Source of the DNA: Dehalococcoidia bacterium
GTDB taxonomy: Bacteria > Chloroflexota > Dehalococcoidia > Lucifugimonadales > UBA3495
DNA length: 52,436 nucleotides
NCBI GenBank assembly: GCA_030740155.1
Contig: JASLXV010000009.1
Location: 1-52,436, forward strand
Direction of reading: 5' to 3'
This document shows positions 1-52,436 of this stretch, in pieces. The position numbers and the translations under genes were made by a program. How positions within the stretch are numbered: position 1 is the first letter of the stretch; each line of letters starts with the position of its first letter. The notes beneath the pieces are model-generated. The model searched no databases. It was given only the letters and a program-made list of their open reading frames with translations, and was not told where the DNA came from.

Positions 1-157
1 CCGGCCGTTCACGTCGATACCCCGGAGGCGCCGAGTACTTGAGCATCTTGCGCACTGTGTCCCGGTGCAGTCCGAATACCCGCGCCGCCTCACGAGCACT
101 CATCCCTTCTACGAAGCAAGCCCTTCGAACACGTAGGTACATTCCCAACTGGTACAT
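1..157 (-). CDS. istA: IS21 transposase IstA, N-terminal HTH part (partial; absent from the ORF track)
   Basis: Hand translation from ATG157: MYQLGMYLRVRRACFVEGMSAREAARVFGLHRDTVRKMLKYSAPPGYRRERP, matching IS21 IstA N-termini. RBS GAAGGTGG upstream. Confidence 0.85.
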   Translation of the reverse strand, partial: MYQLGMYLRVRRACFVEGMSAREAARVFGLHRDTVRKMLKYSAPPGYRRERP

Positions 158-278
158 CCAATCCACCTTCAATCAGGTTCTGTCGTTCCTGATTGAAGGC
201 GACAGGCGGTACAGTTTTCAAGCGCCACATCTCAGCACTCGACCGCCCTGGTGGCACATTATCTCTCCGCCCTTTACA
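1..278 (-). mobile_element. IS21-family insertion sequence, left end (truncated by window edge)
   Basis: Minus strand starts TGTAAAGGGCGGAGAGATAATGTGCCACC at 278 (TG terminus), followed by a second related box (GGCGCTTGAAAACTGTACCGCC) typical of the multi-repeat ends of IS21, then an IstA-like ORF. The + strand tail gene resumes at 279. Confidence 0.85.
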
Positions 279-620
279 CGTCGCAGAGATCTGGTTAAAT
301 CCGCTGTTGAACTTTATCAATGGCGAGGGACTTGTCACGGCCTCTCCGAATATTTGCGAGTGCACACCGGTACGGAACCCAAAATCACCGAGGACTTCGG
401 AGGTGTCCCCCTAACCGGGGAAGCTCGGTTGGGTCGGGATACGGTTTTGGGAGGAGGAAGCCAGAACACTTTCAGTGTGATATTGGAGTTGGACGGCCCG
501 AACGCAGTGGACGGAAATAAGGTTAGGGCTATCATTGAGGCGGAGAAACCCGCCCATACCACCTACAGCCTAGAATTGATCCGGACAACTACTAGGACCC
601 GACAAAGAACCTCGGGTTAG
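279..620 (+). pseudogene. C-terminal part of a phage-tail/baseplate-wedge-like protein (TIGR02242/P2 gpI-like, as in contractile injection system loci), interrupted by IS21
   Basis: RRRDLVKSAVELYQWRGT..GLSEYL..HTG..P.I.E.....LG...LG....F.V.....VRAIIEAEKPAHTTY.L resembles this family (recognised from memory). The similarity begins exactly at the IS end. Confidence 0.7.
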
Positions 621-649
621 CTTTCCCCAAGAGCTTCCGCTATCAGACT

Positions 650-684
650 GCCAAGAATATCGGTGTTGCGCCAGTATTCTTGGC
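650..684. terminator. Hairpin after the tail gene (possible terminator)
   Basis: Perfect 10-bp inverted repeat GCCAAGAATA (650-659) / TATTCTTGGC (675-684); only a weak U-rich tail. Confidence 0.35.
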
Positions 685-915
685 GGAATTTGTTCTGAAT
701 GAGACCGGGGTGCCCGCAACCTCTGATCCTGCAAACTATCCTCTTCACTCGCTATTTTCGCAACGTCGTCACCCATTGCGACCTGAGAGGCAATTGCGCC
801 GACTAGTAGGCGTGTCGGTTGGCCGTCCGTCGCGCCGCCTGACACATCGAGTGTTTGGGCTACAGGGTAATCATGGAGAGGACTCGAGAACTATTTCCAA
901 GGGGATTTTCTGGGC

Positions 916-1065
916 CTATTACTCAGTCAATCTTGAACTGGAGCACCCGGGATTCCTCATACGCCTACGGCTGTTCGGAATGACAACTCCCGGAGTGATT
1001 AATCCTATGGTTTGAGGTCAACGGAGCTGTGAATTAGTAATAACTCTAACTAAGAGTTAACTGAG
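916..1065. repeat. Degenerate REP/MITE-like element
   Basis: Imperfect outer IR CTCAGTCAATCTT / AAGAGTTAACTGAG encloses GATTCCTCATACGCCTACGGCTGTTCGGAATGACA (951-985), which resembles the units near 40412 and 40583. Confidence 0.45.
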
Positions 1066-1225
1066 GGAGACTGAGCTGGACCCGGTTTTTCGAACAACTA
1101 GTTAACGGGGTTTTCCCCGGAAGCACCGTCAGGTGCTAGTCCCCCTAGCGGGTGGGCCGGTTCCGAGCGCTTTCGCAACCGGCAATTCCATAGTACCGTG
1201 GCTCCGTAGTATTTGGAGGTGAGGC

Positions 1226-1426
1226 ATGAATCTGGAGGCGAATTTCGCCGGCGGCAACGGCATGGCTCTTGAGGGGCTGAAAATCCTGGACACCAGCCAA
1301 CTCTTTGCCGGGGCTATGCCGGCAACTCTTATGGGAGACTTTGGCGCCGAGGTGATCAAGGTCGAGCACCCAAAGTATGGCGAAGACCTGCGGCATTGGT
1401 GCCCACATGCTCGTGGCACAGGGTAA
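1226..1426 (+). pseudogene. 5' fragment of a family III (CaiB/BaiF) CoA-transferase
   Basis: ALEGLKILDTSQLFAGAMPATLMGDFGAEVIKVEHP is the family N-terminus; strong RBS GGAGGTGAGG; stops after 66 codons versus ~400 for intact paralogs in this window. Confidence 0.85.
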
Positions 1427-1478
1427 AGCCCAGGTCTTCGAACTTCACTGGCCCTAGAACGGTATTTACAGTTGCCAA
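1356..1478 (-). pseudogene. 5' fragment of a phosphotriesterase-family (amidohydrolase) gene (absent from the ORF track)
   Basis: Hand translation from TTG1478 with RBS GAGGAGG: MATVNTVLGPVKFEDLGFTLCHEHVGTNAAGLRHTLGARP*. VNTVLGP...LG.TL.HEH is the PTE N-terminal metal-binding motif. Confidence 0.8.
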
Positions 1479-1659
1479 TGCTGTCGCCTCCTCACCTGTG
1501 CTGACTTTAACATTCCAATTTCGTCAAGGGCAAAACCAGGATCACTCCGTTGGTATGATTTCGTTCCTAGCCCGGTCTTTATTTATTCACTGATGCCTCA
1601 GGCAGAGTAGAATGTATTCCCGAGTCGTTCCCGGCTAAGCCCGGTTAGGAGGCGAACCC

Positions 1660-2430
1660 ATGTCCCAGGTGTCCACGCAGTTAGAGGGATCCACGGCGTT
1701 CCTGAGCTTGGAAGGACGCACCGATTTGAACCTGCTAGGGTTGGAGCTTTTTCAAAGCCTGATCAATGGGCTCGACGAGGTGGCAGCCAACGCCGACGTC
1801 ACGACTTTGGTGCTGCGGAGCGCCGGAGACCGAGCGTTTACCGCGGGGGTTGACCTCCGTGAGATGCGGGACCTGACGCCACAATCGGCCGAGGAGTTCA
1901 TAGTTACCCTGCACCGGGCCATACGCCGGGTGCTGACCCTGCCCATTCCCGTTGTCGCCGCCATCAACGGCATCTGCTTGGGCGGCGGGCTAGAGCTGGT
2001 CCTGGCCTGCGACCTGCGCATTGCCTCGGAAGATTCCATACTGGGCCTGCCCGAGGTCCTGGCGGGGGTGCCCTCGGTCATCGAGGCGTCCCTCCTGCCC
2101 AAGACCATCGGGCTGGGCCGGGCCCGGCGGCTGATCATGACCGGAGAGTCCGTGACTTCCCAAGAAGCCCTGGACATGGGACTGGTGGACCGGGTGGTCC
2201 CCAAGAACGCCGTGAACGCGGCCGCACTGGAAGCCGCGGATAAATACCAGAAGATCAGCCCAAAGGTTCTTGCGGCTCAGAAGGACATCATCGTCAAGTG
2301 GCTGGAGTTGGGTGATGAGCAGGCCGCGGAATATAGCATCAAGGCCTTTGCCCTGGGTTTCACCACCGGCCATCCCCGTGAGGCAATGAGCGCGTTTCTA
2401 GAGAAACGGGAGCCGCGGTTCAATTCCTAG
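1660..2430 (+). CDS. Enoyl-CoA hydratase/isomerase (crotonase) family protein
   Basis: AFTAGVDL, AAINGICLGGGLEL..ACD and LPEV motifs (both catalytic Glu positions present); RBS AGGAGG. Confidence 0.92.
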   Translation: MSQVSTQLEGSTAFLSLEGRTDLNLLGLELFQSLINGLDEVAANADVTTLVLRSAGDRAFTAGVDLREMRDLTPQSAEEFIVTLHRAIRRVLTLPIPVVAAINGICLGGGLELVLACDLRIASEDSILGLPEVLAGVPSVIEASLLPKTIGLGRARRLIMTGESVTSQEALDMGLVDRVVPKNAVNAAALEAADKYQKISPKVLAAQKDIIVKWLELGDEQAAEYSIKAFALGFTTGHPREAMSAFLEKREPRFNS

Positions 2431-2577
2431 GGGTATAAGCATCCCTCCGCGAAACAGCCGGCATCGGTAGACCGGCAATTGGCCGCCCCCAACCGGCCTG
2501 CTGCTTCCTGATGACAAAATCAGCCGAGATCGCGCCGAGCCCGAGGTTCGATACTATGGCGCTTAGGAGTTGCCTTC

Positions 2578-2985
2578 ATGGACGAAGAAGTGAGAGGGTT
2601 GCAGAGAACCCTCAGGGCTCTGGAGGAGGAGGCCGCCGAGAGCTTGGGGGACCTCCATGACCCAACCCTGGACAAAGTCCACGAAGATGGGCGCACCCTT
2701 CGCCAGGTCATCTACGACCTGAGCGACCATTACCGGGAGCATATAGAGCAGTTGCTCTGGGCCAAACGGGGGCGGAGCATGCCGCGAAGAGAGAGTAACC
2801 ATGCCCTGGCGGAGCTTCAGGCGGTCCGCGCCCGGTTCGCGGCCAATTTCGCAGACCTGCGGGGTGAGGAGTTGGACAACCCCGGCGCCCCAGCCCAGGA
2901 CTCTTCAACCCGGGACATCATCCTTCACGCGGTGGCGGAGGAGAGGAGCGCCCTGGCTATCATTCGGGAGACTTTAGGCCGGTAG
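2578..2985 (+). CDS. DinB-superfamily helical protein
   Basis: TLRQVI..L.DH..EH..Q and STRDIILH motifs; RBS AGGAG; paralog of the next gene. Confidence 0.7.
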   Translation: MDEEVRGLQRTLRALEEEAAESLGDLHDPTLDKVHEDGRTLRQVIYDLSDHYREHIEQLLWAKRGRSMPRRESNHALAELQAVRARFAANFADLRGEELDNPGAPAQDSSTRDIILHAVAEERSALAIIRETLGR

Positions 2986-3052
2986 AAGAAAGGCAAGAAC
3001 CCGGAGACCGGCCGGCCGGTCCCCGGATAGGTTAGGCGCGAGGAGGTCCGCT

Positions 3053-3532
3053 ATGGACGGCGAACTGCGGGATTTGATCGAGACGCTGGAAGCCCAGCGT
3101 CGCGAAGCCATGGAGCTTCTCCGGACCGTGACGGATGACCAACTCGACACGGTCTACACGGATGAGGATCCCTCAGAGGATGGACCGTTCACCATACGGC
3201 GCCTGATTCATCGCATATCGCTCCACCATCACGACCATCTCCAACACGTCCTCAAAGCCCGCCGGGCCTTGGGAATACCCCGCGGCGAGACCACTCGCAC
3301 CCTGGCCGAGATGCAGGTGGCCCGAACGGAGCTGATCAACAACCTGGCGGACCTCAGCGGCGAGGAACTGCATCTCGACTGCTCCGAGGGCCAAGGCCTC
3401 GGCAACATGGAACCGCGCCGAGGGCAGGAGCCGGAGTACACCATACGCCGCATCGTGGAGCACGTCGTAGACATGGAGGAAATTCGGCTTAGGCACATCC
3501 GGCAGGCCCTTGAGGGCAGCCGGTCTAGCTAG
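3053..3532 (+). CDS. DinB-superfamily helical protein
   Basis: VTDDQLD..FTIRRLIHRI..HHHDHLQH and YTIRRIVEHVV..E..H motifs; RBS GAGGAGG. Confidence 0.75.
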   Translation: MDGELRDLIETLEAQRREAMELLRTVTDDQLDTVYTDEDPSEDGPFTIRRLIHRISLHHHDHLQHVLKARRALGIPRGETTRTLAEMQVARTELINNLADLSGEELHLDCSEGQGLGNMEPRRGQEPEYTIRRIVEHVVDMEEIRLRHIRQALEGSRSS

Positions 3533-3599
3533 GGGAGAAAACGTGGGACCGGAAGACGCGGTGGAGGCAGGTTCTCTGGCTGGCGGCGATCTCCATCCG

Positions 3600-4352
3600 T
3601 CAGGGCAGCCCTATCATTTCGGTTCCCCCGCTCAGCACCAGGGTCTCTTCTCGATCGACCCATTCACTCATCCCATCCGGCTTGATGGTATCAAGATACC
3701 TTGAGTACCCCGCTTCGGCATGGAAGTACAGCTCCGCCAGCCCGGCGTAGGTTTCAGCCAGAGGGTCGATACTGTGGCTCACCACGTACCGGAACCCTCC
3801 CACTTTTTCCATCACCGACTTCACGTTGGGTACGTGGGTGTTCAACCAATGGTGGTGGAACTTTTTGAAGTCTGAGCCCTCTCTGGCCTTCACCAGGAAG
3901 CTCACGCGGTAGAAGCCGGAGCGGGTGCAGGGGAATGGGGCGTTGAGGGTCAGGGGCTCCACTTTGAGATGCTCCGAGCCGTCGATCACGATGTATTCCG
4001 TGGTGGCCCAGGGAACATAGGGTTCCACATTCTGCTGGAAGGTGTCCGTTGGGGTGGTTGCGCTGGGGACGCTGGGCCTCGGCGGAGGCTCGTCATACCA
4101 CAACTGGGCCATGCCATCCCAAACATGCTCACGGTTCTCGTTCGCGTCGAACAGGGTGACGATGTAGCGGAGCGCGTGGGGATTGCTTTGTACCGCCTGA
4201 TCCTTCTGCCTCTGTATCACATTGGGCATGTGGTTGGCGAACCAATGGGCCACCAGCTCCTCTCGGGACGTCGTGGACCGGCGCTTGATGAGATAAAGCA
4301 TTTTTGCCAGCGGGTTAGCCTTTGGAGGTACCGAGGTTGCCCGAGTGTTCAT
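3600..4352 (-). CDS. Tandem EthD-domain (dimeric alpha/beta barrel) protein
   Basis: Two repeats of the pattern LIKRR...REEL..HW...H.P / FLVKAR....F..HW...H.P with WDGMAQLWY and YAGLAELYF. Start moved to ATG4352, which has RBS AGGAG. Confidence 0.8.
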   Translation of the reverse strand: MNTRATSVPPKANPLAKMLYLIKRRSTTSREELVAHWFANHMPNVIQRQKDQAVQSNPHALRYIVTLFDANENREHVWDGMAQLWYDEPPPRPSVPSATTPTDTFQQNVEPYVPWATTEYIVIDGSEHLKVEPLTLNAPFPCTRSGFYRVSFLVKAREGSDFKKFHHHWLNTHVPNVKSVMEKVGGFRYVVSHSIDPLAETYAGLAELYFHAEAGYSRYLDTIKPDGMSEWVDREETLVLSGGTEMIGLP

Positions 4353-4637
4353 GGAAAGCGCTCCTGACCGGAGTAGAGTAAAAGACCGGGATTTCCTATC
4401 ACAAAACGGGCGTCCGAAGCACGCGCCATCGTTGGCATTGGCGATTGTACGGACACCCTGGAACGCTGTCAAACACCCCGGATGCCCCCTGGTTTACGTG
4501 CCGGCTCAGCGCCTCGGGCGCCACCTCACAGTGCATCCCTCCCGCCATCCTTCAAGGCAGTGGCCGATGCTGCTTGGTGGGGTGACCCCGGTCGGTTGGA
4601 CGGGATTGGGCCAGATCAGGAGAGAGTCCCGACAGGA

Positions 4638-5804
4638 TCACTTGTACTCTGCGCCGGCGGTACGGTGCTCCATAATGTAGTCCCAGTCGTACTCGATGCC
4701 GAGGCCCGGTCCTTCAGGGACCGTCACGTAGCCTTCCTTGTCGATGCTGTCCAGGGCGTCGGAGTAACCGTGCTTGTACACCGGGGGATTGTACGGGCCG
4801 GCGTCCGGGTGCACCAGGCACAATTCATAGTAGTTGCTGTTGCGGATTGCCGCGATGCAGTGTCTCCGCGCGGTGTTGGAGGCGTGCAACTCCACGTCGA
4901 GACCTAACCCCTCGGCCGCATGGGCGATCTTCATTACTCCCGTGATGCCGCCATCGAAGTCCGGGTCGGCCCTCAGGAAGTCGGTGCCTCCGGCCAGAGC
5001 GAAGTCGATGTGCGGCTCCAGCATGCGGTTGAACTCCGTCATGAGGAGGGGTGTCCTGACGAGGTGCCGCAGTTTCTTGTGACCGAAGGCTGAGATGCCG
5101 GTGTCTTTGTAGGGGTCCTCGTACCAGTAGAAATTGGCCTCGTCCAGGGCCCGGCCCACCCTCACGGCGTCGGCGAGGGTCTCATACTTGCATCCGGCAT
5201 CCCACATCAAAACCATCCTATCGCCAACCCGCGCGGCCACGCGTTCAATCATCTCGATATCTCTTGCTACCGGGCCATTCTTCCACGGGTGGATCTTGTA
5301 GGCGGGATATCCCATCTCCAAACAACGCTGGGCAAAATCGGCGTAAGCCTCCGGGGTGTCCAGGCCGCCCGGTGTGTCGTCACCGAAGTAGGTGCTGGCG
5401 TAGGTGGGAAGGCGCCTTCGATAGCCGCCCAGCAGCTGATATACGGGTGCGTCGTGGTACTTGCCCGCGATGTCCCACAGGGCGATGTCGATCAGTCCCA
5501 CTCCAAGGCGGCTCACATTTTGAGTGGCCCTCTTCATATCGGTGTACAGCCGCTCCCGTTCTAGGGCGTTCTCGCCAAGGACCGCGCCGGCCAACATGCG
5601 GATGGCGGACGCGTCCACCATCCTGGAGTTGATGTACTCGCCGACGATCCCCGAATCGGTGTGGACCTTCAACGCCACGTTGGTGGTATGGATGGTCTCG
5701 CCGGGGGCGTACTTGGTATCGCCGTTGCGGGACCGCGTCATGTTTTGCACTTCGAACTGGAACTCATGCACTTCGATAGCTGTAACGATGGGTGGCTTTG
5801 CCAT
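4638..5804 (-). CDS. Mandelate racemase/muconate lactonizing enzyme (enolase superfamily) protein
   Basis: IDIALWDIAGK...PVYQLLGG, YKIH, MWDA, WYEDP, TE, GGITG..K, ELH and PEGPGLG motifs; RBS AAGGAGG. Confidence 0.93.
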   Translation of the reverse strand: MAKPPIVTAIEVHEFQFEVQNMTRSRNGDTKYAPGETIHTTNVALKVHTDSGIVGEYINSRMVDASAIRMLAGAVLGENALERERLYTDMKRATQNVSRLGVGLIDIALWDIAGKYHDAPVYQLLGGYRRRLPTYASTYFGDDTPGGLDTPEAYADFAQRCLEMGYPAYKIHPWKNGPVARDIEMIERVAARVGDRMVLMWDAGCKYETLADAVRVGRALDEANFYWYEDPYKDTGISAFGHKKLRHLVRTPLLMTEFNRMLEPHIDFALAGGTDFLRADPDFDGGITGVMKIAHAAEGLGLDVELHASNTARRHCIAAIRNSNYYELCLVHPDAGPYNPPVYKHGYSDALDSIDKEGYVTVPEGPGLGIEYDWDYIMEHRTAGAEYK

Positions 5805-6247
5805 TCCTGCCTCCTTAGGTCCCTCAAATTAGGATGGCCCCGTTGAAAACCAGCGGCCCTCTTGAGCCGAAACTCTCTTAGCGGGACCATGGGGGTCCCC
5901 TGCCCCATGCCAAAGAGCTTCGGATAGTCAAGTTCAAGCGATGGCTATGATACCAATTACTGCTGCTTCAAGCACCCCTCTTTGTGCTGTTTCATGCTTG
6001 CACGCACCGGCTTGTGTTTCGTTCCGAAGCCTTGGCGAGGTGTCTTGCGGCCCGGAATTTTCAGCAACCGGCACTATCAGTGAGGCGGACTCGGAGGGCT
6101 CCGGAGAAGCAAAAAGGAAGCCGTCACGGGGGGCGGCAGCACCATGCAAGACCTCCGGTTATGGTGGCGGGCTGTTCGGGTTGGATGCCGGGTGTTAATA
6201 TAGAGCGTCCACGTTGCCTGATTCCGGCGGGGGAGGGCCTGGCATTG

Positions 6248-6371
6248 AGAATCTATCTCAAAAGGTGGTTCGACAAGCTCACCACGAACGGGGCAAGAGC
6301 GCCCTATCCGTTCGTCCTGAGCCCGTCGAAGGACCGCTGGAGTCGGCACTAAGGGTTTTGAGATAGTTTCT
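6248..6371. repeat. Nested REP-doublet/MITE-like element
   Basis: Outer 16-bp IR with 1 mismatch (AGAATCTATCTCAAAA 6248-6263 / TTTTGAGATAGTTTCT 6356-6371) around the inner IR TTCGACAAGCTCACCACGAACGG / CCGTTCGTCCTGAGCCCGTCGAA. Confidence 0.75.
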
Positions 6372-6450
6372 AAGTGGACCGACGCTGAACGCAACCGGTG
6401 GCCCGCTCCCGCGTGAACCTGCTCATCCTGAACACGGCTAACGGCACTTG

Positions 6451-7746
6451 ATGACCGACAGCACCCCTAAACCCGGCCTCTTCTACGGCTGGTACATTGC
6501 CGCGGCGTGCCTTTTTATCGCCTTCTCCGTGGTGGGGACCCGCCAGGCCATTGGCGTTTTCGTCGTTCCCATGAGCGATGATTTTGGCTGGGACCGGACG
6601 ACCATGTCCTTGGCCGTCGCGATGGGCGTCCTGGTCAACGGGTTGACTCAGCCGTTCATGGGATACCTCTTCGACCGGTTGGGGGTACGCGTGATCGTGG
6701 CCAGCCTGATCGTAGTTGGCCTGGCCACGGTCTCCCTCGCTTTTACGTTTCACATCCTGTTCTTTGCCTTCGTGTTTGGTGTCGTCGCCTCCACCGCCCT
6801 GAGCGGTGCGTCGGCGAACAACACCGGGGCCTTGCTGGCCAGGTGGTTCCGGCGCCGGCTAGGCACCGTGGTCGGCCTGAGCGGCGCCGGAAGTTCCGTG
6901 GGCGGACTGGTGCTGGTGCCATTCGTCGCCTATCTGATGGAGGCCACGAGCTGGCGAGTAAGCTGGATAGCCATGGGCCTGATCATTCTCACCCTCTCGG
7001 TGCCTATGGCCTTCATGTTTCTTCGCGATGATCCCAGCAAGATGGGGTTACGACCCGATGGCGATCCCGACCCGCGCCGGAGTGGCGCCAAGGGCCCTGG
7101 TTACCAGGCAGCAGGCCCGCTGGAGACGGATCAGTGGACCAGGCCCTTCCGGTCTTCGCCCATCTGGCATTTGGCTGCCGCTTACTTCGTTTGCGGGTGC
7201 ACCACCACGGCGATATCGTTTCACTTCGTGGCCTACGCCGAAGAGGAAGTGGGCGTGTCCGCCGTCACGGCTGCCTGGGTCTTCTCCTTCATGATGTTCC
7301 TAAACGTGGCAGGCAACGTCGTCGCCGGAATACTGGCGGACCGGTACCGGCGCAAGAACGTCTTGGCAGCCGGGTACTTCTTGCGCGGTTGCGCCTACGT
7401 CGTGTTGCTGGCGGTGCCGTCGACCGCAGGTTTGTGGGCTTTTGCTGCCCTCGCCGGGGTCGCCTGGGGCGCCACCGCCAGCGTGACGAAGGCCCTGACC
7501 GCCGACGTTTACGGTGTACGGGCCCTCGGGACCATATCGGGGATTTCGTTCGGCTTCCACCAGGTCGGTGGCGCTTTGTCGGTATTGATGGCCGGGGTTC
7601 TCCAAGACGTGACCGGCTCCTACAATCTCCCGTTCGCCATCGTTGGTTTCCTGCTGTTCCCGGCGGCCCTTTCCGCGTTCACCATCAAAGAGCAAAAATA
7701 CTCGGTGCGCTACCAGGTCCATTCACCTCCGGCAGCCGCCCGCTGA
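6451..7746 (+). CDS. MFS transporter (OFA/MCT-like)
   Basis: FYGW N-terminus, about 12 hydrophobic segments, GYLFDRLGVR and GILADRYRRK motif-A sequences, ARWFRRR.G. Confidence 0.92.
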   Translation: MTDSTPKPGLFYGWYIAAACLFIAFSVVGTRQAIGVFVVPMSDDFGWDRTTMSLAVAMGVLVNGLTQPFMGYLFDRLGVRVIVASLIVVGLATVSLAFTFHILFFAFVFGVVASTALSGASANNTGALLARWFRRRLGTVVGLSGAGSSVGGLVLVPFVAYLMEATSWRVSWIAMGLIILTLSVPMAFMFLRDDPSKMGLRPDGDPDPRRSGAKGPGYQAAGPLETDQWTRPFRSSPIWHLAAAYFVCGCTTTAISFHFVAYAEEEVGVSAVTAAWVFSFMMFLNVAGNVVAGILADRYRRKNVLAAGYFLRGCAYVVLLAVPSTAGLWAFAALAGVAWGATASVTKALTADVYGVRALGTISGISFGFHQVGGALSVLMAGVLQDVTGSYNLPFAIVGFLLFPAALSAFTIKEQKYSVRYQVHSPPAAAR

Positions 7747-7752
7747 CCCGAG

Positions 7753-9291
7753 ATGCCCCGGCCGGCGAGAACCATGGCTCAGCCAAGAACCCGACAGAAT
7801 TACGTCATGGCGGTCGACCAGGGCACCACCGGGTCGGCGGCTTTGATCTTCGGCCGCGATGGCCGCGTGGTTGCCTGGGCCGAACGTGAGATCACCCAGC
7901 ACTATCCTGAGCCCGGCTGGTCAAGCCATGACCCGGAGGAGATTGTTCAGTCGACCCTCGCCGTAGCCCGAGAGGCCATGGCTTCGGCGGGTATCGAGCC
8001 CCAACATCTGGCGGCCATCGGTATCACGAACCAGCGGGAGACCACGGTGGTCTGGGAACGTGCTTCCGGGCGGCCCGTGGCGCCTGCCATTGTTTGGCAA
8101 TGCCGCCGCACGGCCCGGTTATGCGAGGAGTTGAAGGACCGAGGGATGCAGCCGAGGGTTCGGGAGCGGACCGGGTTGGTTATCGACGCCTACTTCTCCG
8201 CCACCAAAATCCGCTGGCTGTTGGACCACACGCCCGACGGTCAACGCCGTGCCGAAGCCGGGGAGTTGTGCGCCGGCACCATCGATAGCTGGCTTCTTTA
8301 CCGGTTGACCGGCGGCAGGGTCCACGCGACGGACGTTTCCAACGCGTCGCGTACCATGCTTTTCAACATCCACACCCGGAATTGGGACATGGACCTGCTC
8401 GAGTCTTTGGGAATTCCCCGGTGCATGTTGCCCGACGTGCGGCCGTCCAGCAGTATCTTTGGCGAGACGGACCCCAGTTTGTTTGGCGCGGCAGTTCCCG
8501 TAACTTGTCTGGTCGGGGACCAGAGCGCCGCCTTGTTCGGCCAGGTTTGTTTCGAGCCGGGGATGGTCAAGAACACCTACGGCACCGGGTCCTTCCTGCT
8601 GATGCAGACCGGCGACCGGCCAGTCCCACCGGCCCCTGGTCTACTTACCACCATCGGTTGGCAGCGACAGGGGCAACAGACCCAATACGCGTTGGAGGGG
8701 AGCGTCTTCATCACCGGGGCCGCGATCCAATGGCTGAGAGACGGTCTGGGCATTATCGAGCGGGCATCCGACACAGAGGAGATAGCCCAATCGGTTTCGG
8801 ATACAGGTGGGGTGTACTTCGTACCGGCTTTCGCCGGCCTGGGCGCTCCCCACTGGGACATGTATGCCCGGGGGACCATTGTTGGCCTTACCGGCGGCAC
8901 GACCCGGGCCCACATCATCCGGGCAACCCTGGAGGCGATAGCTTACCAGGTCCGAGACGTGTTGGAGGTCATCAGGCCGTCCATCCAGTTGGAGATAACC
9001 CTGCTCCGGGCCGACGGCGGCGGGTCGGCCAACAGATTCTTGATGCAGTTTCAGGCCGACCTACTCGGCATCCCGGTGGAGGTACCGGAGATTGCTGAAA
9101 CCACCGCTTTGGGCGCCGCGTACCTGGCCGGGTTGGCCGTGGGCTTTTGGGGCAGCCAGCAGGAACTGTCCGCGCAGTGGCGCTTGGATGCCCGTTACGA
9201 GCCCCGTATGTCTCGAGGGGAGGCGGACAAGCTCTACGCCGGCTGGCAGCGAGCAATGGAGCGGGCCCGGAATTGGGAAACGCCGGGCTGA
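7753..9291 (+). CDS. glpK: Glycerol kinase
   Basis: DQGTTGS, GITNQRETT, AIVWQCRRT, YFSATK, TDVSNASRT, GDQ.AALFGQ, KNTYGTG, PAFAGLGAPHW, DGG and ETTALGAA motifs. Alternative start at 7774. Confidence 0.95.
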   Translation: MPRPARTMAQPRTRQNYVMAVDQGTTGSAALIFGRDGRVVAWAEREITQHYPEPGWSSHDPEEIVQSTLAVAREAMASAGIEPQHLAAIGITNQRETTVVWERASGRPVAPAIVWQCRRTARLCEELKDRGMQPRVRERTGLVIDAYFSATKIRWLLDHTPDGQRRAEAGELCAGTIDSWLLYRLTGGRVHATDVSNASRTMLFNIHTRNWDMDLLESLGIPRCMLPDVRPSSSIFGETDPSLFGAAVPVTCLVGDQSAALFGQVCFEPGMVKNTYGTGSFLLMQTGDRPVPPAPGLLTTIGWQRQGQQTQYALEGSVFITGAAIQWLRDGLGIIERASDTEEIAQSVSDTGGVYFVPAFAGLGAPHWDMYARGTIVGLTGGTTRAHIIRATLEAIAYQVRDVLEVIRPSIQLEITLLRADGGGSANRFLMQFQADLLGIPVEVPEIAETTALGAAYLAGLAVGFWGSQQELSAQWRLDARYEPRMSRGEADKLYAGWQRAMERARNWETPG

Positions 9292-9325
9292 AACCGGCCT
9301 GGCCTGGCAGCGCCCTCTCACACCC

Positions 9326-9730
9326 CTACCGCAACTCCAACAGGACCTGGCCGGTATTCACGCCCTGGCCTGGCTGGGTCCGGACCGCCCGCACCACGCC
9401 CGCGACCGGGGCGCGAATGCTTTGCTGTAGCTTGAGGGCTTCCATCACGCAGAGTTGGTCCCCCGCCGAGACCTGCTGGCCTACGCTCACCGCCACGGAG
9501 ATAATCACCCCCAGCATCGGCGCCCGCACCTCCGTCACTTTCCCCACGGAGGTGCCCGCGGGGACCCTGGAAGCAGCCAATGGACCCGGGATCTCAGCGG
9601 CGGGAAGCCCTTCCACCTCTATCTCCACGGGCATGCCGTCCACCAGAACCCGCACCGGGTTGGTGCGGATATCGTCCATCGCGACGGCATACCACTGCTC
9701 CCCTATTTGGACCTTCATGTGTCTGGCCAA
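9326..9730 (-). CDS. Biotin carboxyl carrier subunit (MmdC/GcdC-like)
   Basis: C-terminal biotinyl domain (VRAPMLG...V.VGQ.V..GD.L.VMEALKLQQ.I.AP..G.V...V..GQ.V..GQ.L), Ala/Pro linker and N-terminal beta-hairpins; last gene of the oadG-oadB operon. Confidence 0.85.
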   Translation of the reverse strand: MARHMKVQIGEQWYAVAMDDIRTNPVRVLVDGMPVEIEVEGLPAAEIPGPLAASRVPAGTSVGKVTEVRAPMLGVIISVAVSVGQQVSAGDQLCVMEALKLQQSIRAPVAGVVRAVRTQPGQGVNTGQVLLELR

Positions 9731-9744
9731 AGTCTGCTCCCGTT

Positions 9745-10923
9745 TCAGCTCAATAGGGAGATGAAAATGCCCGCCACCACCGCGGAGCCGATGACGCCCG
9801 CCACGTTGGGGCCCATTGCGTGGGCCAGCAGGAAGTTATCCGGGTCGGCCTCCTGGCCCAATTTGTGGGAGATGCGGGCAGCCATGGGCACCGCCGACAC
9901 CCCGGCCGAGCCAATCAGCGGATTCACTTTCTCCTTCACCATTAGATTCATCAGTTTGGCGAACAGCACGCCGCCTACGGTGCCACTGGCGAAGGCCACC
10001 AGCCCCAGGGCAAGGATTGCCAAGGTCTCCAGCTCTAGGACCTTGTCAGCCGACAGTTGGGCGCCCACGGTGATCATCAGAAAGATGGTGACGACGTTCA
10101 TGATCTCGTTGGAGGCGGCATGGCTGAGCCGGGGTACCGAGCCGCTTTCGGCGAACAGATTGCCGATCATGAACATTCCGATGAGGGGCGCCGCCTCCGG
10201 CACCAGGAGAATGATCAGGACCATCGCCACCAAGGGGAAGATCAGCTTCTCCTGCCTGGAAACCTCGCGCAAGGGCCTCATTACTATCTGGCGCTCCCGC
10301 TTGGTGGTCAGCAGACGCATCAAGGGCGGCTGGATGAACGCCACACTGGCCATGTAGGAGTAGGCGACTATGGCGGTGCGGCCCAGCAGGTGAGGCGCGA
10401 GGATCGCCGAGGCGAAGATGGTGGTCGGGCCGTCGGCCCCGCCAATGATCCCGATGGCCCCGGCCTCCTCTAAGGAGAATTCGAGGCCGAGCCTCGGCAC
10501 CAGTTCCATGGCCAAGGCGCCCCAAAAGGCCACGAAGATGCCCACTTGCGCCGCCGCGCCCAGAAGCAGAGTCTTGGGGTTGGCCAGAAATGGGCCGAAG
10601 TCGGTCATGGCGCCCAGGCCCAGGAAGATCAGGGGCGGCAGGATGTTCCAGAAGGACAGGGCGAAGTGGAAGGTCAGACCGAGGATACCCGACTCCTGGA
10701 GCGCCCCCGGAGCCAGGGGATCGCCGGCCGCCAACTGGGTGAGCGCGTTGAGGGGCAGATTGCTCAATATGATCCCCAATCCGATGGGGAACAGGACGTA
10801 GGGCTCCGTTTTCCTGGCCACTGCAATGTAGATGAAACCCAAGCCCAGGGCAATCAGCAGGAGGTTGCCCCATTCCAAATGGTAGAGGCCGGTCTCAGTC
10901 AGGTATTGGTTGAGATCTGGCAA
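9745..10923 (-). CDS. oadB: Na+-transporting carboxybiotin decarboxylase beta subunit (OadB/MmdB/GcdB family)
   Basis: EP..L.PIG.G, PPLIFLG.GAMTDFGP, GAAAQ.GIF, GIIGGADGPT (catalytic Asp), AYSYM, NPLIGSAGVSAVPMAAR and HAMGPNVAGVIGS are all intact; TTG start with RBS AGGAG. Confidence 0.96.
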   Translation of the reverse strand: MPDLNQYLTETGLYHLEWGNLLLIALGLGFIYIAVARKTEPYVLFPIGLGIILSNLPLNALTQLAAGDPLAPGALQESGILGLTFHFALSFWNILPPLIFLGLGAMTDFGPFLANPKTLLLGAAAQVGIFVAFWGALAMELVPRLGLEFSLEEAGAIGIIGGADGPTTIFASAILAPHLLGRTAIVAYSYMASVAFIQPPLMRLLTTKRERQIVMRPLREVSRQEKLIFPLVAMVLIILLVPEAAPLIGMFMIGNLFAESGSVPRLSHAASNEIMNVVTIFLMITVGAQLSADKVLELETLAILALGLVAFASGTVGGVLFAKLMNLMVKEKVNPLIGSAGVSAVPMAARISHKLGQEADPDNFLLAHAMGPNVAGVIGSAVVAGIFISLLS

Positions 10924-10938
10924 GCTCTCCTCTCTCGA

Positions 10939-11214
10939 CTACGCGGAGGTATCTTGAGGTGCAGGCAGATGGCTCGTGGCCTCGTCCTCGGCCAGGGCCG
11001 CGCTCACGGCTATTGCCGCGGCCAGCGCCCTGTTGCGCCGGGCGCCGGCCGCTTCCGCGGCGGCCAGGGCCCCGGTCCTTCTCTGAACGAAGGGTATCCC
11101 GGAGACCCACTTCATCGCCAGGATCAGCATCATCAAAAGGACCAGGATCAGGAAGGTGGTCCCTACCCCTGCCACGGTGAGTTCCAGGGCCTCTTCCAAT
11201 TCGGCGCTGCTCAC
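10939..11214 (-). CDS. OadG/MmdD-family membrane-anchor subunit
   Basis: N-terminal TM helix (LELTVAGVGTTFLILVLLMMLI), linker and ALAAAIAVSAAL helix, directly upstream of oadB. Start set to GTG11214 (RBS GAGGTG). Confidence 0.85.
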   Translation of the reverse strand: MSSAELEEALELTVAGVGTTFLILVLLMMLILAMKWVSGIPFVQRRTGALAAAEAAGARRNRALAAAIAVSAALAEDEATSHLPAPQDTSA

Positions 11215-11282
11215 AGACGATTCACCTCTTCTTTTCACACAAGGCCGGAAGCTCGGACGCCAAACCGGGCGCCAAACGATCG

Positions 11283-11317
11283 ATTGTATAGTATGCTCCC
11301 GGAGGTGATGCTACAAT
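11283..11317. promoter_or_regulatory. Back-to-back -10 boxes of the divergent oadG-oadB-BCCP and pxpABC promoters
   Basis: TACAAT on the minus strand (ATTGTA 11283-11288) and TG-C-TACAAT on the plus strand (11312-11317) within a 155-bp divergent gap. Confidence 0.45.
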
Positions 11318-11369
11318 ACCCATACTTCAGGGAAAAGTCACCGCTAGCATTCCTCGGAGGGTTCCTATC

Positions 11370-12134
11370 ATGCCTGGAACGATTGACTTGAACTGCGACA
11401 TGGGCGAGAGTTTCGGCGCTTATAAACTGGGCCACGATGAAGAGGTGATCAAGTACATCACCTCGGCCAACGTCGCCTGCGGCTTCCACGCCAGTGACCC
11501 CACCTGGATGCGCTGGACGGTCCAGCTGGCGGAGGAGCACGGGGTAGCAATTGGGGCGCACCCCGGCTTCCCCGACCTACAAGGCTTTGGCCGGCGCAAC
11601 ATGGTGGTTTCCCCCGAAGAAGCCAAGAACGACGTGATCTACCAGATCGGCGCCCTGGCCGCATTCACCAAGACCAAGAAACTCCAGCACGTCAAACCCC
11701 ACGGCGCCATGTACAACATGGCTGCCGGTGGCGGAGACCTGGCCAGGGCGATCTGCGAGGCCGTGCTGGAGGTGGACCCGGAGATGATCCTGGTGGTCCT
11801 GACCGGTACGCCCTGGGCTGACCTGGCCGAGGAGATGGGCCTGCGGGTGGCGCTGGAGGCCTTCGCCGACCGGGCACTGAACCCCGACGGGACCCTGGTC
11901 CCCCGTTCATTACCGGGCTCTGTTATCCACGACCCGGAGGAGTTGGTGGCCCGGAGCATCAAGATGATCACCGAAGGGAAAGCCACCGCCATCAGCGGCG
12001 AGGAAATCTCCGTCCGGGCCGACACCCTCTGCCTTCACGGCGACACTCCCGGCGCCGTGCAACTGGCCGCCGACCTCAGGTCCAAGCTGGTGGCCGCGGG
12101 CGTCGAGATCACCCCATTGAGTCAGTTGGTATAG
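11370..12134 (+). CDS. pxpA: PxpA (LamB/YcsF) family protein
   Basis: IDLNCDMGESFG, ITSANVACGFHA.DP, GAHPGFPDL.GFGRR, HVKPHGAMYN, EAFADR and DTLCLHGD motifs. Confidence 0.95.
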   Translation: MPGTIDLNCDMGESFGAYKLGHDEEVIKYITSANVACGFHASDPTWMRWTVQLAEEHGVAIGAHPGFPDLQGFGRRNMVVSPEEAKNDVIYQIGALAAFTKTKKLQHVKPHGAMYNMAAGGGDLARAICEAVLEVDPEMILVVLTGTPWADLAEEMGLRVALEAFADRALNPDGTLVPRSLPGSVIHDPEELVARSIKMITEGKATAISGEEISVRADTLCLHGDTPGAVQLAADLRSKLVAAGVEITPLSQLV

Positions 12135-12157
12135 CGAGGTCTGGTTCTCACACCCCG

Positions 12158-12886
12158 ATGTACCAGCGCGCCAGATTCCTCCCCGCCGGCGACAAGGCCC
12201 TTGTGGTTGAACTGGGGGATTCCATCACCCCCGAGATCAACCGGAAGGTCCGCGACCTGCTGGCAGCCATCGAAAACCAGGGGATACCGGGGCTCGTGGA
12301 CCTGGTACCTTCCTATCGCTCGCTGCTGGTCTACTACGATCCCCTGTGTTTGAGCCTCCCGGAGCTGGAGGAGCTGCTGAGTGCCCTGGAGCAGAACCTG
12401 GACCAGGCCGATCTGAAGGCGCCAAGGGTGGTGGAGATTCCGACCCTGTACGGCGGTGAGTACGGCCCCGATATTGGCCAGGTGGCGAAACACAATGGGC
12501 TGGCGCTGGAAGAGGTCATCCGGATTCACTCAGGCGCTGAATACCTGGTGTACATGATGGGCTTCACTCCCGGCTTCCCATATATGGGCGGCATGTCGGA
12601 GAGGATCGCCACTCCCCGGCTCCAGACGCCCCGGACCGCCATCCCGGCCGGTTCTGTGGGCATTGCGGAACAACAGACGGGCGTTTACCCCATCGAAAGC
12701 CCCGGCGGATGGCAGCTCATCGGCCGGACGCCGGTGCAACTCTTCGATCCCCAGCGGGAACCGCCGGTAGCGGTGACAGTCGGGGACTACATCCGGTTCG
12801 CTCCTATCACGGAGGAGGCCTACCATGACATCCAGCGGCAGGTCCGGACGGGGAGTTACCAGCTCACGACCCGAGACAGGCGGTAG
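12158..12886 (+). CDS. pxpB: PxpB (allophanate hydrolase subunit 1 / CT_C_D) family protein
   Basis: PAGD.ALVVE.G, VPSYRSLLV.YD, EIP..YGG..GPD, Y.VYM.GF.PGFPY and GSVGIA..QTGVYP..SPGGWQLIGRT motifs. Confidence 0.95.
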   Translation: MYQRARFLPAGDKALVVELGDSITPEINRKVRDLLAAIENQGIPGLVDLVPSYRSLLVYYDPLCLSLPELEELLSALEQNLDQADLKAPRVVEIPTLYGGEYGPDIGQVAKHNGLALEEVIRIHSGAEYLVYMMGFTPGFPYMGGMSERIATPRLQTPRTAIPAGSVGIAEQQTGVYPIESPGGWQLIGRTPVQLFDPQREPPVAVTVGDYIRFAPITEEAYHDIQRQVRTGSYQLTTRDRR

Positions 12887-12893
12887 TTGAGCC

Positions 12894-14036
12894 ATGGACG
12901 TCGTCGAAGTTCTAGACGGGGGTTTCTTTACCACCGTGCAGGATCTTGGGCGGTACGGCTACCAGCGGTACGGAGTGCCCGTCGCCGGCGCCCTCGACCA
13001 GTTCGCGCTACGGGTCGCCAATGTGCTGGTGAGTAACCAGGAAGGAGACGCCGGCCTGGAGATCACGCTGGTGGGGCCTCGCCTCCGGTTCCTGGCCGAC
13101 ACGGTCATCGCCATCACCGGCGCCGGCCTGGACCCCCGGCTCGATGATGCTCCGGTAGCCATGTGGCAGGCCATTACCATGCCCCAGGGTGGCACCCTCT
13201 CCTTCGGCAGCGCCCAGGACGGTATGCGAGCCTACCTGGCCGTCGCCGGCGGCATCGACGTTCCCCAGGTGTTGGGCAGCCGCTCCACTTACACCCGTTC
13301 CCGCCTCGGCGGCCTAGAAGGACGGGCCCTGGCGCCGGGAGACCGGCTGGCCGCCCTCGGTGAGGAGCCCGCCGCTCGAGTGGAAGGCCGGAAGCTGCCC
13401 CGGGAGCAGATTCCCGCCTACGGGCAAAGTCACGTGCTGCGGGTGGTGCTGGGTCCCCAGGACGACGCCTTCAGCCAGGAAGGCCTCCGGACCTTTCTCT
13501 CAGCCGCCTACACGGTCACGCCCCAGTCCGATCGCATCGGGTACCGGCACGAGGGGCCCCCGATCCAGCACAAGGAAGGCGCTGACATCGTCTCCGATGG
13601 GATTCCCTTTGGCGCGGTGCAGGTGACGGGAGACGGGATGCCTATCTTGCTCCTGGCGGATCGTGGGACAACAGGGGGCTACACCAAGATCGCCACCGTC
13701 ATCAGCGTTGACCTCGGCACCGTGGCCCAGGCCAGTCCCGGCGATACCATGTCCTTCCGGCCGGTGACCGTGGAGGTCGCGCACCAGGCTCTGAGGCAGC
13801 AGGAAGATGCGATCCAGCAGCTCATAAACACGCCGGCCACCGTGTTTGCCCGCCGGCGGTTTCGGGCGACGGTGAACGGTGATACCCACGACGTTGTCAC
13901 CGCATTGGAAGAGGCCATCCCTCGCCCACCATGCCCGGATACCGACGCCGCGCCACCTCGCCGGATTGTCCGCGCCACTGTGGACGGCGAGACGCACACC
14001 TTTGAGGTGGAGGTCAGGGGCTTCGGCAGCCAGTGA
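12894..14036 (+). CDS. pxpC: PxpC (allophanate hydrolase subunit 2 / CT_A_B, biotin-dependent carboxyltransferase family) with an unusual ~60-aa C-terminal extension
   Basis: TTVQDLGR.G....GVP..GALD, G.RAYLAV.GG.....VLGSRST, SDR.GYR and GAVQV..DG.PI.LLAD..TTGGY.KIA motifs; extra tail from about 13851. Confidence 0.93.
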   Translation: MDVVEVLDGGFFTTVQDLGRYGYQRYGVPVAGALDQFALRVANVLVSNQEGDAGLEITLVGPRLRFLADTVIAITGAGLDPRLDDAPVAMWQAITMPQGGTLSFGSAQDGMRAYLAVAGGIDVPQVLGSRSTYTRSRLGGLEGRALAPGDRLAALGEEPAARVEGRKLPREQIPAYGQSHVLRVVLGPQDDAFSQEGLRTFLSAAYTVTPQSDRIGYRHEGPPIQHKEGADIVSDGIPFGAVQVTGDGMPILLLADRGTTGGYTKIATVISVDLGTVAQASPGDTMSFRPVTVEVAHQALRQQEDAIQQLINTPATVFARRRFRATVNGDTHDVVTALEEAIPRPPCPDTDAAPPRRIVRATVDGETHTFEVEVRGFGSQ

Positions 14037-14133
14037 GGCTTGGAAGCCGTCAACCAATGGGCGGGTCAGGAAGCCATCAAAACCGCGTTGCCTCGCTGGA
14101 GAAGGCCCTGGCAACAAGGAGATAGCCTTCTGG

Positions 14134-14303
14134 CTAGTCTAGCGTCTCGTAAATGGCATGGTAGCCGGCCCGTCATCCCGGCGAAGGCCGGGATCCAGCC
14201 AGCGCTTCCCTGGGTTCCGGCACCGATGCTGTCGGGAACGAATGCGCATTGGGAATTCTTACAATTTCTCCGAGGTAAGGTTGATCACGAGACAGTGCGT
14301 TAG
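14134..14303. repeat. CTAG-ended MITE-like element with internal REP (copy 1)
   Basis: First 65 nt are 56/65 identical without gaps to 29093-29157 and include GTCATCCCGGCGAAGGCCGGGA. The right end ACGAGACAGTGCGTTAG is an imperfect inverted copy of the left end. Confidence 0.75.
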
Positions 14304-14362
14304 TACTTCCTTAGTCGATGTTCGGCGTTACAAATACCTTTAGATGATCGGCATCACACTTA

Positions 14363-14422
14363 CCGTTCGTGGTGAGCTTGTCGAACCACCGGCCTCACGC
14401 CCTTCGACAAGCTCAGGGTGAC
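14363..14422. repeat. REP doublet of the same family as 6264-6330
   Basis: 14363-14390 is the exact reverse complement of 6264-6291 (28 bp), followed by CCCTTCGACAAGCTCAGGGTGAC. Confidence 0.8.
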
Positions 14423-14597
14423 ACGAAATATCAGAGCTGCCGCCTCGATGCTCCGGACTCGGATGATGGAGAAGTTTGGGGCTCCCGAGACCTCCACCCT
14501 TTCAAGTTATTTTGCCCCCGATTGTGTCCCATTCGCTGATTGTCTACATCGGACATACAGCTAAGCTGAGGTCTCTTGGCTTGGCCGCGCTAAGTCA

Positions 14598-15032
14598 TTA
14601 TTTGGCTTCTGCAATGAAGACCGGAATGACGCGATCGGTCTTGTCTTGGTACTCCTGATAAGGAGGATATGCTTCCACGGCGATGTCCCACAGCCGTTGT
14701 CTCTCGGCTGGATCTTCTACCTCGCGAGTCCGCATCGAATAAACTTCGGTCTTGTCGCGGATTTCAACATTCGGCTCCGCCTTCAAGTTGCGGTACCAGG
14801 ACGGATTCTTTGGCGCTCCACCCTTGGATGCCACCAGAATGTAGCTCGTGCCATCCACGGCCCTCATCAACGGGGTCTTGCGGATAGCACCGGTCTTCCA
14901 GCCCCGGTTGGTCACGATTATGACCGGCAGGCCGGTGTCCCTCAAACTTAAACCGTCGGTGCCTCCGCTCCCTTCATACAGCTCAACTTGCTTCGCCACC
15001 CACGACCAGGGACTGGGAATGTACTCGCTCAT
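14598..15032 (-). CDS. Deazaflavin (F420)-dependent nitroreductase family protein (Ddn/FDOR-A)
   Basis: G.KTG..RKTPL, Y.LVASKGGAP.NP.WY.NL.A.P and YPPY.EYQ.KT.R.IPVF motifs. Confidence 0.93.
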   Translation of the reverse strand: MSEYIPSPWSWVAKQVELYEGSGGTDGLSLRDTGLPVIIVTNRGWKTGAIRKTPLMRAVDGTSYILVASKGGAPKNPSWYRNLKAEPNVEIRDKTEVYSMRTREVEDPAERQRLWDIAVEAYPPYQEYQDKTDRVIPVFIAEAK

Positions 15033-15424
15033 GATTACCTCTACTTCTCGCGGATAGCCCGTTCAGCCAACCGCGGCCAAGCGAGCGCAGACGGATATTA
15101 ACACCTGATGCGTTGATGCGCTACCAATTATTTGTAGTACGGCCCTCGATTCGCATTATGGGCCATTCGACGGGGGTGTTGGAACGATCTCGATACCCTG
15201 CCTCCGATGGTTGGCCACCGGAAGCAGGTGTCCTCCCATGTAACCTAAAAGCCTGAATTCAAGGCCCGAAGGCCCGGTCTTTAACGGCCCTAGCCATCCG
15301 CGGATAGTGGTGGCGAACTGGCTACGGCTATAATGGAGGGTCGGGGGACCGGCTCCGGATTTGGGCAGTCCGGTCCAACTGATCGGGTCCACTCCATACC
15401 CAGACCCAGATCGTAAGGTAATAG

Positions 15425-16651
15425 ATGCAAGAAACACCGTCCACGCGCCCGTTGGAGAGCGTTACCGACAAGCAACGGCTCACCCTGCTGGTGGCAACCG
15501 TGGCAGGCCACGGCATCAAGCACATATTCAACTCAGCCTTCTTCATTCTTCTGCCTGAGATAAAGACGGGGCTTTTGTTGAGCAATACCCAGGTAGGCAC
15601 GCTCTCAACCGTTCGCAACGTCGTCGGTGGACTGTTCAATTTGCCCGCTGGTTTCACCGCGGACCGGTTCAGCCGGAGGCGCGCCGAGATCCTGGGCCTT
15701 TCCATTGCCTTGGTCGGATTCTTCGCGATGTTGTTGGGGCTGGCGCCGAATTTTTGGGTGGCCATGGTCGCATCCGCTCTCATGACCGCGGCCATCGCCT
15801 TCTGGCACCCGGCTGCGATTTCCTCCCTATCCCGCCACTTCGCGGCTCGCCGCGGCTTTGCCATTGCGCTGCACGGCACTGGCGGCAGCTTGGGCGAAAC
15901 AATCGGACCAACACTGGCGGGGGCGCTGATCATCGTTCTTGGCTGGCGGTTGGTTCTACAGTGGAGCGTGATCCCCGGCATCCTGCTCGGACTCCTGGTA
16001 TGGTTTGTTCTACGCTCCGTCCCAACAGGCGAGTCCGCCGCCGCCAGCATGAAATCCTACTTGAGGGCCTTTCGGCAGCTTTTCCGTAACGGTCGGGTGC
16101 TCCTGGTGCTTCTCTTTGCGGGAGGATACACCGGAGGGCACGCCGTCGTTCTGACGTTCCTGCCCATCTATCTCCGGGAAGACGCGGGGGTTTCCAGCGT
16201 CGTCGTGGGCCTCTATCTGTCCCTCGCCAACGTGGGCGGTATCGTGTCGCAGCCCCTGCTGGGCTACGCGTCTGACCGCCTGGGACGGAAAGCGGTCCTG
16301 GCTCCAAGCCTCACCATACTCGCCCTCTCCACCCTGAGCCTGTACCTGGCCCCTCCGGGATGGATCTTCGCGCTGGTGGTGTTGGTCATGGGCGCCTTCG
16401 CGTTCCCGCTGATGTCCATTCATCTGGCTGCGGTAATGGACTTGACCGAAGGAGGCATCCAGGCGACTGCCGTCTCGTTGGTGTTCGGCTCGGCTGTGGT
16501 TGTCTCCGGTATTACCCCCACCCTCGCTGGGATCCTGGCAGACGCTCTCAGCGTCAAGGCCACGTTTCTCATGGCCGGTGGCATCTTGCTGGCAACTGCT
16601 CTGGCAGCGGCAGTCACGCGGTGGCAAGTGGTGCCCGCCGTGAGGGAGTGA
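15425..16651 (+). CDS. MFS transporter (FSR-like)
   Basis: GH...H..........LLP.I, G..ADRF.RR, FWHP.A, RG.A..LH..GG.LG and G..SDRLGRK motifs; about 12 TM segments. Confidence 0.9.
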   Translation: MQETPSTRPLESVTDKQRLTLLVATVAGHGIKHIFNSAFFILLPEIKTGLLLSNTQVGTLSTVRNVVGGLFNLPAGFTADRFSRRRAEILGLSIALVGFFAMLLGLAPNFWVAMVASALMTAAIAFWHPAAISSLSRHFAARRGFAIALHGTGGSLGETIGPTLAGALIIVLGWRLVLQWSVIPGILLGLLVWFVLRSVPTGESAAASMKSYLRAFRQLFRNGRVLLVLLFAGGYTGGHAVVLTFLPIYLREDAGVSSVVVGLYLSLANVGGIVSQPLLGYASDRLGRKAVLAPSLTILALSTLSLYLAPPGWIFALVVLVMGAFAFPLMSIHLAAVMDLTEGGIQATAVSLVFGSAVVVSGITPTLAGILADALSVKATFLMAGGILLATALAAAVTRWQVVPAVRE

Positions 16652-17090
16652 GGGGGACCCGGAAAGGCGGGCAGGTCGCTAAACGAAAGCCGTGCTCCTG
16701 AGAGCGGATCGACGGTAAAGAAGGAACGAGACGTGGAGTGGAGGCGAAAGAAAGAAGGCGAACTGCTCGAGCCCAGGCCGGCGGCGTTCGTCCAACCTCC
16801 GCTCCCGTTAGTGTCGACGGTATAGCCTCCATAGACGCCCGGGTCCGCTACCACCGCGGGCGAAAAGTGATGACGATTTTCCGGCGGCTATCGTGGGACG
16901 ACCGGAGAGCCTCGCCTAACTAACGCCCCGACTCGGATCGACCGGCTGGGACCACCTCGGTTGATGGGAATTGACTGCCTCAAGTGGGGGTGATACCGTT
17001 CAAACAATTACGAATGCATCATCAAATCGAGCGGACAATGCCTGATCAGGGCAGTGTCGAGCTGAGGGCTCACCAGCAAGGAGATGGCGC

Positions 17091-18242
17091 TTGAAAGTCA
17101 CCGATGCCAAGACGTTTCTGGTCCATCCGGGCGTCGGCAAGAATCTCTGCTTCGTCAAAGTGGACACCGATGAGGGAATCCACGGCTGGGGGGAGTGCTA
17201 CACCCAGGCCGACCGAGACCTGCAAATCGTGGCCCACGTGGACCAGATGAAGCGGTATCTGGTCGGCCGGGACCCCATGAACATCAAGCACTTCACGCAG
17301 ATAGCCTACGACGATTTTGCCGGCCGGCGAGGCGCCATGGATTTCTACTCTGCCCTCAGCGGCATGGAACAAGCCATGTGGGATATCACCGGCAAGAAGC
17401 TTGGGGCCCCCGTCCACAAGCTGCTTGGCGGAGCCTGCCGCAGCCGGATACGAGTTTACGCCAACGGCTGGTCCGAGGGGGCCAAAGCACCGGAACCGCT
17501 GGCCGAGAAGGCTTCCCGGGTCGTAGAAATGGGGTTCACCGCCCTCAAATTCGATCCGGTTCCAGGGCCGTGGCGAACCTACATCAGCAAGGACGTGGAA
17601 CAGCAAGCCATCGAAAACGTCGGGGCGGTGCGCCGAGCGGTGGGACCGGACGTGGATATCCTGGTGGAAATGCATCGGCGGCTAGCCCCGAGGACCGCCA
17701 CTCGAATAGCGCGCTCCATCGAGCAGTACAATCCCTTCTGGTACGAGGAGCCGGTGCTGGCTGAAAACGTCGATGCCCTGGCCGCGGTAAAGCGGGAGGT
17801 TAATATTCCGGTAGTGACCGGCGAGGAACTCTACACCAAATTCGAGTTTCGCGAAGTCTTCGAAAAACAGGCCGCCGATATCATCAATCCGGATGTCTGT
17901 AACGTGGGTGGCATTCTGGAACTGAAAGAGATTGCCGCCATGGCCGAGGCCTACTTTGTGGTGGTGTCTCCCCATAACTACAACAGCACCACGATAGGGC
18001 TCGCCGCCACCATTCAATGCTCCGCCTGCATCCCCAACTTCCTCATCACCGAGTATTTTGTCAACCTGGAAAGTTTTGGACAGGCTATCGCGCTAAATCC
18101 CTTCGAGATGGTCGACGGATACATCCCGATCCCAGAAAGTCCCGGACTGGGCATCGAACTGGATGAGCGAGCCTTGGCCCTGTATCCCTACCAGCCTTTC
18201 CCGGCAAGGTCACCACGACAATACTACGAAGAAGGGCCCTAG
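17091..18242 (+). CDS. Galactonate-dehydratase-like enolase-superfamily enzyme
   Basis: VKVDTDEGI.GWGE, EQAMWDI.GK.LG.PV..LLGG..R, KFD, EMH.R, WYEEP, TGEE, NPD....GGI.E and SPHN motifs; TTG start with RBS AAGGAG. Confidence 0.92.
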   Translation: MKVTDAKTFLVHPGVGKNLCFVKVDTDEGIHGWGECYTQADRDLQIVAHVDQMKRYLVGRDPMNIKHFTQIAYDDFAGRRGAMDFYSALSGMEQAMWDITGKKLGAPVHKLLGGACRSRIRVYANGWSEGAKAPEPLAEKASRVVEMGFTALKFDPVPGPWRTYISKDVEQQAIENVGAVRRAVGPDVDILVEMHRRLAPRTATRIARSIEQYNPFWYEEPVLAENVDALAAVKREVNIPVVTGEELYTKFEFREVFEKQAADIINPDVCNVGGILELKEIAAMAEAYFVVVSPHNYNSTTIGLAATIQCSACIPNFLITEYFVNLESFGQAIALNPFEMVDGYIPIPESPGLGIELDERALALYPYQPFPARSPRQYYEEGP

Positions 18243-18505
18243 CGAGGATCATCCCTTTCCAAATTGCCGGATGCCGGGCTGGCAATCTCATTACGAAGGA
18301 GCACGGCCGCCGCCGCCCGGATCGATGCGACGCCCGCCAGCGTCCGTGACTGCTGCCACGCTGTTTACCTTGCGGAACCGGGCTGCACCGCCACTCACGG
18401 CTTTGCGGCAACGAGGCCGGAGGTCAAGGCATACACCGGGGAGCGACAATCTGGGAACTGGCACGGGAAACCCCGGCCGGCCTGACCTGAAAGGAAGGAC
18501 ATAGC

Positions 18506-19369
18506 ATGGCCGAGCGAAAGGTGTTGCTGACCGGAGCCACCGGCTACATTGCATCTCAACTCCTCCCCGTTTTCCGGGACCGGTACGAGCTTACATTGCT
18601 TGACGTGAGGGACGTGGACCGCGAAGGGAACCGGGTCTCGAACCTCATCACCACCGACCTGAGCGGGCCCGACCTCGGTAATTACGCCCAGCACTTCCGG
18701 GGAGTGGATACCGTGGTCCACCTGGGTTACAACCGCCGCCGCGGGGTGCCGCTGGACGACTTCTATGACGAGCAAGTGAACGTGGCCATGGCCTACAACG
18801 TCTTCCGGGCCGCCTACGAAGCCGGGGTCCGGCGAGTAGTGATGGCCAGCTCCAACCACGCCGCGGACTGGGACGAGCACGGCCTCATCCACGATCGAAG
18901 AATGGAGATGTTGGATCCCTATCAGCTTCCCCTTTCCGACAACTTCTACGGGTGGGCCAAAGCCACTTACGAGCACATGGGGTTCCTCTTCGCCTGCGGT
19001 GCCTTCGGACGCAAGCTGGAAGTGGTGATGGTGAGGATCGGCGCCCCCAGAGAGATAAGGGCCGAAGACTTCACCGGCGACCCCAAGGAATACAAACGAG
19101 ATCTGGGAGCCTACATCAGCCCGCGGGACTTGCGCCAACTGTTTGCCAAAGCGATCGATACCCCAAATATAGAAGACCAACGTGGTATACCCTGGCTGGT
19201 GGTCTACGGCATCAGCGACAACATCCGCAGCTTTTGGTCTCTGACTAGCGCCCGGGAAGTACTGGGATACGGGCCCGAAGACGACTCCGAGGTGAAGTAT
19301 GCTGAAGACATTCACCGATTCCTCACCGGGGAAGGCTCCGCAGGCGGTTTGGGCAGGGTAGGGACCTGA
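18506..19369 (+). CDS. NAD(P)-dependent epimerase/dehydrogenase (uronate-dehydrogenase-like extended SDR)
   Basis: TGATGYIA, ASSNHA, YGWAK, RIG and YGISDN motifs. Confidence 0.88.
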   Translation: MAERKVLLTGATGYIASQLLPVFRDRYELTLLDVRDVDREGNRVSNLITTDLSGPDLGNYAQHFRGVDTVVHLGYNRRRGVPLDDFYDEQVNVAMAYNVFRAAYEAGVRRVVMASSNHAADWDEHGLIHDRRMEMLDPYQLPLSDNFYGWAKATYEHMGFLFACGAFGRKLEVVMVRIGAPREIRAEDFTGDPKEYKRDLGAYISPRDLRQLFAKAIDTPNIEDQRGIPWLVVYGISDNIRSFWSLTSAREVLGYGPEDDSEVKYAEDIHRFLTGEGSAGGLGRVGT

Positions 19370-19602
19370 GCCGGCACCTGATGGCGACGGAGCAAAACGC
19401 CAAATCTGCCGTCATGGGTCCGTCATGGGTAAGGAAGCTCGAGCGAATCTGAGAGCAAGCAATCCATGGCGGGACTGAATGCAGGACAACTTCAACCTTC
19501 CGACGGCTTTCTCGCGCACCACTCGACATATAGCCAAATGTGAATCGCCCCTTTAACGTATAATGTCCCGCAATCGACCCAGGCAACCGGAGGGCAGGCG
19601 CA

Positions 19603-20298
19603 ATGAAACTACTGGTCATAACTGGTGGCAGGCATCCTTATGGAGAATCGACGCCGGTACTCGAGGGGTTCCTCAAGGAAGCGGGGCATGACGTCACGGT
19701 CAGCGAAGACCCATCGGTGCTGGCGGATTCAGCGAGTATGAGCGCCTATGACGCCTTGGTTTTCAACACGCGGAGGGAAAACGCCGCCGATTTCGCCGAA
19801 CTGGAACTGTCGCGCGGAGAACAGAATGGCATCAAGGACTTTATCCGGGGCGGCAAGGGCTTCGTTTGTCTTCACATCTCGGGGTGTGGTTCCGACTATT
19901 GGTCAGACTACCTTGAAATCACCGGCGGCGGCTGGGTATCCGGCACCAGCTACCATCCTCCCTACGGGAATTTCGCCGTGAACGTCAGCAACCCCGGCCA
20001 CCGGGGCGTTCGTGGCGTGTCCGACTTCTCCACCGACGACGAGCTATACATGGGCATCGATTACCAGGAAGGGAATGATGTCTTCATCACCGGGACATCC
20101 GAAGGCGGCACCTATCCCTGGGGCCCCAGCCGGGCGCCCACCGATATGCCCGCCGGCACGTTCCCGCTGGGTTGGACGCGAAAATACGGCCAGGGCAAGG
20201 TCTTTACGCTGCTTCTGGGGCACGACCGCAGTAGCTTCCAGACCCCGGAGTTCCAGAAAATAGTGCTCAACGGGGTCGACTGGGTCACGGCCGCCTAG
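19603..20298 (+). CDS. ThuA-like domain protein
   Basis: LVITGG.H, F..GGKGFV.LH, GG....H, F...DELY and W.R.YG.G.VF...LGHD motifs. Confidence 0.88.
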   Translation: MKLLVITGGRHPYGESTPVLEGFLKEAGHDVTVSEDPSVLADSASMSAYDALVFNTRRENAADFAELELSRGEQNGIKDFIRGGKGFVCLHISGCGSDYWSDYLEITGGGWVSGTSYHPPYGNFAVNVSNPGHRGVRGVSDFSTDDELYMGIDYQEGNDVFITGTSEGGTYPWGPSRAPTDMPAGTFPLGWTRKYGQGKVFTLLLGHDRSSFQTPEFQKIVLNGVDWVTAA

Positions 20299-20393
20299 AA
20301 TCCTCCGGTTGACCAGGGCAGCCATAGACTCCCAGCGCCACGCCGGGGAACTGTCAGCACCTTGGGTCAACATGCCGAGTGCTGAGAGACGCC

Positions 20394-21209
20394 TCAAGAG
20401 CCGAGATACCGGAAGCTGGCTGCCAGATTGTCGAAGACGTCCGGGGCCGGGGGTATCTCCATTATGGCGGGTCCGGCGTAGCCCTTGGCGTTCAGGATGT
20501 CCCGCATGCGCAGGCAGTTCAAGTCGCCGTCGTCCACGCTGCCGTGGGGTTCGCCGTTCCTGAGCTGTTTGAAATGGACAATCTTGATCATGTCCAAGGG
20601 CAGCGCATCCAGTTCTTCCAGCGGGTCGCTCCCGGGGAACCGCCTGAGCTGGTTGGTGGGGTCGGGACAAAGACCCAAATACGGCGCATGCGCGGGGGAC
20701 ATCCGGGCTCGCGCGGCCTTAACGAGCATGGCCAGGCTCCGGATAGGCTGACCGGAGTTCTCGATGGACATCACCACGCTTTGCCGGGCGGCCTCGGTTG
20801 CCGAAGCCGCGACATTGAGGGCCTCTGCCGGGATGTCCTCCGGCGACTCCCAGGGCGCGTCAAAGGGGCGCGGGTCCACCAGGCGGAGATGCGCCTGGGC
20901 CTTGCCGACCAGTTTGGCGCCGGCCAACGCGGCTTGGAAGCCTTCGCCTTGAGGGTCGATCATCTGGGTCAAGCACGGCAATGCCATGGCCAGATCGAAG
21001 GTCAGGCTCGGGTGAGCATCGACCAGGCCGGCGAGCCGGTCTAGATTGGGGCGCCAGTCCTCCCCGCTGCCATCTTCGCATCGGCCCAGGCAGGTCTGCC
21101 GTAGTTCGATGTGCCGGGCGCCCAACTGCCCGGCCTGCTCGACCAGGTCCATCAAGTCCCGTGATTCAAGCTGTTGCCGCCATGAATTGGTTATGGCGCC
21201 GAAAATCAT
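20394..21209 (-). CDS. Sugar-phosphate isomerase/epimerase-like TIM barrel (xylose isomerase/AP endonuclease 2 fold)
   Basis: G...IELR, SIEN, L.PD..N, VHFKQ, GDL and GY.GP...E metal-site pattern. Confidence 0.75.
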   Translation of the reverse strand: MIFGAITNSWRQQLESRDLMDLVEQAGQLGARHIELRQTCLGRCEDGSGEDWRPNLDRLAGLVDAHPSLTFDLAMALPCLTQMIDPQGEGFQAALAGAKLVGKAQAHLRLVDPRPFDAPWESPEDIPAEALNVAASATEAARQSVVMSIENSGQPIRSLAMLVKAARARMSPAHAPYLGLCPDPTNQLRRFPGSDPLEELDALPLDMIKIVHFKQLRNGEPHGSVDDGDLNCLRMRDILNAKGYAGPAIMEIPPAPDVFDNLAASFRYLGS

Positions 21210-21278
21210 GACCCGCTCCCTCTAGGTGGTTTTCCCAAGGCGATTCGCCGAAAATTGCGGCGGCGGCCGGGTCCGGCG

Positions 21279-21668
21279 CTAGACCAGGACTCCGAAGCCG
21301 GACTTGGTGCAAATCTCGATTCGGTTGCCGTCCGGGTCGTTCAGGTAGAACGCCCGTTGGCCGTCGTTCCGGGTTTGGATATCCGTGGTCTCGATTCCTT
21401 TTGCCGCGAGGGCGCTGCACGCCGCCTCGATGTCGTCCACCTCGAAGGCCGTGTGATGAGACGGAGCGGAGGGGGCCTCCGGATTTTCGATTATGTGGAC
21501 CATGGCCCCGCTGGGCAGTTGCAGCCAATAGAGGTGGTCGCCGTTGACCATCTTCGGTATCTGTTTGATTCCCAAAACATCCACGTACCACCGCAGCGCC
21601 TTGTCCTTATCTTTGACGTTGTAGGTGATGTGGTTGATACTCTTGAGCCGTAGATGGTCTTCAGTCAT
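21279..21668 (-). CDS. VOC/glyoxalase family protein
   Basis: INHI...V.D...A..WY..VLG, H.AFEV.D and FY..DPDGN.IE motifs; RBS GGAGG. Confidence 0.92.
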   Translation of the reverse strand: MTEDHLRLKSINHITYNVKDKDKALRWYVDVLGIKQIPKMVNGDHLYWLQLPSGAMVHIIENPEAPSAPSHHTAFEVDDIEAACSALAAKGIETTDIQTRNDGQRAFYLNDPDGNRIEICTKSGFGVLV

Positions 21669-21966
21669 GAAACCTCCGGTTGTCCAGAAATCTGACCGTG
21701 TTGCCGTCCATCATTATAGCTTGTCCACCTGCAATGGAATGGCTTATTGTGTGAATCATTCGCCAACGTCTAATTGTCTTAGGATCGGCTATCCGGGGGT
21801 TCAGGCATCACTATCAACGAAAAGTGATGGCGATTTGCCGGCGGCTATAATGTGAGGTGGCACGGGGCTTTCGCAAAATATCGCGTGGCTCCGGTCCCAC
21901 TGAGGTGGTCCACCTCAAGTTGCGGCCCTTCGACTGGCGGGCAACTGAAGAGAACGGAAGGAAGCC

Positions 21967-22971
21967 ATGAAATTCGGTGTAATCATTCAGCCGGACAACC
22001 TTGCCCAGCTCCCCGAGCGGGCCCGCCTCGCCGAAGAGGCAGGGTTCGACTACCTCGGGGTCGCCGAGTCCCAGTCGTTGGCTCGGGAACTTTACGTCAG
22101 CCTGAGCGTGGTGGCTCAGGCGACCAAAAAGGTGCGAATCGGGCCGACGGTCACCAACCCCCTCACCCGCCACCCCGCCGTAACCGCTTCGGCCATCGCG
22201 TCGATCAACGAACTCTCCGGGGGGCGGGCATTCCTGGGAATCGGCACCGGCAACAACTCGGTGCTCAACCTGGGGCTCCGTCCAGCCCGTCTGGCCCAGG
22301 TCAAGGAGTACATCGAGGCGGTACGGACCGTCTTGTCAGGACAGTCCTACCGGTACCAACAGCGGACCATTCATGTGGGCTGGTCCCGTGCGGCGGTGCC
22401 AATTCTCGTGTCGGCGGAAGGACCGAGGACTCTGGCCATGGCGGGGGCGGAGGCCGATGCGGCGTTGTTCCATACCGGATTGACCTCCGAGGTGCTTCGG
22501 GACTCGGTGGAACGGATCCGGGAAGGGGAACGGGCCGCCGGAAAACCGGAAGGTTCGACGGAGGTGTGGGCCTTTGCCAAATGCAGCATTGCCGGCCGGC
22601 GGGAGCAGGCTATCGGCGAGATCAAGACTGCCCTGGCCGGCAGCGCCCATACCGCCTTTCGCTTCACGCTGGAGGGGAAGCACGTGCCCGAGGCGCTCCG
22701 GGAGCCCATTTCGACCCTTTGCCGCGAATACACCTCGGCTCAACACGAGCAGCTGAGCGAGACGCGAAGAGCCGCCCTGAGCGATGAGTTGGGGTTGACC
22801 GACTACCTGGCGGACCGGTTCGCCGTGGCCGGCACACCGGCCCAGTGCCGGGAGAAGACACGGGCCATTCAGCGAGCCGAGGTGGCCGGGTTGTTCATAA
22901 CCTCTTACGGCGCCCAGCAAGAGGAGACCATCAGGCGTTTTGGCCGGGAAGTAATCGCCCATTTCCGCTGA
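21967..22971 (+). CDS. LLM-class flavin/F420-dependent oxidoreductase (Mer-like)
   Basis: ARLAEEAGFD, IGP.VTNP.TRHP.VTAS....ELSGGR..LGIG.G and GPRTL..AG..AD motifs. Confidence 0.93.
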   Translation: MKFGVIIQPDNLAQLPERARLAEEAGFDYLGVAESQSLARELYVSLSVVAQATKKVRIGPTVTNPLTRHPAVTASAIASINELSGGRAFLGIGTGNNSVLNLGLRPARLAQVKEYIEAVRTVLSGQSYRYQQRTIHVGWSRAAVPILVSAEGPRTLAMAGAEADAALFHTGLTSEVLRDSVERIREGERAAGKPEGSTEVWAFAKCSIAGRREQAIGEIKTALAGSAHTAFRFTLEGKHVPEALREPISTLCREYTSAQHEQLSETRRAALSDELGLTDYLADRFAVAGTPAQCREKTRAIQRAEVAGLFITSYGAQQEETIRRFGREVIAHFR

Positions 22972-23331
22972 CGAAATATATCGACCATGCCGGTTTGGTC
23001 AGCCGGTAATTCAGCGCGATCCCTGAGACAACCTCTCCCGAGTCCCATTTCATGCCGAGCCCTCTGTCGCTTTATTCTAGCCGGCTTCGGTGTCCCTCTG
23101 CCGTCCTGCCTAACCTCATCCGCAATCTGTGTACGACGTTGATGCAAACCGGCTCCCTCGTGGTATCATGGCTTCCGTCTACAACGGCGCCGCCCCTCAC
23201 GTTCATTGGAACCCCAGGTTGCGCGCCGGCGGGACACGGAAGTGGTCGCCCGTGCCGCGGACAAGTCGCAGAATCATCTGTGGGCAGGGCATGGTCTTCT
23301 CACTAAAGTCAATCGTGGAGAGATAACGCTC

Positions 23332-23847
23332 ATGGGCCAACAGCAGGCTCTATTCAGCCCCGAGATTGTGATTGAGGAAATGAAGAAGAACGGCGTGACT
23401 CACGTCGTGTGGCTGCCTGACAGCGAGACGAACTGGTTGTACAACCTCATGAAGGCGGAGCCTTCACTGGACCTTGTTACGGTGAGCCGGGAAGGTCAGG
23501 CATTCTCCACCGCCGCGGGCCTGGCGGTGGGCGGGGCCAAGCCGGTCATCCTGATACAGAACACCGGCCTGATGGAATCGGGTGATTCGCTGCGCGGCTG
23601 GGCCCTGGGAATGAATATCCCGGTGGTGCTGTTGGTAGGCTACCGTGGCTGGACCCGCCATGGCATCAACACAGACACCGCCGCAACCTATACCGAGCGA
23701 TTTCTGAACGCGTTCAACATTCAATACTTCCTGGTTGAGAACAATGACGACGCTCCCAGGCTCTCCCTGGCCTTTGCGGAGGCGGAAAAAGCCCAGCGTC
23801 CCGTCGCGGTGCTGATCGGGGATGAGTACCACGGCTTCAACCGATGA
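23332..23847 (+). CDS. ThDP-dependent decarboxylase alpha (PYR) subunit, sulfopyruvate/phosphonopyruvate decarboxylase-like
   Basis: VWLPDS, REG.A...AAG...GG.KP...IQN.G and IP....V.YRG motifs. Start set to ATG23332. Confidence 0.82.
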   Translation: MGQQQALFSPEIVIEEMKKNGVTHVVWLPDSETNWLYNLMKAEPSLDLVTVSREGQAFSTAAGLAVGGAKPVILIQNTGLMESGDSLRGWALGMNIPVVLLVGYRGWTRHGINTDTAATYTERFLNAFNIQYFLVENNDDAPRLSLAFAEAEKAQRPVAVLIGDEYHGFNR

Positions 23848-23922
23848 TTTCAGCCCCCTCGCCAAAGTCCGCCACCAGGCGGCAAGCTTCGATGGTCTTG
23901 GCGAACCTCTAGGAGATCAACA

Positions 23923-24513
23923 ATGATTCAAGTTGCGGATTTGCTCAAAGTATTCCAGCAGCACCGGGGCGACGCGGTGGTGATTCCCGGGAGGGGAGGG
24001 CGTTACTGGGTGAACATCAGCGACAAGCCGAACCGGGATGTGCCTCTGGGTGATCCGGCCATGGGCGGCCACGCTTCGTTCGCTCTGGGGCTTGCCCTGG
24101 CCCGGCCCAAGGAAAAGGTGGTGCTCTTCGACTCGGAGGGCGATGTCCTGATGAGCCTGGGAACCCTGGCCACGATCGCCGAGAAGAGCCCCGAGAACTT
24201 CTACCACTTCTTGATCGACAACGAGTGCTACGCCACCACCGGGGGGCAGCCGGTGCCAAACGCCAAGAACGTGGCCTACGATGTCATTGCGAAAGGCTCC
24301 GGATACCCTTCAACTTATGCTTTCGACAACCTTGAGGATTTCTCCAACAACATCGAGGCTATCCTGAGCCGGCCGGGCCCGGTCTTCGTAGCCCTGAAGG
24401 TCGTTCCGGAAGTCGAAAACGTGCCCATCGGCAGCCGCCGACGGTGGCTGACCCGCACCCGGGATGAAGTGATCCAGAACCTCCAGACAGAGCTGGGGCC
24501 CAGGGCCGGCTAA
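23923..24513 (+). CDS. ThDP-dependent decarboxylase beta (PP) subunit
   Basis: AMG.....ALGLALA.P...V...DSEG..LM.LG.L.T.A...P.N..H..IDN..Y.TTGGQP; RBS AGGAG. Confidence 0.85.
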   Translation: MIQVADLLKVFQQHRGDAVVIPGRGGRYWVNISDKPNRDVPLGDPAMGGHASFALGLALARPKEKVVLFDSEGDVLMSLGTLATIAEKSPENFYHFLIDNECYATTGGQPVPNAKNVAYDVIAKGSGYPSTYAFDNLEDFSNNIEAILSRPGPVFVALKVVPEVENVPIGSRRRWLTRTRDEVIQNLQTELGPRAG

Positions 24514-24538
24514 TCAGGCAGGCCGGAGCAGGTCCCGG

Positions 24539-26413
24539 CTAATCGGCCGCCCAACCGATGCCCAACATTTGCAGCTTCTCTTCAGTTGGAACGCCCGTCT
24601 CCGGGTCCCAGTCCATCAAACCGTAGAAGGTGTGAACGGCCCTTTCCAACTCCTCCGGGTCGATGGCCGTATCCTTGAGGGCGCCCCGGGGCGTGGGAGA
24701 GAAGAACCGCTTGGGTAGGGTGTCGTCGGCCGAAGTGAACCCTTCGCGGACGTTGAAGACCCGGGCCATGGTCGCCACCCGTTCTCCTAGCTGCAACGCC
24801 TCCACCGCCGTGTAATCCCAGCCGGTCAGCGCCCGCAGCAGCTCCACTTGCTGGTTGATCGTCCACGGTACGAAGCGGCATATCGTCAGCGAGTCGCCGA
24901 ACAGCCGCCACATATGCTGGCTCTTCACCATGAAAGCCTTGGCCGCGCTGAGGTCGTTGGCCGGTAGAGGTTCCGGAACACCCAGTTGCCGCACGGAATC
25001 CATCTCGGGGCCCTCCCGGGTGTAGCCCGTGTCGTGAATGCCGGCGACATGGTCGGCGCCGAAGGCCGACACCGCATAGGCCAGTCCGAGACCCTGCTTC
25101 AACCGGGGCTCGTGCATCCCGAACTCGAGGCCCTTGACCTGCATGGCGTACTCTTCGGCGCCGCCGCCGATGCGCTGCGCGGCCTTGAGGCTCCCGTCGG
25201 CCAGAATGTCGCCGATGCCCTCCCGCTTGGCAATCAGGTCGATCACTTGAAGCATGGCCTCAACGTTGCCGAACCGGAGGTCAATCCCTCCGGTGTCTTT
25301 GGGGGTCAATATCTCTTTCTCGTAGCATTCCATGGCGAAGCCGATGGTGCAGCCGGTGGAGATCGTGTCCAGCGAGTACAGGCCGCACAGCTCGTTGGCG
25401 CGGCAGATGGCGTTCAGGTCGTCTATCCCCAGGTACGAGCCGAAGGCCGCCAGCGACTCGTACTCCGGGCCGCCGTTTCTTCGGTCGACCTTGTAGGTCT
25501 CGGTTTCCAGTTCCACCACCTTCTTGCAGCGGATCTGGCAGGCGGGGCACGCCTCCATGGCTACCCGGACCGTGTCCCTGAGGGTGTCCGCCGTGATCTT
25601 CTCCACCTCCTCGAATAGGCCGTCGCCCCAGTTGCGGACCGGCAGATTGCCGATGGAGTTGCCGCCCACCATGCTCGCGGCCGTCCCGGTGCCCAAGCTG
25701 TGATGGGACGCCGCCCCGACGTTCATGTAGTTCGTGTTCATCCACTGGGCCATTTCCCGGAGCTTCACGGCGTCGGCGGCCTGGGGCCCCTTCCGGCCCT
25801 TGACGGCCACGCACTTCAGATTCTTGGAGCCCATCACCGCACCCAGGCCGCCGCGCCCGGCGGCGTTGCGCAGGTCCGTCATGATGCAAGATATGGCGGC
25901 CATGTTTTCCCCGGCGGGGCCGATGGTCGCGGTACGGACCATCCGCTCGCCCAGCTCCGCCTCGATGGCATCCTGAGTTTCCAGTACGGTCATTCCCCAC
26001 AGGGAGGAGGCGTCTCTGATTTCCACCTCTCCATTGTTGAGCCACAGGTATACCGGGGATTCGGCCCGGCCCTCAACGATGAGGGAGTCGTACCCGGCGC
26101 GTTTCAGCTCGTAGCCGAAAAAGCCGCCAACCTCGCTTTTGGCCATGCCTCCGGTCAGGGGTGATTTCGCGCCGATGCAGTTGCGAGCGCCTCCCGGGAC
26201 GGCCGCGCCGGTCACCGGACCCAGGGCGAAGATGAGCAGGTTATCCGGCGATAGCGGGTCGATTCCGGGCTTCATCTCCTTCAGCAGGTAGTAGCCCACA
26301 AAGCCGGCCCCACCGAGGTATCTCCGGTAGAAAAGCTCGTCCGGTTCTTCGATGGAAACCTTCCGGTCGGTCAGGTTGACCCTCAGTATCTTGCCCGTGA
26401 TGCCCTGTACCAT
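24539..26413 (-). CDS. aor: Aldehyde:ferredoxin oxidoreductase family (W/Mo-pterin, 4Fe-4S)
   Basis: GKILRVNLT, YLGG.G, KSPLTG...S..GG, IGPAGEN, AGRGGLGAVMGSKNLK, CPACQIRC, GPEYE, LDTIS.G, VKGLE...H.PR and DSL.IC motifs. Start set to ATG26413 (RBS AAGGAG). Confidence 0.95.
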   Translation of the reverse strand: MVQGITGKILRVNLTDRKVSIEEPDELFYRRYLGGAGFVGYYLLKEMKPGIDPLSPDNLLIFALGPVTGAAVPGGARNCIGAKSPLTGGMAKSEVGGFFGYELKRAGYDSLIVEGRAESPVYLWLNNGEVEIRDASSLWGMTVLETQDAIEAELGERMVRTATIGPAGENMAAISCIMTDLRNAAGRGGLGAVMGSKNLKCVAVKGRKGPQAADAVKLREMAQWMNTNYMNVGAASHHSLGTGTAASMVGGNSIGNLPVRNWGDGLFEEVEKITADTLRDTVRVAMEACPACQIRCKKVVELETETYKVDRRNGGPEYESLAAFGSYLGIDDLNAICRANELCGLYSLDTISTGCTIGFAMECYEKEILTPKDTGGIDLRFGNVEAMLQVIDLIAKREGIGDILADGSLKAAQRIGGGAEEYAMQVKGLEFGMHEPRLKQGLGLAYAVSAFGADHVAGIHDTGYTREGPEMDSVRQLGVPEPLPANDLSAAKAFMVKSQHMWRLFGDSLTICRFVPWTINQQVELLRALTGWDYTAVEALQLGERVATMARVFNVREGFTSADDTLPKRFFSPTPRGALKDTAIDPEELERAVHTFYGLMDWDPETGVPTEEKLQMLGIGWAAD

Positions 26414-26904
26414 TGCGTGCTCTCCTTGCGACATCGTGTGGATAGACTTGCTCCCCGGTGCTTTGGCGGAGAAACCTAACCGGAATTCCCCATTTGAGTC
26501 GGCCTCGGGCCTCGAGTGATTCCCAAAAAGATGGCCTTAGTATAATCCAGCCTTTGGATGCCCGCCAACTTTTGCTATTACAGATGACAATCCACAACAG
26601 CCATGAACAACCCGTCTGCTCCCTTTCGATCCAGCCCAAGATCGCTCCGGAAGCAGCGGGAGCCGGGAGACGTTCTCTCGGGTGGGCGCCGCACTAATCT
26701 AAATGCGGTTCACATCCGTGTCAAACAGGGTAGCAAATAGGGCACACGGGCCCACTGACGATGTGCCCGGGCAGCGGTGGCGATCTGCCAGCTTGACCAC
26801 CGCTCACTTTTGCCTCAATCTTGTCCAAGGGATGGGGGCCACTTCAGAAATCCGGTCCGATCTCCGTCGCGCCGGGGTCTGCCGGCCGAGTTAGTGGGTG
26901 TAGC

Positions 26905-27477
26905 CTAGCCCCAGGCGCGGGGCTTGCAGATGATCTCCCTGACTTTCGTTTCGAAAAACGTGTGGATGTTCGTCGGTTGCACCACTATCGCCGTATCGGC
27001 TCCCCCACCCCCGCCGCCAACGGCGATGACATCTTTGTCGGTTCTCACCAACCCGGCGTCGACCGCCATGGCCGAAATCTCGATTGCTACCTTCAGACCG
27101 GCTCCGAAAACCCGGAGTGTTTCGGCGACAACCTCATCCACCTGATAGGTGTTGAATCGTTTCCTGATACCTCGTCCGAAACCACCGAACGCATGGGCCG
27201 CCGTAACCACCTTCGCGCCAAGCTGAATGATGCTTTCCCTGACATGATCAGTCATTTCCTGGACGTCGGGGTCTTTGAAGCCGGTAACATGCCTCACTAT
27301 GATCACGTTCTTCCCTTGGAGATACTTGGCAGCCTTCAGGCCTACCACGCCTCTGCTTGTGGCAATGACGAAGGTGTCGATGCCAAGCTGATCCCCACGT
27401 ATCTTCGCTTTCTCCAGGGTCCTATCCGTGTTCGAGGAACCGCCAACGTCCGAGTACTCCACCAAGACTTCACTCAC
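26905..27477 (-). CDS. Pyruvate-kinase C-terminal-like domain protein (DUF1867/MTH1675-like)
   Basis: G..NT..TL, VIATS.G, V.HVTGF..P..QE, H.F.G..R, A..LR.FG.G.KVA.EI..MA.DAG and GG.G.GADTA motifs. GTG27477 start with RBS GGAGG. Confidence 0.85.
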   Translation of the reverse strand: MSEVLVEYSDVGGSSNTDRTLEKAKIRGDQLGIDTFVIATSRGVVGLKAAKYLQGKNVIIVRHVTGFKDPDVQEMTDHVRESIIQLGAKVVTAAHAFGGFGRGIRKRFNTYQVDEVVAETLRVFGAGLKVAIEISAMAVDAGLVRTDKDVIAVGGGGGGADTAIVVQPTNIHTFFETKVREIICKPRAWG

Positions 27478-28004
27478 TGCAATCCTCCGCTGAACGAATC
27501 GAAATTCGGGCTCGAAGCTCGGTCTTGCCCGATCCCTTGCAAATGCCAACCCCACAAGACCCACATTCCAGTTGGACGTGTCCGAGGTGGACCCGGAATA
27601 CCGTGCAGGATTTGGGCGACACTAGGCCAAAATCCTGCTTTGCCGCTACAGTGTACCATTGCTCTCGGGAGCGACCATTCCCTTGCGGCGGGCCGTCTCA
27701 GTGATTCCGCCGATTCCAAGTAGAACGCCGCTGCCGGTTTCCGGTAGTCCAGGGTCTGGTGGGGCGGCTGGGCATTGTGGAACTGAAAGTGGGTGTGGAG
27801 GCCGGCCTTCGCCTTTCCTCCGGCAGAGCGGGCTTTCAGCAGACCGGCAAGCAGGTTTGTGGCCGCCGGCGAGTCACACTTGGCCGGCTCTATTGTTTCA
27901 TAGGGCGACGCCGAGCAGATTGGTGCTGCCCCGCTGGGCGCCAGGAAGGGGATGAGTTTGGGGTCACGGGAGCCAGGGTGCTGAGGAGTTGACCGAGGGG
28001 CCTC

Positions 28005-28826
28005 CTACTCTTTCAGGAACCCTACGATGTTGTCGCAGACCTCCTGGAACCGTTCCATCATCACCAGATGCCCGGCTCCTTTGAAGACCACCAGCCGCCC
28101 GTTGGGGACCCCCTGGGCGATGCCGCGGCCACCAATCCCTCGGGGGCCCGTGTCTACGGGTGAGAAGGTGGAGTACTCCCCGTTGATCACCAGGGTCGGG
28201 GCGGTAATGCGAGGCAGGTCCGGCCCAAGGTCCGCATTCTCACTGGCTTCAATGGTTGCGATATAAGAGTCGGGGGATATCTCGCCGAAGATGGACCGCA
28301 TCTGTTCGAGCAAAGGACCGGCCTCCGGGCTATCCAGAAAGTCCCGCGTCAGCACGGCTTGGGCCGTCAACTCCGCAACCGCCTCCATGCCCACGTTCCC
28401 AGCGAGGGCTTTGGCCACCTTCCGGTTGAGGCGCATCGCCGTATCGTACCGGGCCACTACCCCTACCAGAACCATTTTCATCACCCGGTCCGGGTGCTGA
28501 GCAGCGAATTGCAGGCAGGCATGGCCACCGGTGGACGTGCCGTGCAGGTGGGCCCGGGGAATCTCCAGCGTGTCCATCAGGTCCCGAAGGTCGTTGGTCC
28601 AATCTTGTAACGTATATCCCGGTGGCGTTGGAGTGCTCTTACCCGTGCCCACCGGGTCGAAGTCCACCACTCGGAAGTGGCGGGCCAGCACCGGAGAGAC
28701 CCGGGAGAAGTTCCGCAGCCCCAGGGCGCCACCGGGAATCTGCACCAATGGCTCGCCTTGGCCGTTGATCTCGTACCAGACTCGCTTCTGAGGTCCCAAC
28801 TCCGCGAACGGCATCTTCACCCCCAT
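28005..28826 (-). CDS. Alpha/beta hydrolase
   Basis: WYE..GQGEPLV, D..G.G.S, nucleophile elbow GTSTGG and C-terminal GAGH...E. The usual acid position reads GEYS rather than GE.D. Confidence 0.9.
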   Translation of the reverse strand: MGVKMPFAELGPQKRVWYEINGQGEPLVQIPGGALGLRNFSRVSPVLARHFRVVDFDPVGTGKSTPTPPGYTLQDWTNDLRDLMDTLEIPRAHLHGTSTGGHACLQFAAQHPDRVMKMVLVGVVARYDTAMRLNRKVAKALAGNVGMEAVAELTAQAVLTRDFLDSPEAGPLLEQMRSIFGEISPDSYIATIEASENADLGPDLPRITAPTLVINGEYSTFSPVDTGPRGIGGRGIAQGVPNGRLVVFKGAGHLVMMERFQEVCDNIVGFLKE

Positions 28827-29092
28827 GGAAGACTCACTGGGTTACCCTAATCCTATCCGATCAGGGCAGTCTGGGTACCCCTCCCGTGCCCGGCAACCGA
28901 AACGTGCGTGGTATGAGGCCACCTTACGGTGCGGTGGACCCCATCGGTTGGACAGGATTGGGGCGAAATTGAGCGAGAGTCCTGCTGCTCCTGATTGGGC
29001 TACCGATGACCTGCCCGGCGACCATCCCCCTCTCTGTCGTTTGTTCAGGTGATGGGTTCCAGGTGCAGCGGAACATTTCGGCCGGTATCCAG

Positions 29093-29254
29093 CTAGTCTA
29101 GTCTCTCGTAGATAGCTTGGTACTCGCCCCGTCATCCCGGCGAAGGCCGGGAGCCAGGAAAAGCCTCTCTGGATTCCCCTTCCACGGAAGGGCCGGAAAG
29201 ACGATGCGGAGGCATTCTGCCCGACGTAAACCTATTTGCGAGCCAGTACACTAG
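29093..29254. repeat. CTAG-ended MITE-like element with internal REP (copy 2)
   Basis: Ends CTAGTCTAGTCTCTCGTAGATAG and CTATTTGCGAGCCAGTACACTAG form an imperfect IR; homologous to 14134-14303. The right CTAG contains the stop codon of the adjacent CoA-transferase. Confidence 0.75.
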
Positions 29255-30456
29255 ATTACGCCCTCGGTCCTGAGCTGTTCGACCTGCGCTGAGTCGTAGT
29301 CCAGGAACTGGGCCAGTATCTCCTCGGTATGCTGGCCCAGGGTGGGGGCCGCGGTTATCTCGACGGGCGAGTCTTCCCATTGTATTGGGCAGCCGATCAT
29401 GTCCATGGGGCCCCAGTTGTGCTGGTCCACGGTGGTTATCATGCCTCGCGCCCGCAGGTGAGGGTCCGCCATCACCTCGAGGCTGTCCAAGGTGGCGCCG
29501 CAGGGGGTCCCGTTCGCGCACATCCGGTGCATGACCTCAATCTTGTCATGCTGTAGCGTCCACCCGGTAATCAACGCCACGACCTCATCCCGATGTTCCA
29601 ACCTGTACGCCGGGTCGGCGAGATTCTCGTCGCTCAGGAGGTCTTCCCTGCCGATGGTCTTCAGAAGGCCTTCCCACATGGATGGAGAACTCCGAGAGAG
29701 GTTGATGTACACGTGGTCGTTGGGGCCGTCTCCTTTGCAGGGATAGGTGCCCCCCAGGGAGTTGCCCACGCTGATGTTGCCCGGGCGTACTCCGGCCTGG
29801 CCCGTGACATACTGTCCGGTGAACTTGACCCTCAGAAGGTTCAGCACGGCCTCTTGCATGGCGACCTCGACCTTCTGGCCCTTGCCGGTATTCCCCCTCT
29901 GCTGGAGGGCAGCCAAGATTCCGATGAGCATGTGCATACCGGTCCCGGTATCCCCCACGTTGGGCGCCGAGATCGTGGGCGGGTTCTCGGGAAAGCCGGT
30001 CATGCTCATGGCGCCGCTGGTGGCCTGGGCGATCGTCTCAAAGCATTTATAGTCGCTGTAAGGGCCCCAGGTGCCGAAACCCTTGATTGTGGCGAAGATG
30101 AGCCGGGAGTTCAACTCCTTAAGAATGTCCCAACCCAGGCCGAACCGCTCCATCACGCCCGGGCCGTAGTTCTCCACCACGATGTCCGAATGCTTGATAA
30201 TCTCCTTGCAGATATCCTGGCCCTTCTTGCTTCTCATGTTCAGGGTTAGGCTGCGCTTGTTGCCATTGAGGAGCAGGAAGAAGGGGCTGGAGGCCTCGGC
30301 AGATCCGCCCACATTGGCGCGGACCTCATCACCGCCTTGCGGGCGCTCGATCTTGACCACATCCGCCCCCAGCCAGGCCAGCATTTGAGTGCAGGACGGC
30401 CCGGCCTGGTTGTGGGTGAAGTCAACTACTCGGAGCCCTTCCAATGCCTTGCCCAT
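29251..30456 (-). CDS. Family III CoA-transferase, formyl-CoA transferase (Frc)-like
   Basis: ALEG.RV.DFTH.QAGP.CTQ.LAWLGADV.KIE, N.NKRS.TLN, ENYGPG, IKGFG and GDTGTGMH (catalytic Asp). Start set to ATG30456. Confidence 0.93.
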   Translation of the reverse strand: MGKALEGLRVVDFTHNQAGPSCTQMLAWLGADVVKIERPQGGDEVRANVGGSAEASSPFFLLLNGNKRSLTLNMRSKKGQDICKEIIKHSDIVVENYGPGVMERFGLGWDILKELNSRLIFATIKGFGTWGPYSDYKCFETIAQATSGAMSMTGFPENPPTISAPNVGDTGTGMHMLIGILAALQQRGNTGKGQKVEVAMQEAVLNLLRVKFTGQYVTGQAGVRPGNISVGNSLGGTYPCKGDGPNDHVYINLSRSSPSMWEGLLKTIGREDLLSDENLADPAYRLEHRDEVVALITGWTLQHDKIEVMHRMCANGTPCGATLDSLEVMADPHLRARGMITTVDQHNWGPMDMIGCPIQWEDSPVEITAAPTLGQHTEEILAQFLDYDSAQVEQLRTEGVI

Positions 30457-30691
30457 AATAAAAGCCCTCCTACCAAATCTCGGCGATGGACACTTTTCGA
30501 CCGGGTGCAATTATAGCACCAGGGGCTGGACCGCGCTGAGATGGCCCCATTGCGCGTCCCGGAGTGGGGCGAAACCGAGCAAGAGTCTCGATGCTCCCAG
30601 GTGACCTGCCCTGATCTGCCTGGCGACCGCCCCGGCCGGTTGGTCACGGTTGATCCTTCGATGGGGCCCACTCTCGCGGTTCGGATTTCAG

Positions 30692-30720
30692 TTGACGCGC
30701 TCTGAGTACCGTTCTATAGT
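30692..30720 (+). promoter_or_regulatory. Sigma70-type promoter for the crotonase gene
   Basis: TTGACG-17 bp-TATAGT, about 95 bp upstream of the ATG. Confidence 0.6.
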
Positions 30721-30814
30721 TCACGGCATCCCCGCTGTCGTACGTTCGGGGAGATCAATTTGATCTGGGAATACCGGCTGAACTGGCCGCGCGGTAAGAA
30801 AAGGGGTGAAAAGG

Positions 30815-31627
30815 ATGGAATACTCACAGATACTGTACGAGACCGTCGGGCGAGTGGCCCGAGTTACGCTGAACCGGCCTGAATACCGCAACCCCATCGG
30901 CCGCATCGCCATCGAGGAGATGGACGAGGCGTTCTCTCGGGCCGTCGCCGACGATGAGGTCGGAGCGATCGTGCTGCGGGCGGAAGGGCCTCACTTCTCG
31001 GCGGGTCACGACCTGGGCACTCCCGTGAAGCTGGCCGACGACGCGGCGCGGCCCTATCCTGACGGCCCCAGCGGCGCCTTCAAGCGAAGCTGGGAGCTAT
31101 ACATCGATGCTGGGCTGCGCTGGCGAAACCTGCCGAAGCCGACCATCTGCGCGGTGCAAGGCAAGTGCATCTGGGGCGGCTGGATGGTCATCACCACTAT
31201 GGACATCATCTTCGCGGCCGAGGACGCGGAATTCCTGGCCTCGACCGGACAATATTTCTCTCTCCCCTGGGACCTTGGCATCCGCAAGGCCAAGGAGATA
31301 CTGTTCGAGCCTCGCTTCATCGGCGCCCATGAAGCCCAAGCCCTGGGTTTTGTGAACCGGGTTCTCCCGGGTGAGCAGTTGGACAGCGAAGTCATGGCCT
31401 ACGCGGAGCGGGTGGCGGAGAACGATCCGTTTTTTCTGCGGCTGGCGAAACTCAACATCAACCAGGCGCAGGACATACAAGGCTACACGAGCCACATCAT
31501 CTCGGCGCACAACAATAGAGCCAAGGAAAGCACAAGCTCTCAAGGTTCGCAACTGCCATCCGGCGAACGGCGCGTCGCCCCCATCGACCGAGCCCTCCGG
31601 AACAGAAAGCTCACACGCGGCATCTAG
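30815..31627 (+). CDS. Crotonase-family protein (non-canonical)
   Basis: VTLNRPE.RN, FSAGHDL, PKPTI.AVQG.C..GG and R.AKE.LF....I.A.EA..LG.VNRV motifs; lacks the two catalytic Glu residues. Confidence 0.9.
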   Translation: MEYSQILYETVGRVARVTLNRPEYRNPIGRIAIEEMDEAFSRAVADDEVGAIVLRAEGPHFSAGHDLGTPVKLADDAARPYPDGPSGAFKRSWELYIDAGLRWRNLPKPTICAVQGKCIWGGWMVITTMDIIFAAEDAEFLASTGQYFSLPWDLGIRKAKEILFEPRFIGAHEAQALGFVNRVLPGEQLDSEVMAYAERVAENDPFFLRLAKLNINQAQDIQGYTSHIISAHNNRAKESTSSQGSQLPSGERRVAPIDRALRNRKLTRGI

Positions 31628-31682
31628 GGTAATGAGGCCAGGCAAACCCTCGCGGGCTAATCACGCCTGGGTCTTGGCCCGA

Positions 31683-33242
31683 TCAGGAATTGACGCCGAT
31701 GATCTTGTCCCAATCGGTCGAATGCTGGTAGGCGTAGGCAGCCCTCATGAGGAGCGGGTCGTCGAAGAAGCGCCCGACGAGCTGCATGCTGACTGGGAGA
31801 CCAGCAGACGACTTGCCCACGGGCAGGGCGAGCGCTGGGTGACCGGTGTAGTTGAAAGGTTGGGTGTTGCGGTTGGCGCCCGCGTTTATCGCCGCGAAAT
31901 TCGCCTCGACGGCCTCGAGATAGCTACCCGGTGTCTGGTTCCTGGGCGCTGTCATGACGCAGGTGGGCATCACGAGCACGTCAACGTTGGCGAGTGCGGC
32001 GTCGTAGGCTTTGATGTAGGTGGGACGCACGTTCTGGGCCTTGGCGTACACCCTGCCGTGGTAATTGCGACGGCTTAGCTCGGCGGCGATGAGCGACAGT
32101 TTGCTGCGCGGCGCGAGCACGTCGGCCTGGGAGGCCCACATCTTGTTAATGGAGGCGATCAGGGAGGCCGGGTAGTAGGTCCTGGTGAATGCGCCGTAGA
32201 ACCCAGTTTTGAACACGGCGAGGGCGCCTTCGCCGTTAAGCGCGGCGAGGGCCGCGCGGGTGGCGTGGTGCTCCGGGATGGACACCTTGGAAACACCGGC
32301 GCCTGCTTCGGCGAGAACGTCGACCGCCGCCATCACCAGGTCGCGCACCTCGGCCTCGGCATCGGCGAAGCCCTCCTCTAGCACACCGATGCGCAGCCCG
32401 GAAACACCGTCGGCCAGCCGGCTAAGCAGGTCAATGGTGCTGGGGACATCTCGCGTCGCGCGGGGATCGTAAGGGTCGTAACCAGCGGTGGCCTGGAGCG
32501 TAGCCGCGGCATCCTCAACGGTGCGGGTCATCGGACCCGTGTAGTCGATGCTCTGGTCGGAACCGAACCCGATCCCGAAGTGGGACAACAAACCGAACGT
32601 GGGCTTGTGCCCGACGGTGCCGGAGAAAGCCGAAGGGATACGAATGGAGCCGCCCTGGTCGCCGCCGAAGGAGATGTCCACCTGGCCGGAGGCCACGGCT
32701 GCGGCGGAGCCCGAGGACGATCCGCCGGTCACGTGATCGTGGTTGTGGGGGTTGAGGGGCCGGCCGTAGTCACCGAAGCCGCCGCCGGTGCCGAAGCCGC
32801 CGCTCAGTCCGTTCATGACGTTCTTGCCGATGACGGTGCCCCCCTCCCTCAGCACCCTGGTGACGACGGTTGCGTCGAAGTCGGGAATGAAGCCGTCGAG
32901 GGCGAAGCAACCGAAGCTCATCGGGATACCGGCCACGGCGATGTGGTCCTTGAAGCTGACCGTCTTGCCGGCGAGCAGACCTTCGGCTGCTCCATCAATC
33001 CGGCACTTCCACATCCAAGCGTTGAGCGGGTCTTCCTCTCGGCTTGGCCGGTATCCGGGCTCGCGGGCGGCCGAGACCATCGGAGGCTTGGGCTCCTCCA
33101 CTCGGGCTTGCACGAAGTCGTCCAGCCGTCCCATCACATCCATCAGGTGTTTCCGGTACAGGACGGCCTCATCGGGACCCAAATTGATCCCCAGTTCTTT
33201 GGCAACGGCCACTACTTCATCGACGTCGGGTACTGCGTACAT
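31683..33242 (-). CDS. Amidase-signature family amidase
   Basis: Lys/Ser/Ser triad motifs SFKDHI, GGSSSGS and GDQGGSIRIPS; GPMTRTVED. Start set to ATG33242 (RBS GAGGAG). Confidence 0.93.
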   Translation of the reverse strand: MYAVPDVDEVVAVAKELGINLGPDEAVLYRKHLMDVMGRLDDFVQARVEEPKPPMVSAAREPGYRPSREEDPLNAWMWKCRIDGAAEGLLAGKTVSFKDHIAVAGIPMSFGCFALDGFIPDFDATVVTRVLREGGTVIGKNVMNGLSGGFGTGGGFGDYGRPLNPHNHDHVTGGSSSGSAAAVASGQVDISFGGDQGGSIRIPSAFSGTVGHKPTFGLLSHFGIGFGSDQSIDYTGPMTRTVEDAAATLQATAGYDPYDPRATRDVPSTIDLLSRLADGVSGLRIGVLEEGFADAEAEVRDLVMAAVDVLAEAGAGVSKVSIPEHHATRAALAALNGEGALAVFKTGFYGAFTRTYYPASLIASINKMWASQADVLAPRSKLSLIAAELSRRNYHGRVYAKAQNVRPTYIKAYDAALANVDVLVMPTCVMTAPRNQTPGSYLEAVEANFAAINAGANRNTQPFNYTGHPALALPVGKSSAGLPVSMQLVGRFFDDPLLMRAAYAYQHSTDWDKIIGVNS

Positions 33243-33637
33243 GAGGCTCCTCGTCCGTAAAGGTTGGTTACCGGGGTTCGGCAGCAGTTGAGCCGGGATT
33301 TCCTGTTTCCACCGGCGCCGGCCCGATACGATGGAACGAGAGGAGAGTACTCCCGCCCCTGGAAACCTGTCAACAATCATCTCTCTGAGCTTCGGATATC
33401 CGTCTCCTTGGCGGTTTTGGGACGATCATCTACCAGCGAGCGCTTGACCTGGCCAGGGTCCTGGGGGTTTGGAACTCAAGTGGCCCGCCAGACCTCACGG
33501 CCGGCAAGAAGGTACATCATTGCTCCTCACTTGTGGCTGTGGTATCGTTTCGGCATCCGCACCGAGGACCGGCGATCGAGCTGGATGTGGCGGACTGATT
33601 GAATTTCGAACTCTCTCAGAGGAGTTGGGGAGGCTTT

Positions 33638-34825
33638 ATGCAAGATGCCGTCATCGTCAGCGGCGCCCGCACGCCCATAGGCCGCTTCGGAGGAGCCTTC
33701 AAGGACGTTTCGGCGTCGGAGCTGGGATCCATGGTCATCCGAGCCGCGCTGGACCAGGCCAACCTACGTCCGGACCAGGTCGACGAGGTTTTGCTCGGCA
33801 ACGCCCTCCAGACTGCCGAGGCCGGCTACGCCGCCAGGCTAGCCTCCCTGGTCAGTGGCATCCCCGCCGAGGTTCCCACCATCGCTATCAACCGGCAGTG
33901 CTCCTCCGGTCTGGAAGCGATCAACCTGGCTGCCCAACTGATCAAGACCGGGGAGGTGGAAATCGCCGTCGCCGGAGGCATCGAGAACATGAGCCAGTCT
34001 CCCTTTCTGATCGACTACAAGGCCCGTTTCGATGGTCTGCGGCTGGGAGACGGGGCCCTCATCGATAGCCTGGTTAAAGGCTTGGGATGCCCGGTAAACC
34101 TCTACCACATGGGTGTAACCGCCGAGAACGTGGCCGAGCGTTTTGGCGTGAGCCGCGAGGAACAAGACGAATTGGCCGAAGTCAGCCACCAGCGGGCGGT
34201 GGCCGCCATAAAAGATGGGCGGTTCGATCACCAGATCTTCCCGGTGGCAGTACCCCAGCGCCGGGCCGACCCTATAGTGGTGTCCCGGGACGAGGGTCCT
34301 CGGGAAGATACCACCCTGGAACGGCTGGCCCAACTCTCTCCCGTATTCAAGAAGGACGGGACCGTCACCGCCGGCAACGCTTCCACCATTAACGACGGCG
34401 CCGCCGCGGTCGTGGTGATGTCCGCTAAGAAAGCCGCCGAACTCGGCATCAAACCCAGGATGCGTTGGCACACCCGCGGCATCGCCGGGGTGGAGCCCGC
34501 CATCATGGGCACCGGTCCCGTCCCCGCGGTGCGCAAGGTCCTGAAGAAGGCTGGCATGACTCTGGACGACATCGGCCTCATCGAACTCAACGAGGCCTTC
34601 GCCTCCCAGGCTCTCTATTGCATGCGAGAGCTAGACATGAATTTGGAGAAGACCAACGTCAACGGTAGCGGCATCAGCCTGGGCCATCCGGTCGGCGCCA
34701 CCGGCGCAATCTTGACCGTCAAGCTGATGGAAGAGATGGAGTTGCGCGGCGAAGAGTTGGGCCTGGTGACCATGTGTGTGGGCGGCGGCCAAGGCGTGGC
34801 TACCATCTTCCAGCGAACCGGGTAG
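33638..34825 (+). CDS. Acetyl-CoA C-acyltransferase (thiolase)
   Basis: RTPIG.FGG, INRQCSSG, TAGNAS.INDGA, NEAFA, GHPVGATG and MCVGGG motifs; ATG33638 with RBS GGAGG. Confidence 0.95.
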   Translation: MQDAVIVSGARTPIGRFGGAFKDVSASELGSMVIRAALDQANLRPDQVDEVLLGNALQTAEAGYAARLASLVSGIPAEVPTIAINRQCSSGLEAINLAAQLIKTGEVEIAVAGGIENMSQSPFLIDYKARFDGLRLGDGALIDSLVKGLGCPVNLYHMGVTAENVAERFGVSREEQDELAEVSHQRAVAAIKDGRFDHQIFPVAVPQRRADPIVVSRDEGPREDTTLERLAQLSPVFKKDGTVTAGNASTINDGAAAVVVMSAKKAAELGIKPRMRWHTRGIAGVEPAIMGTGPVPAVRKVLKKAGMTLDDIGLIELNEAFASQALYCMRELDMNLEKTNVNGSGISLGHPVGATGAILTVKLMEEMELRGEELGLVTMCVGGGQGVATIFQRTG

Positions 34826-34882
34826 GTTCAGCGCCGGCACCCACAACGGATCTGACCGGCGAGGAATTAGACCCATCCTCCA

Positions 34883-35072
34883 TTCACCTGCGTCAGGCCC
34901 AATGAACGGTGAAGGAGTTGTCCGGCGCGCTCAAGCCCTGTGAGCAGCCGGCCGAAGTCAGCGAACGGGAATTGACGTTGGAAGTCTGCGGACTGAATGA
35001 GACTGTTTCCCCGAGAAAGTCGCTGCCAATGAGGAAGAGGTTCGTGTGCGACCGGAGTGGCTCCCCAGCTAG
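34883..35072 (+). pseudogene. Possible decayed C-terminus of a tRNA-targeting large serine recombinase
   Basis: Frame-broken segments F...RP.ER/KEL...AEVSERELTLEV..LNE/FPEKV...EEEVRVRPEWLPS* run into the tRNA 3' end. The resemblance to recombinase C-termini is from memory only. Confidence 0.3.
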
Positions 35073-35132
35073 GATTCGAACCTAGGACCTAGCGGTTAAC
35101 AGCCGCCCGCTCTACCGCTGAGCTACTGGGGA
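35058..35132 (-). tRNA. tRNA-Asn (GTT), CCA encoded
   Basis: TCCCCAGTAGCTCAGCGGTAGAGCGGGCGGCTGTTAACCGCTAGGTCCTAGGTTCGAATCCTAGCTGGGGAGCCA folds as a cloverleaf with anticodon GTT and T-loop TTCGAAT. Confidence 0.98.
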
Positions 35133-35165
35133 ACGATCGACGCGGTTGATCCGCCTGTGACTGAT

Positions 35166-35192
35166 CCGCCCTACCGCGGAGCTACTGGGGAA
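35166..35192 (-). repeat. Duplicate of the tRNA-Asn 5' end
   Basis: 25/27 identical to 35107-35133 (acceptor 5' strand plus D arm), offset by 59 bp. Confidence 0.85.
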
Positions 35193-35229
35193 GTAGTCCC
35201 GTTGAGGGCAAACGCCCGCGACGAATGAA

Positions 35230-35258
35230 ATTGTAGCATCTGCTACCTAAACTCTCAA
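35230..35258 (-). promoter_or_regulatory. Sigma70-type promoter for tRNA-Asn
   Basis: TTGAGA-17 bp-TACAAT with extended -10 TG; overlaps the palindrome GTAGCA-TC-TGCTAC (35233-35246). Confidence 0.65.
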
Positions 35259-35323
35259 GCGCCGCGGCGGCCCGGCAAACCCGACTCGAGAATCCACCTG
35301 AACGCGGGGTTCGTATACCTTGG

Positions 35324-35352
35324 CACAGAAAACGGGGTCACAGAAAACGGGG
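35324..35352. repeat. 14-bp direct repeat
   Basis: CACAGAAAACGGGG at 35324-35337 and 35339-35352. Confidence 0.8.
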
Positions 35353-35539
35353 CTGCTTTCAAGCCACCGCTTTGACGCAGTCCCCATTCCCACCCTCGGG
35401 CGCTTTCCCCCAAGGCGCCCAGCAAATCAGGGGAGCATCAAGCTCCCCTGATTTGTGGGCGGCGCGGTCCGCCGGTCCGGGATGCCCCTTTTAGCTATCC
35501 TTGTGGGACACCGCTCCGTCGTGTTTCGGCCGCTTCGCC

Positions 35540-35746
35540 TTAGTTCGAACGATCCTCGTAGCCGTAGTATCGAACGCCCGCCAGAGGAACGGAATAGAAC
35601 CAGACCGCCGCCTTTCGGCACCTGCCCGGCTGGGGCGGCGCTTCTTCTTCAAGGAAGCTCGCGAACTCTCCCGGCGCCGCGGAAGCTCGTCCCTGGGTGA
35701 AAATCTCCGATTCCCGTGGCTGGTCCAAAACCTTCGATGTTCCCAT
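35540..35746 (-). CDS. Possible 68-aa small protein downstream of hsp20
   Basis: MGTSKVLDQPRESEIF...WFYSVPLAGVRYYGYEDRSN with GAGGAG upstream; overlaps the Hsp20 tail. Confidence 0.3.
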   Translation of the reverse strand: MGTSKVLDQPRESEIFTQGRASAAPGEFASFLEEEAPPQPGRCRKAAVWFYSVPLAGVRYYGYEDRSN

Positions 35747-36332
35747 GATTCTGCTTGCTCTCCTCACTGGCCGGCGCCGGTGATTGGGTCGATTCATGGA
35801 CCGGGGACGCTCCGCCGGGCGAGCGCCCCCGGTCCGGGTTGCTTACCGGCCGGACTGGCCTATCCGCGGCCTCGCCCGCGGAGGTACTCCCGGCGGTCAC
35901 CTTCAGGTGCTTGGCCTTCTTGGACTCCGCCTTGGGCAGGGTGACGGTCAGTATCCCGTTCTCGTAATGCGTCCTGGCCTTGTCGGTGTCCACCGTGTCG
36001 GGCAGGCGCAGCGAGCGATGAAAGGCCCCGGTGCGGCGTTCCCGAATCAGGTATCCACCCTCTTTTCTCTCCTTCTCCGCCTTGGACTCCGCGGACTCGC
36101 CACGAATGGCTAGCACGCTGTCTTCGATGGAGACATCGATGTCCTCCAGCTTGACGCCGGGCAGGGAGGCCCGAACCAGAATCTCCTCGGCCTCTTCGAC
36201 CACGTCAACGGGTATGACCCATCCCTTCCTCTCGGTGCTGGGGGCGGCCAGGGCGGGTCCACGCCATCGCCGGTCCATCGCCTCGCGCATCCTGCGCAGT
36301 TCGTATACGGGGTCCCAATGCTGCAATACCAT
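35649..36332 (-). CDS. Hsp20/alpha-crystallin small heat-shock protein with a long C-terminal extension
   Basis: PVDVVE....VRASLPGV..EDI.V......L.I.GE, ERR.G.F.RS.RLP, A.YENG.L.VTLPK and LKV (IXI-like) motifs; RBS AAGGA. Confidence 0.92.
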   Translation of the reverse strand: MVLQHWDPVYELRRMREAMDRRWRGPALAAPSTERKGWVIPVDVVEEAEEILVRASLPGVKLEDIDVSIEDSVLAIRGESAESKAEKERKEGGYLIRERRTGAFHRSLRLPDTVDTDKARTHYENGILTVTLPKAESKKAKHLKVTAGSTSAGEAADRPVRPVSNPDRGRSPGGASPVHESTQSPAPASEESKQNHGNIEGFGPATGIGDFHPGTSFRGAGRVRELP

Positions 36333-36411
36333 TTCCTTGTACCTCCACGGTCGTATCCTGGCTACCGGCTGTTGAAGCGCCCGTTATCTGCTTTCAAGCC
36401 TGTCAAAATCT

Positions 36412-36440
36412 ATTGTAGTAAAGTGAGTGCTACTTATCAA
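36412..36440 (-). promoter_or_regulatory. Sigma70-type promoter for hsp20
   Basis: TTGATA-17 bp-TACAAT. Confidence 0.65.
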
Positions 36441-36441
36441 G
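36422..36441. promoter_or_regulatory. HAIR-like (HspR) operator candidate containing a CIRCE half-site
   Basis: AGTGAGT-N6-TATCAAG versus HAIR CTTGAGT-N7-ACTCAAG (5/7 per half, spacer 1 nt short). GAGTGCTAC (36425-36433) matches 8/9 of a CIRCE right half. Overlaps the hsp20 -35 box. Confidence 0.4.
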
Positions 36442-36491
36442 TATACTTTTATAACCTGTTATATAAAGCTGCAAAACTTATAAACTTTTAA

Positions 36492-36520
36492 TTGACAGTG
36501 GCCATTAAGATAAATATAAT
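36492..36520 (+). promoter_or_regulatory. Perfect-consensus sigma70 promoter for dnaJ-like/hspR/clp
   Basis: TTGACA-17 bp-TATAAT, followed by RBS TAAGGAG and ATG36550. Confidence 0.85.
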
Positions 36521-36549
36521 GGACGGTAGAAATTAAGGAGCCAACGCCT

Positions 36550-37437
36550 ATGGCAAATTATTACGATTCGTTGGGAGTCCCGAGGGCCGCGTCCCAGAAG
36601 GATATCCGGCAGGCTTACCGTAAGTTGGCACGGGAGTTCCACCCTGACGTGAACCAGGGCAACAAGGCATCGGAGGAGGAGTTCAAGACAATAAACGAGG
36701 CCTACAGCGTCCTGTCTGACCCGGAGAAGCGCCGTAAATACGATAGGTATGGCAATGACTGGATGCACTCGGACCGGATCGAAGAGGCTCAAGCCCAAGC
36801 CCGCCGGGGAGGGTCGTACCGCTGGTCTACCCACGGCGGCGATGACCCCTTCGGCGCCTTCGGCGAGGAGCAGAGCAGCGTTTTCGACCGGCTGTTCTCG
36901 AATATAGGAAGGGAGCGGCGCCGGCCCGCGCCGGCCGAATATCCCACCACGGTAACGCTGAATGAAGCCTTCGAAGGCACCACCAGAGTGCTGCAGCAAC
37001 CCGGGGGCCGCAGGCTGGAGGTGAAAATCCCGCCCGGCGTGGACAACGGGTCGAAAGTCCGCGTCTCGGCCGGCTCGGGCCAGCGGGATGACATATTCCT
37101 GGTCATTTCGGTACACCCTCAACCGCGTTTTCAGCGACAGGGGCGGGACCTTTACACGGAGGTCGAAGTGCCCGTCGAAGACGCCATCCTGGGAGGGGAA
37201 ACGACCGTCGAGACATTACGGGGCAAGGTTGCCCTCACCATACCGCCGGAGACCCAGAACGGGCAGCGTTTCCGGCTTGCCGGCCAGGGCATGCCGGCGC
37301 TGAATGATCCCAAGCTCCGGGGTGACCTGTACGCAACCACTAATGTAAGACTACCCACCGGCCTTACGCCGGAGCAACTGGAGCTGTTCCGGCGCCTGCG
37401 GGAATCACGGTCCGGCGACGTCCGTGATGGAGGATAG
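36550..37437 (+). CDS. DnaJ-class co-chaperone lacking the Zn finger (CbpA-like)
   Basis: J domain (YYDSLGV...YRKLARE.HPD.N...F..INEAY.VLSDPEKR..YD.YG) and DnaJ C domain; no CxxCxGxG repeats. Confidence 0.93.
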   Translation: MANYYDSLGVPRAASQKDIRQAYRKLAREFHPDVNQGNKASEEEFKTINEAYSVLSDPEKRRKYDRYGNDWMHSDRIEEAQAQARRGGSYRWSTHGGDDPFGAFGEEQSSVFDRLFSNIGRERRRPAPAEYPTTVTLNEAFEGTTRVLQQPGGRRLEVKIPPGVDNGSKVRVSAGSGQRDDIFLVISVHPQPRFQRQGRDLYTEVEVPVEDAILGGETTVETLRGKVALTIPPETQNGQRFRLAGQGMPALNDPKLRGDLYATTNVRLPTGLTPEQLELFRRLRESRSGDVRDGG

Positions 37438-37439
37438 AC

Positions 37440-37805
37440 ATGGCTTCTCAAGGTCAATTTCGAGAGGAACCCTGCTTCGTTATCAGCGTAGCCGCCCGCA
37501 TCGTCGGGGTTCACGCCCAAACCTTGCGCTACTACGAGCGGGTGGGCCTGATCTGGCCCTCCCGTACCGTGGGCCGGCAGCGCCTGTACTCGATGGCTGA
37601 TATCGAACGGGTGCAAAGGGTCAAGGCACTCACCGATGAGATGGGGGTTAACCTGGCCGGAGCCGAGGTGGCGCTGAAGCTGATGAACCGGATCGAGCAC
37701 CTGGAAAAGCAGGTCCAAGGACTGACCGAGGAGCTTTACCGCCTGCGAGCCCAACAGAGTGCTTCCACCAACCGGCCCCGGAGCGATTCACAACCGAGGA
37801 GATGA
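37440..37805 (+). CDS. hspR: HspR-like MerR-family heat-shock repressor
   Basis: FVISVAA..VGVH.QTLRYYER.GL..PSRT.G.QRLYS..DI......LT.E.GVNLAG; lies between dnaJ-like and clp genes. Confidence 0.85.
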   Translation: MASQGQFREEPCFVISVAARIVGVHAQTLRYYERVGLIWPSRTVGRQRLYSMADIERVQRVKALTDEMGVNLAGAEVALKLMNRIEHLEKQVQGLTEELYRLRAQQSASTNRPRSDSQPRR

Positions 37806-37809
37806 TTCG

Positions 37810-40257
37810 ATGGTCTTGCGGCCAGAGCAGTTTACCGAACAGGCTCAGGAAGTGCTGCACAGCTCGCAGGAGTTGGTGCGGCGCTACAGCCATAACCAGT
37901 GGGATGTCGAGCACGTATTGCTGGCCCTGCTGGAGTTGGAGGGCGGCATCCCTGGTGAGATTCTCGCCGAGTTGGGGGTTCCGGCCGACAGCGTGAAAAC
38001 ACGCTTGCACCAGGCCCTCGAAGCCGCCCCCAAGGTGGTTCATGACAACAACCAGATCTACGCCACACCCCGTGCCGCCCGGCTCCTGGATAACGCCAAG
38101 GAGGAATCAGGGCGGCTCCGGGACGAGTACATCGGCGCCGACCACCTGTTTATCGCGGCCACCATGGATTCTCAAGGGGACTCGGCCCAGGTGCTGAAGG
38201 AGTTTGGCATCGACCAGGAAAAGGTCTACCGGGCCTTGATGAGGGTCCGCGGAGCCCACCGGGTGGACGACCCAAGGGCCGAGAGCCGGTACCGGGCCCT
38301 GGAGAAATACACCGTGGACCTGACGAAGCTGGCCAGAGAAGGCAAGCTGGACCCGGTTGTGGGAAGGGACGACGAAATTCGCCAGGTGATGCAAACCCTG
38401 ACCCGCCGGAAGAAGAATAACCCGGTCATCATCGGAGAGGCCGGGGTTGGCAAAACCGCTGTCGTCGAAGGGCTCGCCTCCCGTATCGTGGCTGGAGACG
38501 TGGCCGATTCCCTCAAGGGGCGCCGGGTGCTGGCCCTGGACTTGGGGGCCATGGTAGCGGGTTCCAAGTTCCGGGGGGAGTTCGAGGAGCGGCTCAAGTC
38601 CGTGATGGACGAGATCAAGCAGGCCCAGCGGGAGGTCATCCTGTTCCTCGATGAAATCCATACCATGGTGGGCGCCGGCGCCGCCGAGGGCGGCATCGAC
38701 GCCAGCAACTTGCTCAAGCCTGCCCTGGCCCGGGGAGAGTTGCAGTGCGTCGGAGCCACCACCTCCACCGAGTACCGCAAGTACATCGAGAAGGATACCG
38801 CCCTGGAGCGGCGGTTCCAGCCCATCTACCTGGAAGAGCCGTCGGTGGAGGAGACGGTGGAGATTCTCAAGGTCCTGCGCCCTCGCTACGAGGCTCACCA
38901 CAAGGTCACCATCAGCGATTCGGCCCTGGTGGCCGCGGCTCGCCTCAGCGACCGGTACGTCACCGGCCGCCAGTTGCCGGACAAGGCCGTGGATTTCATC
39001 GACGAGGCCGCCAGCAAGCTGCGTATCGATGCCGAAAGCCTGCCCTCCCACATCAAGGTCATGGAAGAGCGGATCCGGGGGCTGGTGGACCAGGAGGAGG
39101 CCGCGGCTCAGCGTTCCGAGTACGAGCAGGCGGCGGAACTCCGGACCGATCGGCTGCGGTTGGAGGAGGAGTACGAGCCCGAGAAACAGCGATTGCTGGC
39201 CGAGCGCCGCGTGGACATGCTGGTCGACGAGGCGGACATCGCTGAGCTGGTCTCCAAATGGACCGGCATTCCCTCCGGGCGTTTGCTGGAAGGGGAGCCG
39301 GAACGCCTGGTCCACATGGAAGACGGCCTGCACCAGCGGGTTATCGGGCAAGACGAAGCGGTGACCGCCGTCTCCGAGGCCCTACGCCGCTCCCGCTCCG
39401 GCTTGAGCGACCCTCGCCGGCCCATTGGGAGCTTCATGTTCCTGGGGCCCACCGGAGTGGGCAAAACCGAGCTGGCCAAGGCCCTGGCGGAGTTCCTCTT
39501 CGACGACGAGCGTAACATGGTGCGGGTGGACATGTCCGAGTACATGGAGAGGCACACCGTCTCCCGCCTCATCGGGGCGCCTCCGGGGTACGTCGGCTAC
39601 GAGGAGGCGGGGCAGCTCACCGAGGCGGTGCGCCGGCGTCCCTACCGGGTGCTCCTGTTCGACGAGATTGAGAAAGCCCATCCGGACGTGTTCAACGTCT
39701 TGCTGCAAATCCTGGATGACGGCCGCCTCACCGACGGCCAGGGACGCACCGTTGACTTCCGAAATACAGTGGTGATAATGACCAGTAACCTGGGCACTGA
39801 AGGTCTGCGGCGGCAGCCGTTCGGCTTTCGCACCGACGGCCGGAACGGTGACGTGGACGAGAAGAATCTGCGGGGCTCGGTTAACGATGCCCTGAAGCGG
39901 GCCTTCCGGCCCGAGTTCCTGAACCGGATCGACGAGACCATTATCTTCCACCCGCTGACCCAGGAACAGATCGTCCGAGTGGTGGACCTGATGGTCGAGG
40001 ATGTCCAGAAACGGCTGGAGGACCGGGGCATCACCTTTGAGCTGACCCCAGAGGCCGGCCGGTGGCTCGCCGAAGAGGGGTTCGACCCGGTGTTCGGCGC
40101 GCGGCCCCTGCGGCGGGCCATCCAGCGACACCTGGAGAACCCGCTGTCCAAGGGCATTCTCGCCAACGAATACCACGCTGGAGACCACGTGGTGGTGGAT
40201 GCCGGCGACGCGGGCCTGGTCTTGACCAAGGCGGCACCAATTTCCCAGCCGGCCTGA
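37810..40257 (+). CDS. clpC: Class I Clp/Hsp100 ATPase with ClpC-type architecture
   Basis: Clp N domain, GEAGVGKT and GPTGVGKT Walker A motifs, short UVR-like middle domain ([18 protein letters not shown]) and PFGF loop. Start set to ATG37810 (RBS GAGGAG). Confidence 0.8.
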
Positions 40258-40360
40258 AATTCACCGGCCTGAAGTTCAGACGAGGCGGCACGACCAATCC
40301 ACCCCGGCGTCGACGGCTCAGGTCTGCGGCAGGTCTCGCACGAGAAGTAACCTGGAATAG

Positions 40361-40624
40361 GTCACCCCGAGTGACGCGAGGGGTCCGGGCCGCGATGGAG
40401 GATCCCGCACCAGATTTCTCGTCGCTTCGCTCCTCGGAATAACAGGGGGCGTTCACTCCTCGGGATCATTCATGCTGGTTGCCACCAGCACCACGGCCGA
40501 CGAAAATAGACGCCGTCGCGCCATCCCGAGTCCTTCCCGCGAAGGACTCGGGATCTGGGGAGGCGGAGGAGAATCTCTGCCCAGATGCCTCGCCGCTACG
40601 GCTGGCTCGGCATGACATTTTCGT
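40361..40624. repeat. Cluster of two REP-like doublets
   Basis: First doublet: GTCACCCCGAG...CGAGGGGTC plus AGATTTCTCGTCGCTTCGCTCCTCGGAATAAC. Second doublet: IR ACGAAAAT (40500) / ATTTTCGT (40617) enclosing a perfect 14-bp hairpin (40523-40554) and AGATGCCTCGCCGCTACGGCTGGCTCGGCATGACA. Confidence 0.7.
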
Positions 40625-40905
40625 ACCAATGACGGTATAGAGTCAAAGCCCAGCCGGCAGCGGCGGCGCGTTAGGGGCAGTCTGAAAAAGTAGCCCGTTC
40701 CCTTGATAGCGGTCTGGGGACAGGAGGATATCGTTATCCTAGTTTCACACGCCGGCCCGGTCCGGTGTGACCTGACTCGCAGCGTGGTCCGCATTCATCC
40801 CGAGTGCGGGCATTGGCCCCACACGGTAAAATTTGGCGAGTTCGACGACCTGCCGTCCCGGGCGTTGCTTTGCGCCCTGATTGCTGCCCCCGGGTCACCG
40901 GGCCG

Positions 40906-41511
40906 ATGAGGATCATCGGCCCAGTCTCCACCCTGGCAAGCCGGCCTGATTGGCGGAACCCCGAGACGCAGCAGAGTCTGGGGGTATTCCTGGCCGTTGT
41001 TGCCATCGGGGTAGCGTCCTTTTTCCTGCACAGCTATATCACCCTGGAACAATATGGGTACCTTGGAGTGGGGCTGATCGTCCTGCTGGCCAGCGGCGGA
41101 TTGCTCATGCCTCCCGGTATTATCGCCGTATGTGCCGCCAGCTCCCCCGACGTTCTACCCGGCATTACCCTGACCCCCTACTGGGTTGCCCTGATTGCCG
41201 GGACCGCCGGCACCCTGGGCGAAGTAACCGGCTACTTGCTGGGGTACAGCGGCCGAGGATTTGTCACCAGGACTCGCTTGTACCTGAAGATCGAAGGCTG
41301 GATGCGGCATCGTGGCTGGCTCATTCTTCTTCTGGTGTCACTGGTCCCCAACCCGATCTTCGATGTGGTGGGGATAGCCGCCGGCGCCCTCAAGTATCCC
41401 GTGTGGCGCTTCCTGGCCATCGTATGGGTAGGCAAATTAGGAAGGTTTTCCATTATTGCCTACGCCTGCGCCTATAGCGTAGAATGGCTACCTGGCCTGT
41501 TTGGGGCCTAG
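40906..41511 (+). CDS. DedA/VTT-domain membrane protein
   Basis: YGYLG, G.TLGE.TGY..GY.GR and PNP.FD..GI.AGAL.YP.WRFL...W.GK motifs. Start uncertain (40804 or 40906). Confidence 0.85.
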   Translation: MRIIGPVSTLASRPDWRNPETQQSLGVFLAVVAIGVASFFLHSYITLEQYGYLGVGLIVLLASGGLLMPPGIIAVCAASSPDVLPGITLTPYWVALIAGTAGTLGEVTGYLLGYSGRGFVTRTRLYLKIEGWMRHRGWLILLLVSLVPNPIFDVVGIAAGALKYPVWRFLAIVWVGKLGRFSIIAYACAYSVEWLPGLFGA

Positions 41512-41637
41512 GAGCCATCAGATACCAGCCGTCAGCTTTCAGCGGTCAGCTTTCAGCACCCCCCACCCTCTCTCCAAGAAAGAGGTGGAGCGTCCAAGGG
41601 CAGGTTAGCTGACAGCCGAAAGCTGATAGCTGAGTGC
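41512..41637. repeat. Inverted pair of heptamer tandem arrays
   Basis: CAGC recurs with period 7 at 41526/33/40/47/54 (degenerate at 41512 and 41519); the complementary GCTG/GCCG recurs at 41608/15/22/29. Confidence 0.75.
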
Positions 41638-41658
41638 AAACACCCGAGAGGCCTTGCC

Positions 41659-42873
41659 TTGGTTGCCGTTCCCTCCAGCGGGCCCAACATCGCGGTAGAC
41701 TTATTTCGCGCGGGGATACGGTTTTGCCTGGGAAGGTCCGTCCTCACCTTGGTGGCGCTGAACCTGCTGGCCACCCTTTTGGTATACATCCCCCTCTACG
41801 AAAACCGGGACGGTTACCTCCATCTCTCCTTCTCCGGCTGGTCCCTGGATAATATCTACCGGTACTGGGATGGTCCCCTGTACCTGGTGGTGGCCCAGAC
41901 TTTCTACGACCCGGGCAACCCCGCCGTCGAGGCCTTCGCCGACTTGACCCCAGGGTATTATGCAGCCCACCTGCCCGGCTACCCGGCGACCATCCGGCTG
42001 TTCTCCTACATCTTCGGCTATGCCAACGGAATGCTCGCCGCGACGATAGCCGCTACCAGCCTGGCGATCTGGGTCCTGTACCAACTGCTGAAGGACCTGG
42101 GACTCTCCCGAAATGCCCTCTGGTTGGGAGTCGTGTTCCTGCTTCTGCCGCCCCGGTGGCTGATCTACCACAGCGTGGGCGCGGCGGAGCCCCTTTTCAT
42201 CTTGGAAGCGCTGAGCTTCATCTTGTTCTTTCGCAGGAAGCAGTTCTGGCTGGCCGGCCTGGCCGGTGCGGCGGCGGTACTGACCCGCAGCCCCGGAGTT
42301 CTCCTGCTCGCCGTCTACCTGGTGCTGATCGCCGGCGATTACGTCCGCGCTAAGCCCCGTCCCTCGGTATGGTCCGTGGCCTGGCAAAAGCTATTGCCGA
42401 TGGCGCCTTTCGCGGCGGCCCCGCTGCTGCTGGCCGGGCTCTACCAGGTCCAATACGGAGACTTCTTCGCCTACTTCCACTCCGGCGACAACATCCATCT
42501 TTCGGGCGCCCCCTTTGCCTCCATTTGGCCGTCGGTCCTGGGCTACAACTGGTCCGAAGCATCGCTTTGGATATACCTCTTGAACGCCATCGGAATCTTG
42601 CTGCTCTGGCGCAACGGTATGCGGGACCTGGCCCTGTTCGCCGGAGCATTCTACGTGCCCTTGATTTTCGTGGCCCACCACGACCTTGTGCGGTACATGT
42701 TGCCCATCTTCCCGTTGACTCTGATCATCGGGTACGAGCGGCTGCTTTGCGCTCGAGAGTTCAAGCTGGCCATGTTGCTGATCGTGCCCGCCATCTATAT
42801 CTACACCTGGAGCGGGGTCCAGACGAACCTGGCCCCTCCCGAAGCGGTGCGGCAGTTGCTGGCCGCCGGGTGA
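41659..42873 (+). CDS. GT-C-fold membrane glycosyltransferase (PIG-V/PMT-like)
   Basis: WDG..Y..VA...Y, AHLPGYP..IR, AEPLF, A.LTR.PG and late RY.LP.FP motifs; multiple TM helices. Confidence 0.72.
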   Translation: MVAVPSSGPNIAVDLFRAGIRFCLGRSVLTLVALNLLATLLVYIPLYENRDGYLHLSFSGWSLDNIYRYWDGPLYLVVAQTFYDPGNPAVEAFADLTPGYYAAHLPGYPATIRLFSYIFGYANGMLAATIAATSLAIWVLYQLLKDLGLSRNALWLGVVFLLLPPRWLIYHSVGAAEPLFILEALSFILFFRRKQFWLAGLAGAAAVLTRSPGVLLLAVYLVLIAGDYVRAKPRPSVWSVAWQKLLPMAPFAAAPLLLAGLYQVQYGDFFAYFHSGDNIHLSGAPFASIWPSVLGYNWSEASLWIYLLNAIGILLLWRNGMRDLALFAGAFYVPLIFVAHHDLVRYMLPIFPLTLIIGYERLLCAREFKLAMLLIVPAIYIYTWSGVQTNLAPPEAVRQLLAAG

Positions 42874-42980
42874 TTGCCGGGGAATCTAATGACTGGCGAT
42901 CCTCCGCGGCCCGCTGTGAGACTGCAACTTTGCCATGGTGCGTGTATCCTGGTAAGCGTTCGATTAATTAGGAGGCCCTC

Positions 42981-43511
42981 GTGATTCGTAGCATAGACGG
43001 CAAACATCCGAAGATTCATCCCTCGGTTTTCGTCAGCGAAACTGCCTACATCGTGGGCGACGTCGAGATCGGGGAAGATTCCAGTATCTGGCCCGGAGCG
43101 GTAATCCGGGGCGACTACGGGAGGATCGTCATCGGCAAAGCATGTTCCATACAGGACAACTGCGTCCTCCATACCGATGATTACCTCGAGTTGGGAGACA
43201 ACGTCCTCATGACCCACGGCGCGGTGGTCCACGGTGGACGGGTGGGCAGCAACGTCCTCATCGGGATGAATGCGGCGCTCCTGGAGGACGCCCGGGTCGG
43301 GAACTTCTGCCTCATCGGCGCCTGCGCTATGGTGCGATCCGGGGCCAGGATACCGGACCACTCGTTGGTCATCGGAGTGCCCGCCCAGGTAAAACCCTTG
43401 AACGAGAAACAAGCGGAGAGGCTCGTAGACCTGACCGACATCTACGTGCACAACGCCCGCCGGTTCACCGAGGCCGGCCTTGGGTTGCAGATACCGAAGA
43501 ATCCGGATTAG
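42981..43511 (+). CDS. Gamma-carbonic-anhydrase-family hexapeptide-repeat protein (CaiE/PaaY/YrdA-like)
   Basis: P.IHPS.FV...A..VGDV.IG..SSIW..AV.RGD...I.IG....IQDN..LH, H...VHG and G.PA..K motifs; RBS AGGAGG. Confidence 0.93.
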   Translation: MIRSIDGKHPKIHPSVFVSETAYIVGDVEIGEDSSIWPGAVIRGDYGRIVIGKACSIQDNCVLHTDDYLELGDNVLMTHGAVVHGGRVGSNVLIGMNAALLEDARVGNFCLIGACAMVRSGARIPDHSLVIGVPAQVKPLNEKQAERLVDLTDIYVHNARRFTEAGLGLQIPKNPD

Positions 43512-43521
43512 GGAGCCACCT

Positions 43522-44760
43522 ATGGCAGAGACCAACGGCAAACTGCCCCTGCCCCTCCAAAGCATTCGCATTCTGGATGCCACCCACGTCCTGGCCGGCC
43601 CTTTCTGCTCCGTGATCTTGGCCGACATGGGGGCCGAGGTAATCAAGATCGAGCGCCCCGGGGTGGGTGACCGCGCCCGAATCAGCAAGCCCGTCATGGA
43701 AAAACCTGACGGGCAACGGGTCAGTGCCCTTTTTCTGGGTATCAACCGGAACAAGAAGAGCGTGACCCTTGACCTGCGTGACCCCCGTGGCAAGCAGGTC
43801 TTCCACGAGCTGATTCGCGTGTCCGAGGTCTTGCTGGACAACTGGGGGCCGGGCGCCTTGCGCCGCTTGGGCCTGGGCTACGACGACCTCCGCCAAATCA
43901 ACCCGAGCCTGGTTTACGCCAGCATCACCGGCTATGGCGATCCCGACGGGTCGGGACGCGGGCCCTACTCCGATTGGCCCGCCAACAACCCATGCGTCCA
44001 GGGGATGGGCGGGTGGATGGAGGTTACCGGCCCCCCGGACTCGCCGCCCCAGATGGTCGGCGACAACATCGGGGATTCGGTGCCTGGATTGTGGGCGGCC
44101 CTGGGAGTCGTACTGGCTCTGGAAACCCGGCGCCAGACCGGCCAGGGACAGCACGTAGACATGGCGATGTACGACTGCATGGTGGCCCACACCACCGCCA
44201 CCATGTCCTCCTACCAGGCGACGGGCCAGGTCATCGGCCGGTCCCGGGAGGACATGATCTATGCCCAGTTGACGCTGAAATCGAATGACGGGTACGCGGT
44301 GTTGGCCGGCGCCGGGCAAGAGGAAAAGTGGGTCAAACTGTGGAAATTCCTCGGCAGAGAGGAGTTGCTCCGGGACCCCCGATATCTTTGCCAGGGTATC
44401 ACGGGTGATTTCTATTTCAGCCACATTGTCCCCGCCATCGAGGACTGGTCACAGCACCTTTCCAAATGGGAGGTGACCGAGAAGTTGACGGCCATCGGCT
44501 TCTCCATGGGTGTGGTCCAGGACCAGGCCGACCTCGATAAGTGCCCTCACCTGGAAGCCAGGGATATGTTTGTCGATATTGGGGATTCGTTGGGTGGCTC
44601 GTTCCGCACCGTCAACACGCCGATTCATTTGACCGGCTGTGTCGATGTGCCCGCCAGGACGCCACCCCGGCCCGGCGAGGACAATCAGGAGATACTGTGC
44701 GGGATCGGCGGCCTAAAGGTCGAAGAGCTGGACCGGCTGCGGGCCGATGGAGTAGTCTAG
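43522..44760 (+). CDS. Family III (CaiB/BaiF) CoA-transferase, copy A
   Basis: LD.TH.LAGPF...LADMGAEVIKIERP, NRNKKS..LDL, DN.GPG, ASITGYG and NIGD motifs. Confidence 0.93.
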   Translation: MAETNGKLPLPLQSIRILDATHVLAGPFCSVILADMGAEVIKIERPGVGDRARISKPVMEKPDGQRVSALFLGINRNKKSVTLDLRDPRGKQVFHELIRVSEVLLDNWGPGALRRLGLGYDDLRQINPSLVYASITGYGDPDGSGRGPYSDWPANNPCVQGMGGWMEVTGPPDSPPQMVGDNIGDSVPGLWAALGVVLALETRRQTGQGQHVDMAMYDCMVAHTTATMSSYQATGQVIGRSREDMIYAQLTLKSNDGYAVLAGAGQEEKWVKLWKFLGREELLRDPRYLCQGITGDFYFSHIVPAIEDWSQHLSKWEVTEKLTAIGFSMGVVQDQADLDKCPHLEARDMFVDIGDSLGGSFRTVNTPIHLTGCVDVPARTPPRPGEDNQEILCGIGGLKVEELDRLRADGVV

Positions 44761-44768
44761 TTCGCTGC

Positions 44769-44907
44769 CCCTTGGTTCTTGGGGTGCCGGCCCCGGTGAA
44801 AACCCGCGGCGAGGGACCGGCCAAGCGACCCAAGGACCCTGCCGCCATCTAAGCGCGCGACGCCCGCCGGCTCACCGAGGCCGGCCTTGGGTTGCCGAAA
44901 CCGAACT
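44769..44907 (+). pseudogene. Remnant 3' end of a duplicated gamma-CA gene
   Basis: PLVLGVPAPVKTRGEGPAKRPKDPAAI*ARDARRLTEAGLGLPKP aligns with SLVIGVPAQVKPLNEKQAERLVDLTDIYVHNARRFTEAGLGLQIP of 42981-43511; the Tyr codon TAC has become TAA. Confidence 0.85.
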
Positions 44908-44919
44908 TGGGAGCGATGC

Positions 44920-46155
44920 ATGGTAGCGAACAACGGCAAACTTCCCCTGCCCCTCGAGGGCGTCCGCATCCTGGACGCCACCCACATCGTGGCCGGCCCT
45001 TTCTGCTCCATGATCCTGGCCGACATGGGAGCTGAAGTGATCAAGATCGAGCGCCCGGGGGGCGGCGACCGCGCCCGGAACAACAAGCCCATCATCGAGA
45101 AACCGGACGGGCAGCGGGTCAGCGCCCGTTTCCTGGGGGTGAACCGGAATAAGAAGAGCGTGACCCTGGACCTGCGCGACCCCCGAGGCAAAGCGGTCTT
45201 CCACGAGTTGATTCGCGTGTCCGAGGCCTTGCTTGATAACTGGGGACCGGGCGCCTTGCGCCGCTTGGGCCTGGGTTACGACGACCTCCGCCAGGTCAAC
45301 TCGAGCCTGGTTTACGCCAGCATCACCGGCTACGGCGACAGCGATGCGCTGCGAGGCCCTTACTCCAAGTGGCCGGCCAACAACCCCTGCGTCCAAGGGA
45401 TGGGCGGGTGGATGGAGGTCACCGGTCCCCCGGGCTCGCCACCCCAGATGGTCGGCGACAACATCGGGGACTCGGTACCCGGGCTGTGGGCGGCCCTGGG
45501 GGTCGTACTGGCGCTGGAAACCCGGCGCAAGACCGGTCTGGGTCAGCACGTGGACATGGCGATGTACGACTGCATGGTGGCCCACACCACCAGCACCATG
45601 CCTTTCTATCAGTCGACTGGCAGAGTCATCGGCCGGGCCAGGGAGAACATGCTCTCCGCCCAGCTGACCCTGAAGTCGAATGACGGGTATGCGGTGTTGG
45701 CCGGCGCCCAGGAGGAGGGGAAGTGGATCAATCTGTGGAAGCTCATCGGGCGAGAGGATCTGATCCAGGACCCCCGGTTTCTGTGCCGGGGTATCTCGGG
45801 TGAGTTCTTTTTCAGCAGCATCATCCCCGCCATCGAAGGATGGTCCCGGCACCTTTCCAAGTGGGATGTGATGGAGAAGCTGACCGCGATCGGCTTCTCC
45901 ATGGGTGTGGTCCAGGACCAGGCCGACCTGGATAAGTGTCCTCACCTGGAAGCCAGGGACATGTTCGTCGATGCCGGGGATTCCCTGGGCGGGTCGTTCC
46001 GCACCGTCAACACGCCGATTCACCTGACCGGCTGTGTCGACATTCCCAGCCGCACGCCGCCCCATCTGGGGGCGGACAACCAGGAGGTACTGTGCAGCAT
46101 CGGCGGCCTAACGGTCGAAGAGCTGGACCAGCTGCGGGCCGACGGAGTGGTCTAG
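44920..46155 (+). CDS. Family III (CaiB/BaiF) CoA-transferase, copy B
   Basis: Collinear close paralog of 43522-44760 with long identical peptide blocks. Confidence 0.93.
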   Translation: MVANNGKLPLPLEGVRILDATHIVAGPFCSMILADMGAEVIKIERPGGGDRARNNKPIIEKPDGQRVSARFLGVNRNKKSVTLDLRDPRGKAVFHELIRVSEALLDNWGPGALRRLGLGYDDLRQVNSSLVYASITGYGDSDALRGPYSKWPANNPCVQGMGGWMEVTGPPGSPPQMVGDNIGDSVPGLWAALGVVLALETRRKTGLGQHVDMAMYDCMVAHTTSTMPFYQSTGRVIGRARENMLSAQLTLKSNDGYAVLAGAQEEGKWINLWKLIGREDLIQDPRFLCRGISGEFFFSSIIPAIEGWSRHLSKWDVMEKLTAIGFSMGVVQDQADLDKCPHLEARDMFVDAGDSLGGSFRTVNTPIHLTGCVDIPSRTPPHLGADNQEVLCSIGGLTVEELDQLRADGVV

Positions 46156-46196
46156 CCCTGCCTGAACTTTGGTACCGGCGTGGCGCTGGTGCTTCC

Positions 46197-46226
46197 TTGG
46201 CGTAGCCGGCGGCCTGCCACTATAAT
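46197..46226 (+). promoter_or_regulatory. Possible promoter for hisS
   Basis: TTGGCG-18 bp-TATAAT. Confidence 0.4.
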
Positions 46227-46252
46227 GGTGGTTCGCATCACTTCAGTGATTC

Positions 46253-47527
46253 TTGCCTGTAAAGGAGAAAAACCCCTTGTTCCAAGCTCCCCGAGGTACC
46301 ACCGACCTGCTGCCACCGGAGCAGAAATACTGGCGGTATATCGAGTCCAAGGCGGTGGACCTGGCCCGGCGGTACGGCTACGGCCGAATTGACACGCCGG
46401 TTTTCGAAGATTCGAACCTTTTCATCCGTTCCGTGGGAGCGGGCACCGACATCGTTGAAAAGGAGATGTACATCTTCGAGGACCGGGGCGGCGACAGCGT
46501 CACCCTCCGGCCCGAGGGGACGGCTCCCGTCTGCCGCGCCTACCTGGAGCACGGCATGCACAACCTGACCCAGCCGGTGCGGCTCTACTATTTTTGCCCC
46601 GTTTTTCGCTACGAGCGACCCCAGGCCGGGCGCTTTCGCGAGCACCACCAGTTCGGCGTCGAAGCCCTGGGTGACGGTGACCCTTCGGTTGATGCGGAGG
46701 TCATCGACCTGGCCTGGCAGTTGGTGCTATCCCTGGGCTTGCAGGATATCAGCCTGCTCGTGAACAGTATCGGCGACTCCCAATGCCGTCCTGCCTACGT
46801 CGCCGGGCTGGCTGACTACTACTCCGGCCTTCAGGAACAGCTCTGTCCCGACTGCCGGGTCCGCCTTGGACGAAACCCCCTGCGACTGTTGGACTGTAAA
46901 GAGGAGAAATGCCGGGCCCTTGGAGATACGGCGCCCCGGTCGGCCGAGCACCTTTGCCAGGAGTGCGGCGACCACTGGTCCAAGCTCCAAAGCTACCTGA
47001 CTTCCATCGGAATACCGTACCAGGTCGACCACCGGCTGGTGCGAGGCCTGGACTATTACACGCGCACCGTATTCGAGCTGCAACCCCGGCGAGGCGGCGC
47101 CCAATCCACCATCTTGGGCGGCGGCCGGTATGACGGGTTAATTGCAGAACTGGGCGGCCGTCCGACCACGGGGTTCGGTTTCGCGACGGGAATGGAGCGC
47201 CTCACACTGAACCTCAAGAAGAGCCGCGTGGAGGTCCCAGATGAACCGGCGCCCAAGTATCTGGTGGCCAACGTCGGCGATGCCGCCCGTTCAGCGGCGC
47301 TGGAGCTGGCGGCCAAATTACGCCTCGCGGGCCTGGGCGCGGTCCTCAGCCGCGGCACTCGCACGTTGCGAGGCCAGTTACGCCAGGCCAACGCTTTGCA
47401 GATCCCTTACGCGCTCATTCTGGGCGATGACGAGATCGATCGGGGAGAGGTTTTGGTTCGTGACATGACGGCCTCCACCCAGGAAACCAAGCCGATGGCC
47501 GAGTTTCTGGCAGAGTTACAGGGATAA
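46253..47527 (+). CDS. hisS: Histidine--tRNA ligase
   Basis: PRGT.D, TPVFE, KEMY.F.D, LRPEGTA, FRYERPQ.GR.R..HQ.GVE, LVRGLDYY and GGGRYDGL motifs. Confidence 0.97.
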   Translation: MPVKEKNPLFQAPRGTTDLLPPEQKYWRYIESKAVDLARRYGYGRIDTPVFEDSNLFIRSVGAGTDIVEKEMYIFEDRGGDSVTLRPEGTAPVCRAYLEHGMHNLTQPVRLYYFCPVFRYERPQAGRFREHHQFGVEALGDGDPSVDAEVIDLAWQLVLSLGLQDISLLVNSIGDSQCRPAYVAGLADYYSGLQEQLCPDCRVRLGRNPLRLLDCKEEKCRALGDTAPRSAEHLCQECGDHWSKLQSYLTSIGIPYQVDHRLVRGLDYYTRTVFELQPRRGGAQSTILGGGRYDGLIAELGGRPTTGFGFATGMERLTLNLKKSRVEVPDEPAPKYLVANVGDAARSAALELAAKLRLAGLGAVLSRGTRTLRGQLRQANALQIPYALILGDDEIDRGEVLVRDMTASTQETKPMAEFLAELQG

Positions 47528-47639
47528 ACGTTCCGCCGCCCGACCGGAGCCGAACCAGGCCTGGCGCGTGACAAACCTGTTCGAAACCGCAAGCGTTCCT
47601 TTGTGCGTTGTGGGGTGACAACCGAGTAACATTACCACC

Positions 47640-48938
47640 GTGTTGCTCGTTTATCTGAGAGTCCTTTACATAAGAATCAGGCTCCTCGCGCTCTCGCTGC
47701 TGGTGCTGTTGCCCCTGGCGTGCTCCGGCGCTCCAACGCTTGGCTCGCCGCCGCCAGCCTCAACCCCGGACATCGAGGCCACGGTGCGGGCGGCGGTGCA
47801 GGCCGCCCTGCCAATTCCGGCGCCGAGTGACCCTCCCGATCTCGCCGCCACCGTAATTGTGAGCGTCCGGGCAACGGTCGAGGCGATGCTCGCGGCCACC
47901 CCGGTTCCGGCTCCGGTACCGGTGGAGGTGCCCACCGCGACGGCCACCTCTATCCCCGTGCCGACGCCGGTGGCTGTGGCGATTGCCGCGCCTGCCGCCA
48001 TGCTCACCGAATCCGCCGAGCCTGCTCCCTCGCCGGCCCCGGCCCCGACCCCGGTGCCGGCCCCGACGGCCAGACCCACTCCCCGGCCAACACCGGTGCC
48101 CGTTTCGCGCTTCGTTGGTGTTCCTTTACTGGCGCCCACCCTGACACCGGAACCTACGGCGACGCCCAGTCCTGTGCCCACGCCGGCAGCACCACTGTTG
48201 GAGCCAGGTGGGTGCCAACCCGCCGCCGAAGGCGCCCTGGTGACCGCCTGGGTCGAGGGTGCCTGGGCCGCCTCGACAACGGTGCAGGATGGCTCGTACG
48301 TTCTCTTCGTCGATCAGGGCGGCGGGGGTTCCTACATCGGGAAGACGGTGAACTTCAAGATCGGCGACCTGGACGCCAACGAGACCGGCATATGGGAAAT
48401 TGGCGGAGGTGACGGAATCAACCTGACCGCCGCACTGCGGCCGGCGCCGGATCCTTCTGCCTCGCTGCACCAGGTGCATCTCCGCGGCGGTTTGCTGGCC
48501 CAGGCCGTGCCCCCCCACGTGTTTGTGGGGACGGCCTTCGTTTGCGGTTCGGCCACGCCGGCTCCGACACCCTTGCCTCCTGGCGGGTGCCAGCCCGCCG
48601 CCGACGGCGCCCTCGTTGCCGCCTGGGTAGGGGAATCCTTGGTGGCTTCATCAACGGTGCAGGACGGCCGGTACATTCTCTTCATCGATCAGGGCGCCGG
48701 TGAGGCTTTCTCCGGCAAGACGGTGACCTTCAAGATCGGTGACCTGGATGCCAACGAGACCGGCATTTGGGAAGCAGGCGGGGGCAACGACCTCGATTTG
48801 ACCTCCGCCCCGTGGCATATGCCGGAGCCCACTCCGGCGCCCTACGCCTTGCTTCCTCGAGAAAGTATCGGTTCCGGGGTGCTGGCCCAACCCGTTCCTC
48901 CTCACGTGTTCCTGGGCAAAGCCTCTATCTGCGGCTAG
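47640..48938 (+). CDS. Putative lipoprotein with a Pro/Thr/Ala stalk and two ~115-aa beta-rich repeats
   Basis: Signal and lipobox LLVLLPLAC; TPDIEATV.A.V.A and PT-rich stalk; repeats at 48207-48548 and 48582-48935. Confidence 0.8.
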   Translation: MLLVYLRVLYIRIRLLALSLLVLLPLACSGAPTLGSPPPASTPDIEATVRAAVQAALPIPAPSDPPDLAATVIVSVRATVEAMLAATPVPAPVPVEVPTATATSIPVPTPVAVAIAAPAAMLTESAEPAPSPAPAPTPVPAPTARPTPRPTPVPVSRFVGVPLLAPTLTPEPTATPSPVPTPAAPLLEPGGCQPAAEGALVTAWVEGAWAASTTVQDGSYVLFVDQGGGGSYIGKTVNFKIGDLDANETGIWEIGGGDGINLTAALRPAPDPSASLHQVHLRGGLLAQAVPPHVFVGTAFVCGSATPAPTPLPPGGCQPAADGALVAAWVGESLVASSTVQDGRYILFIDQGAGEAFSGKTVTFKIGDLDANETGIWEAGGGNDLDLTSAPWHMPEPTPAPYALLPRESIGSGVLAQPVPPHVFLGKASICG

Positions 48939-49165
48939 ACTCGCCTCGCTCGAATCCCAAGCCACGGGCCGTCATCTGGTCCAGCTCCCGGTCTGTTGAT
49001 CTCCTCAAGGCGGTTCCGGCTGAATCGGACACCTGCGGCCTGTTCACTAGAATCCGCAGCCAATCAACGGGCCAGTCAGTATTGCGCCGCCGGAGTCCCC
49101 CGGCGCCGAGGCGCACCCCTCTCCCTCTACTGACATCCGCCCCTTGACCGGCGCACTCCAGTATT

Positions 49166-49179
49166 AGAACATATGTCCT
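49166..49179. promoter_or_regulatory. LexA (GAAC-N4-GTTC type) SOS-box candidate
   Basis: AGAACATATGTCCT is one mismatch from the palindrome AGAACATATGTTCT and lies just downstream of TTGACC. Confidence 0.5.
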
Positions 49180-49272
49180 TAAGGTATTGAAGGTGCTTGC
49201 GGCATGGAAACGTTTGACCCGGCGCCTGCCGCGGTGAACCTATTTACGTAAAGCTCTGGAGGGCTGGCGCGG

Positions 49273-49512
49273 ATGATGAACCTCTACTACCGAGGCTATG
49301 TGATTCACGAAGAGATCCGGACTATCTGCTACATTGTGTTCGGTCGGCGTCCCGATCGGCTGGAGTTGGCCAGTAGCGGCACGGCGAAGGAAGCAATGCG
49401 GTGGGTCGATGGGCGCGTCGCCAAGAAGAAAGCCGCGCAGTGGGTCGAACGGCATGCGGCGCGGGCCAAGGGCAAGCTTCCCGCGGCGATGCCGCAGCCC
49501 GCTCTCCTCTGA
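49273..49512 (+). CDS. Small hypothetical protein (79 aa)
   Basis: RBS GGAGG; globular-looking N-terminus YYRGYVIHEE...; no competing real gene in the region. Confidence 0.6.
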   Translation: MMNLYYRGYVIHEEIRTICYIVFGRRPDRLELASSGTAKEAMRWVDGRVAKKKAAQWVERHAARAKGKLPAAMPQPALL

Positions 49513-49598
49513 CGATACCCGGCCCGAAGGCTCTCGACCAACGGTAGAGGTTTGGTCCTTGGGCGGCGCCCGCGGACCGTTGAAGGCCGAATGCCGGG

Positions 49599-49993
49599 CT
49601 AAAGTTTGGTTAAGGCCGCGCGGGCACAGTCCTCATCCTGCTGAGCGGTGCCGCCGCCTACTCCCACGGCGCCTTCCAATACGCCGTTCCGGACTATGGC
49701 ACCGCGCCCTGGCTGGCAATTCCGTGCCCTCCTTCGGTAGCCAGGATGCCCCGGATAATCGGCGAGTCGGCCTGCGGCTGCAGGTCGCCGCTGGCCCTGC
49801 CGAAGGCCGCCGATGCTATCGCCTTCCCCTGGGAACCGTATGCTCCCCCCCAGATCGCCCCGTCCATCCGGTTGAACGCGATGAGATGCCTGCCGGGGTC
49901 GCAAACCGCCACATTGATCTTGATGTTAAGCTCCAGGGCGTGGGCGATAGCGCCCTCGATTGCCCGATTGGCTTCCGCCAGCGTAAGCGCCAT
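49599..49993 (-). pseudogene. GlcG/HbpS-family heme-binding protein with a 1-nt frameshift
   Basis: Frame 1 ends ...SQGAVP*; the missing C-terminus IVRNGVLEGAVGVGGGTAQQDEDCARAAL continues in another frame. One base is missing at about 49697-49699. Confidence 0.85.
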
Positions 49994-50211
49994 GGTCTCA
50001 CCTCGAAAGTGGGTCGATTGGAGTAGTTCGAGCGGGCTAATTCTACCTCACCTGCGTCCCGCCACCAGCACCAGGGGTATTCTCGAACACTTCCGGGATA
50101 CCGGGCCCGTTATGCTTCATTTTTGATGAAGTAGCCCTTAGAAGAAGGCTGCTCCGGTGGTATACTGCTGAGGCTGAACCTCAGTAGAAAAAGGAAGAGA
50201 ATACCGGCCTC

Positions 50212-51039
50212 ATGCTGACCAAACGCATCATCCCCTGCTTGGACGTGGACGCCGGCCGGGTAGTCAAGGGCATCAGCTTCGTCGACCTGCGGGACGCCGG
50301 TGACCCGGCGGAACTCGCCGCCCGGTACAACGAGGAGGGCGGCGACGAGTTGGTCTTCCTGGACATTACCGCCAGCTCGGACTCCCGCGATACCATGGTG
50401 GATGTAGTACGGCGGGTGTCGGAGCAGGTCTTTATTCCGCTGACCGTGGGCGGCGGCATCCGGAGCGTCGAGGATGTTCGCCGGATGCTGCGGGCCGGGG
50501 CGGACAAGGTCTCGGTGAACACCGCGGCCGTGAATGAGCCCGCTTTGTTGAGCCGGGGCGCCGCCCAGTTTGGCAACCAGTGCATCGTGCTGGCCATCGA
50601 CGCCAAGCGGGTCGGCGCCGGGGCCGCCGTCAGCCAGCACGGACCAGTTGACCTGGCGTTGGAGGAGGGCTCTCGCTGGGAGGTCTATACCCACGGCGGG
50701 CGTTCCCCTACCGGCATGGACGCTGTTAAGTGGACCTGCCGGGCGGTGGAGCTTGGCGCCGGTGAGATTCTTCTGACCAGCATGGACGCCGACGGTCAAC
50801 TCACCGGATACGACCTGGACCTGACTCAGGCCATATCCCAGGCGGTGCCGGTACCGGTCATCGCCAGTGGCGGCGCCGGGGACCTGGACCACCTGTACCA
50901 GGCGTTCACTGAGGGCAAGGCCGACGCGGTTTTGGCCGCCAGCATTTTCCACTTCGGCACCTACTCCATCGCCCAGGCCAAAGAGTACCTGGCGGACCGT
51001 GGTATACCGGTGCGGCCGCTGCCGGCGGGCGCCGGGTGA
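50212..51039 (+). CDS. hisF: Imidazole glycerol phosphate synthase subunit HisF
   Basis: [53 protein letters not shown] and IASGGAG motifs. Confidence 0.97.
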
Positions 51040-51135
51040 GCGCTTGGGATGGGTGCCCGGCGGCCTTCCCGGACCCGGCATCGAACCAAGCAGATGATAA
51101 AGGAAATACCGGCAAAGGAGACGATCCTCGAACCC

Positions 51136-51858
51136 ATGAGCCTCATTACCACGGTCATTTTCGATATGTATAGCACCCTGGTCCTCAATGGCACGGAGAT
51201 GTGGAAGGTCACCTTCCAGGAGATCATCGAGGCGCAGGGGCTCGATACCAGCTCCGAGCTTCTCTGGGAGGAATGGCGAAAGGTCGACCAGAATTCACGG
51301 GCCGAGCGAATCAAACCGGAGACGCCTTTCTACAACTACCATGATGCCTGGCGGGAAGCCTTCGTCCGTGCCTTCGCTGCGTTGGACCTGCCCGGCGACC
51401 CCGATGCCGCGGTCGGCAAGGCCATCAGCGACCTGGCACACCGGGACCCGTATCCCGATACGTTGCAGGCCCTGCGCGAGATCGGGCAGCGGTGGCGGAC
51501 CGCCATCCTCTCCAACGCCGATGACAATTTCTTAATTCCGAATTTGAAGTTTCTGGGGCTTGAATTCGAGGTGGTGCTATCCTCCGAGGAGGCCCGGGAT
51601 TATAAACCCCATCCTGGCTTGTTCCTGGAGGTGCTGCGGCGGCTGAATGTTACCCCCCAAGAAACGGTCTACGTCGGCGACAAGCAGCTTGAGGATGTTC
51701 AAGGCGCCAGCGAGGTCGGAATGAATGCCGTCTGGATCAACCGCTCCGGTGACCCTCCGGACCCCGAGTATCCCAAACCGGCTTACCAGATTGGCAGCCT
51801 TTTGGAGTTGCCCGCTCTGCTGCCCTCGTGGCCGCCGGCCCAGGACGGAAAACCATGA
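51136..51858 (+). CDS. HAD-superfamily hydrolase (subfamily IA)
   Basis: FDMYSTL, LSNAD, YKP.P and YVGD...DV.GA..VGM motifs. Start uncertain (51094 or 51136). Confidence 0.88.
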   Translation: MSLITTVIFDMYSTLVLNGTEMWKVTFQEIIEAQGLDTSSELLWEEWRKVDQNSRAERIKPETPFYNYHDAWREAFVRAFAALDLPGDPDAAVGKAISDLAHRDPYPDTLQALREIGQRWRTAILSNADDNFLIPNLKFLGLEFEVVLSSEEARDYKPHPGLFLEVLRRLNVTPQETVYVGDKQLEDVQGASEVGMNAVWINRSGDPPDPEYPKPAYQIGSLLELPALLPSWPPAQDGKP

Positions 51859-52436
51859 AAATTAAGCTCGACGGCAAGGGTTTGGTCCCCGCCATTGTCC
51901 AGGATGCCGGCACCGGCCGGGTTTTGATGCTGGGCTACATGAGCCCCGGCTCACTGAAGCTGACCCTGGAAGGGAGCCGGGTGTGCTTCTACAGCCGCAG
52001 CCGGGAGGAATTGTGGCTCAAGGGCGAGACCTCCGGTAATTACCTGAACCTGCGGGAGGCGTGGCTGGACTGTGACGGTGACACCGTCCTGCTCAAAGTG
52101 GACCCTGACGGCCCCACTTGCCACACAGGGGAGACCTCTTGCTTCTTCACCCCCATCGAGGAGCTTCCCGACGAGTTTGAGGCGGCCGAATCCGGGCCGG
52201 GCATATTGGACGAGGTTTTCGGAGTGATTCGGGAACGGCAGCGGGACCTGCCGGAAAGCAGCTACACGGCGCAGCTGTTCCGTGAAGGAGCCGCGCGCAT
52301 CGCCCAGAAGGTCATCGAAGAGGCGGGAGAGACGGTTATTTCAGCCGCGCAAGGTGACTACGAAAATCTGCCCAAAGAAGTGGCCGACCTGCTGTACCAC
52401 ACCATGGTCTTGCTGGCGGCCACCGGCGTCTCGCCC
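51855..52436 (+). CDS. hisIE: Bifunctional phosphoribosyl-AMP cyclohydrolase / phosphoribosyl-ATP diphosphatase (partial at window edge; absent from the ORF track)
   Basis: GLVPAIVQD..TG.VLMLGYM, FYSRSR..LW.KGETSGN, DCDGD, CHTG..SCFF, then SYT..L....IAQKV.EEA.E and E.ADLLYH; ATGA overlap with the HAD gene stop. Confidence 0.96.
   Translation, partial: MKIKLDGKGLVPAIVQDAGTGRVLMLGYMSPGSLKLTLEGSRVCFYSRSREELWLKGETSGNYLNLREAWLDCDGDTVLLKVDPDGPTCHTGETSCFFTPIEELPDEFEAAESGPGILDEVFGVIRERQRDLPESSYTAQLFREGAARIAQKVIEEAGETVISAAQGDYENLPKEVADLLYHTMVLLAATGVSP

Follow-up and report, generated by a model that had tools for sequence, protein, structure and literature searches.

Six genes lie head-to-head in two sets of three in this marine Dehalococcoidia genome, with oadG, oadB and a biotin carrier gene on the reverse strand and pxpA, pxpB and pxpC on the forward strand. 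Profile searches found each gene at the place given in the preliminary description, and oadB and pxpC are present in one copy each in the genome. The DNA is also seen in seawater or marine metagenomes (17 runs at a share of at least 0.92, 11 of them flagged as a possible source).

The carrier is a stand-alone biotin carboxyl carrier protein of 134 aa (9326..9730, reverse strand; PF00364, E 6e-17) with the motif variant EALKL instead of EAMKM; its biotin-accepting residue Lys100 is invariant across 25 aligned homologues and is predicted to be biotinylated. Its N-terminal pair of beta-hairpins (residues 1-44; 9599..9730, reverse strand) is likewise conserved in 25 homologues, and the NCBIfam MmdC and OadA models align to the carrier from residues 14 and 17 onward; by analogy with segments described in PMC7274780 and PMC13012033 we call it a putative docking segment of the MmdC/OadA type. 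OadB (392 aa; 9745..10923, reverse strand; PF03977, E 2e-141; TIGR01109 above cut-off) is the beta subunit of a Na+-translocating carboxybiotin decarboxylase and has all three motifs attributed to it. Its residues E40, D164, R265, N272, S343, R350, N373 and S380 correspond to Salmonella E40, D203, R304, N311, S382, R389, N412 and S419, and all tested Na+ or catalytic residues, including E40, D203, R304, N311, S382 and N412 (Salmonella numbering), are kept; among 50 OadB proteins five of these six are invariant and N311 occurs in 45.

The OadG-like ORF in its longest form (10939..11238, reverse strand) scores 24.8 bits with PF04277, just below the cut-off of 27 bits. Homologue starts agree on GTG 11214 and a purine-rich stretch lies upstream of it, so this is the likely start; it gives a membrane anchor of about 91 aa (10939..11214, reverse strand; PF04277, E 4e-5) and the divergent gap of 155 bp (11215..11369) previously described, where the longest ORF gives 131 bp. 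No sigma-70-like site was found in 9200-14400. The anchor consists of a single transmembrane helix and a cytoplasmic Ala-rich helix, and the C-terminal W-x-x-x-G-R extension is absent. The cytoplasmic helix (10987..11037, reverse strand), which we predict to be the core of a hairpin barrel, is the most conserved cytoplasmic part of an alignment with 23 homologues; it resembles the C-terminal helix of the genome's biotin carboxylase in a weak match (E 0.11).

On the forward strand, PxpA (LamB/YcsF; 11370..12134; PF03746, E 2e-100; NF003814 above cut-off) is a putative metal-dependent lactam hydrolase. The KipI-like PxpB (12158..12886; PF02682, E 2e-80; TIGR00370 above cut-off) represents carboxyltransferase subdomains C and D, and the KipA-like PxpC (380 aa; 12894..14036; PF02626, E 5e-99) represents subdomains A and B followed by a C-terminal extension. 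PxpC scores 258 with the strict equivalog NF045499, which requires 500; its AlphaFold2 model (pLDDT 87) matches YbgK and urea carboxylase in Foldseek. Urea carboxylase/urea amidolyase (K. lactis, PDB 3VA7 and 5I8I) shares the carboxyltransferase fold of subdomains A-D (TM-score 0.75), with an ATP-using biotin carboxylase, carboxyltransferase and carrier in a single chain acting on urea, whereas here they are separate genes and the locus has no carboxylase. The match of PxpB to 5I8I starts with Arg154 at residue 1605, which we take to be the catalytic Lys.

Two other known systems share features with the locus. With Na+-translocating carboxybiotin decarboxylases (OadABG, PDB 6IVA/6IWW; the methylmalonyl-CoA, glutaconyl-CoA and malonate enzymes) it shares the beta-subunit residues, the gamma/delta anchor with its cytoplasmic helix and an MmdC-like separate carrier with N-terminal hairpins, but it lacks OadA, MmdA and GcdA and has instead a linked carboxyltransferase of urea-carboxylase fold. 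With the PxpABC 5-oxoprolinases (B. subtilis, E. coli YbgJKL, C. glutamicum, P. putida PP_4575-7 and the butyrolactam paralogue PP_2920-2) it shares three subunits and their fold; unlike those, it is linked to a Na+ pump, its PxpC has a hairpin tail that solved homologues lack, and the locus contains no PxpT/YcsG transporter. The lactam substrates of PxpABC are known genetically, and paralogues differ in the lactam (PMC13274462; bioRxiv 10.1101/2021.12.09.472016).

Linkage of oadB and the pxp genes

In a set of 24 genomes that represent other families within the order, oadB occurs in 18 and pxpC in 16; every one of these 16 also has oadB, and the genes are adjacent in 11. In family f26 the six genes form a single co-directional operon, pxpA-B-C-oadG-carrier-oadB, in six of seven genomes, with an OadB of different lineage. 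Synteny of oadB with pxp, which the preliminary description had proposed to examine, is thus conserved beyond the source family. Often, however, oadB persists alone: 8 of the 36 genomes of the source family have it but no pxp genes, as do 81 of the 103 oadB genomes of a class sample, and nine OadB from pxp-less genomes nest within the pxp-linked clade.

The hairpin tail of PxpC

The extension of PxpC is a tail of about 60 residues whose two beta-hairpins (residues 318-376; 13845..14021, forward strand) appear as four strands in both structure models and are like the N-terminal hairpins of the carrier. HHalign gives 96.4% (E 1e-9) for the tail against the carrier N-terminus and at most 0.4% for four controls. 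Solved stand-alone PxpC homologues align to residue 310 or less. Tail and oadB go together: in 45 PxpC tallied, 39 have a tail and oadB in the genome, four have neither and one of each kind is discordant, so that the tail is found in 39 of 40 PxpC of oadB genomes and in one of five of oadB-less genomes. It is absent from all 29 PxpC of other Chloroflexota classes. The PxpC of G026, nested among tailed PxpC, has no tail, and its genome has no oadB; G226, where no oadB was seen, has tailed pxpABC, a carrier, a biotin carboxylase and an OadG-like protein without a membrane helix. On the tree, however, the two characters switch state only about three times (sign test, p 0.5). The hairpin pattern is also generic, since the tail profile matches many long repeat proteins; when the tail was compared with solved structures for a BT/PT-like helix-in-hairpin fold, the best Z was 3.6, and the two-subunit pyruvate carboxylase 5KS8_C (residues 468-514) had Z 2.8 (rmsd 2.8, 46 aligned).

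We propose that the tail is probably a hook attaching PxpC to the pump module through OadG and the carrier. A three-chain model of OadG 54-92, carrier 1-46 and PxpC 314-380 scored 0.44 against 0.03 for the best control, with runs sharing at least 84% of contacts and a partner pLDDT of at least 58. In calibration, 116 of 157 solved complexes attained this mark, as did 2 of 215 mismatches, but those that did so at scores of 0.60 or less were only 18 of the solved complexes and both mismatches; the model lends weak support to a complex of the OadG helix, the carrier hairpins and the PxpC tail. Since the linkage is conserved and has outlasted a change to a single operon, and since PxpC has a docking-type tail whose occurrence follows that of oadB, PxpBC is a credible carboxyltransferase partner of OadB, as had been suggested.

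An ordinary ATP-dependent 5-oxoprolinase beside a methylmalonyl-CoA decarboxylase Na+ pump, with the alpha gene elsewhere and the neighbourhood inherited or co-regulated, would require no physical link. The cores of PxpA, PxpB and PxpC are all typical, pxp and oadB are apart in four of the 16 order genomes that have both and in all 11 genomes of family f45, and PxpBC is an ATPase in published models (PMC8453981, PMC13274462), the former reporting ATPase activity of co-purified PxpB/PxpC and the latter assuming substrate phosphorylation. We nevertheless consider this explanation improbable, as it does not account for a tail that persists even without linkage of the genes (f45, G044, G047 and G058) and is absent in four of five oadB-less genomes, nor for the one-operon form and the PxpC-carrier fusions described below.

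Biotin enzymes and the direction of carboxyl transfer

None of the 33 ORFs scanned in the window (the whole 52,436-nucleotide stretch analysed) encodes OadA, MmdA, GcdA or a biotin carboxylase. The earlier proposal of a pump without an alpha subunit thus stands for the locus but not for the cell: outside the window the genome (94% complete) holds an unlinked, stand-alone PccB/MmdA-type carboxyltransferase on contig C85, together with an MccB-type carboxyltransferase, an AccD-AccA fusion, two biotin carboxylases, two further biotin-carrier domains and one biotin ligase-family gene (contig C38). Of the two canonical alpha-subunit types, mmdA and oadA, the former is represented outside the locus, which speaks in part against the earlier proposal, and no OadA-type domain was found in the genome.

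Alternatively, OadG, carrier and OadB might be a hub common to several carboxyltransferases, in which biotin is charged from methylmalonyl-CoA or oxaloacetate by the PccB/MmdA type (or by an OadA-type protein in genomes that have one), OadB works in its normal direction and exports Na+, and docked PxpBC does no more than tap the carboxybiotin pool or throttle it by biotin sequestration. The PccB/MmdA type occurs in 61 of 65 related genomes and an OadA-type domain in 28, often side by side; the C-terminal W-motif, which may bind PccB, is retained by OadG within the pxp operon of f26 (6/6); and in three linked genomes the sole carrier of the locus type adjoins a biotin carboxylase. A mycobacterial PxpC/PxpB pair reduces propionyl-CoA carboxylase activity and is read as a regulator (PMC13012033). 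On the other hand, the W-motif is carried in the source genome by the biotin carboxylase tail and by none of 24 short OadG, including its own; the locus has its own divergent EALKL carrier and no OadA was found in the genome; and G303 and G060 (95% and 81% complete) show no PccB type, OadA type or carboxylase. We regard such a hub as unlikely.

Elsewhere pxp genes are found with biotin functions. The order pxpA-carrier-biotin carboxylase-pxpB-pxpC is present in three of five plasmid loci opened (Rhizobium johnstonii 3841 pRL12, Ensifer and Burkholderia plasmids are examples), 10 of 80 metagenome loci with pxp hold a carrier and a carboxylase, and 12 of 81 metagenome PxpC-like ORFs, one of them doubtful, end in a biotinyl domain. 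These operons and fusions give PxpABC a dedicated carrier, as here, but the operons, uncharacterised in the literature searched, have an ATP-using biotin carboxylase in place of OadG-OadB. The mycobacterial homologues (35% identity) bind carrier domains and biotin: by cryo-EM (2026) the PxpC homologue MSMEG_0435 holds the carrier-domain biotin in a reactive position, and in the same complex a helix of AccE is enclosed by beta-hairpins as an 8-stranded barrel tether. That pair differs from the present one in binding AccD5 and the carrier directly, in having no hairpin tail or ion pump and in lowering carboxylase activity, and was found to have no urea carboxylase activity (PMC13012033). In a Na+-pumping decarboxylase, a helix of the gamma tail recruits the alpha subunit (PMC7274780).

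A biotin carboxylase is missing from 25 of the 65 genomes, 12 of which also lack an OadA-type domain, and oadB is present in all 25; the 18 oadB-less genomes all have a carboxylase. Since the pxp partner elsewhere is an ATP-using biotin carboxylase and every carboxylase-less genome has oadB, we favour the reverse direction, which the preliminary description gave as its alternative; its first choice, transfer from substrate to biotin with Na+ export, is less supported. In that forward scheme PxpA would make or release an N-carboxy compound (a carbamate or allophanate-like), PxpBC would move the carboxyl group to biotin and OadB would decarboxylate it. The physical evidence is identical, OadB holds every tested forward-pump residue, and neither MnhE nor a CPA-type Na+/H+ antiporter was found in the source genome. 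Carbamates, however, decarboxylate spontaneously and are ill suited to storage as substrates; ordinary pxp operons pair with a source of carboxybiotin, not a sink, and no substrate-pathway gene recurs beside the linked loci examined. We consider the forward scheme very unlikely. For reversal, inward movement of two Na+ supplies -46 kJ/mol against +31.5 for pyruvate carboxylation, and pump reversal is cited (PMC13147460); hydrolysis of 5-oxoproline needs about +8.3 kJ/mol (calculated from the Keq in PMC13274462). A membrane pyrophosphatase occurs in 25 of 25 genomes tested. Against a Na+-driven reversal stand the two antiporter families not found in the source genome and its ATP synthase c subunit, which lacks what we take to be the Na+ motif.

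Proposed mechanism and its significance

We tentatively propose, as a reading somewhat short of probable, that the products of all six genes form a single membrane-anchored, biotin-dependent lactam hydrolase driven by the Na+ gradient, with OadB working in reverse of the known decarboxylases. OadG would anchor on OadB, and its cytoplasmic helix would be wrapped by a beta-barrel of two carrier hairpins and two PxpC hairpins, tethering PxpBC(A) to the membrane module. Na+ influx through OadB would load CO2 onto biotin, replacing the ATP-using biotin carboxylase of ordinary pxp operons; PxpBC, a carboxyltransferase of the urea-carboxylase type, would pass the carboxyl group on to a lactam, perhaps 5-oxoproline or a relative, at its amide nitrogen; and PxpA would hydrolyse the activated ring, after which the N-carboxy product would shed CO2, by a logic of N-carboxylation and then hydrolysis like that of urea carboxylase. 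Complex, direction, N-carboxylation and lactam are all inferred, and the genome's own two biotin carboxylases, the widespread PccB/MmdA type (61/65), the OadA-type domain in 28 of 65 genomes, the frequent occurrence of oadB without pxp, the few changes of state of tail and oadB, the generic hairpin pattern and the published ATPase, phosphorylation and regulator readings of PxpB/PxpC proteins speak against the proposal.

Held slightly more tentatively is the view that this is an ATP-free, Na+-driven biotin enzyme, with OadB as a physiological biotin carboxylase, PxpBC held at the membrane by a newly acquired hairpin tail and a lactam N-carboxylated for hydrolysis. If true, the family of Na+-translocating decarboxylases would gain a new carboxyltransferase class, a hydrolytic output and a physiological example of reverse use. 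PxpABC would be generally biotin-dependent, its ATP use belonging to a biotin carboxylase, and the energy coupling of widespread PxpABC lactam opening, by phosphorylation or by biotin-mediated N-carboxylation, becomes testable. The proposal also suggests a carboxybiotin source for marine Chloroflexota that are starved of energy and have no biotin carboxylase, and many SAR202-type bacteria would power all biotin carboxylation by Na+.

The head-to-head locus and its distribution

All six genes of the preliminary description lie where it had placed them (9326-14036), the carrier gene, oadB and oadG being minus-strand genes and pxpA, pxpB and pxpC plus-strand genes; the divergent gap of 155 bp given there holds if oadG starts at 11214, which agrees with the oadG homologues. 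No sigma-70-like promoter was found at the locus. By sequence comparison, OadB retains all six residues named as essential in the accessible part of PMC7274780, together with equivalents of R389 and S419, and the stand-alone biotin carboxyl carrier has its acceptor lysine within an EALKL motif. An MFS transporter gene and a glycerol kinase gene (6448-9291) converge toward the carrier gene and were not found next to oadB at the other loci, save one MFS gene in a genome of the same genus. Palindromic repeat elements of high copy lie downstream of pxpC (14140-14415), with a contig depth of about 500 versus 14 in a DNA run. The nearest relatives of the genome are Dehalococcoidia, of the group that we take to be SAR202. 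Marine and seawater metagenomes contain the window DNA (17 runs reach a share of at least 0.92, and 11 of these carry a flag as possible source), and three metatranscriptome runs gave short contigs on oadB, pxpA, pxpB and pxpC, with a small word share that proves neither transcription nor its level.

The source genome (G000, 94% complete) carries single copies of oadB and pxpC, and no OadA-type domain was found in it. The earlier claim that an alpha subunit (an OadA-, MmdA- or GcdA-type carboxyltransferase) is missing stands for the locus and does not clearly carry over to the whole genome, which encodes two biotin carboxylases and three acyl-CoA carboxyltransferases, named by similarity and context as a PccB/MmdA type, an MccB type and an AccD-AccA fusion; alpha is thus absent at the locus, not clearly absent from the cell. 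The fusion joins AccD and AccA in a single frame of 639 residues (contig C85, 74735-76654), and comparable 600-residue frames occur in many relatives.

The synteny of oadB with pxp genes recurs outside the window's own family. Among 24 genomes from other families of the order, oadB is present in 18 and pxpC in 16, all 16 also having oadB; the two are head-to-head neighbours in 11, unlinked in four and probably divided by contig ends in one. Family f26 has a single operon, pxpA-B-C-oadG-carrier-oadB, in 6/7 genomes, the genome G303 has the head-to-head arrangement, and the link is also seen in 6/10 genome-scan loci and 2/80 metagenome loci. Family f45 has both gene sets, yet unlinked (11/11). 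The own family (36 genomes) has oadB in nine and pxpC in two, with oadB lacking pxpC in eight, and a class sample of 301 genomes has oadB in 103 and pxpC above the cut-off in 26, 22 of these with oadB. In a quick tree of 50 OadB proteins the head-to-head, one-operon and f45 forms make three distinct starred clades, and nine OadB from pxp-less genomes nest inside the head-to-head clade. Linkage across families, clades and gene orders indicates that it is old or repeated and outlasts rearrangement; the pxp-less genomes, including the nested nine, indicate that OadB does not depend on pxp. The reading that PxpABC has no physical link to the OadG-OadB-carrier proteins is unlikely.

One match lies outside Dehalococcoidia, in a Methylomirabilia genome (G359). 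Among 151 genomes of its phylum, 15 have oadB and this genome alone has pxpC within about 6 kb of it; its pxpA and pxpB are on other contigs and its oadB/pxpC genes nest among Dehalococcoidia ones, so that this link reflects either gene transfer or a binning error. Nine Methylomirabilota loci (L280, L282, L283 and L286-L291) have OadB with a hairpin-free carrier of 73 residues and an OadG of 45-60 residues that is just a membrane helix, head-to-head with a GcdA/MccB-like carboxyltransferase.

The PxpC tail and its proposed docking on the OadG helix

Alignments of PxpC to solved stand-alone homologues reach residue 310 at the furthest. Beyond it, the window protein is predicted to form two beta-hairpins (strands 322-327, 330-335, 356-363 and 366-376), the second at low confidence. 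A profile built from the tail matches the N-terminal hairpins of the carrier (96.4%, E 1e-9; four control pairs at most 0.4%). Its hairpin pattern also matches long repeat proteins; the single full-length matches that were read are PxpC C-termini or short fragments resembling these. The profile gave nothing meaningful against PDB sequences (best E 0.04, unrelated proteins) or NCBIfam, a fold search with the isolated tail gave no clear structural counterpart, and the 12 matches of a word-indexed search that took this region as query are all close PxpC relatives.

In 45 Dehalococcoidia-type PxpC, a tally that leaves out G059 with its half-length tail, tail and oadB occur together in 39 and are both absent in four; one genome has oadB without the tail (G271) and one the tail without oadB (G226). 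The PxpC of G026 falls within the tailed group near that of the window, yet has lost both tail and oadB. The state changes just three times on the tree, and an independent-pairs test (3 pairs, p 0.5) has no power. Among other Chloroflexota the tail was found in none of the 29 PxpC read (of 74 matches), no alignment among 40 listed plasmid matches extends beyond residue 313, and some gut-type PxpC have one hairpin, oad genes being absent nearby.

In the accessible text of PMC13012033, a mycobacterial carboxylase has its AccE helix enclosed by four hairpins in an eight-stranded barrel, and in that of PMC7274780 OadA is recruited by the OadG tail helix. By analogy, the two hairpins of the carrier and the two of PxpC would close a similar barrel around the OadG helix. 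A three-chain prediction (OadG helix, carrier hairpins, tail) hints at this, scoring 0.44 versus 0.03 for the best control, one control swapping the carrier segment; of the 157 solved complexes only 18 score in this low band, as do both of the mismatches (among 215) that passed. The runs share at least 84% of their contacts, and partner pLDDT is at least 58. Resemblance to solved barrels may account for the score. Over three readings taken together, it is likely that PxpBC is physically coupled to the OadG-carrier-OadB module.

One of the three makes OadG-carrier-OadB a shared hub for several carboxyltransferases: a PccB/MmdA-type enzyme, present in 61/65 genomes, could give carboxybiotin by transcarboxylation while OadB runs forward. 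This bears on a C-terminal OadG motif, W-x-x-x-G-R (W-motif), which we infer to be a docking site for PccB. In a pattern defined after the sequences had been inspected, the motif occurs on biotin carboxylase and in 11/11 OadG of pxp-less or divergent unlinked loci, and in 0/24 short OadG. The OadG of G000 is short and lacks it, which speaks against a hub and, given such docking, would make OadB and PxpBC the sole tethered partners; we consider the hub improbable. Loss of the motif as a mark of pxp linkage was rejected, since f26 retains it (6/6). A biotin carboxylase of G000 (contig C56, 30464-32607) has a C-terminal Ala-rich helix and W-motif resembling OadG/epsilon subunits; a hairpin-bearing carrier follows it, and its carboxyltransferase is unlinked, on C85. 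Ahead of the carrier in the genome G360, the search picked up no more of biotin carboxylase than its helix/W-motif tail (L134, 1938-2222); the gene may be truncated, or it may encode a small subunit that stands alone.

Biotin beside PxpC in other systems

Five plasmid loci, picked from 40 listed for having stand-alone PxpC, were opened: three read pxpA-carrier-biotin carboxylase-pxpB-pxpC, and in the remaining two a carrier lies next to pxp. Of 80 metagenome loci, ten have carrier and carboxylase, many near-identical. A biotinyl domain ends 12/81 metagenome PxpC-like ORFs, one of them doubtful; the MK motif is intact in L183, L188, L192, L194-L197, L201, L218, L220 and L229, and L220 is a single PxpC-helix-hairpin-carrier chain. 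No carboxylase was seen near these fusions on the metagenome contigs. As far as PMC13012033 is accessible, the PxpC homologue MSMEG_0435 holds biotin in a position suited to carboxyl transfer; it shows no urea carboxylase activity and reduces propionyl-CoA carboxylase activity. No paper in the literature searched, with subscription journals mostly outside it, ties oadB to pxp genes or suggests that PxpBC carries out N-carboxylation; the PxpC tail, the G026 and G226 contrasts and the PxpC-carrier fusions are newly described here.

Direction and energy source

In 65 genomes, selected for oadB/pxpC content plus 13 having neither, biotin carboxylase is missing from 25, all with oadB, and present in all 18 that lack oadB; the Fisher tests (p 3e-5 and 2e-4) are set aside because kin are not independent and the genomes were chosen by that content. 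An OadA-type domain is likewise missing from 12 of these 25, including the single-contig genomes G006, G024 and G182. G226 (95% complete), where oadB was not found, has tailed pxpABC, carrier, biotin carboxylase and an OadG-like protein, the pattern expected if OadB and biotin carboxylase are interchangeable sources of carboxybiotin. The OadG-like protein (L118, 6131-6481), encoded between pxpC and the carrier gene, has two Ala-rich helices and the W-motif and no membrane helix.

Na+-translocating decarboxylases run both ways and two Na+ yield about -46 kJ/mol, according to the portion of PMC13147460 available, versus a calculated cost of about +8.3 kJ/mol for opening 5-oxoproline. The preliminary description had put the forward direction first, PxpBC loading biotin and OadB exporting Na+; we rate this as quite improbable, below the hub. 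Neither MnhE nor CPA antiporters were found in G000; CPA occurs in 18/25 genomes and a membrane pyrophosphatase in 25/25. The G000 pyrophosphatase has its helix-6 Glu one turn ahead of that of the plant H+ pump, presumably the Na+-pump pattern.

PxpBC as an ATPase phosphorylating its substrate is assumed in the accessible part of PMC13274462, and that of PMC8453981 presents the ATPase as observed, citing a single paper. G000 has nine Hydantoinase_A family genes (hydantoinase/oxoprolinase-type, ATP-dependent) at nine loci on eight contigs, thus a large set of ATP-dependent enzymes, in addition to PxpABC, for lactam/amide hydrolysis. Lactam specificity differs among PxpABC paralogues (bioRxiv 10.1101/2021.12.09.472016, as accessible), so that the lactam opened at this locus may be 5-oxoproline or a relative.

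The system does not belong to the urea carboxylase family; its membership of the Na+-translocating decarboxylases depends on a candidate alpha subunit. We tentatively place first, at a little under even chances, Na+-driven carboxylation, in which OadB in reverse feeds PxpBC. The logic would be that of urea amidolyase, N-carboxylation of the lactam followed by its hydrolysis; there an ATP step is used, whereas here a reversed Na+ pump would take its place.
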